A DNA stretch of 64,000 bases, from positions 434,001-498,000 of the forward strand of contig CT868052.1 in the NCBI GenBank assembly GCA_000165425.1, written 5' to 3'. Positions 1 to 64,000 of the stretch are shown here, piece after piece. A program made the position numbers and the translations under genes. A model generated the notes under the pieces. The model searched no databases. It saw only the letters and a program-made list of their open reading frames with translations, and was not told the origin of the DNA. Position 1 is the stretch's first letter. Each line of letters starts with the position of its first letter. The stretch comes from Paramecium tetraurelia (taxonomy: Eukaryota).

Positions 1-13
1 ATAATTATATTAG

Positions 14-221
14 ATATAGATTAGAAGAATCAACTTTGAAAGAAGTGAGAGATAGAATTGAAAGAGTGAAAGAGTCAGAATTGAAGAACGTTGAAAAGAG
101 AAAAGACTTGAGAAAGAATTTGAGAAGATACTTGGCTGAGAAATACAGAACATTACCAGCAGGAAGTTTGGCTGATAAGAAGGCATAATCAAGATTCCTA
201 TTTTCAAAATTGAGGTTCTGA
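14..221 (+). CDS. RPL27: 60S ribosomal protein L27 (eL27), last exon; gene starts before the window
   Basis: After an acceptor TAG at 11-13 the frame reads YRLEESTLKEVRDRIERVKES...KYRTLPAGSLADKKAQSRFLFSKLRF*. The C-terminal F-x-KLRF is the eL27 signature. TGA at 219-221. Confidence 0.85.
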
Positions 222-308
222 TTTATTACATAAGTATAATTGCATTAAGAAATGTATTTAGTATAAATTGTCTTGTTTATAATGTTCTTAAATGAGGGTA
301 ATTATATA

Positions 309-1547
309 TCATTATTGTTACTATTGCTTTAATTTTCTTTGGGTTCTAGTGAAATAAAACTTGGCCTTCTCTTCTTGAGTTTAGAAACGTCCTAATAAAA
401 TAGAATTGAGATAATACCATGTCCAATTTTGGATGATGTATCAACAAATTTGAGAGTGATTTCTTCCAAAGCCTTTCTGCTAGTTTATGGAACAAGAGAC
501 TTTCTCAACAAGACGACTCTCTTCTTGGGTCCAACAATACCTCCCTTGAGCATGAGGAAATCGTTTCTGATTTCACCATAGTGTGGGAAACCACCCAATG
601 GAGTGATTGCCTTTGAAGTCAAATCGGCTTCGGTAGATGCAGTGTTCTTATCTCCAGCAGCACCAATTCTGTAGATCTTCTTGTTCATTTCAGTTCTGTG
701 ATGGTAACCCAATTGACCAGTTCTGGCAACACTGTATCTGACATTGGCTGGATGCCATCCTCCGATACAACCAACTCTTCTCCAACCTCTATGGGTCTTC
801 TTTTGTAAATGCTTAACACCAAATCTCTTGATGACACCAGCAACTCCCTTACCCTTGGTGACACCGAGAACGTCAATTTATTCGTTTTATTTGAAGACTT
901 AATCTACTTTGACTTCCTTTTCTAATAATCCCTTGGCATAGTTAACTTTTTATTCTGTTGTGCCTCCATTGACTTGAACTTCAAAGACGTGATTCTTCTT
1001 TTATCTCAAGTTCAATTTGCTCATTTGAGTGTGAACAATGACTCTGACAACTTAGCAATATCTAAAGAGTTTAATTAATATTTTTACTTAACGATTCTCT
1101 TTAATTGAGTTTCCAAATTCTTTGGCTCAGCATTAGCCTTGTTATAATTGGTGAAAGCCTTCTTCTTTGAGTTGATCCAATTCTTATAGAATCTTCTCAA
1201 TGTGTCCTTGGCAATTTTAGTACTCCAAACAGTGGTCAAAGCTCTTAATCCTCTTGGTGTTTCGATATATCCAACAATACCGACGACAGCCAAAGGTGGG
1301 GTTTCAACGATGGTGACGGCTTCAACAACTTCCTTTCCATTCAATTTTGATCCTGGTCTTTCAACAGTTCTCAAGATGTGGGTCATACCAGCCTTGAATC
1401 CTGCAAAGGCTGTCAAGTGAACTGGAGATGATTTGTTGTCTTTTAAAGGGAGAAGTCTCGGATTCTTCCTCTGTGATGCTTTGTTCTCTTTCTTGGTGTA
1501 AATCCAAGATTTCCATGTCTGGGTGCCTCAAACTTTCTGTGGGACAT
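309..1547 (-). CDS. RPL3: 60S ribosomal protein L3 (uL3)
   Basis: [21 protein letters not shown]... [44 protein letters not shown]. Two tiny introns (~392-417, ~1062-1087). Apparent frame break at ~1441-1460. Confidence 0.97.
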
Positions 1548-1639
1548 TTAATATATAAAAAAATCTTTAAAATTTTTTAAATCCCTTTTCAAATTTAATG
1601 CTTAATTATTTATGTTTTATTATTAATCTTATATACATT

Positions 1640-1815
1640 CAATAATGGTTTACTACTACTCTTCTAGAATCTCTCAAATCTTCTCTAAATGAAAATTCAA
1701 TTAGAGAAGATATAAGAGATTCTTAACCTTTCTAATCAGCATCATCAATATTGTCATCCTACTTTCATCTTAGAAGTAGATGTAGAATAGTTGATTCTCT
1801 TCAAACAAACTTAAT
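1640..1815 (-). ncRNA. Candidate structured non-coding RNA of unknown class
   Basis: GC-richer intergenic block. Inverted repeats 1666-1674/1715-1723 (9 bp) and 1678-1688/1701-1711 (11 bp). A second hairpin at ~1755-1795 pairs better on the minus strand (G-U). No convincing ORF. Confidence 0.35.
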
Positions 1816-1848
1816 CATTATATTTATTTATTGAATTAATATAAAATT

Positions 1849-2620
1849 ATGTAAGCCAATCAAGTTCAATTTCCCAACCAAAAGTACAAAACGCAGCTTT
1901 GCAGACACTTCAGTAAATTATAATGTGAATTTTAGTAACAAATGGAAATTGTGCTTTAGGAGCAAGATGTTAATTTGCTCATGGAAGACAGGAGCTTAGA
2001 GCAAATGCTAATGGATTTTAGCCCAATTCTGAATTCATTATGCATTAGAATCCTCAAGTAGCTCCACCCCTCAAGGTGTAACCAATTAATCCCATGATTG
2101 CGAATTATAAGAGTATTTTTTAAGATTTATGACTTCTTAGCATAATTATGCAAGCACTTCAACCCATAAACAGGATAATGCAAAAATGGAGCTACTTGCA
2201 CTTTTGCTCATGGGGAATAGGAACTTAATTAAATGAATCCCTATTTCCAAAATCAATATATGTATTAGAATCAAATATCCTTACAATAGGCTTATGCAGC
2301 AACAAATCAAATAGCAAAACTAAGCTTAGATATAAGCTGAGCTCACATAATAAATATTAATTATGATTCTGTCAAACATGGAACATATTTTTCCAGGCTA
2401 ACAAGTAAATAATCCCAATAAATTTTAGGACATCATAAACGTGTTGAAATAGGGCCAAGAAAAAGCCAAGTAGGGTGATAATTAAGGAGCAAGCGAAATT
2501 ATTAAATTGATTATTCATGATGAGCAGAGAACCAAGGAGGAGAAATAATAATATCAATAAATTTACAACAACGCACAAAGACATTATGATTCAAAATTAA
2601 AAGAGTACTTAAACCAATGA
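1849..2620 (+). CDS. Tandem CCCH zinc-finger RNA-binding protein (TIS11/ZFP36-like)
   Basis: KYKTQLCRHFITNGNCALGARCQFAHG and NYKTQLCKHFNPQTGQCKNGATCTFAHG; two tiny introns; Gln-rich tail. Confidence 0.9.
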
Positions 2621-2754
2621 TTTCATTGATATTTTATATTATTATATATAATAGCAGATATAGATTTCATTGTGTTATAGATAAAAGTATTTTATTGTCA
2701 TCTATTGAATGCAATTAAGTTTTAATATCCATTTATTCAAGTAGTATATATGAA

Positions 2755-4994
2755 TCAATTACGATCAGGATTTACGTATCCACACATTTTACATCCTGAA
2801 TTTGACCAAATTCCCATAACTCGAGGCATAGCTAAATTTGATCATCTTGCTTTTCCTTACTTTTAATGTAAGGGAAAGATAATATAGAATCATAATTCAA
2901 TTCATCATTAATTACCGATATTTCAAATATTCCATCCTCCTTTATTTGTAATTAAGTGCAATCTTCATTTCCAATAATATTTTAAATGTGAGATTGCAAT
3001 TACACTAATAATGAATCTTCAACATCCACCCAATCCCAATCACTTTAAAGTATTTCTTTACAAACTGATGATAAAATATTTTTGTTTTCTTAAATCTTCA
3101 ATATTTAATAATCTATATTTTATTTATAGTTATTATAATTGTAAAAGTTCTCTATTTGTAAATCACTAAATGTTATTATTATCAATTTCTTATTATTTTC
3201 TTTTAGATAATCAATCATTCTAAAATCATCCTCATTACAATTTTTGCACAGGTAAATAAATACACTGCAATGACTAATCATAAAATCAATCCAAAATTTT
3301 TAAAATTATTAATGTTCAAAATTAAGTTTTGAGTTTACAATGATCTTTTCAGGAAATTATATTGATTTGATCATAATGTCTAATTTATAATTTTCCAAGA
3401 AGTCATTATCATAGTATTAAACTGCAAATTAGTTTAATTCAAGATTTACTTATAACTCGTCATTAAATATGGCTTTTATGGTATTTTTTAATAGATTTAA
3501 ATCTTAACCCAAGATTCCTATTGTCTATTTTTATTATGCTTCATGATCCTTCAATTTAATTAACCATTTGTTTGATGATAATTCTTCCAAACTATGTTAC
3601 TCACTTGTTATTAAATTATCAAACTGGAACTAACCTTATTCTTTAAAGAGTTGCCGTAGAGTAATTTCTAAATTAATTATCTTCTCATTTTTTTCTTAAC
3701 ACTCTCTTCTCAAATCAACTAATTCTTCGTGATGCTCGATTACAGAATCATAGTCTGGCTTATTACAATCGAAAATTGATTCACTATCATTTTCTATTTC
3801 TTTATCAAACTTTAAATTCTATTTTTTACTTTCATTATTTTATTCCTCGTCTTCTTCTTCATCCTTCTCTGTAATTTTTGAATTATGTTTTATTTATTTT
3901 ATAAGGGATTCTCTATCTATAAGATCTGTTTGAACTTCTGTTGATATCTGTTTTACCTTAACTTGATTAATTTAATTACTTAAACTAATTGATAAAGCTC
4001 TGCAAACTTCAAATTTCACTTCAATCTTCTCTGTCTATTAAGCTTAATTTTAACACTTAATCAATTATGAAGTTGAAGATTGTTAATTTGTTTACTTAAT
4101 TTATTTTTAATTATTAAATGGATCTTCAATTTGATCTGTTTATATGAGCTTTGATAATTTATTGCTTATATCTGTTTACTCTAATTTATGAGTTTTAGTA
4201 ATAATTTCTGTTGTTTAGGTTTATATATTACATAATTTAGCTTTTGCATGTTCTTTAGTTGTAATAACTTACTTATCGATATTATTGAATTATTTAGGAG
4301 TATTAGGCACTCTGTAGGGGGAGAGTGACGGAGCTGAGTTATCATTGATGATGCTAAAGAATTTATCGAAGATCTAATTAATTTTAGCTAAAGACTTAGA
4401 TAAATCCTTTTATTTTTACAAATCTGTTTCGAGTATTTCATAATCTATCCAACTGATATTTAGCCTTTTTATCTTTGAATGTCGAACAACATTTGCTTGA
4501 ATGTTGTTAATTATGTCAAGCAGCATTTTAACTGAATTATCTTTTGGCGTCTACTTCGTTTAGACTTTGGTATTGTTACGTTGCGAATCTTGAGATATTT
4601 CAGACTATTGGAATTTGTTTTTCTATTAATCTTTGTCATTGGTTGGAATACTTTTTTATTTATCTTAAAAGATTCTAGTTAGATGAATTGTTTTTGATTA
4701 TTCCTAAAACAGCAATTGTTCTAATAGTTAATTTTTCTGTTGATACTCATTTTCCGATATTTGATGTTGCTTAATTTTAGTTTAAATTTAAAGATTAAAT
4801 GCCTCAGTCATTTCCCTTTTTTCCTATTCATGTTTCCTTCGAATTAAATCTAGTTATAAGATTAATTTTTCAATCGTTTATTCTCTGGTGAAATTTTCAT
4901 TATTGATAGATTAATCTTTGCTAGAATTCCCAATTTTAGGTGATTTATCATTTAAAAAGGGACTTTTCGATTTTTTATTAAAATATTTTTACAT
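2755..4994 (-). CDS. Hypothetical coiled-coil/low-complexity protein
   Basis: Long frame open under code 6, ending ...CKMCGYVNPDRN* (TGA at 2755-2757). Start uncertain; the frame stays open to an ATG near 5261. Confidence 0.6.
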
Positions 4995-5444
4995 AAATAT
5001 TAATTACCTATTTTTGTGTTTGGGTTCTAAATTACCTTCCCCATAAGTTTATAAGCAATATTGATTTTGCTTTTTTTCATTCTAGAGATTAGTAGTGAAA
5101 TTAAAATTATGTTAAAGGGGAAGAACACAGAATAGAAAAGAACGGTACAGAGTCGATTACAAACAATAACAAATATTGATGGCATAAATAAGATGTATTA
5201 AGTAATATTTTGTATTGTTTGTTTTGAATTCAAATTACTTATGAATTTATTTAATTTTCATTTTCAAAATGTATCTTAATTATATTAAGCATGATCTTTT
5301 CTATCAAAGATTAATTGTGTTCAGTGAGTCTAGTTCAATGAATATACCTCTCATTAGTGTAAAATATGGCATTCTTTATACATTTTTATCGATATTAAGT
5401 TCTTCTTAAATTATTTATTTTAAGATTCAAATTACAAGAATTAA

Positions 5445-5876
5445 ATGAAATCTGAGAATTCAGGCACTTTACACCATGGATATCTTGAACTTATGATAAA
5501 TCATTCCAAATAATAAGATATCAGCAATAATACTAATGCGAAATAGGGCCATTGGAGCCAAGAGGAACACGAATAATATGTTTAATTCTTACTTAGAGTT
5601 AAAGGATCAGGAGATACATAGAGAAAAGGACAACCACTGTTCAAAAGGATGAGTTAGATTATTGGCACTAGAACTCCAAGTTAATGCAGGTACTATTTTT
5701 AAACAAATAGATCCCACCACTAAAAATTCAATCCTTTTAATCCTCGCTTGAGAAAAAATCATAAGAAAAGATAATTGATAAAGGCAGAAAAGCCATTTTA
5801 AAGAACAAAACAACTCATCAGATAATATCTTAATAAACATAAAATTCATTCTGATGATGAAAATCAAAAGGAATGA
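5445..5876 (+). CDS. Single-repeat Myb-like DNA-binding protein, SHAQKYF class
   Basis: GHWSQEEHEQYVQFL...FKRMSQIIGTRTPSQCRSHHQKF; one 21-nt intron. Confidence 0.88.
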
Positions 5877-6362
5877 AAGGGCTGATTTTATATGATTAAA
5901 TTATATGGTGTTAATAAAATCACTGAAACATTAATTTTTATTTATTTAATTTTTCTATATATAGATTAAATATTTTTGTGATGACTTTGATTATTTGATT
6001 TCAGTGTAATTTTAGCTTTTAAATATTCACTAACTTGAGTATATTAATATAATAATTATATGAATATGGCAATAATTATATTCCTATGCATAATCAAATT
6101 TATTAATATTGTAATTACTTTTTATGAAAAAGAAAAACTTACATTAAGGAAATTCTTAAACAAAAGATATTGAAGCAACTTTTTGTAAATGTAAATCTGG
6201 TTTATTTTTCAAAGGTTCCTCCTCTATTAGAGATATACTTACATATTGGATGCAGATATGATGATAAATACCTAAGTTTGATTATAGCATAATATGATTT
6301 TCGATGATTTTATAACAAAATATTGAACACAAATTAATTTAAATTTAATTTACGATCATCCG

Positions 6363-9300
6363 ATGAGGCGTGTAGCTAGAATTGCTTAATCTATGATGAA
6401 AAATAGAATGCTATAATCTCTCCAATAGAAGGTTGTTTATCATTTTGATGATAATTACAATAAGTTTTATAAGGAGAAGAATGAGAATTTGGTATTTTTT
6501 TAAGTTGAAATTCAGATCCATCCTACTTACACATCTAAACATTTTAAAGTGTCATCAAGTTCAATCGTTCAATACTTGGAAGAAAAGAAGATGGAACACA
6601 AGATCTAGGGAAAGTATGTACAATTAAGATATTGTCCATTCTGTCCGAAACATAATATAGAGAATCCATCAAACTAGTTTGTTATGGGAATTAATTTGGA
6701 GAAGTAAATTTGATAACAATCATTCTAGTGGGTCTTATAATTGTTTTAGAGCAACTTGTTAAGCAAGAGGATCTTGGTTTGATTTTAAGAACTTTATGAA
6801 TGGGAATCTAAATAGTTCACAACAATAGAATTAATAGAGTGTATAGCAGCCAACTTAGAAGTTGAATATATTTGAATATCACTAATATTATGAGAGATTA
6901 AAGTTGTAAGAACCAAAAATAGTCTATGACTATTTGATAGGGGATGATTGGGAAAATGTAAAATATGCCTATTATTCACTAGTCAGAATTAAAGAGGAAT
7001 TAAGGATGATGTGTTAAAATTGTATCTGATTGGTATTGATATAACTGAAATCTACGATCCATAGTAGGGCAGTTACGTTTAGGCTCCCCTTATATACTTT
7101 CCTATGTTTCGATATAGAAATTAACATGAGAGGAATAAATTGATGCAGAAAGCTTTGAAGTAGAAAAAGGATGAAGTGTTGGCTGAATAGGTGATGAGTG
7201 AAGAAACCAAATAGAATATTAAATCACAATTAGATAACTAATTTGACAATTTATAGTATGAATTGGTGAGTTGTAAGATCAGAGCAGCCGGAAAGGATTT
7301 GAAGCATATTCAAAAGATCGAACCTATGAATGCAGCTAAAGGAATATTTGGAATGCATTTACTAAAATAAGATTCTACTCAGGTGATTTTAACAGAAGGA
7401 GAATTTGATGCTATGGCTGCTTATTAAATGACAAATATTCCTGCTATATCATTACCATATGGTATCAATCATATTCCAGCCTATCTTATTGAATGGTATG
7501 CTATGATGATTATATAATAAGGTTGGATTAATTTGAGAAATTGAATGATATTATAATATGGGTAGATGATGATAATCCTGGAAGAATCAATTCATAGAAG
7601 ATTGCTCGTAAACTTGGTAATGCGAGAACAAGAGTGGTCTAACCATCTTTACTTGATCCTCATGACTATCCAAAAGATGCAAATGATTGCTTAAGATTCT
7701 ATCCAGATAAAGTCATGACTTACATTGATCAATCAAAATGTCTATTAAAGAAGAATATCACTTAGTTTACTGATTTTAAATAATTGACCAAAAATAGAAT
7801 CTTAAACTTTGAATTGTCTAAAGGAACTCAATCTTAAACTTTTACAACCTATAATAATACAACTAAAGGATTGAGAACTGGAGGTATGTGTGTGATTTAA
7901 CATTAAATTAGAATTCACTATTTTGACTGGACCTACTGGTAGTGGTAAAACAACCTTTTTGAGTCAGCTATCTTTAGATTTCTGTAAAGAAGGCATAACA
8001 ACACTTTGGGGTAGTTTTGAAATTAAGACTGACAGATTGGCCGAACATTAATTATTGCAAGCTTATAAGACAGATTTAATTAAACAAAAGGATTTGATTG
8101 ATGTAGCAGTTCAAAAATTTGAAAATGAAATGCCAATTGTAACAGATTCTATTTATAAATATAGTATTACATGAATTTTTATGGGTCAACAGATCTAGAT
8201 CAAATTATTGATACAATTGAATATGCAATATACGAATATAATGTAACTCATGTTTGTTTGGATAATTTGTAATTTATGATGGGAACTTAAGTCGGAGGAA
8301 ATAGGAAATTTGATTTTCAGGATGAAATAATAGAAAAATTCAGAAGATTGACTAGTAATAATGATATCCATTTAACTTTGGTCATTCATCCAAGGAAAGT
8401 TGATGAAAATGAGGATTTAACTATTGCATCTATTTTTGGTTCAGCTAAAGCCACTCAAGAAGCTGACAACGTTTTTATTATCTAAAACAGACCTAGATAT
8501 AGAGTGTTCGAAATTAAGAAAAATCGATATGATGGAGAAGTAGGTAGAGTTGGATTAGGTTTTGATTCTAATGTGAAGTCATTCTTTGAACTTACATCTG
8601 CAGAAGTCAAAGAATTAAATGAAGAAAAGACTACTATATTAGATATTATTAATAAAAGGAAACAAGAGGGCAGACATTTTAAATAAGAGATCACTATTAA
8701 TGATAAAAACCCTAATAATGATGGTGGAAATAATGAAGGGGGATCTCCAAATAAAGGAGGAAATCATAATAATAATCCAATCAATCCTAAAATATCTAAA
8801 AAAGATAATTTGAATGCTCAAAAAATAAGATTAGAAAATATTGAAATTCCAGATCCAAATATTTTCAAAGATCTCAATGATGATGAAGAGGATCAAATGG
8901 CTTAATTAGATAAAATGACTTTACAATACGCAAATCAAGAAATATCAGAAATTATCCTAAATGAAAAACCAGTGAAATAGGCTTTGGATGAAATTGAAGA
9001 TACTGAAAAAATTGCTAAGGTGGAAAGTTTAATTGATAATTCATTTGTAGAAATTAATGAAAAAAAGCAAGTCCATCAGGATAGTACTCCAGATGCTTAG
9101 TTAAACTAAGGTAAAATGATTAGGGAATGTTAAAAATGCATTGACCCTTCTAATGACTATCTTGAAATATGGAAGTTTGACCAAGATAGTGATTATGGAT
9201 TACAACCAAAAATTGGATAATATGAACCAAAACAGGAATAATAGGCTTAGCCAGATAATAATTAAACTCAATCTAATTATAATGAATTTGCATTATTCAA

Positions 9301-9499
9301 TTCTGATCCATTGAATAAGTTTGCTGCTCAAAAAATTAATAAAGAACTAGATTAAATTTCATAGAGAGATGAATTCTAGCCTGTTGATGACCAAATAGAA
9401 CTCTCTAACTAATATACAAATTCAAAGAGCAAATCTAAAAGGGCTTCTTTTATTCACGTTGGATCAAAGAAGCCTTCTAAATAATAATTAGATTTATGA
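6363..9499 (+). CDS. TWNK: Mitochondrial Twinkle-type primase-helicase (T7 gp4/DnaB-like SF4)
   Basis: Arg-rich N-terminus [19 protein letters not shown]...NCFRATC Zn motif; [16 protein letters not shown] and [13 protein letters not shown]; helicase [50 protein letters not shown]; acidic C-terminal extension. Confidence 0.93.
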
Positions 9500-9559
9500 A
9501 GATTATTTAATAGTATATAAATAATTAATCTTTTATATATTAAATAAATATTAAATTTA

Positions 9560-10017
9560 ATGTCAAAGAAAACTTTTAAGAAATCTGAGGGTACATCGCT
9601 TGTATCTATCATTGGTGATGAAGTACTCAAATATTATTAACATTTAAGGATACTGTTACAGGATTTCTATTAACTGGTATTGGAGAGAAAAATATCAAAG
9701 GAGAAACAAACTTTTTGGTTGTAGATTCAAGTATGTATGATCATTATTTCTCGAAACCGATCCTAAATTGATTGAAAATACTTTTCAGAATTTCTTGAAG
9801 CATCCAAATATAGCAGTCATCCTTGTTACTTAATTCGTTGCTGAAAATTATCTTAGACATATTATTAATTAATATGATGCCATATTGCCTACAATTCTTG
9901 AAATTCCAAGCAAAGAATATCCATATGAAGCAAAGAAAGTATTAAATCTGATTATAATATCAGGATACAATTATTCAAAGAGCTCATAGATTATTGTATG
10001 GTACAGATATTTAGTGA
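9560..10017 (+). CDS. VMA7: V-type H+-ATPase subunit F
   Basis: IIGDE|DTVTGFLLTGIG...IAVILVTQ...PTILEIPSKEYPYEAKKDTII; three tiny introns, the second apparently GT..CG. Confidence 0.93.
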
Positions 10018-10311
10018 TATATATTGAATAATAAAATATGCATTATCAATTGATATTTTATTAAATTATCAATAATAATAATTAATCAATTCTTTATATT
10101 TAATGATCTTGTTAGTTAACAATTCTGTTTAAGTGGTGGTGCATTATTGAAAAAAATTAAATTAAAGAATCAAAAAATGAATATAGTCTTTTTCTATATT
10201 CTTCAATAATAAAACTATCTTCATTCAAAATAATATTAATTTTAATTTTATTATTCTTATTATTGAATTTTGATACTGATTTTCATATTTATCATAGTGA
10301 TTAATTACCAA

Positions 10312-12296
10312 ATGAAATTTCTTGAATTCTTCTTCTTTAATTTAATTGATATCATAATTTAAGTTAATCTGTATTCAGAATTTATCTTGTAATAAAAATA
10401 ATTTTTAAGAAATTCTTCTTTTGATGAATAATATATGTATTACTTAAGTTAAAACCAGTCTTGGGGATACTGGGAATTTTAATTCAACAGAAAGAAATGA
10501 GAAACACAGATAGGCGTATTCAAGAGTTCTCTAGTTAAAGAAGTTGAATTTGATTCAATCTGAAACAAGAATAGAAACTCCAGATAAAGATATAGACGAA
10601 GCTGAACTTCCATTAAGAGAACATTATTATCGAGATACTATTAAGCGTTCGGCGACGATCTTTAAAGTGGCCTAAGAAGAGATGGGTAGATACTAAACAG
10701 AATGGCATTGGAAGTTTTTCTTTGAATTCCTATTTTATCATATTGTAATCTCTTATATCTATTGTCTAGATGTTTTATAATCTTTTTGGGCCCTTTATGG
10801 TTATATTTTTTTGGAAATGGCCTGGTATGCCATTGATGATAAATATGAGATTTTTAAAGCATCATCCTCAGTTTTATTTCTAATTGCTCTTATGGATGGG
10901 TTCATTGGCAGGTGGTTACTGGTATGTATTTGATAATAGAAATATTATAACTTTTACTGAAATACTGTTTACTTAATTTGCCCTCTTAATAAGGGCAGTT
11001 GTAATTGCTGCTAAATATGCTACATTAAGTAAAGAAAGAATCAAATTATACAAATCATAAGTCTTAAGTGAAGAAGTATTTACCTTTGATCTAATGATGT
11101 GGGATTGGAGGCTTCAAACTCCTAAAGTATTATTTCTAGAACAATTGAGATTTTTGAAAAGGAGAGAATTGGATCCGGATTTTTACAAAATTGACTTCTT
11201 ATGCTAACCACATATAAAGACATTAAGGTAAGTGATATAGGTGGAAGTAGGATTTTATTCAGAATGGTTAGAATAGTAGGAGGAATCATAAGTCGCACCG
11301 ATTATAGACAACACGTTCAACTGCTTTTTTATATTTGGATATTTGGTCAATTCATATCAAAAAATTCACACTCCTGGAGGATTTTCTAAATATGTAGTTC
11401 TATAATCTTTAATTTTATCCTTAACGCCATGTTTATTAAGATTATAATACTTTTGTGAAATAGAAGTTGGGGCTGTTGATATTATAAGGATAATTGTAAA
11501 TGTCTTGACTACTTTTCAAGGATTCTTTGGCTCTTTTGTATTTCTCTAAATTGGGCTATATGATTTATAAAGAAAGTTTTATATTTTAGATTAATGTTGT
11601 TATATGTTGAATATTAAAGAATAAAAATATTCATCAGGCAAAAAACTATTACCAACAATCAACTTTAATAATCCAATCACCTTGTAGGCGTGGTCAATGC
11701 TGAGGGGAATGGCCTTTGATTATGGAAGAACATATGATTTCAGAATTCAAGGGTTTTATTCATTGATTTTTATAGGTTGGATATTTTTATTTTTGTTTGG
11801 TATAGGGGTATTATTGGATTTTATACAAATAGATTACTTTTAAATTACTTTACTATCAGAAATGCTAGTGATTCTAACTGGTTTTATTGGATATTATTTA
11901 TGGCATGGAGCTAAATTAAATGAATATTATGAAACGTTCGATATTTTACTTGAAGACGTTAGGAATATGTATGTGGATATGCTTAGAAAGAAAGAATAAT
12001 ATTTTATATTAAACTTGGATGTGACTAATGCGATCCACAAAAAGTTTGTATTTTTGTTGAAGAGTTAAGCTAGATCTGTTGAAACCATTACTTAATATAT
12101 TAATGTGATAATAGAAGAAATAGATGATGCAATTAGATAATTGAATTATGATGAAAGGCATACCCCATTTAAAATCTATGGTATTCGAATAACTTTAAAC
12201 TTCTTGTAAAGTTTAGTGGTTGCTGTATGTACATTAGTTGGGTATGCTGTATAACAAAGGATGTAAAATGTAGATGTTGCTTGCCTTAAAAATTGA
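10312..12296 (+). CDS. Multi-pass membrane protein, PHTF-like / 7TM ion-channel (insect GR/OR) superfamily candidate
   Basis: About 7-8 hydrophobic segments; motifs LILSLTPCLLRL, LPTINFNNPITLQAWSMLRG, YYLWHGAKLNEYY and terminal PFKIYGIRITLNFLQSLVVAV resemble PHTF. Start codon approximate. Confidence 0.6.
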
Positions 12297-12725
12297 CATT
12301 TTAATTTACTCCACAATTTTAATAAATTTTTGGTTATTTATATCAAATAAGTAATTAACAATTTAAAATCAATATGGAAATATTACAGCTTTTAAGAGCT
12401 TGAGTCCTAATTCTCTGGTTTAGCCTATAATTTGGGCCATATTATGGATTGGGAATGTTATTTTGATTATCCTATTTGAGAGTCTTTGAATTAAGGATTC
12501 TTCTTACAAATAATTTATTTTTAATTTAATAAAAATTCTGAGTTGAACTTTAAACTTTACTATGATATTTTGATAGAATCTTTGAATAGATAAAAGTTTA
12601 TTGTTATTAATTATATTTTAAATATGATTATTAATATCAAAATTTCTATTGATAGCATAGAATGGTAATATAAGTAACAAATTTTAAAAGTGAATTATCT
12701 TAAGAATAAATAATAAATAAAAAAT

Positions 12726-13268
12726 TCAACCTATATAATCATCTCTTTCATTGTTGTATTGTTATATTGTTTATTTGATTTTTGATGTATCAGACCAAGT
12801 GATATGATCTTCTTAGGATCTACTCACTAAAGTAGCAGGATCAGTGATTATTTTAGTTCCAATTCTAATATGTCCTTATTCAATATAAGTGCAAGCTTCT
12901 TTGGGTGTTTAGGCAAATTTAAGCTTGCATAACACAATAGGGAGTCTTCTTCTGCAAAATGCTGATACTGCTAATTTCTCACAATTTAATATGTTATCCT
13001 TTGTTGTAATAATTCCCATGTTGTACAATCTCTCCAACAATTATTCAGTTAGCTTTACTCTAAATGGATCTTAAGATGACAATAATTTTATTTTAGAAAT
13101 CATCGATGTAATATGACCGCACATCCTGTTATATTTATCATAATCTTCTCTATTAGATAAATTGTATCTTTTGATTATTTCAGCTTCTCTATGATCCTTT
13201 TCTTTCTTCCAATTATACAAATCAACCCTTTTTAATAGCTTTTTCTCATGAAATTTTAGCTTTCTCAT
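12726..13268 (-). CDS. IMP3: U3 snoRNP protein Imp3 (S4 RNA-binding domain)
   Basis: MRKLKFHEKKLLKRVDLYNW...VSAFCRRRLP...YIEQGHIRIG...DPATLVSRSQEDHITW...ERDDY; intronless under code 6. Confidence 0.96.
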
Positions 13269-13288
13269 AAATTAAATTTTTAATATTT

Positions 13289-14571
13289 ATGAAGAAAATA
13301 TTACATTTTTTTGAGGAAGTTGAAACTACAGATAGTAGAAAATCATTTGAAGCTTTTACTAGATGTAAAGGCAACATCATATTCGGTGCAAAAGTTTAAT
13401 TATATATAAATTATGTTAGAATGACTTGCCTAATATTATTGGGACTTTTTTTTTAATAGTAGCTATTATAATGTTGTACTTAATTTTTATATTTCCTGCA
13501 GCACTAGATTATTAATATAATGCTTTAGCAATTATAATTGCAATATGCTGTATACTTCCAATCACAACGCTTTTGAATGTTACAATGACAGGTTGAATTT
13601 CTATATATATTTTAATAGAACCTGGAGTGTTGTTAAAAGGAGACTTGCCTGATCCAAAATAATAATAATAATAATAGACAGTAGAAGAACTTGAATCAAC
13701 TACCTAATCAAATAAAAATTTTGCAGAAGTAGAGTCAATTAGGAATGGATCAAATCACATTTTATTAGTGGAAGGATCATAAAATTAAATTGAATTGAAT
13801 CTTGAAGTACCCAGCATTTATAAGGTCAGATATTGTTCAACTTGCAAAATTATGAGACCCTCTAAGGCTTCCCATTGTAAGCTCTAAAAGCTAACTAGGC
13901 AAATTCTGCAACCATTGTGTTGAAGGCTTTGATCATCATTGTTTTTGGGTTGGTACATGTATAGGAATAAGAAATTAAAGAGCATTTTTAATATTTTTAC
14001 AATCTTCCTTGATTGTAGCTATTCTTACCTTTTGCTAATGCTCATTAAATTGTAACGATTTTATATTAAATATAAGTGTATCACTAATACTTAGATATAT
14101 ACAATCTTTGGATATTAATGTTTAAAGAGGCTAGTATTCCTATTATAGTTATTTATGGAATATATTTTTGTTGTGGTTGTTGGACTCAATAAAGCTATTT
14201 GAATGTCATAATTATAATGATTATGTTCATTCTTCCAATAATTTACTCTGCTGTTCTCATTAACATTGAAGATGCATACAAAGATTACAGATATTATGAT
14301 AATCCTTTTTTAACATTTTTGGTTACAATCATTCTACTAGTCTGCTGTTGCTTCCTTCTTCCGTTTAATAGTATCAATTGCTATTATATATCATTAGTAA
14401 AATAATGTGAAAATATTATTTTAGGGTAAAACTGCAAAATAGTAGAAATCAGAAGATTAGTTTTATATAAAAAAATAATCCCTTCTGAAAACAAAACATA
14501 GTTCTTCAGAAGTATTTCAAAATTTAGTGAAATTTTATACATCTCCAATACCAATTAGTCGTAATTAATGA
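13289..14571 (+). CDS. DHHC palmitoyl acyltransferase (Erf2/ZDHHC9-like)
   Basis: [41 protein letters not shown]; flanking TM helices; several tiny introns. Confidence 0.93.
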
Positions 14572-14716
14572 TGATTTATTAATATTAAAAATTCTTATTA
14601 AAATATTTAAAATACAAATAGTAATCTAATTAATTTGAAAGTATTATTTTCAAAACCATTTGATGAAACAAATTATCTGAAATAAGTTGAAAATTACTAT
14701 AAATTATATTTCAAAA

Positions 14717-17700
14717 TCATTAAATTCTGCCTATGTAATCATCTAAGCTTATGAATTCAGCTTCGATAATTTCCTCCAGGGATTATGGACTGACTTCCAC
14801 TCTTTATTGATTTATATCAATTAAATGTTAGCATAAATACAATGCTTGTTATCTTAATTTAGATTCAAACTCCTATAATAATATAAAACATTTATTACTT
14901 GTACTTCTTAGACATCTTTAATCTTTACTAAACGCTTTTTCTTTAATAAGTTCTGTTGATATTAATCTGGATATAATGTATTTTCATAATCAACATTGTA
15001 ATTGGCTGTGATTGGAAATTGATAAGCCATGTAAGGTATAAATTTATATGGAGTTGTAATTTTTACTTTTTATTATTATTATTACTATTCCACTTACTAA
15101 AAGTTGATTGTTATACCGAAATCTAATGTTATTATAAAATATTACAATCAAATACAAATATCCATTCATAAAAATAGAATTCTTCAAGTTGAAACAATGA
15201 GAAAAGTTCAATAAGCTTTAAACCTGAGATCAACAAATATGGATTAGCTTACTTTCCCTTTCTATCAAAAATTTAGATTAACATACTAATTAAATAAGGC
15301 CATATTTTGCGAAAGACTTAAGTTAATGAAGATTAACTTAATCTTAAAACTAAGATTCTAATGCAAAAAATAATTAATATTGTTATTGCTTCATGCTGTT
15401 GATTAATATCCTTAATAACTGTTAAAATTGCATCTAACAAACTAGACAATTTGGATTAGTATTTATCTACACCTCCTGAATAGATTATAAAGCAAACTCT
15501 TTCGAATCCTTTTGTTTTCTTTAGTATCTCTGCTGATTTGCTCTAAAACAACCCAGTAAATCCTTAAAGGATCTTTGAATTATTTCCTAATTGATCTGTT
15601 AACAAATCTGTTTTGTCTGATATTATGTCAATGATTTCAGTCCAGAATTTTAGGCATCTTCCTGTGCACTTGAAAAACTCTTATTTATTGAAAATATTTA
15701 AAATATCATTTAAGAATATTTAGGATAGTTAGTCTTTTGAAAGTTTGAGTATAGAATGCAGTAATTCTGAGGCTGATTCCACTATAATCTAATTTTCTCT
15801 ATCTTCAAATAACGGGAATATTAATGCCATAAATTCTTTAGTATTTTCAACTATTCTTTCACCTCTTGATACTTCATAAGTGTTTATTAAAGTCACCTAT
15901 GATAATCTTTTTAATGTTTTTAAGGCAATAATTGAACATTTTTTAGAGAAATCTTGTTGTTCTAATTTCAAACCTTTCTATTGATATGGATCAAATAAAT
16001 TTCTTTATATAAAACATTCATTCCACCCTTCCTCTGTTTTCTCAACATCTTTTTATCTTAATTGATAATACTCAGTATAGAGTTCAAATATAGTCGGAGT
16101 GAAAGGAACAATAAGTTATAAGTTTTGATCAAATTAAGATTAACTAAAGTTCTCAAGGGAAGAAGATGTAAATGTCACATATTGATATTGCATAGAGGCT
16201 ATTTCAGCCAAAATTACCAAAATCTATCTTAATTGTGTATGCAACTCCTTTCTGAATTCTTCCAAGACATCTTTTGGAGAGAATTTCCATGACATTAGAT
16301 GAATGATCTCCAATAAAAAACATATTGTATTAATGTGTCTAGATTATAAGAGGGATTTTGAAAATTATAGAAAACCATTCCACAATCTAATCAATTCTCT
16401 GTTTTTGAGATTTTAAAATAAAACTGATGAAAAATAAGTATATAAAAAGAATAAAATTCCATTCTCAAAAGTTGCTTGATCATAATTGAATTGATATGGT
16501 CCCTTTTTATATTTATTTTTTTAGTAATACTAAATTATTCCCTGAACCTATTGTGTATTAATGAAAGCAGCAATAAAATCATCTGGGGATATTTGTAGAG
16601 TTATTGCGATTTCAATTAGCTTACACATATTTAAATTAATCTTAGGATCAGCATAGAAATTGACTGAGTATTCATTTTACCAAATTAATAAAAAGGATTA
16701 AATTAATGTAGTCGTAAAATGAGTGGAACAAGGTTTCAATAATTATAAAATTGATTACTAAATTTAGTCTTCGTCTGAATAATCTTCTTCTTGCTTAAAT
16801 AGTTAATCTTTGAGTTATTTATTAAATTAATCGAATTTATCATATTCATAAATGAAACAACCTTTGGTAAAAAGATGATCCCATTTTAATGAGCATCTCC
16901 AACATTCCAAATAGGATTATATAATTTATGGAAAATATTTCAAGAGCATCTAGCAAGTATCAGGGAAGTTTTCAAATTATAATTACTCTTGTTATTTTTT
17001 TAATTTTAATGTTTTATCAGCTTTTTTGAAAAAAAGATTTAGTGTAAATAAATCTACTAAAACACCTGCTGCATTTGGTCTCTAATCAATTTCTTTAGAA
17101 TCATATTTGAATTAGAAAAAATAACAAATTATTGCTCTTATAGAATTAGATAATGACATTACTTCTTCAAAATCATCTCCGGACAATGTAGTTTTGATTG
17201 AAGGTTGCTCATTATTTAATTATTATATATTAACTTATTAGAAATTATTATTATATTATTCTTATTTCTGATTCTTTAATATCTTCACATTTGAAACACG
17301 TCTAAATGATTTGACTATTTGGCTATTATTATATTCGCATAATTTTAGTAATGCTAACAAAGATGTAAGTATCAATATAATTTTTTCATTTATTATCTTC
17401 GGAGGCAATAAATAACTGATAGAATAAATACCAACAACAATAGTATTTAAATATCTTTATTTGAGATAGTAAACTTTAGCTAATTTTAATCCATTTACCA
17501 GATTATCAAAAAAGAGTTGTTAATCATAGATATCAATCAGTTTTACTTTATTTTCAGATGACAAATCTTTTTATAACTCATATGTATGGAGCAAGAAAAC
17601 TTTAACCAGATTTAACAGTTGTAATTGTAATACTTGATCTTTACTTTTTATAACTTAATCAAACTTGTTTAAGATGGTATTGAAATATTAGATCAAAATT

Positions 17701-20437
17701 TAGGTCTTACTCTTTTCATTTATTGTATTATTAATAACAATTTCTAAAAGCTCTGCACTTATTGCATTGATTTTTGTATATTCATTATTTTAAAAATCAG
17801 CCACTATAAATTGAATTAGAGTCAAACATATTAATTTGTAGTACGTATTGATATTTTCATCTTCATAAAATGTTGGTCTAGTTTTTTCAATATATGGTTA
17901 AAACCATTCTTTCGACGAATATAAGGATTGTAATTTCTTGATTGAATCAACTGCTAAATCAAGAGAAAATTCATTCTTTTTTTCAATATCTTTTTAAAAA
18001 TTGATTAATCTTAACATAATAGGATCCAATATTCTAAAAAAGAAAGGAGCCGATTCAGATAACCATGTTTTTGTATTATATCTAATCAAAGGATTTTCAT
18101 GTTCCAAAAAGTTTAACATTTGAATGATTCCAACTCCAGTATTTTTATTTGGATGTCTTTTGTAATAAGTATTTGTTATTCTGCAATATATCTAAAATCT
18201 CCTTTAATCCCCTTATTTTAAAGATGATTCTATCACATAAACAAAAACATGTTGAAAATTTTCAGTTATATACAGAAGAAATTCGACAATCATTTAATCA
18301 TGATAATTTTAATCTAAAAGTATCCACAATTTTTCAAAGATTTACTTTATATAATTATGTTAATTATTATTATTCTAATGATGATTCTATGTTTAATCCA
18401 TACATAGGGATAAAATATTTGGAAACGGTTCTAAATCTTAATAGCTGTGTTTAGTTATCATATCAGTTAGTGATTGTATATTTTAATGAAGTGAAGCTGA
18501 CTTAAGTAGTTCTATTAAAATTTAAATGGAATATAAATTTATTTTATTTGTTCCTTAATCCAAAGATTTAAAGAGTTATTTAATCCAACTAGGTATTTCT
18601 TAGTATTAATAATTTCCTTGTTTCATTAAATATAATTATGATCTCAATAAAATTAGGGATAAAATTGGAAATAATGTTTCTTATTCATTGTTAATTGAGT
18701 ATTCATTAATTTAAATGTAATAATTGCAATACTAAGAGATGATATCAATGTCAATTTGATTTAATTGCACTAATATTGAATTTTTGGATGGTTCTACCTA
18801 TTTATTGTAATTGCTTCCCAAAACTGCCTATAACTCTTTATCATTTTCTAAAATTTCTAATCTCTTTCTTATTTTATTAATGCAATCCACGGTTTATTCC
18901 AATAACAATTAGGATATTGAAGTTTCAAACACTTATTCACAAGTCAAATTCATCAACTCTTTTATTATTATAATAATAAATTCTTGTAAACATTCAGTTC
19001 TTTATTAAAACAATTATAGATCTTCAATTTTTGATAAATCTGAAAATTATTATATCATTAAATTATTAAGACAAAAGTCAAAAATTAGAATACATTCCTT
19101 AATCTAATCTTGCTTTTAATCTTTCATATGTTTATTTAATTGTTCAAATAGGGATTTTATGATTAATTCACTATGACTGGATATGCTCTCAATAAGTCTC
19201 TCCCCTCCTTTCAATAACTCTACAAGTTTTTCATTTTAATTCCCATTTTTGTATTGGACAGTCTTATGATAAATGTATTTAGCTAGAGAATATCCAATTT
19301 AAAATAGAGTTAATTGAACAGTTTCTGGATGTTGCATATACCAATTTTATAGCACTTTCAGGGGATCCCCTTATTCTTCAATTAATATTCTTTTTAATCC
19401 TTCCTAGATATAAAGGATATTGGGATTGTTTTCAGAGAGCTCTTCTTCTCCAATTAACCAATTGTTTATTCTTCTTATGACTGCATGATCTTATTTTTAA
19501 AATAAAAGCAAGGCTTATTCAATCAGTATTAATTGTTCTTGTTATGAAAAGACTTTATCTTAAATTTTGCAATGCAAAGTCATAAAATCTAAGGCTGCCC
19601 TTTTTACTAGTGAAGATTCATCATCCAAAGATGCCAAAAGAGCATTAATAACCAAAGCACTTTTATTTGGCATCTTATCGTCTTCTTTTAATTCATTTTC
19701 ATTTAATTCAATTTATTATTATCTTGTCCATCTCTTCATTAGATATTTATATGCTCCTAACCTACTTCTAACTGATCTAATTATTGTTATCCAAAGTAAT
19801 CCAAAAAATTGTTTTACTCCTACGCTTTCACATGCTTAATCAAGAGAAGACATTACCTAGTGTCTATATAGAAATTACCTTTTTCATCATCTCCTCGTTT
19901 GTATCCTCCATACCAACAATTATGGAATTTATCAAGCCTCCCATACATGGTAATAATTCTCTCTTTAAGGGATAGTAATATTTTTCAAGAATGCTTAAAA
20001 ACATAGGCTTACATTAAATGGATGCAAACCCAAAGAATGGAAATAGACCAAGGGAAAATAATGGCAAATCTTATATTAGATCATACTCTGAATCTGAACA
20101 TAGTATTTGCAATATCAAATCATAAAGAGTAAGTGCATTTTCATGAATAGCTTTATTCCAAATAGGACTTAAACATTGTGCTAACCTTTTGCATAATAAT
20201 TTTTTCTTTGGGATATAGGTGCCTTAATATGATTTAAAAATTGCTTGTAACTTAAGTAACCACTAAAAATAAATTGTGATGAACTACCTATCCTAAATCT
20301 GACCATTCTTTTAGAGATTCATAGCTTTTTAATATCGCAACGATCTTGGATTTTTACTTCGTTTGATCTTCAGTCTTCACCTTTATAACAGCTTAACTTT
20401 CTGAGTTTCTGTTTTGATGTTTTTGATCATTAAACAT
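14717..20437 (-). CDS. DOP1: Dopey/DOP1 family large trafficking scaffold
   Basis: N-terminal YESLKEWSDL...IPKKKLLCKRLAQCLSP...IHENALTLYDLI and later VRSRLGAYKYL and LDDESSLVKRAALDF match the Dopey N-terminal domain; ~5.7 kb gene. Confidence 0.85.
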
Positions 20438-20489
20438 TCTATATTATATATAATATTCTTAATTATAATTAATTTATAGATAAATAAAT

Positions 20490-21474
20490 TCAATATTATT
20501 TATTTGATTATTATTTGTGTCTCTTAATTAGATCCTTAACACTTTCTTATTTTTTTTTTTTAATTGTTTCTAACCTAGCATTTCTAGATTCACTCCTGCT
20601 TTGACTAGATTTGCTCTTATTTCTCTTATTATTGTCCTTATTTTTAATGTTTTCTTTTGGATCTCTAATTGGTCTACTCGCCATAACATCAGTTTCTGTA
20701 TTTTAAGACTCTTTAGTTATTGAAGTTCTTAAATAAGACTGCTTTTCCTTTTATTTAATGGAATATAAATCATGCTCAATTTATTTCAAATGGTTTTTAG
20801 TTAATTCTTAATCTTATATGACACTATCTAAGACAATCTTCAGATCATTTAATTAATTTTGATATACTAAACTATTATTTAACACTCTGTCAGAGTCACT
20901 ACCCTTTAAATATGCTTCTTATTTAATATTATGTTCTAATCTTTGTAATCTTGATTCTATTTTTTAATAATCAGTTTTTAAAGCGCTCTACCTCACTTCA
21001 TCCATGATTACATCTATTTTTTTATTAACTATAGTTTCAAATTCCTAAATTTAGGGTTATTCTTCTCCTAATGATCTCTAAATTTCTAAAATTTATTATT
21101 CAATATTTAGATTTTAGTCTTTTAAGTAATTGAGTTCTTCATTGTATAACTATTCCATTGAGATATTAATATGATTTCTAATATTTTTATTTTCCTATTC
21201 CTGTGATGTAGCAAAATGTTATAGCAATTTGATTAATTTAATAAAGCTTTCAAATTTCTCCTCATGTTCTTAGAGAGTTTCTTCAACAAATTTCATTCTA
21301 TCGTCGTATTTTTTGCTTAAATACTATTAGATCTAATCACAAATGATTTTATACTTTATCTATTTATTAATCCAGTTATATACTTTCCTTACATGAATTT
21401 TATTTAATTCTGTCTTCGCTAGTTGTTCGTAACACAGGAGAAGTGTTTCTTTTATGCTTATCCGAATAACTCAT
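20490..21474 (-). CDS. Hypothetical coiled-coil protein
   Basis: MSYSDKHKRNTSPVLRTTSEDRIKQ...; E/Q/K-rich heptads; TGA at 20490-20492. Confidence 0.65.
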
Positions 21475-21583
21475 TGATTAATTAATTATTTTGCTGTTAA
21501 AAATATAATTAATTTTCTCATATTTTTAATCAATCTTTATTTCCATTTTTTTGATAAATATTTAAATCTAAATAGAAATAGCC

Positions 21584-22275
21584 ATGCACAAATTATTGAA
21601 GGAAGTTGTTAAAGTCTACACCCAATTCCAAAAATTAGGACCAACTTACCTAGACACCTTTGATAATCGTGCCATTACTGAAGCTACCTTTGAAGCTGTT
21701 AAAACGAAACAATTACAAGAATATGTCAAAAAAGAATTCAAGCCCATTGGAGACGTCTCCATGTTGCCTATACATCTAGAGCCAGAGCATCGTTTCACTA
21801 TTGCTATGTTTGCTTTGAGACCAGGAGTCAGAATGCCTTTACACGATCATCCCAATATGTTCGTTTTGAGCCATGTTATGAATGGTTTGGGGGAAAGAGA
21901 AGCTTGGGATGTCGATCCTATTGATCATCATCAGTAGATTGAATTCAGAAGGAATAAGGGAGATTCTAGAATTGTGAAGGGAATTCAATATCCAAAATTA
22001 CAACTCAAAGAAGGTGATAATTGCTACACAACTCCTAATAAGTGCAATTTACACAAGTTTTCGAATGTACTTCATTATTTTATGCTTTATAGATTCATGA
22101 ATCTGAACTATTCATATTCCTTGATGTTATCTTGCCTCATTACAATGGAGTTGATAGGGTTATCAACTTCTATGAACCATTTAGTGAAGACTAATTGGAA
22201 TTGATGGGAAATCCTAAAACCTATTAGAGACATCCCATTGATGTTGATGATATCAGAGAGTTTATCGTTTAATGA
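21584..22275 (+). CDS. ADO: Thiol dioxygenase, ADO / plant cysteine oxidase family (cupin)
   Basis: FTIAMFALRPGVRMPLHDHPNMFVLS, TPNKCNLHKF, FLDVILPHY: the 3-His PCO/ADO motifs. Confidence 0.85.
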
Positions 22276-22385
22276 AAAATTAGACATAATACCTATGATT
22301 TATCATTACGTAATAAATTATCAACAAATTAAATCTTCTTATATTAATAATGCTTTATTATATAATTGATTATAAATATTAATTT

Positions 22386-23039
22386 ATGCTTTAACCACTA
22401 AAAGAAGAGGAATTAAATGAAATTTATACATGGGTCGATCAAATACCTCTCAGCAGACCAAAAAAGAATATAGCCAGAGATTTCGCTGATGGCATATTGA
22501 TGGCTGAAATAATGCATTACTTTCTACCTAAATTGGTTGATGTATTAATGATTTGAATTTGAACAGATGCATAATTACAGTCAAGCAAGTTCGGTCAAAT
22601 AGAAAAAGTATAACTGGGATACATTAAACACAAAAGTATTCAAAAGGATCGGCTTTACTCTCTCCAAGTTCAAATTTGAATATTTAATATAGAGATTAAG
22701 TTGATAGTGTGATTTCATGCTAATCTGAAGCCATTGAGAGAGTATTGAAGTTTGTTTAAGCCAAATTGGAATACTATTTAGAAAACAATACTAATTCTGC
22801 TGAAAAACAACCTCAACAAACAGACAGTCAAACTGCACCACCACCATTATTAGCAAATGAATGGCAAAAAGATTAACAAATTTTTGAATTGCGAGAAACA
22901 ATTGAGGTTACTATTTCATTATAATTTGCATTTCTAGGTATTAGAATAAAAATTGCATCGTATGGACGAACTCATGAAATAAAAAGATGCTAAAATATTG
23001 AGGTATTAATAATTGCTATAATAAAATGGTTTATTATGA
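22386..23039 (+). CDS. SPEF1: Spef1/CLAMP-like CH-domain microtubule-binding protein
   Basis: EIYTWVDQIPLSRPKKNIARDFADGILMAEI...MHNYSQASSVKQKKYNWDTLN; C-terminal coiled coil. Confidence 0.9.
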
Positions 23040-23103
23040 AACAACCCATAAAATTAATATCATTATTATTTATATCATAATATGAGTATTTTACTATATT
23101 ATT

Positions 23104-23179
23104 TAATATGATGAATCGTACAATGGATCAACCATCTGAAACAGCATTGATGTCAGTTTCAACGTCGCTATCTGATAAA
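23104..23179 (+). ncRNA. Box C/D snoRNA with two rRNA guides
   Basis: C ATGATGA 23108-14, D' CTGA 23136-39, C' TTGATGT 23147-53, D CTGA 23172-75. Guide GGATCAACCA is antisense to SSU UGGUUGAUCC. Guide CAACGTCGCTAT is antisense to LSU AUAGCGACGUUG. Confidence 0.85.
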
Positions 23180-23919
23180 ATATAACTATTATTATTTTTA
23201 TAATCAACCCAATTCATTAATCATAATAATTTAGCATATCAAGATTTCATATATCAAATAATGTCCATCTGCAAAATCTAGAATTTCTTATTTAAAATAA
23301 AATATTGAAATGCCTACTCATATCAATTCCCAATAATAATTTATTGGTTATCTAAAAGAAATATGTTACAAGGGTAAATTTTATTTATTGAATGGGGTGG
23401 TCTCTAAAATAAAATTATTTGCGATTTGTGAAAATCAAACTCAAACTTAAGAAATACCAAATATCATAATTAAAGTAAAATTAATGGATAGGATATATCT
23501 CCAGACTTTCAAGTATACTTTGTTTTAACAATATTGTCTTGAAACATAAATTAACTAATTATGTTTAATTAAGCACTCTTATTTTTGATTAAACTATCTC
23601 AAAATTTGGATGTTAATCCATATTCTGACTGTTTATATATTAATGGATCAGTCTGTTATTATATTATTAATCAGAAAAAAGAAAGAATCGGTATAAAATT
23701 ATTTTTTAATTTAATAATGCTAATCTTTAGTTAAAGTCAATTAATCAAGTTAAAAATAAGTTAAGTGAAAAAGACTAGTTAAAACCTTTTGCTTCACATA
23801 CCTTGAGTAAAATTATCAGTAATATTCTGATAATATTTAGAGTTATATTTTAAACTAATTTGGAATAATAAAATTAAGTAAATGATCTTTTAAATTAAAA
23901 ATAATTATTTGATTCAAAA

Positions 23920-23950
23920 TCATTGTGTTTGTACTTAATCAGGTAATTCC

Positions 23951-24023
<73 letters not shown>

Positions 24024-25558
24024 GTTATTATTATTATTGCTATTATTGTTATAGTTATTGTTACTATTATAATTATTATTACTGTTATCGTTATTTTTAT
24101 TCATGATATTATTATTATTATTGCTCTTATCTTTAAATTAATTCCGAATTAGATTATTGTAATTATTTTTATGACTCTTGTATTAGTTTTTCCAAAAAGT
24201 CATTTTCAGCTTAATACAATTTAGTTTCTGATTATTAGATAGATCTCAGGAATTTATGATAGTGATTGACCCTTGTCTTTCTATATCTATCAATTTCTTT
24301 AGTGGCTATGATTGCAGTGATGATGTTATACAATTATGATAACTTGTCTATTTCTAGTTATCCCTAATTATTATTAATAATTTACTTCTGAAATTCTTGT
24401 TTCAACTTTAACTTATGAAGCATCTTTTGATTTGTTATATGTAGAATTGGTGATAGTGGTTAAAGTTTATTGTTTTGCTGCCATTTTGGCTAATTCAGCT
24501 TAGTCTTCTCTCATTTTTTATTCTTATTTTGCTCTGATAATGACAATTTGATCTCTATAGGCGAGGGTTTGTTACATAGACTCAGCATCTTTCAATTCAT
24601 AGCGAAACAAGTCAGTTAAATTATTAATGCTATTAGTTTTTTTATGGCTTTCTTTCTATTAATATTATCAATTACAATTTATACTATATCTTCTAGAACT
24701 TTTTTATATTCATCTTGATTTGAAGGATTTGAGAGTACTAATTATTACTCCTTACCATAAACGTATTCATTAAGTATAGTCTTTTCATAGAGAGGCAAAG
24801 ATCCATAAAATAAATTCACTAAAGTAAAATATTAAATATACTTTTTTCATCCTATAGTATCTTTCTAGCTTATGCAACAATATTGGATTGGTCAATATAG
24901 GTTTTTAGAATAGCTTAAGTTTTTCGTAATTAACCTGAGAAATTACTGATGGCCAACATATATTCACTATTTTGTTGGTCTCTGACATCGAGATTTGGGA
25001 AGGCTGTCTTAAGTCTTTCAATAATTTCTGATGTAGTTGGTGGCTTTTACTGTTGGTAAGTCTAATAATAATGAAATTGATGTTTACTTTTGCAATATCT
25101 TGAGAACTGGATCTTAGGAACAACTATTAAAAATCTTCAGATATGTAAATGTAGGGTAATAACGATATGGCAACCAAAAAGACTTCCAAAAGTCTTCTTC
25201 TGATTTAAACAGTTTCTAAATCATTGCCACTTGCTAGAGCTTTTTCAGGGATTGGTGGAATGTAGCATCCTGGCCATTTTTTGACCAATTACTCTCTTAA
25301 TTCAAAGAAATCATTATATCTTCTATAAACTTCGAATGACCCTTGATTGTCTGAGCCTTTAATCAAGTAGGCTGTGAATTTTTATCCAAAACCTGCATCT
25401 TTGATGATCACATCTTCAATTGAAATTGAGACTTATAAATCAAGAGTTTCGACTTCTTTAATCTACTGTTGTTAGAGGACAGTCTGAGGCAATACCTACT
25501 ACTCGTCGTTTTATTTTATCACTTGTTCTTGAGAATTTGGCTCTGATTATTAATCCAT
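23920..25558 (-). CDS. PX-domain sorting nexin with coiled-coil (BAR-like) region and poly-Gln tail
   Basis: FTAYLIKG...FEVYRRYNDFFELREQLVKKWPGCYIPPIPEK...IRRRLLEVFL; ends (Q)n ELPDQVQTQ*. Confidence 0.9.
23951..24023. repeat. (TAA/TTA)n microsatellite, ~24 units, encoding poly-Gln
   Basis: Perfect TAT/TTA triplet run within the sorting-nexin 3' coding region. Confidence 0.95.
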
Positions 25559-25735
25559 ATAGAAATTAATGATTAATTTTTATTTGATTGATGAAAGTAA
25601 TTGTGATTGATGATGATTTCATGGATATATATTTTTATGAAAATGACAATAAATTAAAAAAATTGTAAAGACTAATAGTAACTTTGAGCAGATTTGATAT
25701 ATCATTACAATAAAATATTAATCTAAATTATAATA

Positions 25736-26480
25736 ATGGAAAAGAAAGTCCTATTTATTCGACATGCAGAGTCAGAGTATAATTTAGCTTAAAGGATTGC
25801 AAAAAATTCAGTGGCTGAAGTTAAATTAGAAGAAGAAGATCAGGATGTGAAATACTCATCTAAATATTGTGATGCTCCATTAACTAAATTTGGAAGAGAA
25901 TAAGTACATACCAACATAGCTTATTAAACTTACTTAGTGTGAACCATCTAAATTTGAAGACCTTCGAATTGAGACAGTAGTTGTAAGTCCATTAAAAAGA
26001 GCAGTTGAAACGGCTGTCTTACTCTTTTAAAACCATCCCAATAAACCTAAATTTGTAGTGGAACCGTATTTGCGTGAAATGTTTATGTCAGGATGTGATT
26101 TTGGGATCAGACTATAAGAAACTATGAATGAATATCCATTCATTAATTATGATAGATTATTATCGAATCCAATAGTAAAAGAGCATCCGAACATGTGGTC
26201 GCTTGAATTTATATACAATCAAAAGAGTGCGGATGTTTTGAAACAATACATTCAAGAGACTTAATATGGAAGTTAGGCTTGTATTGATAAGGTTTTGGAG
26301 TACATGAAAACGAATCCAATCTAAGTTGAGACTTTTGAGGAGAATACCAAAAGGGTGGAGGAATGTAAGAAGTACCTCTAATTTGATGGACCTTTCGTAT
26401 GTGTTTCTCATTCAAGAACTATACAAACTTTGACTGGCTAATTCATTCATAATTGTACTGGAATTGAAGTCAGTTTATGA
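25736..26480 (+). CDS. Histidine phosphatase (phosphoglycerate-mutase-like) family protein
   Basis: VLFIRHAESEYN, DAPLTKFGREQ, VVSPLKRAVETA, LRE, VCVSHS. Confidence 0.9.
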
Positions 26481-26577
26481 AGTGTATGAATTATGGCAAT
26501 TATAAAATAAATCAATATATCTCATTTATTATCATCAGAATAAACTATTTATTTATTTCTTAATTAATAATAATAAT

Positions 26578-28991
26578 ATGGATTAGCTTGATATTGATTC
26601 ATCGAAGTTTGATTGCCAAAAATATGTGAGTGAATTCTTAAAGAATCATAGTGTTTAAGATCTAATACAAAGACATAATTAATTGTAATCAGAAATCAAA
26701 GAATATGATTAAGATATATAATCACTAGTATTTGAAAATTATAGGTACTTGATCAAATTAGTTGTAGCAAATTCATATCCTCAATTGATACCGTCAAGAA
26801 AATGAAAACTGACATTACCCAAATTGATTAAAAGGTAGAGACTTTGGCACAATCCATGACCAAAATAGCCTAATTGTCAAGAAGAATAGATTCCTAATTG
26901 TCAATTAAAAGAGAAGAAATCATCAAACTGGATACTGTCAATAAGGATTTGAGTCGTCTTAATTCGGTTTGCAATTTTTCCACACATAATCCAAAAAGAA
27001 TTAGATCAATATAAATCTAGTAAAGGAAAGAATTATGATGAATATTTTAATGAGACTGCTTAGTATTATAAGCAATGTTATTCCACTTTGGATCAATACA
27101 AAAATGAACCACTTATTTAACCAATTTATAAAGAAACCAATTAGAAATTAGACAATGCAAGATAAATCCTTTGGAGTTCCCTAATTGAATTCAAATAATA
27201 AAATCCACTTTTATAATTGTATTCCGAATCTAAAGTGTCAATTTCAACTCAAGAAGCCAGATCAGCAGTCAAGAAGTTAATACAAATAATGGATGATGAA
27301 GAAGCTGTACTGAGACATTATTAGAAGATAATCAAAGAAAGATATTTGACTGTAGCAAAGGAGTTGATAGATAAAGCAGCCATTACTAAATCTTCTGAAG
27401 TTGTGAATCTGATGGACTACCTTGAAGAAAAGAGATATGACTATACCGTTGAAGAATTAGAGGAATACAAATAAATGAAAGAAAAAGAAATTGTCAATTC
27501 TGATTCTGCCATTTAAGGTTCCATTTTATGGTTAATCAATCAATTATGTTAAATTATATTTAAAGAGTTGAAAGTGGAAGTCTCCTTTTTATTGATTGAA
27601 ATTAGAGGAACCCTTAGGGATAAATCATTAGAATAACTCTCAACTCAATGCATCAAAGAGATCATTCATGGAGTATTCTAAGGTGTTACTGATAAGATGA
27701 GTTAGAAGAAGATTAATAATGTTTAAGTTAACGAAGTCTTTGTTAAGTTACAAACTGAACTCCAATCATTATTCGAAAACAATTCAATTAGACAATAATT
27801 AAGGACTGAAATCATCGATAAATTTACAGAAAATGTTGAGAATATTTGTAGAGGATAAGTTTTTACATCATTTAGTCATTTAAGGGTGCAATTTTTAGAA
27901 TTGCTTGTGTTTGCTAAAAATGATTTATAACGCCTGTAACCTACTGATGAAATAAAACGAGAGATCATGACTCTCATTACTGTCATCAAATAAAAATTGA
28001 TCGCATTCACAACTATACGTTTATTAGATCTTAAAGCCTTTGTATTTTCTTAATAATAAAGTTATCTGAGAGAATAAGAGACTTATTTGAATCTAATTTA
28101 AGCCTCTCTAATAGAGTTTGTTAAATTTGTGGGTAAGATATTTGCCTTTAGATCCATTTCCATCTCCCAAGAGCAATTAAACTAATTGTTTAATGATAAT
28201 TATATTATTTAGCAAGTCTTGCCATTATTAAACACTAATGATTCAACATATTACTATTTGTTTTCAAACTAATTTTTATAGTTGTACTCAAAAACATTGA
28301 GTAACAAATTATTTGAACTTGTTAGTTAGGTCTTCTAAGGGTATAAAAGTAAATTATATAATTTATTTATCAAGTCCGACAACCAACTGATTAAGAATTG
28401 AATAAACTCAAAACCTATATCAATGGATCTACTTAAAAGAACTTGATGTTGTTTGCACAAGCCTAGAGCGAACATTGGATCAATATCATCTTTTAATATC
28501 TCAATCAAGAAAATGTTGTGTACTAACAACAAACTACATAAAAGATTTTATTTAATGAGGTCAAGAATTTTATAGAAGCTCTAGGTCTTCTATTTCCTGA
28601 TACAAAAAGAGGACTTGTCAAGAAAGTATCCATCATATAATAAAGCACTTTCAATATTTAAATGGAAATAGTCATGGTGAGAAAGTGCAAGATATTAGAA
28701 ACCAATATTAATGACAGAAATAGTTTACTTATAACAGTCGTAAAGTATGTTTTGAAAGTATTATTACAAAAAGTAAGAGGAACCTATTTCTCAGAAGACT
28801 TATTTAAATAATTTTAGGTAGATTTATATTTTGTTATGCAATTATTTTATGATATGGTTTCTGTTGATGAAGAAGGATTAATAGCAGGATTTTATATGGA
28901 AATTTTAGATTGTGCTGGCAAAAACTGTAAAAATGATGTTAAAATCGATCCAAAAATATTAGAAAATTTGTCATTATAGGCTAGGATGTGA
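26578..28991 (+). CDS. VPS51: Vps51 (GARP/EARP tethering subunit)-like protein
   Basis: LDIDSSKFDCQKY...EIKEYDQDIQSLVFENYSKFISSIDTVKKMK matches the Vps51/Vps67 N-terminal domain. One-base frame break at ~26975. Confidence 0.8.
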
Positions 28992-29052
28992 TATTTATTG
29001 AATTATTTTATTTAATATGAGTAATCAATTGAAGAATATTAAATAAAATTAA

Positions 29053-30203
29053 TCAAAAGAAAAATGACTCTTCCTTTTAGATTAGATAAACACTCGTAAT
29101 TGATTTGTAAACTCTTTCAACTTCAGTATAATTTGCCTTCTTAGCTGTTAGACAGATTGACCTTATTTTATCTTTAAGTAAGAATAATGGTTCTTCATTC
29201 TGTATTAATATTTATTAGTTGATTCCTGGGGCTTAGAGAAACAAAATTTAGCATGCTTGTAGAAATGGTAACGATTCGTTAAGAATGGAATTTACCTTCT
29301 CTTAATGTTTCTTTTCTTAGGCCCTTCTTATTTGAGATCCAATAGATTTGATATTAGATCCAGAATGCGAATCCTTGGTTAGTTATCGACCTCCTGCCTT
29401 TCCTCTTACAACATATCGATGATCACTTTTATGATAAATGCAACCTGTATTATCAAAAACTCCTAAACAAAAATAACCACCATGGCATAAGATAATAGCA
29501 AATTTTTAAACTTAATCTAATTGGTTTAAATTTGGTTCTTATTATTATTTTTATTTGATGACCTTTTACTTATTCTAATTAACTCTCTCCAGTATTTCCT
29601 TTTGTCTACTTAATATACTTTGCATATCATCTAATTGATAATTAGCAAATTCTGATGATTAGGCTATCTTTTCTAATATTTCTTTGGAACAATCTTCATT
29701 TATTTCTGAGAATTCGTAATTCAATCCTTAGTCAATCAATGATCTATTTATTACGATGTAGTTCTCATTATATTTAAAGGCTTTATTATCTTGTGTGCTT
29801 AACTTACACTCTTCTGGAAGAATGGCGTTGATATTAATGGATTGCCAGTTGAGACTAAGAAATTCTCTTGGAAGATCTTTGAGTTAAATCTTGATAACTT
29901 AAACACCTAGTTCTTTAATTTTTATATCCATATTTTTGGGTACTTTATATAAGTCCTTGGGAAGCACAGGAATTGTTTTTTTTCTAAAATTATAAATTTC
30001 CTTTAGACTCTAAACAGAATATAGAAATAATAAATTACATTTATAAAGTGAACTAATCTTTATTCTAAATACTTTTTCAAAACGAAATTTAATTGATGTT
30101 TGAAATACTTATTACAACTACTCAAATTAGCTAAGTCTTTTGAATTTAGATTTGAGATTATGGTTTTACTTATTTCTGGTTAGTTGAAAAGGTTTATGAT
30201 CAT
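29053..30203 (-). CDS. F-box-like N-terminus fused to a VLRF1 (Vms1/ANKZF1-type) peptidyl-tRNA release domain
   Basis: N-term LFNQPEISKTIISNLNSKDLANLSSCNKYF; C-term FAIILCHGGYFCLGVF...HKSDHRYVVRGKAGGRQLTKD...SIGSQIRRAQE...LFLQAPG...IRSI...KANYTEVERVY. One intron; continuous frame. Confidence 0.85.
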
Positions 30204-30421
30204 TATTAAATATTAAATTTTTAATTAAAATATCTAAGAAATATATTAATTTAGTTGATTAAGATGTGTTCAGATGCGATATAATATTATTGTTAATCTA
30301 TAGATAGAGGATTTAATTAGAGATATCAAAAAAGAAATATATTAATATTAAAAGCAAGATCTTTAAATAATCATAATAAATTATACTTAATTTTTAGATT
30401 TACTTGAATGTAAAGAAATAG

Positions 30422-31096
30422 TCATTATAATTGATAAAATAACACAGCGCCAACAAAACCAAATAATGCATATCTATAATGTTTATTTATTGATTAAAAC
30501 CACTTTTTCTATCTAAATAATATTCCAAAATAAACAAATATAGCACCATATGTAAGATTTCTTATTGTCTTCTTCTCTTAGTATTACTTGCGTATTTATT
30601 CAACATATTCAGCATCTCTCTTTTCTTGCAAAAATGAATGATTAATATCACAAGCTAACAATTAATTAATTTTTTTTTTAAGCAACTTCTAAGTATTGCC
30701 AAATCTAGGAATTCTAAATTTGAATTATTCATATTTCATTAATTATCTAAGTTTGTATGCAACTATTGTATATAATTTATCATTTATGGCTTCTAAACAT
30801 TAGTAATATTCGCTGGCATCTTTATTCAAATTTTCCTTACAATTGATTAGTTCGATTAACACCAATTACAAAAATTTTTCTAACTCCTCTTTTAACTCTA
30901 TAGATTTGACTTTTAAGGGATGGCCAATCTCTAAAGCTAAATGCAATAAGAGTTCCTTTTATTCTAAATCTTTATTATGGATTTCTGTCAGCACAATTTT
31001 CTCCACTTCCTTTACTCTTTCAAGGCTTGTATATTTCCTATTAGACCGAAATTTTTCAGTAACATCCTTGATTTCTAACTTTAGCTTCTTTAGCAT
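30422..31096 (-). CDS. Hypothetical protein with C-terminal hydrophobic segments
   Basis: MLKKLKLEIKDVTEKFRS... open under code 6; 3' end uncertain. Confidence 0.5.
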
Positions 31097-31277
31097 TGAA
31101 AATTAAATAAAATATAAAATAATTTATTTATGTTCAAATTTCTTCTTATTAAATCAAGTATTTTTAATTACACATAGTATCCAATTATTAATTCCTATTC
31201 TGTAATCATTAGATATTAACTACATAATTATATTCTTAGAAATCATTGATATAACAATATACATTAAATTAAAATAA

Positions 31278-31967
31278 TCACAAATTCTATAATTCACTTT
31301 TTGTATCCCCTTAAGTTGAAGTATTATAATTTCCTTTTACATTTAGGTAAGATAATTATTATGTTTTAATTTGTTCTAACTAATTTAATTATTTAGATAA
31401 TTCAAGAAGATTATCTTTACCCCTTATTTGATTTTCTTTTAATTCAATCAGTTTGTTAAGTCTCATTGATTAATAAGATTCAAAGAATTATTCACATAAG
31501 CTTCGTTGCAATAATTCAATTTTATTCATGAATTACTCCAAGTTTTCTTCATCATAAGTAAATTCTTATTCTTCTATTGCCACAAATTAACAAATATGAA
31601 ATTTCATCATTTATTCTTAGATAACACACCTAAACTGAATTTTATTGTTAATGCTATTAATTTTTTTTTAGATCTCAAATTATTACTTAATGGATTCTAT
31701 TTCTTTTTCTATTTGTTTGACATCATTCAAGGTACATTAATAATTAAATTACCCATCAGCTTGGACAATTTAAAAAGATTTTGTAAGGAGACAATTAAAA
31801 TCATTTTCATCTGATAAAGTGATAATATCATCATCCTCATCTCTATAAGTTAATGACTATAACACAAATGATGGCTCAGCTTAATGAAGTCTAGATTTCA
31901 ATTCTTCTAAAGATTAAACTCCAACGAAGTTGAATTTAAGACCCTAGCACTCTATTTGAAGATTCAT
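31278..31967 (-). CDS. PB1-domain protein
   Basis: OPCA motif LTYRDEDDDIITLSDENDF near the N-terminus, followed by a coiled-coil region. Confidence 0.8.
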
Positions 31968-32252
31968 AATTAATTTGTTTAAATTTCCTAAATTCTTTTA
32001 ATTCCAAAATACTAAATTATATCTAATCCATGGCATAATTCTATATTTTCTAGACATTTGTATAAATTAATTCAATACATGAAGCAACTGCTCAGTTATA
32101 ATACTTGAATGATAAGGAAAATGAGAATACATTATGATACTAAAATACAATAAGATATTCAAAAAAGATAAATTTGGAAACACTAAATAAATTTTAATCT
32201 AAATGCATTAAATTATTTTTAACCAAAAACTTTATTATAATATATATAACTA

Positions 32253-32777
32253 TCAGTTGTTGTATTTAGAATGCTTTAAGTATTAACTTTCTGTTACTTA
32301 TAAATTTTTCCGTAGCAAATCTCCTACAACTATAGAATTCTTTTTCGGATTATTGAAGACTTCACACTATGAGTTTGCACTCTTGTTCCGCTTCCGTAAT
32401 TCAATATAATCATCAACAACATATTTTAACCATTTCCATGCATATTTAAGTGTTATTTATTTATCAGATGGGTGACAAACTCTCACCATATCCAGTACGC
32501 AGTTGAGAAACTTCATTTCATCAGGGCCTTACCTGAGTTGGCTACTGAGGATTTCATTCTCCTACTAAGCCTCACTATATTTATAGTGCAAGTGCTCTAG
32601 TTCTTCACTCAGATAGAGATTTAAAATATACCTTAATTATTGCTAATATTGCATTAGTTAATTAACTTTTTCGTTTGCAATTTGTAACTATGACTCTAAG
32701 GAAGTGGATTCAGTTTCATTTTTAAAAAACATCTCCTCCTTCATTGACAATGGTGAGAACTCTTATGAGTAGCTCAT
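32253..32777 (-). CDS. Small hypothetical coiled-coil protein
   Basis: MSYSQEFSPLSMKEE...LKYAWKWLKYVVDDY; one tiny intron; TGA at 32253-32255. Confidence 0.7.
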
Positions 32778-32942
32778 TTAATTTTAACTGTTATATAATT
32801 AAATTAATTCAAAATAGAACTTAATATTAAATATATTATGTCTAATTAATAATGAAGAACTTAAATGGAAAATTAAGTATACTATTTCTATTATTATTAT
32901 TTAGTTTTTTCTAATAAATAGAAGCAAATTAATTCTTCTACT

Positions 32943-34251
32943 TCATAATGATAAATCACTCTTTATTAATTTGAACAGACTTGAAGTTTCCCCTATATTT
33001 GAAAATTCTATTGAAAATGCTTAAAGCTATATGATAAGCACAATTAAATTACTTCTGTGACTAAGTCTGAGGTCTTATAGAGTTTCTTGTTAATCAAATG
33101 CTTCAGAAATATGGTAAAATACTTAATCATTCTCACTTGTTAGCCTTTTTCCTATATATTAATAAATAGATAATACTTTGATGTTCTAGCAAAATTGAAT
33201 ACAGTAGTTAATATAATAATTTAAATACTCCTAGGGGATATGAAATTATTAAACGATCATGCACATCATTTCTAAACCATTAGGAGTTACATCAATTTAA
33301 ACTAAGTTATCCATTAGTCTATAATAATTTTAAATGAATACTCTAGAAATTCTGGATTAGGAAAGTATTTAGAAAACAAAAAAAATGCCAAATTTAAGTT
33401 TTTCTCAATTATTTCCCCTAGATTGAAATTAATCAAACCGTTATTCTTCAAAAAATTGTAATTGTCTTTCTTTAGATATTCTTAAAATAACTAGAATTTA
33501 AAATTTTGTTACTTGCAATTCATATTCTGAGATCTATTCATTATGTGCCTTCTAGATTATTTCTTTAATTTGACTCAATTTATCAGAGTTTATTTGCAAT
33601 GAATAATCCCAAATCGCATAAGACATATCATTTAAATCAATCCAATCAAATCTATTTGAGACCACATTTGGAATAGGTCGAAGATACTCAATTTCAAATC
33701 CATTTTGTTATTGTATGATATCATTATTAGAGTTTTGTCTTAATTTTCTAAATATTAGAGAAATATTTACTAGGGTGGATTATTATTATTTAAAGAAATA
33801 CAATTTCTCATTTTATTCTGAGCAATTTAACTTTATGAATAGTCTTTGGAGATTGGCCTATCATTAGATGTAAATTTATCTTATTCTTCAAGCAAGGTCT
33901 TCATTGTAATGCCAGCATACTATCTTAAATGTCTTAATAAAATCGTATACAATTTGAGGGTCTTAAATAAACTTTCTCTCAAAATCGTTTAATGTAAAGT
34001 TGTAAATGTCTTATAGACATGATTTCAATTCCGAATTGTACAGCAAATAGATAGTGAGCAGTCTTAATCCTTTTGTGAATATCTATTTTTATTTAGATTC
34101 TTACATTATCACATAATCCTTAATAAAAATAAGGATATGGATTAGGTTCTGATTCAAACTTCTTAATGAACGTCCTCTATATATTGTCTAATGTCCCAGT
34201 TGCTTCCAACAAATACCTATTGATTGATTCTACTTCTGATTAGGAAATCAT
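32943..34251 (-). CDS. CNOT11: CCR4-NOT subunit CNOT11-like
   Basis: FEIEYLRPIP...W...WD and C-terminal IPQEYLNYYINYCIQFCQNIKEKGQQVRMIKYFTIFL...ELQAFSIEFSNIGETSSLFKLIK match the CNOT11 conserved domain. Confidence 0.82.
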
Positions 34252-34352
34252 TATATTATAATTATAATATTTGATCAAATTCGTAAATCTATAAGAATTA
34301 AGTTTCTATATTTAATATCAAAAATACAATCTGAATATTGATGTAATTATAA

Positions 34353-35543
34353 TCATTTATCAAACTATGCATACTTTTTAGCCAAATCATCCATCTACTT
34401 TTCTAGTCCATGATATCTATTTAGAAGTTCATTTCTTCTGATAGTAAATGTTTCCTCTTTTTCCATTAGTAAACTAATATATTCGAGAATCAATCTTACT
34501 TAATTTCACTCTATAATCCATCAAGCATTTTCTCTTAAGATTCAATTGTATCTTAATTTTATTAGATTTTCTAATCTAACTCATTCATAAGTCCTTCATC
34601 CGATTATTATGCTAGTTAATCAATTCCACTAATAGAACAAATTCTCTAAAATTCATCCAAAAGCAACTTTCGCTCCATTTACAATGATTCCTAAGCTTTG
34701 ACTTCTTATTTGATTAATTTATCATAACTTTTGGTCTTATTAAATTCATCTTCAAACTCTTTTAATTAGATTCTTGACTATTGTAATTCATTATTTTTCT
34801 AAGATAGTTCCATGTCTAACTTATTTTTTAGTTGTTCTAGTTCCTCTAATTTCTATTATTTTTACAATAACTTAGGATCAAGTCTTTATTATTCCTTACA
34901 CAATTTTTCAAATTCTTATTCGTAATGCAAACTCGCAGCCTGTAACTAATTCTACTTTTGTTGACTAGCCTTAATCTCCTACTATAAATTCAAATATATA
35001 TTTCTTATTTGATTGCTTTAATTAACTAACTTTTAGTAGGATTATGATAATTCTTAGACTGTGGCTGCTGCTCTTTATAATTCTTCTCTACTTTCATCTT
35101 TACAAAATTTGAATAAATTGTATACTTGCTTCTTCCTTGATTTCTGCAATTTTATTACCCAACAATTCCACTTCCTCTTAAGTAGCCTGCTGGTAGTGTT
35201 ATCTGTCTCTCAATTATTATTCAATTTATTCGATTTAAGCTTCACATGTCTTAATTTCATATTTCCTTTATTTTATTTTATTTGCATTCTTTTTTCTTGG
35301 TTTCCCACTTGAATGTACTTTTCTAATTAATTCAGCTAATTATTATTTTAACTAAATCTATTCTTGGAGAACCTCTTCTAAATTAATCTAATAATTTTTA
35401 TTTCAATCTCATACTTATTCACTTTCTTACTATTATATTAATTGAGTGAATTGTTTATCCAAGATTTTTCTATAGTTTCTAGGATCTAATTTTGTTTCAA
35501 AAGGAATCCCGTTCTCCTCAAACAATTATTATATTTTGAACAT
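34353..35543 (-). CDS. Hypothetical coiled-coil protein
   Basis: Long E/Q/K/L heptad frame starting MFKIQQLFEENG, ending KKYAQFDK*. Confidence 0.65.
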
Positions 35544-35917
35544 ATAATTTAAATTATATAAAGACGTATAGATATTTTAACAGAACAAAATTGAAGAACT
35601 TTTCTCAATAGGAAAATAAGATAAGATTTCGAGTGCAATTATTCTCTCATCATCAGTTAGATAACTTATTATATTTTAAGGCATTCTAATACTTACTTTA
35701 TAAATGAGATAGTGATAATTATAGATCATTGAATGAATATGCAAGGATTCTAATAATGTTCTATTTAATGGTTTAATAGCAAAATAGTCTATTTATTTAT
35801 TTCTGATTTATTAATCATACACAAAATATAAATCACTTCTACCCTACATAGAAATCACAATTATAGAATTAATTCAATTATATTTATATCGCATAATTAA
35901 TCACGATTATAAAATTA

Positions 35918-37348
35918 ATGAAAATTAATGATCATAATGACAAGTCATTTCATTCTGCGTCCATCCATAAAGCTTCTTCTTTATTAAGCCTGATTGAAGA
36001 TGTAAATAATCAATAAGTTCATAATCAAAATATTTTACAATATACATCAAAAAACAAAGGGTTTAATCCTTAACCAATAATATCTTCTGCAGTTGCTAGA
36101 GAGGTGGAAGAATTAGAGTAGACCTACAAAAATTAGTAAATTAAAGACATTTAACAAATAGGGACTAAACCTTTTTATGTAGAATATATGGAATACTATT
36201 CTTGCAGCTAATCCTATCCTCATTAAGAGGTCCCTTGTATTTGACATTACACAAAAGCTCTATCATTAGAGCAACTTGGAGATAAGGATTTACTGCTTTA
36301 ATTTACCTTCCAATCAGTATCTATGAGTTAAAAAACAAAAAAAATTATAGCATTTCATTTAAGGATTAAGAATTTAATTTACTAATGGCCTCTGTAGCCC
36401 AAGCAGTACTAATATATAATATGAATTGTAGATTTTTGCAGTGTCCTTATCAATATCTGTCACACATACTCATGTCTCATATGCTCTTATGTTTTATAAT
36501 AGTTCCCTATTATTTTATTGTGGATTCAAAATCATCGCAAAGTAGCATTGCCACATTCTGGAATATTTTGGATTTGGAGTTGCCTTAGTGCTATTGGTAG
36601 TAATTTTCACAAACCATAGCTACACATTTTATTCTAAACAAGATGTTTCAATTTTAGATAAAATCATATATGGAGATTTAACTGCGCTTTTTGGAGGTGG
36701 AGTTTCTACTTTATATTAGTATTTATTATAATAGAGTTAGTGCAAAATATTATTCTAAATTGATAACTAGTTGTCCAACTTTTACATTATTCGCTATTAT
36801 TAGGGCTTTGAGTACTGTTATGTTGATAGTGATGACATTAACATTTGATAATCAGCACAACTTCTTTGAATTCTTGGAACCCGTTCTTTTTACTCAAATC
36901 TTCCTGAATGCCTTGTTCACTGGTGTTTTGATGAATCAATTATAATCATATGTGCAATTATTTGTCGATCCATTAACATTTAACTCTGCTAACTTTTTTT
37001 AACCACTTATAGGGAGCATTTTCTCATACTTTCTGGGGCAAGTATAGAAAATCATATTTTTATTAGGAATCTTTACCAGGATCATTATCTGTAATATGTA
37101 TGATTTTGTACAGTATCGGTTTATTGTTTATATAAATTGGACGATCTAAATCAGAAACCGAGGATCTAAACCTGGATATTGAAATGAGATAACTGGACAC
37201 AGTATATTTTGAAAATAATCCTTTACTCTCAATATTTTAATCTACTTACAGGGAAAGAGACGACTAAATGAAAATATCACTATATAAAAGAAAGACCATT
37301 TAAAGACTGCAAACGAAATAATTTGTTGATTATAGTATGGATTAATGA
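35918..37348 (+). CDS. EamA/DMT-superfamily membrane transporter
   Basis: About 10 TM segments; IIRATWRQ, YGDLTALFGG, YVQLFVDPLTFNSANFFQPLIGSIFSYFLG; several tiny introns. Confidence 0.75.
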
Positions 37349-38343
37349 GAGTTGGTTTAGTTAACTATTATAATTAAAATTAAACTTATATAATTATTAA
37401 TTCTAACCCTTTTAAAATAATTTGAATTATCTTACACCTAAATCTTAATTACCTTAATTAGGTTTACAGAACTCTTTATTAAAGTTAAATAAATCATATA
37501 GAGTTGAGGATGGATTACTATAAATTATCTCTTAGATTTTAGATAGTAATATTCACATTTGACACTTTATACCTTTAATTATGTTAGAATTTTAATCAAT
37601 CTTAGATTATATTAATAAAATCAATTAAATTCTTATGTTCCTTTAGTTCTTCATCATTTTCATATATACACATCATTTTATGTCTATTTTATTTTAGCTA
37701 GATTTAATTCGAATAATTTAAAAGAAAAACTTTGTTTGTTGATTTGAAGTGATTATGAATTTATTATTGTTTGAGATTTTGAACATAAAAATTTATTTTG
37801 TAAATAATTATTAATTAAAAAATTTTAAATTAAGGAAATGTTTATGATATAGAATTATTATTTTTAAACTGTAGATTCCTAAGATCGTTAAATAAGCAAA
37901 ATATTATTCAACTAATGAGGTTCCATTTTAGTTTTCAAAAAACTATTGGATATGACTGATGAAAATAAAGAGTTTAAGATTTTAATTTATAAATAAAATA
38001 TAATTCTACAAATTTTTAGATTTCATGATTCTATAGTGTTTAACCCAAAAAATTGATTTTATATCAAGCAATTGATTTAAAAAAGTGGAGTGTAAATGAT
38101 AAAAATAGATTATTAAAACAGATTAATAGAGTTTCTACTTGTTCTATATAATTAATCTAAGAACAAAAATAGTGAATCTAAATTTGGTATTTAAAAAATA
38201 GTCTTGCTCTATATAATAATGAATATAGTTCATAAAACTTGATAAATTTTTCTGTTAGACTAGTAGGGAAGGTTAAAATCATAATTGGTTTTCAATTAAG
38301 CAAAAATAGTCAACATTAAATAAGTTACTAATAAACATACAAA

Positions 38344-39389
38344 TCAATCATTTTATTATGCACTGTGAATCATATTAACAAAATTGTCTTCAAATGAACT
38401 TGGTTTTCTACTTCTTTAGATCTGTTGTTCCGTAGTAGATTCATCGTATTGAATATTGAAATCGATAACTGTTGCTTTTGATACCGATCTCGTTTTTTCT
38501 GCGTAATAAAATGCGTAAGGTATATAAAAACAGGGAAATTGTTGAACTGCTGTAAAAAATATTTGAATGCCGATTTAAAAAACAGAATAAGTTTATTCTT
38601 TGCTTTATTAAAAGCAAAATAACTCTCTGTTGGTGTTGTACATTAACAATATGAGCACAATGAATGTTATCATTGTAATGGTTTAGGCCCAAATAACTAA
38701 TTTAATCTATTGTAGTTTCATGGTTAATGTGTTTTTAATCATTGAACAGCTGTCAAGGATTTTGGAGTATTGGTCTTGATTTTGGTTTAAGGATTCTTCT
38801 TTCCTTCGTATGTAGTAGATCAGTGATTGCCCATGGATTTGCGTGAATATTGTGATTATCAGTATTTGCACTTCCAATAAATCGAGACTGTAATAAAAAT
38901 AACTATTTTAACAATGGTAATCGTACTTATTGCAAGAAGAGTCGTCGATTTTGAAGAAGAAGAAAAACTGCAATGAAAATACTATCAAGTAGAAGGCTCC
39001 CTTGCTGACCATTAATCTTAAATATCGATTTTTTCTTTTTTCCACTATATAGATAAAATTGAATAATTACAGTCATCTGCATATTTAAACCGATATCTAA
39101 GGTTGGCTAAACTCTGTGAAACAAGAATGAAGGTAACGAGTTGTAATAAGCTTGCTGAAATGATCATCCTATTCGAGTTGTAAATAGTGTATTAAATCAA
39201 ATGGATGATAGCTTGTAAACAGCAGCAAATCATGGGGGCTATCTCATATCGTATTGATCCATTTGCTTTGTAGTAGTGGAATGACCAATTTATTGAGACT
39301 ACTGCGATAATGAGAGACAAAAATGCAAGTACAGAGTATCTAATGCAAGATAAGAAATGATTATCACATTCTTCTAAAATTAAAATCAT
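38344..39389 (-). CDS. Seven-TM membrane protein (GPCR-like topology, family unassigned)
   Basis: Seven hydrophobic segments and a polar C-tail; two introns; needs one extra A in the run at ~39030-39041 to keep frame. Confidence 0.6.
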
Positions 39390-39769
39390 TCTAATAATAA
39401 TATTATATCATTAAATTCATCAGTTTTATTTAAAGCATGCAATACTGAAATCTTTGTAGACTCTTGCTCATAATACGGATTATTAAATGCTCATTTGTTG
39501 TAATTTAAATAACAAATTTAAAATCATATTTGAACAAATAGCTAATTTAATTTACATTTCCTTATTAAGATCCAAAAATTATTAAATAATTCAGTTTCTG
39601 TAGTTACAAATCAAACTTATCCATTTATCATCATATTTATCGATTTCACCATAAATTTCAAATGAATTGATTTAAATTACGGATTTTTAAGTATTCTTTG
39701 AAACAAAGTAATTTACAATAATTACTGCTTCGAAAAATAATAAAAAATAAAAATAAAAAATATCAATAA

Positions 39770-41825
<2,056 letters not shown>

Positions 41826-41896
41826 TTACTATTTTTGTATTATTTATATTAATTATATTATATAAGAATAGTTGATAAATTTAATCATTTACATCT

Positions 41897-43156
41897 TCAG
41901 AAAGATTTAAAAGGGTTTTTAAATTTAGGTAGTGCAAGTTCATATATTCTTAAGAAATATAATGTATTATTACTATTAATTAATGCTGTCATGATGAGAA
42001 TTCTTCATTTCAGATAATTTAGTAAAATAGGGGTGGATCAAACATTTTTCAACGGAAGGTCTTTGGCCTGCATCTTTCAGCATTTGAATTATAATATCAT
42101 ACAACAAAGGACATTTCAGATTATCACTTATGACGTATTGATTTTTTTTATTAAGTTCACAAATTTCTTTGGGGGCCAATTTTGATGAATAAATGCGTTT
42201 TCCGGTAGCCAAGATGTGTATGACAGCCCCTAAACTATAAATGTCACATAATTCATTATAAGGAACTGATTATTAATATATTTCTGGAGCTACATAGCCA
42301 GGAGTACCGCACCTGAATTCCATATTCTTATTGTCTGAGATAAATGTTGCAAAGCCAAAGTCTATTAGTTTTAATGATTTTATGTCTCCTTTGGTTTTAA
42401 ACATAATATTATCTAATTTGATGTCTCTATGCAAAATATTAAGTGAGTGTAAATGCTTTAGAGCCTTTAACAGTTGTTTGAATATCGTTTTAATTTCTGA
42501 ATCGTCTAATTTGAGATGCTTTTGTTGCATGAATTCATATAGAGTACCTCCAGCCATATACTCATATATAAATATTGAAGTATCCTTCTCAGTAATTATT
42601 TCCAACAATTTCATTAATTTTGTATGTGGATATTTTTTTAAGGTTTTGTTCACTTTAATTTCACTATTGATTTCCGACTAAAATACCTAAAATATTTTTA
42701 CATTCTGAGACTATAAGCATATTTTAGCCACCACATATTCTTTATTGAATATATTTCTGCATTATACAATCTAATATTAATTTAAACAAGTTACTTGACA
42801 TTATTTGTTTTCTTTTAAAATCTTGATTATTTCATATTTTTCGTGAAATACTTGAGCTGTTGTTTATATAAGTTAGGTTTGCGTTGTTAAATTAAAAAAT
42901 GAAACCCCAGATGAATTTTATTTAGATTACTTATTACTCCTTGCCAAATACTATAATTCAAATTAGTCAACTGGTATTGTACTAGGCTTAAGGATAAATA
43001 ATACTTTAATGTAGCTTGTAATGGGCTTTAGGAAAACTACTCTCCCTTCAATTCGTGTAGTTTAGAATTCGTATTCGATTTTTTTCTTTCAGTTTTCTTA
43101 AGTATCGAGTTTTAGAACCCAGAATCGAAAAATGCAATTGATTCTCTTCTTTTCAT
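41897..43156 (-). CDS. Ser/Thr protein kinase (CAMK-like)
   Basis: VVAK, HRDIKLDN, DFG, CGTPGYVAPE, DIYSLG; glycine loop degenerate. Confidence 0.9.
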
Positions 43157-45009
43157 TATTTAATGTTGAAATATTAATATCTTAATTGTAGATATATATA
43201 ATTAATTTAAAGTGGGAATTATGTTATTAAGAATTCTAAGAAATCTTTATTTCAATCACTATTAAATGATTTTTTGTTTGTTTTTTTTCATGTACTAAAA
43301 TCAAAACACACTACCTCAACATTAATCAATTTTCATAGCATTTTTCATTTTGAAGAATTCTAATAATTAATTATTAAAAGTATTTACAAAATTTAAATTC
43401 CACTTAGTTCAATTAAAGATTTTACAAATTACGTAATATGGATAATAAAATATTTAGTAGCGCAGAAACTACCATTGAATAGATAATATCTAACTTTAGT
43501 AAGTCCATATTGCTGAATTATTGAATTATTCATCCTTTAAATCTTCAATCAAACATTCATTTTTTCCATATTTGAATTGAATTGGGTTTTTTCGAGTCAA
43601 AACTTTATTGGTCGATTCTTTTGATTTTGAATTATTTGATTCTAAACTTAATAATATAACAAGCTTTTGAATTTTAATTACTTTTTTAATGGCAATAATA
43701 TTTGTTAATTATTGATAGCTAATATCAATTATTTATTAATATAGGTTAATACATATTTTAAGTTGGTTACTAAAATTGAGTTTAGAATATACTAATTGAG
43801 AGAAAGCTCAAGCTCCTATTTCAAAATTATAATATTGACCTATAATGTGAATAGCATTATTATACAATAATTATTTTGATTAGACAATGATAATTTCATT
43901 TCTTATACTCATTTGTTCAACCATTAAGAATTTTGTTGTAGCTCTTACTTAAAAAAACCTAACAATTTCAATATATTAATCTTAAATTTTTACTGATTGT
44001 GGATTTTTACAATTAGGTTTTGTTTAACCAGTAGATTGGTGGAGCAATAAACATGAATTGATAAAAACTCCTGTTCCCATTTTCATATAAGAAAATTGAT
44101 TGCTTTATTGATCCACTTAAATATTACTTTTTTGTAATTAGTTTAATTTTTAATCCAAATTCTTTCTTTCTTGAGTATTTCTTTTAAGAAATATATTTTT
44201 AAATCTTGAGTAAATAAGAATTTTATAGTACCTCTTATTATTTAAACATTTTTCATTAGTTTTACACAGTTATTTAACATAGAGAATTTTATTTAATCAA
44301 TTATGATGTTATGTATGTTAGTGATATGTTGGAATGGCCTCAAAAATTGAGTCAGGATTGAAAAATCAATTGTAAGAATATTTTTTCATGTAATTTATTA
44401 ATACTGATTTAATTTAAAATTTATTTAGAAATATGATGTTTAATTAGGTATTAATTAATTAACCATATAAAATAGACATAAATTAAAAGTTAATATTTAT
44501 CAAAATTTATTAAAATAATATAAATAATTTATCAGGAGTTATGATTGATATCTAAAATCATTAGCAGAATTTCAAAAAAACAAACATCAATCCCATTAAC
44601 TTGATATCTATACGTTAATATTTGTATAATTGCAAAAAAAAACAATGATGTATTACTGACTATTTCAAATTTAAACAAAAATCAAATTAAACTTTAATCA
44701 AGAGCAAACGAAAAATAAAATAAATGGATGGGAAAAAAATTAAAATCTCAAAATTATTAGATTTTTAATCAAAATTTTTTAGCAGTCCAATTCAAAAATT
44801 AAACAATTGTAACATAGCTGAATCATTTAACTTATGCTTGAGTTCATATATAATGGTTTAATAATTTTATAATAGAATCTTATAAGTCAAAGAACATAAA
44901 AATTAGATTGATGAAGTTTATTCTTTAGAAATACCCATAATTTATTTTAGAACTTTTTTGATATAAGAAAACAAAAATTACCAAGTTATATTAATTAATT
45001 AAATTAATT

Positions 45010-45075
45010 TATTTATGATGAAAAAATTGCATGGCTTTCTTAATTAACCATGATGACTTAGACGCCTGATTTATA
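45010..45075 (+). ncRNA. Candidate compact box C/D snoRNA targeting the SSU rRNA 5' domain
   Basis: C ATGATGA 45015-21, D'-like CTTA 45039-42, C' ATGATGA 45050-56, D CTGA 45066-69. TGCATGGCTT and ACTTAGAC are antisense to adjacent parts of the conserved SSU AAGCCAUGCAUGUCUAAGU. Confidence 0.6.
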
Positions 45076-45259
45076 AAATAAATTATATAATAATGACTAA
45101 AGTGTTAACAAAAGTTGAATTTAATTCAAAATATTACACTTTCTCAATTAAAATAATTAAAATTTTGTGTTTCTCAAAAATTAATTATTCTGCCTTAAAT
45201 GTGTATGAATATATCACTTTTTTCATTGTCTAGTTTAAATCTCCTTTTTTGTTAAGTGG

Positions 45260-46714
<1,455 letters not shown>

Positions 46715-48239
46715 ATTAGCAAATTATTATTTAATATATAATTGCCGTAGTGTTTATTACAAATAAATGTATTTTAATTGAAAAATTAGATATTTTCAAA
46801 TGCTTAGTATTAATAATCGTAAATAAAATCTTTAAATTGTTTTTTAGTAAAAGATTATCCTTCTATTAAAATTGTATTGTAACTTTCTCTAAACGATAAT
46901 ATTACTGGGGAGCATAGAATTTATATATAGTATTTTTTCAAGTAAGGTTTCTTGTTTTTTTAGCAAGTGTAAATTTTTAAACATAAATAATAATAATGGT
47001 CGCTTTAGGATGTCTTTCCAAAATAATAGATTGTAATCTTAGATAATGATATCCAATTGATGTTTAAATTTCTTTTATGTTTTCTTTGTATTCATAATTA
47101 ACTAACTCTCAAGTTTTATTTGATTCTCAATTCATTCTAAAAACATACTGTTGATATTAGTTTAACGATGTAATATTCAATTAACATTCCTAATCTACTC
47201 AGAACTATAAAATGATTTTTTTAAATAAAAAAGTAAATTAGAATTATTCATAATAAGAATGAAATTTAGAATATATTATAATCAAAAATGAATACTCAAA
47301 TTTTTTATTATCAAAGACACTTTTGTTTTTGTGAGTATTTATAAGATAAGATAATGTGAGGATTATTTAACAAATATTATAATAATCAAAATTGTTAATA
47401 AAACAGGAAGGTTAAACTCAAAAATGAATGCAATCGAAAATTTAAGTTTTAATTGAATATTTCTCTATAAACAATATATACTCATTAGATAAGAATATCT
47501 ACTTTAATTAAATAAAAAGTTATTCTAATCCAAAGTGAGATTAAGAAGAGAATTTTCATTTATAATTCTATAAATATATTATGACATTTATTAACAAAAT
47601 AAACTCATTTATAATGAAGAATTAAAATAATCAAGAAAGCAAAGACTAATCCAAAAAGCTCTGATCTTCCTATATTGGTAAGATAGTTTATTACTATTTA
47701 GAAAGAGTACTTTTGAATTAAGTATCTAATTAAATGTCAATCACTACCGCAATAACGATATTGATCATCTTATCATTTTAAGAATATGGATTTCAATTAA
47801 AAAGTTTTCTCTTAATTTAAAAAATGCAGTTGATTGCATAGTTTGTAAAATTAAAAATTTATAATTAACTAAAAATAAATTAGTTAAACTCTTTATATAT
47901 AGATGTTCTTTAGAAAATCCATAACTTAAAATCAACAACCTATTGCTTTTTAAGAAAATAAAATTAAATTATAATTTGAATTCGCAAATCTGAAACTTTT
48001 ATTCAAGAATTATATAATAAATTAAAGTAAATTTTGATTTTATTAGTTATTGTTTATATCTATTCACTATCTATGTAAATTAAATTTATAATTATGACTT
48101 TTTCATTATAGTAAGGAACTTAAAAAATACTTATTTTAATATTCTTATGACAATTTAGTTTAGTATCTAGAATATAGCATTAAATTACGAAAAAGAAAAT
48201 TATATTTTAAATTTTTATATTAACATATAATTTTATAGT

Positions 48240-49604
48240 ATGTAATAAATAGATGAAATTTAACAAAAGCCATTCACTAGAATAGCTTTGGTAGGAAGTA
48301 CAAGATGCGGTAAAACGACTTTATTGGGAGTGCTAACAAAGGGAATGAGTGATGATGGAAAAGGATCAATAAGAAACATTATGGTTAATTATTCTCATGA
48401 AGTTAAAAAGGGAGGGCAAACAGAATCTGTTGTGTTTGAGCTGATTGGATTTGATAAAGAGGGTAAGTAGATTTTATCAAATGAATTACCAACAAACAAA
48501 GGACAATATTAAAGTCAAGTATTCTAATAATCAAACTCATATTCATACCTAATCGATACATGCGGAGATACCAAATATTTTAAGCATTCATTATCAGCGA
48601 TCAATAAATGCTTGTTTAATCTCTTAATAATTGTGATAGCTGCTGATGAAGGTATTACGAGAATCACTGTAGAGTGTTTATTGATATGCCAATTGTATAA
48701 GATACCCTTTATTATTGTCTTAACCAAATGTGACTTAATTTAGAGTAAGGAGGATAAGGAAAAAGTAATATTTAAAATTCATAATTAAATCAGCAATAAT
48801 TTTTTATATAGAAAATTGGTTATAGCAAAGGATCCCAAAGAATGCGCTAATCTGATGAATCTTAGACTCAAAAAATGTGACAATTAGAAAGGGATGATCT
48901 GTCCACTTTTTGAAGTAAATAATATTAATCGGGATGGGATTGAACTTCTATTATAATTTTTGTTCCATTTTTAAAATCAGGATCATCTACATTCTGAAAT
49001 CAAATCTGCAGAACAACCATTTATGATGGATGTATTTTATACTTGCAATGTCAAAACTATAGGGGAAATCCCATTTGGATTAGTAAAATCTGGAACTGTC
49101 AAGTTGGATTAAATAGTTTCTGTTGGATTGGATGAAAACAAGTAGATACAATGTGCAAAAGTGATTTCTATTTAGAATATCAGAACTTCTCTTAATTAAG
49201 CAAGATCTGGGGAATTGATATGCCTAATATTATAGCCAATAGCTTAATAAATTATTGACTTTTCTAAAATCAAAATAATAGCTGACCCAAAGATCAACAT
49301 TCCATATGTAAAGTCATTCTGGGCAAATATTAGCATGCTTCCTGGTCCAACTACTGTAACAATTGGATTTAAACCAATCTTAGAACTCTCTAATATTACA
49401 TTGCAAGTAAACTTATAAGAAATAATTGGAGAAACTTAATTTCTCAAAAGTGGAGATTGTGCATTGGTCAAACTTCAATTTTTAGATGAAACCTATCAAC
49501 CTGTTTATGAAAATTAGCAATTTATACTAAGAAGCAGTCACTCTATTGCTTATGGATAAGTAGTTAATGTTTCATAATCAGATTTAATAAATGATGAATA
49601 ATGA
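48240..49604 (+). CDS. GTPBP1/GTPBP2-like translational GTPase (divergent)
   Basis: RIALVGSTRCGKTTLLGVLTKGMSDDGKGSIR...HEVKKGGQTES...LIGFD...LIDTCGD...VLTKCD, followed by EF-Tu-like beta-barrel domains. Confidence 0.85.
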
Positions 49605-49874
49605 AGATTGTATTTAATATGTTCTATTTATGAGATATAATCTTTAATTTTTATACTTTGTTCTTTCTCTCTTTGAAATTAAAATAACCAAATAATTTTG
49701 TATCTCACAAAATAATAATTGAAAATAAATATAAGATCAATTCGGAATTCATACACATATAAATATCCATCATGTGATGATTTTAGAAAAACGATATCAC
49801 ATTTATCTAGAAAATCTACTGTTTATATTTAATTCAAAATTATTAATACAAAAAATAGGAAATTGGCATAAATT

Positions 49875-50544
49875 ATGAAATTTTTGGTTGCTCTAATACT
49901 TCTATTGTCTTCGGTTAGCTAATGCGAGAAATTAAAAGTGTCTGCTTATAGTAATACAAATATAATACATTTTAGTTGAATCACTTTGTCCTGACACAAC
50001 CAGATTCATTTAGTCATCATTATTAAAGGCATTATAAACACCATAATTTGAAGAGTTAGTTGAATTAAGACTAGTTCCATATGGGAAGGCTTCCTAGGTG
50101 TTATAAAATGACAGTAAGATAGTATTTCAGTGTTAACATGGTGATCTAGAATGCTTTGGCAATAAAATTTAAGCATGTGGTTTTGATGCTTTAAATGCAT
50201 CTTAATAAGAGTAAATAAACTTTTTGACTTGCATTCAAAAGTCTAGGAAACGACAACAAGAAGATTTCGAGAATGAAATCAGATAATGTTTACCAGATTT
50301 ATGGGAAGGCGTTTTGGAATGTGCAAAAGGAACTGAAGGAGTAAAATTATTATGGACTAATGGAGAAGAAACATTAAATTTAGATCCTAAATTAACCTAC
50401 GTTCCATGGGTAACAGTGGATGGTAAGTTTGACTCAAAGGCTCATGAATAAATAGAAAGAAATATTGTAAAGTGGGCTTGTTAGATTGCAAATAAATAAA
50501 AAGATAATTATACATAAATAGAAGCATGTGAAGAATATTAATGA
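49875..50544 (+). CDS. GILT-like lysosomal thiol reductase
   Basis: Signal peptide; ESLCPDT, LVPYGKA, FQCQHGDLECFGNKIQAC, YVPWV. Confidence 0.9.
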
Positions 50545-50568
50545 ATAATTAAGATGAATATTATAATG

Positions 50569-51945
<1,377 letters not shown>

Positions 51946-52290
51946 TAATATATAAATAATTAATTCAACAAGAAAAATAAATCCATTTTTCTAACTCACA
52001 GCAGAACTAAGTAGATATTTCCTTACTTTTTATTATTATGTTTTAACTTTATATCATATATTACTTATTATAAGGAATGTTAAGAACTTGGATATTTAAA
52101 CTGAATATTTATAATTATTACACATACTCTTACTGAGGCATTTGAAATGTCTTTAACTAATATTCTTATCTAATAAATTTATATAAATATAGTAAATATT
52201 TAAAGAATAATCGTTAAAATACAGAATATATGCTCAATTAATATATATATTAAATATGTAATTGAATATCAACATACCAATTAAGTGAAT

Positions 52291-53741
52291 TCATTCCAAT
52301 ATCTCATCACGCATAATTTAGATACTCAGTTGCCTACCAGAATTGCTCATGCATAAATTATTGGATGGGGAATTGTCAGATTTGTTTCCAGTCTAATATG
52401 TTAAATCTGAGTTTGTTAATGGGATGAATTAAACAGAAGGTTTCTTATTTATTTCACTTTAAGATTCATTATTGTTACTGTGAATTTTAGCAAAAAATTA
52501 TTGTATTTCTTCTTCTTTTAGTCCTTATCTGCATATTGGACATTAACTATTCTTTTTAGTCCAATCTTATAAGCACTGATCATGAAAGATATGATTGCAA
52601 GGAGTTATTCTAAACTTCTCTTTCTTCTCAAATTACAACAAACAAATAGAGCATTCCTTTGTTAAATATTCTTCTAACATTTTCTATGCTGGCATAAATT
52701 TGTTCAAATGTGCAACTTCCAACACAGGCTTGACGTATGTAATCTTTTTGTATTGCTTTTTATATGAATAATAAATTAGAATTGAAACTATTATACCTGA
52801 TAAAATAACTGCACATATGATTAATATTGCCCACAACGGAAATTCATTAATTTCTATTTGACTAATTTAAAATAAGCACATTACTTTAATTCCAGTATCA
52901 AACTATGTTCTCTTTCTATATTCTCATTAAACACTCCAATATAAATTATGAATTCATTCGAATCCTTTATATTTGAAAAGTAGTTCTTTAGATTAATATT
53001 TACATTTTCTTTTCTATCTATTAATTAATAGCCTTGAAAAAAGTTAGGCTATTAAATAAATGCTTCATAAACACCAGATAGAAGTGAGATGCCCATCTAA
53101 GAATTGGAATTCGATATTTTCAACTATTCATTTCAAAATTAAGCTTACAATGTAATCCAAATTTGACAATTGATAATATGCAAAAAACCAACTCTATTTA
53201 TTCAAGTTAATTTGAACCAGCAAATCTACATCTATGTAATTTACAGATTGATCACAGTTCAAACCATAAGCTGGGAATTTACATGTTGGTTCTTTCTATT
53301 ACTCAATCTAATACTTATCAAACCTCTATATTTTACATTATCATAAATAGTTAACTTGAAACTCATTTTGGTGTCTGCTTCAGTAATATTCTTGTAAACA
53401 TTCTCCATTTTAGAATATATAGAGATAGTTAGGTTTTGATCTATTTCCCTTTAACTTAACCACAATTTGCGAATATGTTATTTTTAAGCATAAGACTCAT
53501 AACTTGAAGTTTATATTGAAATGTTTTTATCAACTATTTCAAAAGTAGGGAAATAATTTTTGTTTAGTGGAAACTGAATAATTTCAAACTAATTAACTTA
53601 ATAGCTTAATTTTGTTACTTATATGACATATCCATGATTTTATTAGAATAAGTATTCATATTTTAAATCTATAAGTGTGAATTTTTCTTCAACTAATTTC
53701 TTTGAAAAGCCTATAACCAAGAATATTAATATTTAATACAT
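52291..53741 (-). CDS. Type I membrane RING-H2 E3 ubiquitin ligase
   Basis: N-terminal hydrophobic leader, Cys-containing ectodomain, TM FPLWAILIICAVIFISGIIVSILI, RING-H2 CSICL...PCNHIFHDQCLQDW...CPICR. Confidence 0.88.
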
Positions 53742-54236
53742 TAATTTAAATTTAATGAATTTGGAATTGAAACAAAATCAATATTTAATATTATACTTTC
53801 TTAATGCATTCATATTCATCTAACAGTCTATTAAATCAAATATAGAACTATTAGAAAGTGCACCTGTTTGTTATTAAATTATAAATTTGCATATCACCTC
53901 TAATTCCAATAAAAATGGCATATTTATTAAATAAAAAATGCAAAATAACACTCTACTAAATATACAAAGGTTTATTTTATATATTGTTATAAAGAAAATG
54001 GCTAAAATGAAAAAACTGGCTAAAAAATATAATTGCAATTAATATATTACTAACAGTGTTACTAAACTTTATTTTCATATTTATATAATATTTAATCTCT
54101 ATATTTAGGGCATAATTTTAAGGTTAACTTAAAATAATAGGTAATTATAGCAATTAGTATAAAACTACTAATTATAAAAGAAAACAGAATCGATGATTAA
54201 AGTTATCAATTTATAAAATAATATTTAATATTTACA

Positions 54237-55315
54237 TCAATTTTATTTAGTCTTGTTTATGATATCTGCTAAGATTGTTTGTTCAAGATATTTAGATTTT
54301 TAATTAAATTCTTTTTCAAACTTTTTTGTGTCATCTTAATCTACTCCTAACTCAAGTCTATTTTTAAATTAATTTTTACATTTGTTTAGGATGTAGTTTT
54401 TATCCATAAAGCATTTATAATTCAAGTGGCAGAAATTCAATATTCTTTTTGAAAAAGGTATTTAATTCATTGTTCTAAGGAAGATCTCTGATTGGTTGAT
54501 AAGGTTCAAAAGAGGGATAATCCAAGAAAGATATCAATTTCTATTTGAATTCTTTTGATATTGAAATATTTTCTACCTGTTTAATCTTCTAGTAGTAATT
54601 TTTATGCAATACGAAATCTTTTCTCATACGCCTTTTATATTTATTCCCTAATTTAATTTCCGATTAAAACAAAATTGTCTTTGTCTAATTTATTTTCATA
54701 GCAATAAGCATGAACGAATTCATCAATGCTAATTAATAGGATGATTATCAATACTAATTAAAGGCATTTTCTAAATCCCACTAAATCGTCTCTTTGATTT
54801 TGGATGTAGTAATTTGTAAATTAATCATCGAATCGTTTTTATCTATGAATGACTCAAATGCCAAGATATCTTGAATGTGTTTATACTTCTGATGATCCTC
54901 AATGGCTTATTTTACTTAAATTTAACAATCCTCAATAATTTCTAATTTATGATTAACAAATTGCTATACTATGTGTTTCAAATGCAGTCAGCTTAGTAAT
55001 TTTATTTGGGTACTTTTCTTCTAATAGATCAACAATAATGGCAAAGAGATTTCTGTATAATTATTCTTCTGAATAATCTTCTTCAAAGTCCCACAAAATC
55101 TATTCTTCTAACATGGTCTATTTAATGTTCAAAGAAGCCAAAGGGATACTGAGTTTGATAGGATAGAGATTTTGAGCCATTATTTGCATTCCAGGCGGGA
55201 ATGGACATAATTTCATGTTATTTTGCAATTTTTCATTATGAGTCTTAATTTTGTGAATTTTCTTTTTAATGCAATCAAGTTAAGCGATTGATTCGGATAG
55301 TTTAGTGTTCTGCAT
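54237..55315 (-). CDS. SNF5/SMARCB1/Sfh1-like chromatin-remodelling subunit (divergent)
   Basis: Two imperfect repeats: LYPIKLSIP...EEQILWD and INLQI...KETIQWDL...DEFVHAYC.E..L...F..IGNQIREQI. Confidence 0.65.
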
Positions 55316-55321
55316 TAATAT

Positions 55322-55349
55322 NNNNNNNNNNNNNNNNNNNNNNNNNNNN
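55322..55349. other. Assembly gap (28 N)
   Basis: Run of N characters. Confidence 1.
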
Positions 55350-55509
55350 TGAATGTGGTATAGATATATTAATTATATTATTAAAATAATACTTATAATT
55401 TATTTAATGATGAATGTTTAAGAAAAAAGAAATGTTATTATAAAAAATATGAATAAAATAATTAATCTATAAAATAAAAATAAAAGAATTCAAATAATGT
55501 AAATTATAA

Positions 55510-56200
55510 AATGAACTAAACAAAAAAAAACATGGGAAATATTTGGTGTTTCAAATAAGTGGTTTATTTGAAATTTACAAAAGATCCAGTGATGAGTTTA
55601 TTCTGAACCTCCACAGATTTGCGCTCGCCTAAAATAATATCATAAATAATTTTCAGGATTTTGAAGAGTAAATAGCGATCAACAATAATACAAAAATATT
55701 AATTTTGTAAAGAAAATAAATAAATTTTATATTAACAAAATAGATATTAACTGGCATAGGAACTTTTAATAAGTATAAAACTTATTTATTTTAATTCACA
55801 ATCTTTAAAGACTTATAATAAATTTACTAATCAGTTTAAAATAAAAGCGTAAAGATCTTGATAAGAAAGTGAGAATAAACATTAGATGAACTTAAAAGCT
55901 AGGTATAAGAGTAATTAAAAATCTTACTCTTTATGCCATGACCTAATTATTAAGAGAATGATTTTATTAAATAAATGGTGTGTGAAGTATACTGAAGAAA
56001 AGTTGCTAAAAGGAAATGCAGGAAATGCAGCATTCAAACAAGCTGTGAAATTCGGTGAACGGGTTTGAATATCCTTAAGAACGTTAAAATATAAGAAATA
56101 AGAATTTGGCTACTTAATTGGATTGGAAGACTAATATAATTATTGGATTTGAAATAAGATTAAAAAATAATCCTTAGTTTCAGAGTATGATGATTTATTC
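55510..56200 (+). pseudogene. Degenerate coding remnant (WW-like and B-box-like fragments)
   Basis: Fragments TWEIFGVSNKWFI*N...SEPP and VCEVY*RKVAKRKCRKCS are interrupted by in-frame TGAs and frameshifts. Confidence 0.3.
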
Positions 56201-56596
56201 TTAATAACTTTCAAATAAATATAAGATTGTAAGAAATTCATTTGAAAAATTCTACATTATAGCTTCAATAAAGAAATAAAATTATATTGATATATAATCC
56301 AATTTCATGTTTAAAAATACAAGATAAATATTTTTAATGATGAATTATGAATCTGATAACTATGAAAAACTCAAAAATATGGATAGGATAGGATAATTTT
56401 GGATCATAGTTATGTTTTATTTTGTCTTCATCAAAACATGAATTCTTTTTAAGATTATGATTTATTTTTATGCATAATTCTCCTATGTATATTACGGTTA
56501 TTTTGTCTAACCAGATATGCCATCTGGTTAAATACATTTAATAATTAGATGTATTTAAAAAAGAAATATATATTATTTTATATAAGTAATACTCCA

Positions 56597-58733
56597 ATGC
56601 AGTAATAATAATAACATTTAAGATCATCTGAAATTAGAAGGCAATCTTCAACTTAATCAAATAGTGCAATGGATGAACCATTCCTAAAATTTTTGGCTGA
56701 AAGTAATTATTTGGAAAGTGAATAATCGTCCCAAGAAAAACATTAAAAATTAACCAAATGCAAAACTGAACATTCTCTTCAACCAATCTAGTACATCAAT
56801 TCAAATTCATTTACTGTTAGCGATAAGAAGGTATTCTTAAAAATAAAAAAAATAGTTTTCATTTCCAGCAAATGAAATACTTGAATGGGAAACCTTATAA
56901 ATAACCTTGCCACCAGAAGTTTATCAGTTCTTATTGTTTATGAAGACCTAGTGCAGCAATGGTATCATCGTTTACACAAACGAGTAAATATAAGGTTTGT
57001 TAGATGATAGCAAAGTAATCATGTATAGATAGATATATTTAAAATAGTAAAAATTAATTAGATTTATTTTAAAAATTGATAGATAAAGGTTGGGTATCAA
57101 AAACAACAAGATTATTTAATGATATTGCAATTAACTTTTATGCATTATCAGTAAAGAAATTAACTTATGAAAATTTGGTTTGGATTATTAGATCCATTAA
57201 AAGAGACCTAATCACTCCAACAGAAAGATTAGTGTAAAGCAGAATCAAAGAATGTTATGGCTTAAAGTATAATAGAGTTGAATGGGAACATATTATGAAT
57301 TAGTTCAAAATCTCAAAAACACTCAATCAAATTCCGTTCTTCAAATGGAAAATTAATAGAATTGCCATTGCTTTAAGTCAAGAACATTAAGGATCCCTTA
57401 ATATAAGAGGAAACATATGGGATTTATATTTATTAATAAAATTGGATTGTTGAGGATGAATTTCAACCAGAATTAGATAAAAAATAAGAGTGGACTATAT
57501 TTATAGAATTTTTGATGGACTTTTTTGCTAAAACAAATGCTCAAAACAACAAAATCTTAAAAGGAGGTAGATATGGCTGTGCTTAATTCATTAAGCTATT
57601 GGGACCAAAAAAATTAAGAGATTTATCTCTTGGTAGATTGACACTTTATGTCTAAATGGCAGTTAATAAGAATTATATTCGGTACAATAAGACCATTCTA
57701 ATACAAGAAAGCAGAGAAAAGTCAGAGCATACAACTGATAGTTCTGTTGATGGTGATCCTTAAATTAAAATTAGAGTAAAAGAACTATAAGAGTAATTGA
57801 TTGAGTTGCTATTGGAAAATCCTGATGGGTATGATGTTATAATTAAATAAGAGTGTATCGTTGGCATAAATACCTACATTGTTAAAAGAAAGAGTCAATT
57901 TTGAATTGAATTTGATTGAATTAGGCTTTCCAAAACTAAAGAACTTTATAGAGAGTGTTAAGGATGTGATTTCGATTGAGAATAGTGGTAGAAATAATTT
58001 CATTGCTAAATTAAATTACTCTAAGTTGCCAAAAAAATTTTAAAGTAATTTTCTATTATAAAATATTTAGAACTCAAATAAAGTGAGTCATTTAACTAAA
58101 AATATATTTATACCGTCTTATAAATGATAAAAAGCATTTTGAGTAAACATAAATATGGAATCAGTATTAATCAATTATACTATGATTTATCTTAGTAATT
58201 AGGAGAATGGTTTAATTATTAAAGATTTCAATGCTAAAGTTTTTTCTAATTTTTATAGAATTACGCTGAAAATATTCTAGTGATTGTTTGTTAAAAAGGA
58301 AATCAATACTTAATTTATGAGAGGGATTTAAGATTTCTACCACCTCCACAACCAGCTCAGGATATTAATGATCCATAATTTGAATATATTTTAAGCGAAG
58401 CTATTTAATGTAGTTTAGGCTTATCAATACCACAGTCTTTTTTCTCTAGTAGTTGGCTTGGCAAGGTTGGAGATTCTTAAATAAGGTAAAAGTCACCTCC
58501 TCGAATTGAAGATTCTCATTAAGAAATTAAAGATAATCTTAAATTCATTGATGAATTATTGGGTATTATCATTCATTAAGTTTAGGAAATGAAAATAAAT
58601 AAAATGATACTTATTCTATTTAAGATTGGTCTGAAAAGTCCATGAATCCTTTGGGAATGATTAGTTCAATTAATTATGGTCATAGTGAAATTTAAGATTT
58701 TGATCTAACTAAAGAGTTGCAATTCTCAATCTA

Positions 58734-58767
<34 letters not shown>

Positions 58768-58785
58768 GATATTAAAAAAAAATGA
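56597..58785 (+). CDS. OST-HTH-associated (OHA) + two LOTUS/OST-HTH domain RNA-binding protein
   Basis: GGRYGCAQFIK...LRDLSLGRLTLYVQMAV (OHA); GVSLAQIPTLLKE...LIELGFPKLKNFIES and GISINQLYYDL...FNYQRFQCQSFFQFL (LOTUS); poly-Gln end. Confidence 0.8.
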
Positions 58786-58899
58786 AAGCTGTATAATTTT
58801 TATTAAATTTTGAATTTATACTAATTTTTTAAGGAATGTATATTAAATTTTTATAGAATAGTATAAAATTTAATAATTAACATTATAATTTTTCATGTC

Positions 58900-60199
58900 A
58901 AATCATTCATCAATTTTAGTATTTTTTTTTTTTAATTAAACGTCCAAACATTGATCTATTTATTATTCTAAACATAAACATATGATTTAATAGATTTTAT
59001 TATATTCCTTCATTTCATCACAGTTAATTTTTGATAATTCATAGGCTAATAATATTTTATAAGCAGAAGCAATCTATTACTTTGTTAATAATTTTAATTT
59101 TAATTATGTATTCCATATATTTTATATTTTTTGCTGAAAGGATACCTATCTTTAAGCAAGATGATCAATTTGATCTCCTATATATTACATCTAGTATTAA
59201 TGTATTTATTAATGTTTATAAATTGGATTTTCCTTAATTTATCTAATAATACCATCTAGTTCAGAGTTCTCATAATATTCGTTAAAGAACTCAACACTTT
59301 AAATTTAAAAGATTCTAAATATATCTTTTTAGTTATGAGCCAAAATCAATTTATAAATCTCTTTCATTTCTAATTAAAATGGATGATCTTAATGGATATC
59401 GTATCTATGCTTGAACCAAGATTCTATATATCTATCTTATTATTGATAATAATCTTGATAAAACTTTTGAACCTTATTTAAGGAATTCTTCCTTTGATCT
59501 TCATTAAAAGTAAACTTATCATTTTTGAATTTCCAGGGATATATACAATCATATCTAATTAAAAGATTAAATAAACAATGATTCTCGAAATTGGTGAATA
59601 ATTTTATTATAGAACCCAAGGAACTTTGTTAATCTAGAGTTCCTATTAAATCTTTAATATCACTTATTGTTTTATATTAAGAAATCCAACTTATAATAGA
59701 ATTTTTCACATCTTTAATATCTTTAATTCTATTTAATTAGAATTGGTTTTAATTTACAAATGCATAATTGACAAAATGGATTTTAGCTATTTCTACCTGT
59801 ATTGGAATAATATTAAATTTTTGTTCATTTAACTAAATATAGATATTTTTTGGACACAAATTTCCATGAGTCATTTTTTGACCTTCAAATAATTTATTTA
59901 ATTTTTCCAAAATTCTATTAACAATCAATATTACTTATCCAATATATATCTTAATATATTGAGATCTCTAAATAATAAATGATATCTACTGTTAATTCCA
60001 TTAGCTCTTCTAAGCAAATGTATTCATTCTACGGGAGACATATCACATAATCATCATTACAATTAATCACACCCTTATACTCTTCAAACTTAATTATGCT
60101 ATCCATATAAGGGTATCTGCTTTGAACAATATATTAAATTGTTTGATAATATTCCATCCAAAGGTATCGAATAAAAAAATTGACAAAAATCACATTCAT
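58900..60199 (-). CDS. Divergent kinase-like (pseudokinase) protein
   Basis: MTHGNLCPKNIYI catalytic-loop-like segment lacking the catalytic Asp; exon structure and 3' end uncertain. Confidence 0.4.
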
Positions 60200-60229
60200 A
60201 ATTAATTGAGAATTAAAGAATAAGTTCAA

Positions 60230-61844
60230 TCATCCCCCCTTAGACTTATAGAGGACTAATTGTTTTGGTAATTCATCTAATAGTTCCTTAGCCAATTTCC
60301 CTTGATCATTCTTAACTTTATTGTAATGAACATATTTAACTAAGTCCCTTTCTGCTTATCTCCCATGAGTATCCCATAATCCATTGTTTCCATCCAATTT
60401 ATCCATGGCTTTCAAGTCAGCTGAGTCTCCAATGCCAACAATAATAAGAGATAAAGGGAGGTTTCCTGCATCGACTATAGACATAATTGTTTAATCCTCA
60501 TCCATATACTTTCCATCTGTCAGAATTAATAATACAAAATATTGGTTTCCATTTGCATTTAAGTCCTCTTGTGCCCATTTCATCACCTATCTAATCATAG
60601 GATTAAAACAAGTAGGACCATCTAATTAAATGTTCTTAACTGAGAATTCATATATTCTTCTGATATCCTCTAAATTCTATGCTTCTCCTTATAATGGAAA
60701 GCAGTGTTTATTGAAATTTTATAAATATCTTGGTATTCCTCCAAACCCATACATAGGAACTCTTTTGTCGCTGTCATAATCCATCAGTATTTTTGCTACT
60801 TATTCAATAGCTTATAAGTATTGACTTTCCTTTGATATTGAATGTAATGATTCATTGTTGTATGGATTTTTATTGCTCTCAGTAAAATCAATTGCAATAA
60901 TCAAAGCTAATTAAGTTCCCTATTCTATATATATACATGAAATATACATACAGATATAATTATAAAACTGGCCTTCAATATCATATTCAAATTAATCAAT
61001 CATTGATCTTCCTATAATCTCATTATTGAGGTTGGTGATGTTAAATAAACACACATTTTTATCTATCTGGTATTTCCAGAATTCAAATTCACCAAGACTT
61101 TACTAATTAAAGCCTTCATGTTGAATCACTAGCATAATCAAATAGTTTATTACCTTCACAAAATATAGATTGCAATGGGTCATTATCACAAAGAATTTCA
61201 AAGGAAGTCTCGATTTTTTTCCAATTCAATTATGACGACTTAGGTTTCGCTTCAGTTTATAGAATTACCTATTTATTTGGTATCTTTTTATATAAAATCA
61301 ATGACAAGGACTATTGTTCTTTAAAAAGACTGAGCAGGGACTAAAACAGAGAATTATTTAGTTATAAGTAAATCTAAACACATTTAATGAAAATATACGT
61401 CGAACTTGATTTTCTAGATATTTTCTTGGCTCCTTTCTGTTTTGAATGTAATCATTCCATTCCTCTGATTCATCAAATCGGATATATAAAAGACTCTTTG
61501 TTTATCTCCTAATATTTCACCCAAATTCGCTTGACATTATCCTATCATACTACACCAAACATACCTATGAATTATTAACCTAAATAGAGATCGAATTTTA
61601 AAGGCTAAACCATTTCGAATAAATATTTGAGACCATAAAAATTTAAACATTACATGATGATCATTAGAATAATTCTATTCTTTAATATTCATAGTACATC
61701 AATTACTTTGAATTCTTAAAAAACCCCGTCAGGATCCTTTGTAAATACAATTAATTAATAGCTTTATCCATAACGCAGCCCATTTAATTGTTTACAATAA
61801 ACTTAAATATTAATCGAATAGCCTGGCTGATTTGATTAATACAT
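60230..61844 (-). CDS. Copine (C2-C2-vWA)
   Basis: IAIDFTESN...SLH, DYDSDKRVPMYGFG, HCFPL, GPTCFNP, YFVLLILTDG, LPLSLIIVGIG, ERDLVKYV, ELPKQL. N-terminal C2 exon structure not fully resolved. Confidence 0.9.
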
Positions 61845-62480
61845 AATTTTAAATACTAATTAGTTTAATCGATCGAAATAATCAATCTTCTCATGATCTT
61901 ACATATCTATATAATATTAGAAAACATAAAGGATCAGATATTCATATCAGATTATAAATTTAATCAAACCAAGAATGTATTTTTAGAGTCTTTTATGAAT
62001 GAATAATCATAATTTATTAAATATTAATGTTTCAAAATTAAGGAATATTTTGGTTATTTTTAATATGCTTAACAAAAAATAAACTTTATTAATTTGAGAA
62101 TTGGTAAACTCTTTATATCCTTGAAAAATGTAAAAAATATCATGTCTGTAGGTTCTTTGATGAAGAAAATTAAAAATTTGTATATATTACTTACAATTAA
62201 TAATAAAGTACATTAAATCACTAAGATATATATAAAGAAAATAGTCATTTCCTATTAAACTTATGTTTTCAAAAGTAGTTAATTAGTTTTCGTATCAAAC
62301 TACCATAATTTATATTTTAACCGTCCATGTTTTAATTACAAAATTCTGTTAAGAATAACTTAAATTATCAAAGTTTTCTGAACAGAACTATCTGAGTTGA
62401 AGATACTCTGATCATTATATAGGATTGTGATTGAGATATTACAATCAATTAATATATTTATTTAAATTATTATTAAATCA

Positions 62481-63761
62481 ATGGATCAAATAAAAAATGT
62501 TGAATCTTACTTGGATAATTTACTTGGAGATTTTTAAGCTACTAAATGCACTAAATTTGCTCAATAGTTAGTTTCAAACAAATCATAGAAAATATTTCAA
62601 GAATTAGATTCTCGTTAGTTATTTATCAATCAAAACCAATAACATTTAGATATGTCGTTTCGGTCCTAAACTGCCTAAATCTCCATTCCATCTAGGTACA
62701 ATATCAAAAATAGTAAGAAAGATTGATTGCTTTGGCCAAATTGAAGTGAAAACATTTACAAAGGAAGAAATAGATTCGTTGAGAAAGGAACGAGGACAGA
62801 GAGCATAGATAAAAGTAAAGCAAATTTAGGAGGCTTAAGAAAAGAGAAAGCAAGATTATTTGGAATCTTGGAAAAAAACCTAGTAAATTTAACACTAGAA
62901 ACCATTATTCTAATTATTACAAGAATAAGAAACTGCCCAGATTAAGCTGTAATAGGAAATAATACAAAAAAGGTTAGAGTAAATCAAATAAGAGAGGAGA
63001 CCTTTAAATAAAATAGATTTCGAAGAGCACAGAAAAAAGTTTTGCGATTTAATTATACAACCAAGAAATAAATCTATTGAATCATAACTATATAACTAAA
63101 CAAAATCCATAAGTCCTGAGAAATCTGTTTATTATATAAAAGTAGAACAAGAAAAAAATAAGCAAAAATTATTGGAATAAGAAAGAAAAAATCATTTGTT
63201 GGAATTATAAGAGAAGAAAAAGAATTTTTCTGAAGAAACTAAAAATAGATTTAAACCCAAGTTGAGTTTAGATAAGTAAAATGAACTATTAGAAATATAA
63301 AGTAAATTGCACCATAGATCTGATTTCTAAAAATATTAAGTTTTAGCTAATAAAGTTAGACAAAAAAAGATTTCATATTAAATTTAAGACACGGATGAAG
63401 ATTCTAAATCACTAAATACTTTTACAAAAAATAAAGACTAGAATACCTCTTATGATATCGCCAGTTAGGATACTCAATTACCTAAGTTTAAACATAAGAG
63501 TTTTGTTATTGATACTAACACTCAACAATAAAATTAGAATTATTGGTAAAGAGTAGCTTTAAATACTAATATATCAGTAAAAGATAAGAACTTACTAATC
63601 ATAGAAGAAGCAAAAAAGTATAATTAGATTATAAATTTAGGTTAGAAGAGTTGGCAAAAAAGTAAGAATAATTAGCACGTGTCACTGGTTATGATAGCTT
63701 ATAAGCGGATAATCTCTTGATTAGTTCCATTAAAGCAAAGTTGACAGTTTTACAAAATTGA
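62481..63761 (+). CDS. Hypothetical coiled-coil protein
   Basis: MDQIKNVESYLDNLLG...; charged helical region; ends LLISSIKAKLTVLQN*. Confidence 0.65.
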
Positions 63762-64000
63762 ATTTTTACTTATTCATAAAAATTAAATTCATATTTTAAA
63801 TATTTAATTATTATTGAAAGCATTGCAAATTTAATTTTTTGGATTCAAAATAATATTAGTAAAATTGTGAAAAGTTAAACTACTTATATAATTAGTTTTA
63901 TTTAAACTATGTACTGAGAGTAATCTGTAGCAATATTCACCTCTTCTAAGATGATTTTTTCATCTGATTATAAATTTATTTATTGAATCATAATTATAAT

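What the first reader, a model, noticed from the sequence alone, without database searches (positions are those of the whole stretch)
10312..12296. PHTF-like protein: candidate member of the insect GR/OR 7TM ion-channel superfamily in a ciliate
Seen: a multi-TM protein with the ordered motifs LILSLTPCLLRL, FFGSFVFLQIGLYDLQRK, LPTINFNNPITLQAWSMLRG, YYLWHGAKLNEYY, a long helical loop, then PFKIYGIRIT plus a final TM helix. Recalled: animal PHTF has the same order (LTPF.FRL; FFF...AERTYKQR; PHFRL....NIK.WLSLRS; PF.I.G before the last helix), and PHTF is a structural relative of insect gustatory/odorant receptor channels. Inference: this could be a ligand-gated tetrameric channel, attractive in an excitable, chemotactic cell whose chemoreceptors are poorly known.
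Basis: partly seen in the sequence, partly recalled or inferred. Interest (0 to 1): 0.7.

Follow-up and report, generated by a model that had tools for sequence, protein, structure and literature searches.

The report
Paramecium insect-chemoreceptor-fold membrane protein
This Paramecium gene encodes a membrane protein predicted to fold like insect smell and taste receptor channels and carrying sequence marks of the PHTF branch of that superfamily, but its function in ciliates is untested and a public database already labels it a gustatory receptor.

Summary
A + strand gene (ATG 10424, 25-nt intron 10745-10769, TGA 12294-12296, ciliate code) encodes 615 aa carrying all five quoted motifs in order. 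The product is identical to Paramecium tetraurelia GSPATT00006833001 (A0C9Q9), which UniRef already names 'Gustatory receptor'.

The family has 656 profile hits; every member that carries an organism name is from Paramecium or Tetrahymena. It has a folded IL1 of about 100 aa and an IL2-TM5 motif with the same spacing as in animal PHTFs. It also keeps 2-3 of 4 positions of the GR TM7 motif. It lacks the Pfam PHTF N-terminal domain.

So the fold and the PHTF-like reading are supported. Tetramer, channel activity, ligand and location are untested. It is a new member of a known kind, of moderate interest.

The parts
10424..10744 (+). Exon 1 (aa 1-107). The N-terminal region is of low confidence (pLDDT under 50 for aa 1-49). 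The first half of hydrophobic helix TM0 starts at aa 96 (nt 10709).
   Evidence: ORF and splice model. The translation equals P0183 residues 1-107. pLDDT and helices from the model of orthologue P0002.
10745..10769 (+). 25-nt intron, GTAAT...CTAG, which shifts the frame by +1.
   Evidence: Its removal gives the annotated 615-aa protein exactly. The junction is kept in homologues. No RNA read spans it.
10770..12296 (+). Exon 2 (aa 108-615) plus the TGA stop at 12294-12296. It holds the whole 7TM core.
   Evidence: Model of this product alone: pLDDT 94.8, pTM 0.92.
10866..11021 (+). TM1 (aa 140-161), a 7-aa outer loop, and TM2 (aa 169-191). TM2 ends in the conserved R182, K189 and Y190.
   Evidence: Helices. 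Conservation in 129 family members. The alignment to OR/GR chains starts near aa 125.
11022..11321 (+). IL1 (aa 192-291). A folded insert of about 100 aa between TM2 and TM3, with short helices and a small sheet. Conserved residues: W220, E231, R238, F250.
   Evidence: mean pLDDT per 10-residue block mostly above 90, two blocks near 85. Length at least 90 aa in 127 of 129 members. Conservation.
11322..11609 (+). TM3 (aa 292-330, kinked at 306-310), an 11-aa outer loop, and the long TM4 (aa 342-387). The cytoplasmic end of TM4 carries D372, R375 and Q382.
11652..11726 (+). PHTF-like motif at the IL2/TM5 start (aa 402-426): P, 12 residues, W, 2 residues, LR, 6 residues, G. P402, W415 and G426 are each kept in 98-99% of the family; R419 in 88%.
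   Evidence: Strict form in 67 of 129 members and relaxed form in 103 of 129. It occurs in 2 of 25,800 shuffles and once in the six-frame translation of the window. Conservation. The same spacing is seen in the animal PHTF sequences shown.
11673..11987 (+). Long TM5 (aa 409-455), a 7-aa outer loop, and long TM6 (aa 463-513) with N491 kept in 98% of members. Their cytoplasmic extensions would form the anchor domain.
   Evidence: Helix lengths of 47 and 51 residues. Conservation. Loop lengths.
12078..12194 (+). TM7a (aa 544-571, cytoplasmic helix) and the TM7a-TM7b linker (aa 572-582, PFKIYGIRIT, two short strands). G578 is kept in 93% of members.
12195..12293 (+). TM7b (aa 583-615), the presumed pore helix. 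It ends with T595...Q602, which meets 2 of the 4 positions of the GR TM7 motif (T/S)Yhhhhh(Q/K/E)(F/L/M).
   Evidence: The motif text comes from PMC7746228 (passages).

Best explanation
The gene encodes a member of the 7TM ion-channel (7TMIC) superfamily, which includes insect odorant and gustatory receptors. It belongs to a family seen so far only in ciliates and sits closest to the PHTF-like (Class-B) branch.

Shown here: the gene model, its transcription, the family, the confident fold and its exclusive match to OR/GR/Orco structures, the PHTF-like insert and motif, and a partial GR TM7 motif.

Inferred by analogy with solved insect channels:
- Four subunits (alike, or mixed with paralogues) would be held together by a cytoplasmic anchor domain, made of the extended TM4-TM6 and TM7a.
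- TM7b would line a central cation pore.
- The strongly conserved cytoplasmic face (end of TM2, the IL1 domain, the IL2-TM5 motif, N491) would serve assembly or regulation from inside the cell.

Ligand, gating and membrane location are unknown. The family is small, its outer loops are short and variable, and rat PHTF1 is reported in the endoplasmic reticulum. I therefore favour an internal or housekeeping channel over a diversified surface chemoreceptor.

My odds: 7TMIC fold and homology 0.9; PHTF-like branch 0.65; ion channel 0.5; surface chemoreceptor 0.12.
For: Gene: the spliced product equals P0183, P. tetraurelia GSPATT00006833001.

RNA: 46 reads from two oligo-dT runs lie on the gene, all in one orientation.

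Family: 656 profile hits at E<=1e-3. The hits that carry an organism name are from Paramecium or Tetrahymena.

Fold:
- The model of orthologue P0002 has pLDDT 88.4 and pTM 0.87. The model of the window's own exon-2 product has pLDDT 94.8 and pTM 0.92.
- Foldseek's best rows are AaegOR10 and BmGr9 at probability 1.00.

Architecture: TM4, TM5 and TM6 helices are 46, 47 and 51 residues long. TM7 is split into 544-571 and 583-614. Outer loops have medians of 7, 12 and 7 aa. The three outer loops hold 2 K+R in total, against 3, 13, 4 and 6 in the inner loops.

PHTF-like features: IL1 is at least 90 aa in 127 of 129 members. The P-12-W-2-LR-6-G motif is in 67 of 129 members against 2 of 25,800 shuffles, with the spacing seen in animal PHTFs.

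GR TM7 motif: position 1 is met in 106 of 129 members, position 8 in 96 and position 9 in 44.

Independent lead: the language-model neighbours among named clusters include 7 DUF3537 'Gustatory receptor' clusters at 0.90 and 7tm_7 clusters at 0.86.

Database name: UniRef calls this protein 'Gustatory receptor'.
Against: - No sequence-level link was found. There are 0 Pfam families at E<=10 for the window's two ORFs. None of the 9 paralogues or of 60 distant relatives hit a PHTF, 7tm_6, 7tm_7 or DUF3537 model. PDB sequence profiles gave only noise.
- Foldseek E-values stay above 0.001 (0.029 and 0.0088).
- The PHTF link rests on motifs compared by eye, partly chosen after seeing both families. 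No PHTF cluster appeared among the 30 nearest named clusters.
- IL1 is about 100 aa and folded. In animal PHTF it is over 300 aa and largely unstructured (PMC9998090, section 6, read).
- Position 2 (Y) of the TM7 motif is met in only 7 of 129 members. The window protein meets 2 of 4 positions.
- TM7b is among the least conserved helices.
- Nothing here shows oligomers, ion flux, a ligand or a location.
- As far as I know, channel activity has been shown only for insect ORs and GRs and a few relatives, not for any PHTF.
Confidence: 0.72

Rival explanations
1. It is a 7TMIC, but of the Class-A kind (GRL/DUF3537-like, the branch that holds insect GRs and ORs), not a PHTF relative. The PHTF-like motif would then be superfamily-wide or convergent.
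For: - The nearest named language-model clusters are DUF3537 'Gustatory receptor' (7 clusters, 0.90) and 7tm_7 (0.86). None is PHTF.
- UniRef's name is 'Gustatory receptor'.
- The GR TM7 motif is partly kept: 91 of 129 members meet at least 2 positions and 40 meet at least 3.
- The Pfam PHTF N-terminal domain is absent.
- The TM7a-TM7b linker pattern (hydrophobic, aromatic, G, hydrophobic) is also seen in the DUF3537 and OR sequences read.
Against: - IL1 of at least 90 aa between TM2 and TM3 is present in 127 of 129 members. The Himmel, Moi and Benton preprint gives this as the mark of PHTF-like Class-B proteins (sections read).
- The P-12-W-2-LR-6-G motif has the PHTF spacing. I did not see it in the DUF3537 and Drosophila OR sequences.
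- DUF3537 and 7tm_7 Pfam models do not hit either.
Confidence: 0.22
2. It has the 7TMIC fold but is not a channel. It would act as a membrane scaffold or adaptor of an internal membrane, as proposed for mouse PHTF1, whose N-terminal region binds the FEM1B ubiquitin ligase at the endoplasmic reticulum.
For: - Conservation is concentrated on cytoplasmic parts: the IL1 domain, IL2, the end of TM2 and N491. TM7b scores low.
- Outer loops are only 7-12 aa.
- The paralogue number is small.
- The endoplasmic reticulum location and FEM1B binding of PHTF1 are cited in PMC9998090, section 6 (read). [quoted passage not shown]
Against: - In insect ORs too, the anchor domain is the best conserved part (preprint passage). 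Cytoplasmic conservation therefore does not argue against a channel.
- The split TM7 and a polar Q/E near the outer end of TM7b are kept: position 602 is Q, K or E in 96 of 129 members.
- The N-terminal region that binds FEM1B in PHTF1 has no counterpart here.
Confidence: 0.3
3. One reading: a surface or ciliary ligand-gated cation channel that serves as a chemoreceptor of the swimming cell.
For: - The fold is that of ligand-gated chemoreceptor channels.
- The gene is transcribed in vegetative-type oligo-dT libraries.
- Several paralogues could form mixed channels, as OR and Orco do.
- The membrane-embedded parts TM1, TM3 and TM4 score lower than TM0, TM2, IL2 and TM5. In ORs the ligand pocket lies in such parts.
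Against: - Only 5 paralogues of P. tetraurelia were seen, partly copies from whole-genome duplication. Orthologues in other aurelia species are 87-98% identical. That is not the pattern of a fast-evolving receptor repertoire.
- There is no evidence on location.
- No paper found links these proteins to chemoresponse.
- PHTF-type relatives are reported on internal membranes.
Confidence: 0.12
4. The likeness to OR/GR channels is convergence of a long-helix membrane bundle, and the family is unrelated to 7TMICs.
For: - No sequence search links them.
- Sequence identity in the structural alignments is 7-12%.
- The authors of PMC9998090 themselves warn of possible convergence (passage).
Against: - Order, topology, the split TM7, the short outer loops and the partial TM7 motif at the equivalent place all agree.
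- Sequence-only language-model features point to the same superfamily.
Confidence: 0.06

Closest known systems
PHTF proteins (PHTF1/PHTF2, fly Phtf; 'Class-B, PHTF-like' eukaryotic 7TMICs of Benton & Himmel 2023, PMC9998090, and Himmel, Moi & Benton 2023, bioRxiv 10.1101/2023.08.30.555482)
   Same: - The 7TMIC core has an added long loop between TM2 and TM3.
- An N-terminal region of about 100 aa precedes the core.
- Motifs are collinear around the end of TM4, IL2 and the start of TM5. P-12-W-2-LR-6-G has the same spacing, and there are also an HKK triplet and P-x-K/R-I/L-x-G before the last helix.
- The gene number per genome is small.
   Different: - There is no match to the Pfam PHTF N-terminal domain.
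- IL1 is about 100 aa and confidently folded, not over 300 aa and mostly unstructured.
- Part of the GR TM7 motif is kept here. I did not recognise it in the PHTF sequences I read.
- No ciliate sequence is in the PHTF data sets of the 2023 eLife paper (files 9-11 and 13) or in its superfamily network file (file 49, as held).
Insect gustatory and odorant receptors and Orco (solved tetrameric ligand-gated cation channels, e.g. 6C70, 7LIC, 8VC1, 8JM9)
   Same: - The predicted fold is the same over about 300-330 residues.
- TM4-TM6 are long, TM7 is split and outer loops are short.
- The motif positions T/S and Q/K/E near the C-terminal end of TM7b are kept.
   Different: - Sequence identity is 7-12%, with no Pfam 7tm_6, 7tm_7 or Trehalose_recp hit.
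- There is a 100-aa IL1 domain.
- The family is small and conserved rather than a large, fast-evolving repertoire.
- Channel function and a ligand are not shown.
Plant DUF3537 proteins and protist GRLs (Class-A 7TMICs; Benton et al. 2020, PMC7746228)
   Same: - They are non-animal members of the superfamily with small gene families.
- They are the nearest named language-model clusters.
- They carry the same automatic name, 'Gustatory receptor'.
   Different: - Pfam DUF3537 does not hit.
- DUF3537 proteins have long IL3, not IL1 (PMC7746228 passage).
- The IL2-TM5 motif was not seen in the DUF3537 sequences read.
- The main text of Benton 2020 lists no ciliate.

Membership tests
7TMIC superfamily (insect OR/GR fold) | Seven TM helices with the characteristic packing | tested here: met
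7TMIC superfamily (insect OR/GR fold) | Long TM4, TM5 and TM6 reaching into the cytoplasm (anchor domain) | tested here: met
   Model helices 342-387, 409-455 and 463-513 are 46, 47 and 51 residues long. The same is seen in the window's own product.
7TMIC superfamily (insect OR/GR fold) | Split TM7 (cytoplasmic TM7a plus membrane TM7b) | tested here: met
   Helices 544-571 and 583-614 are separated by an 11-residue linker with two short strands.
7TMIC superfamily (insect OR/GR fold) | N-terminus inside, C-terminus outside; outer loops shorter than inner loops | tested here: met
   Outer loops have medians of 7, 12 and 7 aa, against IL1 103 and IL2 21; the IL3-plus-TM7a stretch (514-582) has a median of 83 aa. 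The three outer loops hold 2 K+R in total, against 3, 13, 4 and 6 in the inner loops. This is a prediction only; no topology experiment was done.
7TMIC superfamily (insect OR/GR fold) | N-terminal re-entrant loop TM0 | tested here: inconclusive
   A hydrophobic helix at 96-120 lies before TM1. H106 is kept in 92% of members, G114 in 100% and P115 in 91%. Some GR alignments start at residue 82. No coordinates were available to check whether it re-enters the membrane.
7TMIC superfamily (insect OR/GR fold) | TM7 motif (T/S)Yhhhhh(Q/K/E)(F/L/M); diagnostic but not definitive (PMC7746228) | tested here: inconclusive
   The window protein meets 2 of 4 positions (T595, Q602). In the family, position 1 is met in 106 of 129 members, position 2 in 7, position 8 in 96 and position 9 in 44. 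At least 3 positions are met in 40 of 129.
7TMIC superfamily (insect OR/GR fold) | Tetramer with a central pore; cation conductance | not testable with these tools
   One complex job was run and returned no verdict. Conductance needs electrophysiology.
PHTF / Class-B PHTF-like 7TMIC | [quoted passage not shown] | tested here: met
   IL1 is 100 aa in this protein and at least 90 aa in 127 of 129 members, up to 376 aa. It is shorter than the more than 300 aa of animal PHTF.
PHTF / Class-B PHTF-like 7TMIC | PHTF N-terminal domain (Pfam; the accession PF12129 is recalled, not from a call) | tested here: not met
   No PHTF family was listed for the window's ORFs at E<=10, for the 9 Paramecium paralogues at E<=10, or for 60 distant relatives at E<=0.01.
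PHTF / Class-B PHTF-like 7TMIC | Conserved PHTF motifs around the end of TM4, IL2 and TM5, and before TM7b | tested here: met
   P-12-W-2-LR-6-G is in 67 of 129 members (relaxed form 103 of 129), against 2 of 25,800 shuffles. The same spacing is seen in the animal PHTF sequences shown. The comparison with PHTF was by eye, not by an alignment program.
PHTF / Class-B PHTF-like 7TMIC | Significant profile or tree link to bona fide PHTFs | not tested
   No PHTF sequence could be brought into the tools: none was among the 150 listed hits or later searches. The weaker 506 of the 656 hits were not listed.
Pfam 7tm_6 / 7tm_7 / Trehalose_recp / DUF3537 | Match to the family's profile above its cut-off | tested here: not met
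   No such family appeared.

The most novel reading that the evidence does not exclude
The ciliate family would be a working set of ligand-gated cation channels on the cell or ciliary membrane: the long-sought chemoreceptors that couple attractants and repellents directly to membrane potential in Paramecium and Tetrahymena. It carries both a PHTF-type IL2-TM5 motif and part of the GR TM7 motif. It would then also be a sequence bridge tying the two eukaryotic 7TMIC classes to one ancestor.
Probability: 0.1. Interest if true: 0.85.

Novelty: new member of a known kind. Interest (0 to 1): 0.42.

Why it matters
The 7TMIC superfamily is known from insect smell and taste receptors. Its PHTF branch, present in humans, has no known function.

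Ciliates offer large, excitable, genetically tractable single cells with classic electrophysiology and behaviour assays. A small, conserved ciliate family of this fold could therefore be a practical system to find out what PHTF-like proteins do.

If the proteins sat on the surface, they would also be candidates for ciliate chemoreceptors, which remain poorly defined at the molecular level as far as I know.

The value is tempered. This exact protein already carries the automatic name 'Gustatory receptor'. Published screens report thousands of 7TMICs in unicellular eukaryotes, and I could not see their lists (bioRxiv supplements are closed). Nothing here bears on function.

Tried and rejected
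It opens a different frame, and the annotated protein starts at 10424.
- Alternative splice (GTG...TAG, 10912-10939): it keeps the frame, but homologues follow the 10745-10769 model.
- Pfam on the window ORFs, paralogues and relatives: nothing meaningful. The 7 sub-threshold rows are scattered, unrelated families.
- PDB sequence profiles: only noise, such as gp41, a GPCR fusion and SdhC.
- Word-index protein searches with the deep alignment and with a distant long-IL1 member found only Paramecium proteins or the query itself. The reach of the family beyond ciliates stays open. Of 20 distant hits looked up, 6 carried an organism name, all Tetrahymena or Paramecium.
- TMEM39 (Tmp39) was the top named language-model cluster at 0.93. 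I rejected it as a lead.
Two copies of residues 122-615 of the orthologue then gave 'no answer', score 0.00. This is no evidence either way.
- Own genome search for paralogues: no genome is held. tblastn finds only this one copy in the window.
- RNA holders: no listed holder is on record as RNA. The laid raw reads did not span the intron.
- Earlier findings of this scan: nothing found by sequence or by words.
- Literature: '7TMIC' together with 'ciliate' gives 6 papers, and none of the 3 listed is on this topic. The protein accessions for Paramecium and Tetrahymena are in no full text. The preprint and the two eLife papers do not mention ciliates, Paramecium or Tetrahymena in their main texts.
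Full report
**Gene and observation.** Read with the ciliate code, the + strand between 10424 and 12296 holds one gene. Exon 1 is 10424-10744, a 25-nt GTA...TAG intron is 10745-10769, and exon 2 is 10770-12293, followed by TGA. The two exon translations joined give, letter for letter, the stored protein P0183. P0183 is Paramecium tetraurelia GSPATT00006833001, also CAK67526.1 and A0C9Q9_PARTE.

Two oligo-dT RNA-seq runs of the same species label gave 17 and 29 reads on the gene. All had the first mate on the - strand. There were none in 10200-10351. The gene is therefore transcribed, at low depth in the share of the runs that was read. No read crossed the intron, which rests on the annotated protein and on the conserved junction in homologues.

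**Family.** A word-index search found 9 proteins, all from Paramecium species, at 42-89% identity. A profile of these, run against 1.84 billion representatives, found 656 proteins at E<=1e-3, 335 at E<=1e-10 and 98 at E<=1e-30. Only the best 150 were listed.

Of 20 distant hits looked up, 6 carried an organism name, all Tetrahymena or Paramecium. The other 14 come from unnamed assemblies. Whether the family reaches beyond ciliates is open.

Five P. tetraurelia paralogues appeared in the clusters I read: A0C9Q9, A0DGS1, A0DGS2, A0EG15 and A0E7I9. Orthologues and duplicates in the aurelia species are 87-98% identical over exon 2. The window holds one copy only.

**No sequence-level family.** Pfam gave nothing for the window's ORFs at E<=10. 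It gave only scattered weak rows for the 9 paralogues. For 60 distant relatives it gave nothing above a curated cut-off: 53 had no row and 7 had one unrelated sub-threshold row each. No PHTF, 7tm_6, 7tm_7, Trehalose_recp or DUF3537 model appeared. Profiles against PDB sequences gave noise only.

**Fold.** With a 129-sequence alignment, AlphaFold2 modelled the full-length orthologue P0002 (89% identical) at pLDDT 88.4 and pTM 0.87. With 130 sequences, it modelled the window's own exon-2 product at pLDDT 94.8 and pTM 0.92.

Foldseek against the PDB gave no row at E<=0.001. Its best rows were insect receptors: BmGr9 at E 0.029 and AaegOR10 at E 0.0088, both at probability 1.00.

- 297-332 residues aligned out of 319-407.

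The tool warns that helical models can reach such Z by chance. Three things argue for a real shared fold here: the hits come from one family only, they cover TM1 to TM7b, and a clear gap separates them from the rest.

**Anatomy** (numbering of the 615-aa protein):
- Residues 1-49 are of low confidence.
- A hydrophobic helix at 96-120 keeps H106 in 92% of members, G114 in 100% and P115 in 91%. It is a candidate for the re-entrant TM0 of the superfamily.
- TM1 is 140-161 and TM2 is 169-191.
- A folded insert spans 192-291 (IL1).
- TM3 is 292-330, TM4 is 342-387, TM5 is 409-455 and TM6 is 463-513.
- A cytoplasmic helix, TM7a, is 544-571. An 11-residue linker with two short strands follows. TM7b is 583-614.

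The outer loops have medians of 7, 12 and 7 aa across 129 members. Together they hold 2 K+R in this protein, against 3, 13, 4 and 6 in the inner loops. This fits N-terminus inside and C-terminus outside.

The features listed for the superfamily in the Himmel, Moi and Benton preprint (passage) are thus met in the model. The exception is the re-entrant nature of TM0, which I could not check without coordinates.

**Conservation.** The best conserved positions lie in TM0 and on the cytoplasmic side:
- R182, K189 and Y190 at the end of TM2;
- W220, E231, R238 and F250 in IL1;
- D372 and R375 at the end of TM4;
- P402, W415, R419, G426 and R432 at IL2 and the start of TM5;
- N491 in the extension of TM6;
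- G578 in the TM7a-TM7b linker.

TM7b and the outer loops vary more. The preprint reports the anchor domain as a conservation peak of 7TMICs in general.

**PHTF-like or GR-like?** The preprint separates a PHTF-like Class-B from Class-A by a long loop between TM2 and TM3. Here that loop is at least 90 aa in 127 of 129 members, with a median of 103 and a maximum of 376. It is shorter than in animals and confidently folded.

I read PHTF sequences in the supplement of PMC9998090 (file 10). Line breaks hide some occurrences.

The ciliate family has, at the same place (IL2 to the start of TM5), the pattern P, 12 residues, W, 2 residues, LR, 6 residues, G. The animal PHTFs shown have the same spacing.
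- The strict pattern is in 67 of 129 members and a relaxed form in 103 of 129.
- It occurs in 2 of 25,800 shuffled sequences.
- It occurs once in the six-frame translation of the window, at this gene.

Further collinear likenesses are an L-x-S-H-hydrophobic-x-S-x-x-K stretch after TM4 in several members, an HKK triplet, and P-x-K/R-I/L-x-G before the last helix. I did not see the IL2-TM5 pattern in the DUF3537 and Drosophila OR sequences that I read.

This comparison was by eye and partly after the fact. No PHTF sequence could be brought into the alignment tools, so a formal score is missing.

Two results speak against a plain PHTF label. The Pfam PHTF N-terminal domain is absent. The nearest named language-model clusters are DUF3537 'Gustatory receptor' (7 clusters, 0.90) and 7tm_7 (0.86), not PHTF.

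**TM7 motif.** The only primary-sequence mark of animal GRLs is (T/S)Yhhhhh(Q/K/E)(F/L/M) in the C-terminal half of TM7 (PMC7746228, passage). At the aligned place near the end of TM7b, the family meets position 1 in 106 of 129 members, position 2 in 7, position 8 in 96 and position 9 in 44. At least two positions are met in 91 members and at least three in 40. The window protein meets two, T595 and Q602.

The motif carries little information. Its place, a median of 5 residues before the C-terminus, is the right one.

**Function.** Nothing here tests function. By analogy with solved insect channels, four subunits would join through the anchor domain and TM7b would line a cation pore.

Three things make me favour an internal or housekeeping channel over a diversified surface chemoreceptor: the small, conserved gene family; the minimal outer loops; and the reported endoplasmic reticulum location of rat PHTF1 (cited in PMC9998090, section 6). 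This is inference. The paper itself says the function of any PHTF is unclear.

**What is known already.** UniRef names this exact protein and its duplicate A0DGS1 'Gustatory receptor', while NCBI calls them unnamed or uncharacterized. I could not see the basis of that automatic name.

Benton et al. 2020 list no ciliate in the main text. The 2023 eLife paper has no ciliate in its PHTF files (9-11 and 13) or in the held text of its superfamily network file (49). The other supplementary files of that paper, 40 of 53 in all, were not searched.

The 2023 preprint reports thousands of new 7TMICs in unicellular eukaryotes and a Class-B of 'broad but sparse' taxonomic range. These proteins may well be in its lists.

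No full text holds the accessions of the Paramecium or Tetrahymena proteins. Of the 6 papers holding both '7TMIC' and 'ciliate', none of the 3 listed is about this.

**Verdict.** It is untested for channel and chemoreceptor function. The gene is a new member of a known kind, with a database label that anticipates the idea, and is of moderate interest as a possible model for PHTF-like proteins.

Noticed in passing
RNA-seq depth is zero in 10200-10351.
   Followed up: yes
window 11639: One contig of run X3 (depth 15) has an extra A behind 11639, in a run of six A. This would shift the reading frame just before the IL2 motif. The other runs do not show it. It may be an assembly error, a strain difference or slippage.
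   Followed up: no
window 9874-10051: The N-terminus of a longer (808-aa) P. octaurelia gene model in the same protein cluster (P0188) matches this upstream stretch at 73-76% identity. Either a small upstream gene lies here, or that model fuses two genes.
   Followed up: no
window 7493-9499 (+), 12726-13346 (-), 14865-19853 (-): The neighbours look unrelated to the finding. Upstream is an ORF with an AAA_25 helicase-type domain. Downstream is a protein with ribosomal S4 N-terminal and S4 domains (U3 snoRNP IMP3-like by my recall). Beyond it is a 1662-aa Dopey-family protein.
   Followed up: partly
related records, not in the window: In P. tetraurelia the duplicate of this gene (GSPATT00002367001) and a 608-aa paralogue (GSPATT00002368001) have consecutive locus numbers. 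The same pairing, with accessions one or two apart, appears in four other aurelia species. The window's copy has no such neighbour within 64 kb, so one of the duplicated loci seems to have lost the tandem paralogue.
   Followed up: partly
whole window: The window holds 28 N. G+C is about 18-32% in 8000-15000, as expected for Paramecium.
   Followed up: no

Follow-up and report, generated by a model that had tools for sequence, protein, structure and literature searches.

In the ribosome quality control (RQC) pathway, as worked out in yeast and mammals, ubiquitylation is carried out by Listerin, whereas release falls to Vms1/ANKZF1, whose VLRF1 domain moves into the A site of the stalled 60S subunit, where it severs the peptidyl-tRNA. 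In the canonical Vms1/ANKZF1 proteins a VIM links this release to Cdc48/p97, and in the order of RQC events the activity of Vms1/ANKZF1 is restrained before the nascent chain has been ubiquitylated. As to the chemistry of the reaction, ANKZF1 is described in the relevant passages of a review (PMC7026593) as removing the 3'-CCA, with a 2',3'-cyclic phosphate left behind. The eVLRF-1 family was defined by Burroughs and Aravind in 2019 (Int J Mol Sci 20:1981, PMC6514570, section 2.2 and Figure 3H), whose passage on the family reports that eVLRF-1 of Naegleria and of some ciliates bears an F-box.

The Paramecium tetraurelia gene considered here is a ciliate member of this already described F-box plus eVLRF-1 class. 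It belongs to the same family and, judged by the pertinent passages of PMC6514570, has the same layout, i.e. an F-box ahead of a bVLRF-1-like core and none of the Rei1-type zinc finger (Rei1-ZnF), ankyrin repeats, VTC or VIM. No architectural difference from the published class is apparent; the paper gives the combination one sentence and a figure, and the function of the F-box is not discussed in these passages. The original prediction, which knew of no description of such an architecture, therefore fails in its claim of novelty, given that the combination had been reported in that passage, a kind of prior description that the prediction itself had listed among the grounds for refuting novelty. 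The paper was the only literature match for VLRF1 and F-box together; no mention of the gene identifiers TTHERM_00085060, GSPATT00006844001 and GSPATT00002384001 was found in the literature, and papers on ribosome-associated quality control with Skp1 and Vms1 disclosed, in their titles or passages, no F-box on Vms1. As the architecture is in print and the protein is already annotated as VLRF1-domain-containing, little is added overall; the additions to the published account are transcript evidence, fold matches, a predicted Skp1 complex and the spread of the form to Blepharisma and Colponema.

Gene structure and transcript evidence

The gene lies on the minus strand of the window (the whole stretch of 64,000 nucleotides of P. 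tetraurelia DNA that was analysed), in a region of approximately 27% G+C that can be read open only with the ciliate code. Its parts, and the grounds on which each was placed, are as follows:

29053-30203, minus strand: gene for a Vms1-like release factor with a putative F-box (sequence and matching protein)
30039..30203, minus strand: exon 1, 55 codons with the ATG at 30203, encoding the F-box-like domain (translation equals the database protein)
30010..30038, minus strand: intron of 29 nt, GTA...TAG (the same 29 letters are missing from the contig, and the joined exons equal the database protein)
29056..30009, minus strand: exon 2, 318 codons (translation equals the database protein)
29053..29055, minus strand: TGA stop codon (sequence)
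29023..30225, minus strand: assembled mRNA-like contig spanning the whole gene without the intron (record 2 of run X3, 1174 nt)

The two exons encode a protein of 373 amino acids. The original prediction of one frame of about 370 residues was thus correct in length but not in continuity, as the 29-nt intron shifts the frame between exon 1 and exon 2. Its placement of the gene at 29053-30203 and the two strings that it quoted, LFNQPEISKTIISNLNSKDLANLSSCNKYF from exon 1 and RYVVRGKAGGRQ from exon 2, are confirmed both by the sequence and by GSPATT00006844001 (CAK67537.1), a P. tetraurelia protein of 373 residues that bears the database name 'VLRF1 domain-containing protein' and equals the joined exon translations letter for letter. 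The 90%-identity cluster of this protein comprises seven 373-residue proteins from six Paramecium species, among them a second P. tetraurelia copy, GSPATT00002384001.

Four runs were compared with positions 28900-30400, one of them as contigs and three, all oligo-dT RNA-seq, as raw reads. The 1174-nt contig leaves out exactly 29 letters at 30010 and carries a leader of 22 nt and a trailer of 30 nt; while the RNA nature of its run is a guess, it is a probable transcript because the intron has been removed and its ends match the gene boundaries. Strand-specific oligo-dT RNA reads cover 29053-29990 in all three raw-read runs, with no depth beyond approximately 29990 in the 33-42% of each run that was read, so that neither exon 1 nor the junction is covered. 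As these reads stop short of exon 1, the exon junction rests on the one contig and on the orthologues. Together with the contig, the reads show that the gene is expressed and spliced, with two exons.

These data bear directly on whether the fusion might be an artefact of the gene model, with exon 1 drawn from another transcript or the true start lying within exon 2. Such a reading can draw on the oligo-dT reads, which in all three runs end before exon 1 and the junction; however, the absent depth fits a 3' bias, with about a third of each run having been read. Furthermore, one and the same contig joins the exons with the intron precisely out and starts 22 nt upstream of the ATG, which places exon 1 in the same mRNA as exon 2, all seven Paramecium proteins of the cluster have 373 residues and the same N-terminus, and the orthologues from Tetrahymena, Blepharisma and Colponema carry a homologous N-terminus within one protein. 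We consider an artefact of this kind highly improbable and close to refuted.

The VLRF1 domain and its flanking regions

Exon 2 encodes the VLRF1 domain, its catalytic loop and a short conserved segment upstream of them:

29077..29499, minus strand: VLRF1 domain, residues 226-366 (Pfam PF18826, E 2.4e-39 in the full protein)
29383..29418, minus strand: catalytic loop RYVVRGKAGGRQ, residues 253-264, in which Gln264 is the TAA codon 29385-29383 (sequence and alignment)
29857..29898, minus strand: strand-plus-turn motif, residues 93-106 (VIKIQLKDLPREFL), of the N-terminal extension, with the family consensus ..FDL.. (alignment consensus and a model strand at 91-97)

The assignment of a C-terminal VLRF1 domain is borne out by sequence and by fold. 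The Pfam bVLRF1 model (PF18826) matches with E 1.6e-39 and 135.6 bits against a cut-off of 27, and all 21 of the family members scanned match it too. The sole PDB sequence matches at E up to 1 are three constructs of yeast Vms1 (E 3.7e-9 to 7.1e-9, with 5whg and 6r84 at approximately 4e-9), and in this alignment the Vms1 loop ...RRKQGGSQ falls on ...RGKAGGRQ in the Paramecium protein. The loop had been described as intact, with its Gln encoded by the TAA at 29383-29385, and this holds: all 45 aligned sequences have the catalytic Gln264 (Q209 of exon 2), and Y254, R257 and G261 are likewise invariant among them. An AlphaFold2 model of the full protein, built from the 45-sequence alignment, has a pLDDT of 75.5, and at E up to 0.001 Foldseek matches it to four chains, all of Vms1 (6r84_R on top at 5.7e-9, 6r87_R, 5whg and 6r86_R), with the middle domains of eRF1 coming next in the list. 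In the model, the protein thus has the release-factor fold (eRF1 middle-domain-like) seen in Vms1.

The similarity to Vms1 appears to extend upstream of the domain proper. In Foldseek the model aligns with Vms1 over 246-324 columns, as against the 141 residues of the Pfam domain, and these alignments include the segment with the ..FDL.. consensus, which reads LKDLP in the Paramecium version. Residues 93-106 may hence correspond to the N-terminal segment of Vms1.

The remaining modules of canonical Vms1/ANKZF1, namely the Rei1-type zinc finger, the ankyrin repeats, the VATC domain and the VIM, are absent from the sequence here, and the searches came out as the original prediction had it for the C2H2 finger, the ankyrin repeats and the VIM. 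Pfam scans, taken to E 10 with the exon pieces and to E 1 with the full protein, matched neither a zinc finger nor ankyrin nor VATC, nor any other family, and a pattern search of the protein found no C2H2 or VIM-like pattern. Residues 56-225 contain two cysteines and no histidine, and the protein ends only seven residues past the VLRF1 domain. Of 40 longer representatives (488-944 amino acids), 36 show VATC, Ank or both in the same Pfam scan.

The N-terminal module and its predicted Skp1 complex

Exon 1 encodes the segment for which an F-box-like identity had been proposed:

30069..30191, minus strand: F-box-like core, residues 5-45, with predicted helices at 9-18, 21-30 and 32 onward (Pfam, family profile and fold matches, with residues 1-35 as the predicted Skp1 interface)

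On exon 1 alone, the Pfam F-box model matches residues 10-37 with E 6.5e-4 and 20.0 bits, against a cut-off of 20.5, and in the full protein the score is 16.8 bits against the same cut-off. Across 21 family members the F-box is the second commonest Pfam family after VLRF1, matching seven of them at E up to 1 (best 9.8e-4) and always at the N-terminus, with F-box-like matching four; no other Pfam family recurs at the N-terminus of these 21. At E up to 0.1, 26 further representatives include four with F-box and one with F-box-like, and three of 30 other relatives have an F-box by Pfam. At the E-values used there is no F-box match in 14 of the 21, 21 of the 26 and 27 of the 30 scanned relatives, and the Pfam gathering score for F-box is reached by no member of the ciliate family that was scanned. 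A typical F-box begins with Leu-Pro; this position is Gln-Pro in the Paramecium protein, and the motif is missing from most orthologues, including that of Tetrahymena.

A relative with a score above threshold is P0182, a metagenomic protein of 344 amino acids from a G+C-rich eukaryote, which matches F-box with 31.3 bits and F-box-like with 29.8 and has an F-box at residues 62-97, followed by a ..FELP.. strand and then by the VLRF1 domain. With hhalign, the N-terminal profile aligns in register, but weakly, with the F-box of P0182 (E 0.018, probability 2.5%), and the full family alignment aligns with P0182 over the VLRF1 domain only. When a profile of 15 N-termini was compared with all PDB sequences, the F-box of FBXO22 came first (E 0.0038) and FBXO4 fourth and fifth (E 0.14), with a ribosomal protein ranking between the two. 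The predicted F-box-like character of the N-terminus is in keeping with the profile matches to FBXO22 and FBXO4 and with the score of P0182; the protein's own Pfam scores stay below the cut-off.

A model of residues 1-55, a segment with 84-96% identity to this protein among the seven Paramecium copies, has a pLDDT of 81 and three helices (9-18, 21-30 and 32-54). Foldseek returned just three matches for it, all of them F-box chains (FBXO4 twice and KDM2B), at non-significant E-values of 6.6-8.8. A comparison by VIA-align with 48,161 chains gave a single match with Z of at least 5, namely FBXO42 (Z 5.8, rmsd 3.2, 54 aligned residues), and 17 of the best 50 rows are, by their titles, F-box or SCF entries. 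A low Z and a weak Foldseek E are expected for a helical piece of 55 residues, yet they are also common by chance. In the model, then, the N-terminus adopts an F-box fold, with a Z that is low in absolute terms.

The original prediction had also proposed modelling with Skp1. Skp1 candidates were sought in metagenome contigs by a degenerate pattern for a Skp1 motif, and the partner used was L082:1-474, a 158-residue standard-code ORF from a metagenome contig, which stands in for a Paramecium Skp1 and to which both Pfam domains of Skp1 match (E 3.1e-28 and 1.5e-24). The contigs also yielded a Skp1 of ciliate type, with TAA/TAG in frame (L026); the complex prediction used L082. The prediction, run without family alignments made here, gave 0.90 in three of three runs for residues 1-70 with the stand-in Skp1, the best control reaching 0.47; in calibration, 51 of 78 solved complexes and two of 108 mismatched pairs attained that mark. 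Contacts agree between the runs to at least 96%, the pLDDT of the partner is at least 86, and the predicted interface brings Skp1 residues 96-156 together with residues 1-35 of the F-box. The outcome is above the control, but the pass may reflect likeness only, because many Skp1-F-box complexes have been solved. As a prediction, the model nevertheless supports binding of Skp1 by the N-terminus, and recruitment of Skp1/SCF is a reasonable and plausible reading with in-silico support. Together, the agreement of profile, fold and predicted-complex evidence supports the view that the N-terminal three-helix module is a divergent F-box.

A Pfam scan of 40 ORFs across the window found no gene for Skp1 or a cullin among them. 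The neighbours in the window are unrelated, and include genes for a PX protein, a histidine phosphatase, CNOT11, Dopey, three kinases and an EF-Tu-type GTPase; further genes encode a Vps4-like AAA ATPase, a copine, ribosomal protein L3 and PCO_ADO.

Phyletic spread, possible function and comparison with known systems

The same layout, in proteins of 320-440 amino acids, is found in Tetrahymena thermophila (TTHERM_00085060, 383 amino acids), Blepharisma stoltei and Colponema vietnamica, and by word-indexed and exhaustive searches it occurs in approximately 24 clusters at 50% identity, which consist mostly of metagenomic proteins. A survey of ciliates, as originally suggested, hence finds the fusion kept in Tetrahymena and Blepharisma. 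Word-indexed searches over 174-2000 amino acids found no second, longer VLRF1 protein of Paramecium or Tetrahymena, which is weak evidence; a search with the VLRF1 region over 654-2000 amino acids gave no longer form among 137 candidates, and one over 205-653 amino acids returned this family only.

For a tree of the domain (IQ-TREE, no outgroup), 81 VLRF1 domains were chosen from 176 sequences, each matching at least 125 positions of the domain model. A split with support 100/99 separates 27 ciliate-type rows and one short row from the other 53. A second branch, with support 97/90, has 28 VATC/Ank-bearing rows and four short rows on one side, and the ciliate form lies outside this canonical cluster. 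Also outside it, and not forming one group, are the colponemid rows, the heterolobosean Acrasis kona, two metagenomic F-box rows and the euglenozoan rows; the F-box bearers likewise do not form a single group. The single canonical cluster contains none of the forms with an F-box, whether from ciliates, colponemids, a heterolobosean or other eukaryotes, and the F-box form could therefore be the older eukaryotic state; as the tree has no outgroup, the ancestry of this form cannot be read from it.

In light of the above, we propose the following mechanism. The VLRF1 domain, by analogy with that of yeast Vms1 and human ANKZF1, would move into the A site when a 60S subunit has stalled and sever the peptidyl-tRNA, so that the nascent chain is freed and the 3'-CCA removed. 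The N-terminus, as expected of an F-box, would dock on the C-terminal helices of Skp1, and the factor would thereby become part of a cullin-RING ligase of the SCF type or, at the minimum, of a Skp1 complex. Release would in this way be coupled either to ubiquitylation at the stalled 60S subunit or to regulation of how much of the factor itself is present. On balance, the gene product is probably a ciliate form of the eukaryotic VLRF-1 (Vms1/ANKZF1-type) release factor of ribosome quality control, the SCF/Skp1-coupled reading included. A bolder version, which we put forward tentatively and hold to be possible rather than probable, is that in ciliates and colponemids the VLRF1 release factor is itself the SCF substrate receptor: having recognised the stalled 60S-peptidyl-tRNA, it would recruit Cul1-Rbx1 for ubiquitylation of either the nascent chain or the subunit and then cut the tRNA, and this route would replace the VIM-Cdc48 link.

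Two other accounts of the N-terminus have to be weighed against the Skp1-coupled release factor. The helices could be a relic or a structural extension that does not bind Skp1 and serves folding, autoinhibition or ribosome contact, the protein then being a minimal stand-alone VLRF1 factor like the bVLRF-1 core. The Pfam F-box scores of the ciliate family, all below threshold, and the poorly conserved Leu-Pro signature are consistent with this, and short helical pieces by nature give weak fold matches; moreover, in the passage on kinetoplastids Burroughs and Aravind (PMC6514570) describe an eVLRF-1 whose N-terminal domain is alpha-helical and not an F-box. It is, however, the F-box and no other family that recurs, if weakly, at this N-terminus, and the best PDB profile matches and the best fold match are to F-boxes over their F-box segments. 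Likewise, P0182 combines the same layout with an F-box above threshold, the predicted Skp1 complex beats its controls with the interface where it is expected, and the N-terminus has been kept among Paramecium species and between both P. tetraurelia copies; we therefore judge the relic to be unlikely. Alternatively, the F-box might bind Skp1 in a complex that acts away from stalled ribosomes, either through auto-ubiquitylation that sets the abundance of the factor or in a non-SCF Skp1 complex, as is known for some yeast F-box proteins. This would share the Skp1 docking predicted for the coupled release factor, and the present analysis supplies no link of the ligase to a substrate; the restraint to which Vms1/ANKZF1 must be subject until the nascent chain is ubiquitylated, given the order of RQC, would also suit control of abundance. 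Against it, in canonical F-box proteins the substrate module follows the F-box, and here that position is taken by the 60S-binding VLRF1 domain. A role off the ribosome seems less likely still than a relic.

If the Skp1-coupled release factor is the correct reading, a release factor with an F-box suggests another wiring of RQC, in which a cullin-RING ligase is brought to the stalled 60S subunit by the release factor itself. RNAi and gene replacement make Paramecium and Tetrahymena tractable, and the idea is therefore testable.

Comparison with the known systems places the Paramecium protein as follows. With yeast Vms1 and human ANKZF1 (5whg, 6r84, 6r86 and 6r87) it shares a homologous VLRF1 domain and the catalytic Gln loop, and by analogy the same role at the 60S subunit would be expected; it differs from them in lacking the Rei1-like C2H2 finger, the ankyrin repeats, the VATC/VTC treble clef and the Cdc48/p97-binding VIM, in having an F-box instead, and in its length of 373 amino acids as against 600-900 in canonical Vms1/ANKZF1 representatives. 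The bacterial bVLRF-1 (PF18826) is the best-matching Pfam model and has the same core and N-terminal extension, but stands alone according to the passages concerned in PMC6514570, whereas the Paramecium protein is eukaryotic, spliced and equipped with an F-box. To the SCF F-box proteins (FBXO22, FBXO4, FBXO42 and Skp2) the likeness lies in the three-helix N-terminal module, in the best profile and fold matches and in a predicted interface with Skp1 that is of the usual type. Unlike these, the Paramecium protein scores below the Pfam threshold, and its would-be substrate domain is not a WD40, LRR or other usual module, but a release-factor fold.

Convergent 3' ends at the VLRF1 gene

Mapping of the assembled mRNA-like contigs placed two of their ends downstream of the VLRF1 coding region:

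29023, minus strand: 3' end of the mRNA-like contig of the VLRF1 gene
29048, plus strand: position to which the mRNA-like contig of the convergent upstream neighbour extends

The two contigs thus have approximately 26 nt in common (window 29023-29048), and the 3' ends are therefore common to both convergent transcripts. Towards the 3' end of the VLRF1 gene (window 29104-29256) a few opposite-orientation reads, at a depth of 0.8-2.8, are seen in X21, one of the three strand-specific oligo-dT RNA-seq runs; none were present over this interval in the other two.

Other genes of the window

A Pfam scan of ORFs across the window recovered the following additional genes, including three protein-kinase-domain ORFs situated within 7 kb:

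2-1126, minus strand: ribosomal protein L3 (E 3.2e-93)
14868-19883, minus strand: Dopey-family protein (Dopey_N and DOP1_C)
32946-33404, minus strand: CNOT11 fragment
39829-41991, plus strand: protein-kinase-domain ORF (Pkinase, E 8.6e-59)
41943-43088, minus strand: protein-kinase-domain ORF (Pkinase, E 4.7e-49)
45263-46501, minus strand: protein-kinase-domain ORF (Pkinase, E 5.4e-42)
47994-49601, plus strand: EF-Tu-type GTPase-domain ORF (E 8.4e-16)
50445-51557, minus strand: AAA ATPase carrying the C-terminal domain of Vps4 (E 4.9e-34)

The last two adjoin each other and, by position, have no relation to the VLRF1 gene finding.

Skp1 and ubiquitin-system modules beyond the window

The metagenome locus L026, on a contig with a G+C content of 35%, carries the following gene:

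L026:95-580, plus strand: intronless Skp1 gene matching the two Pfam domains of Skp1 (E 8.5e-28 and 6.2e-26)

Its reading frame is open only if TAA and TAG are read as glutamine, with TGA as the stop; the gene appears to be a ciliate-code Skp1.

AZUL is the N-terminal zinc-binding domain of the ubiquitin ligase E3A. P0171, a 789-aa representative VLRF1 protein from outside the window, combines the VLRF1 domain with two C-terminal ones, AZUL and a zinc ribbon of the RanBP type, a domain set that is a further tie of VLRF1 to ubiquitin-system modules; these two C-terminal domains stand in place of Ank/VATC.
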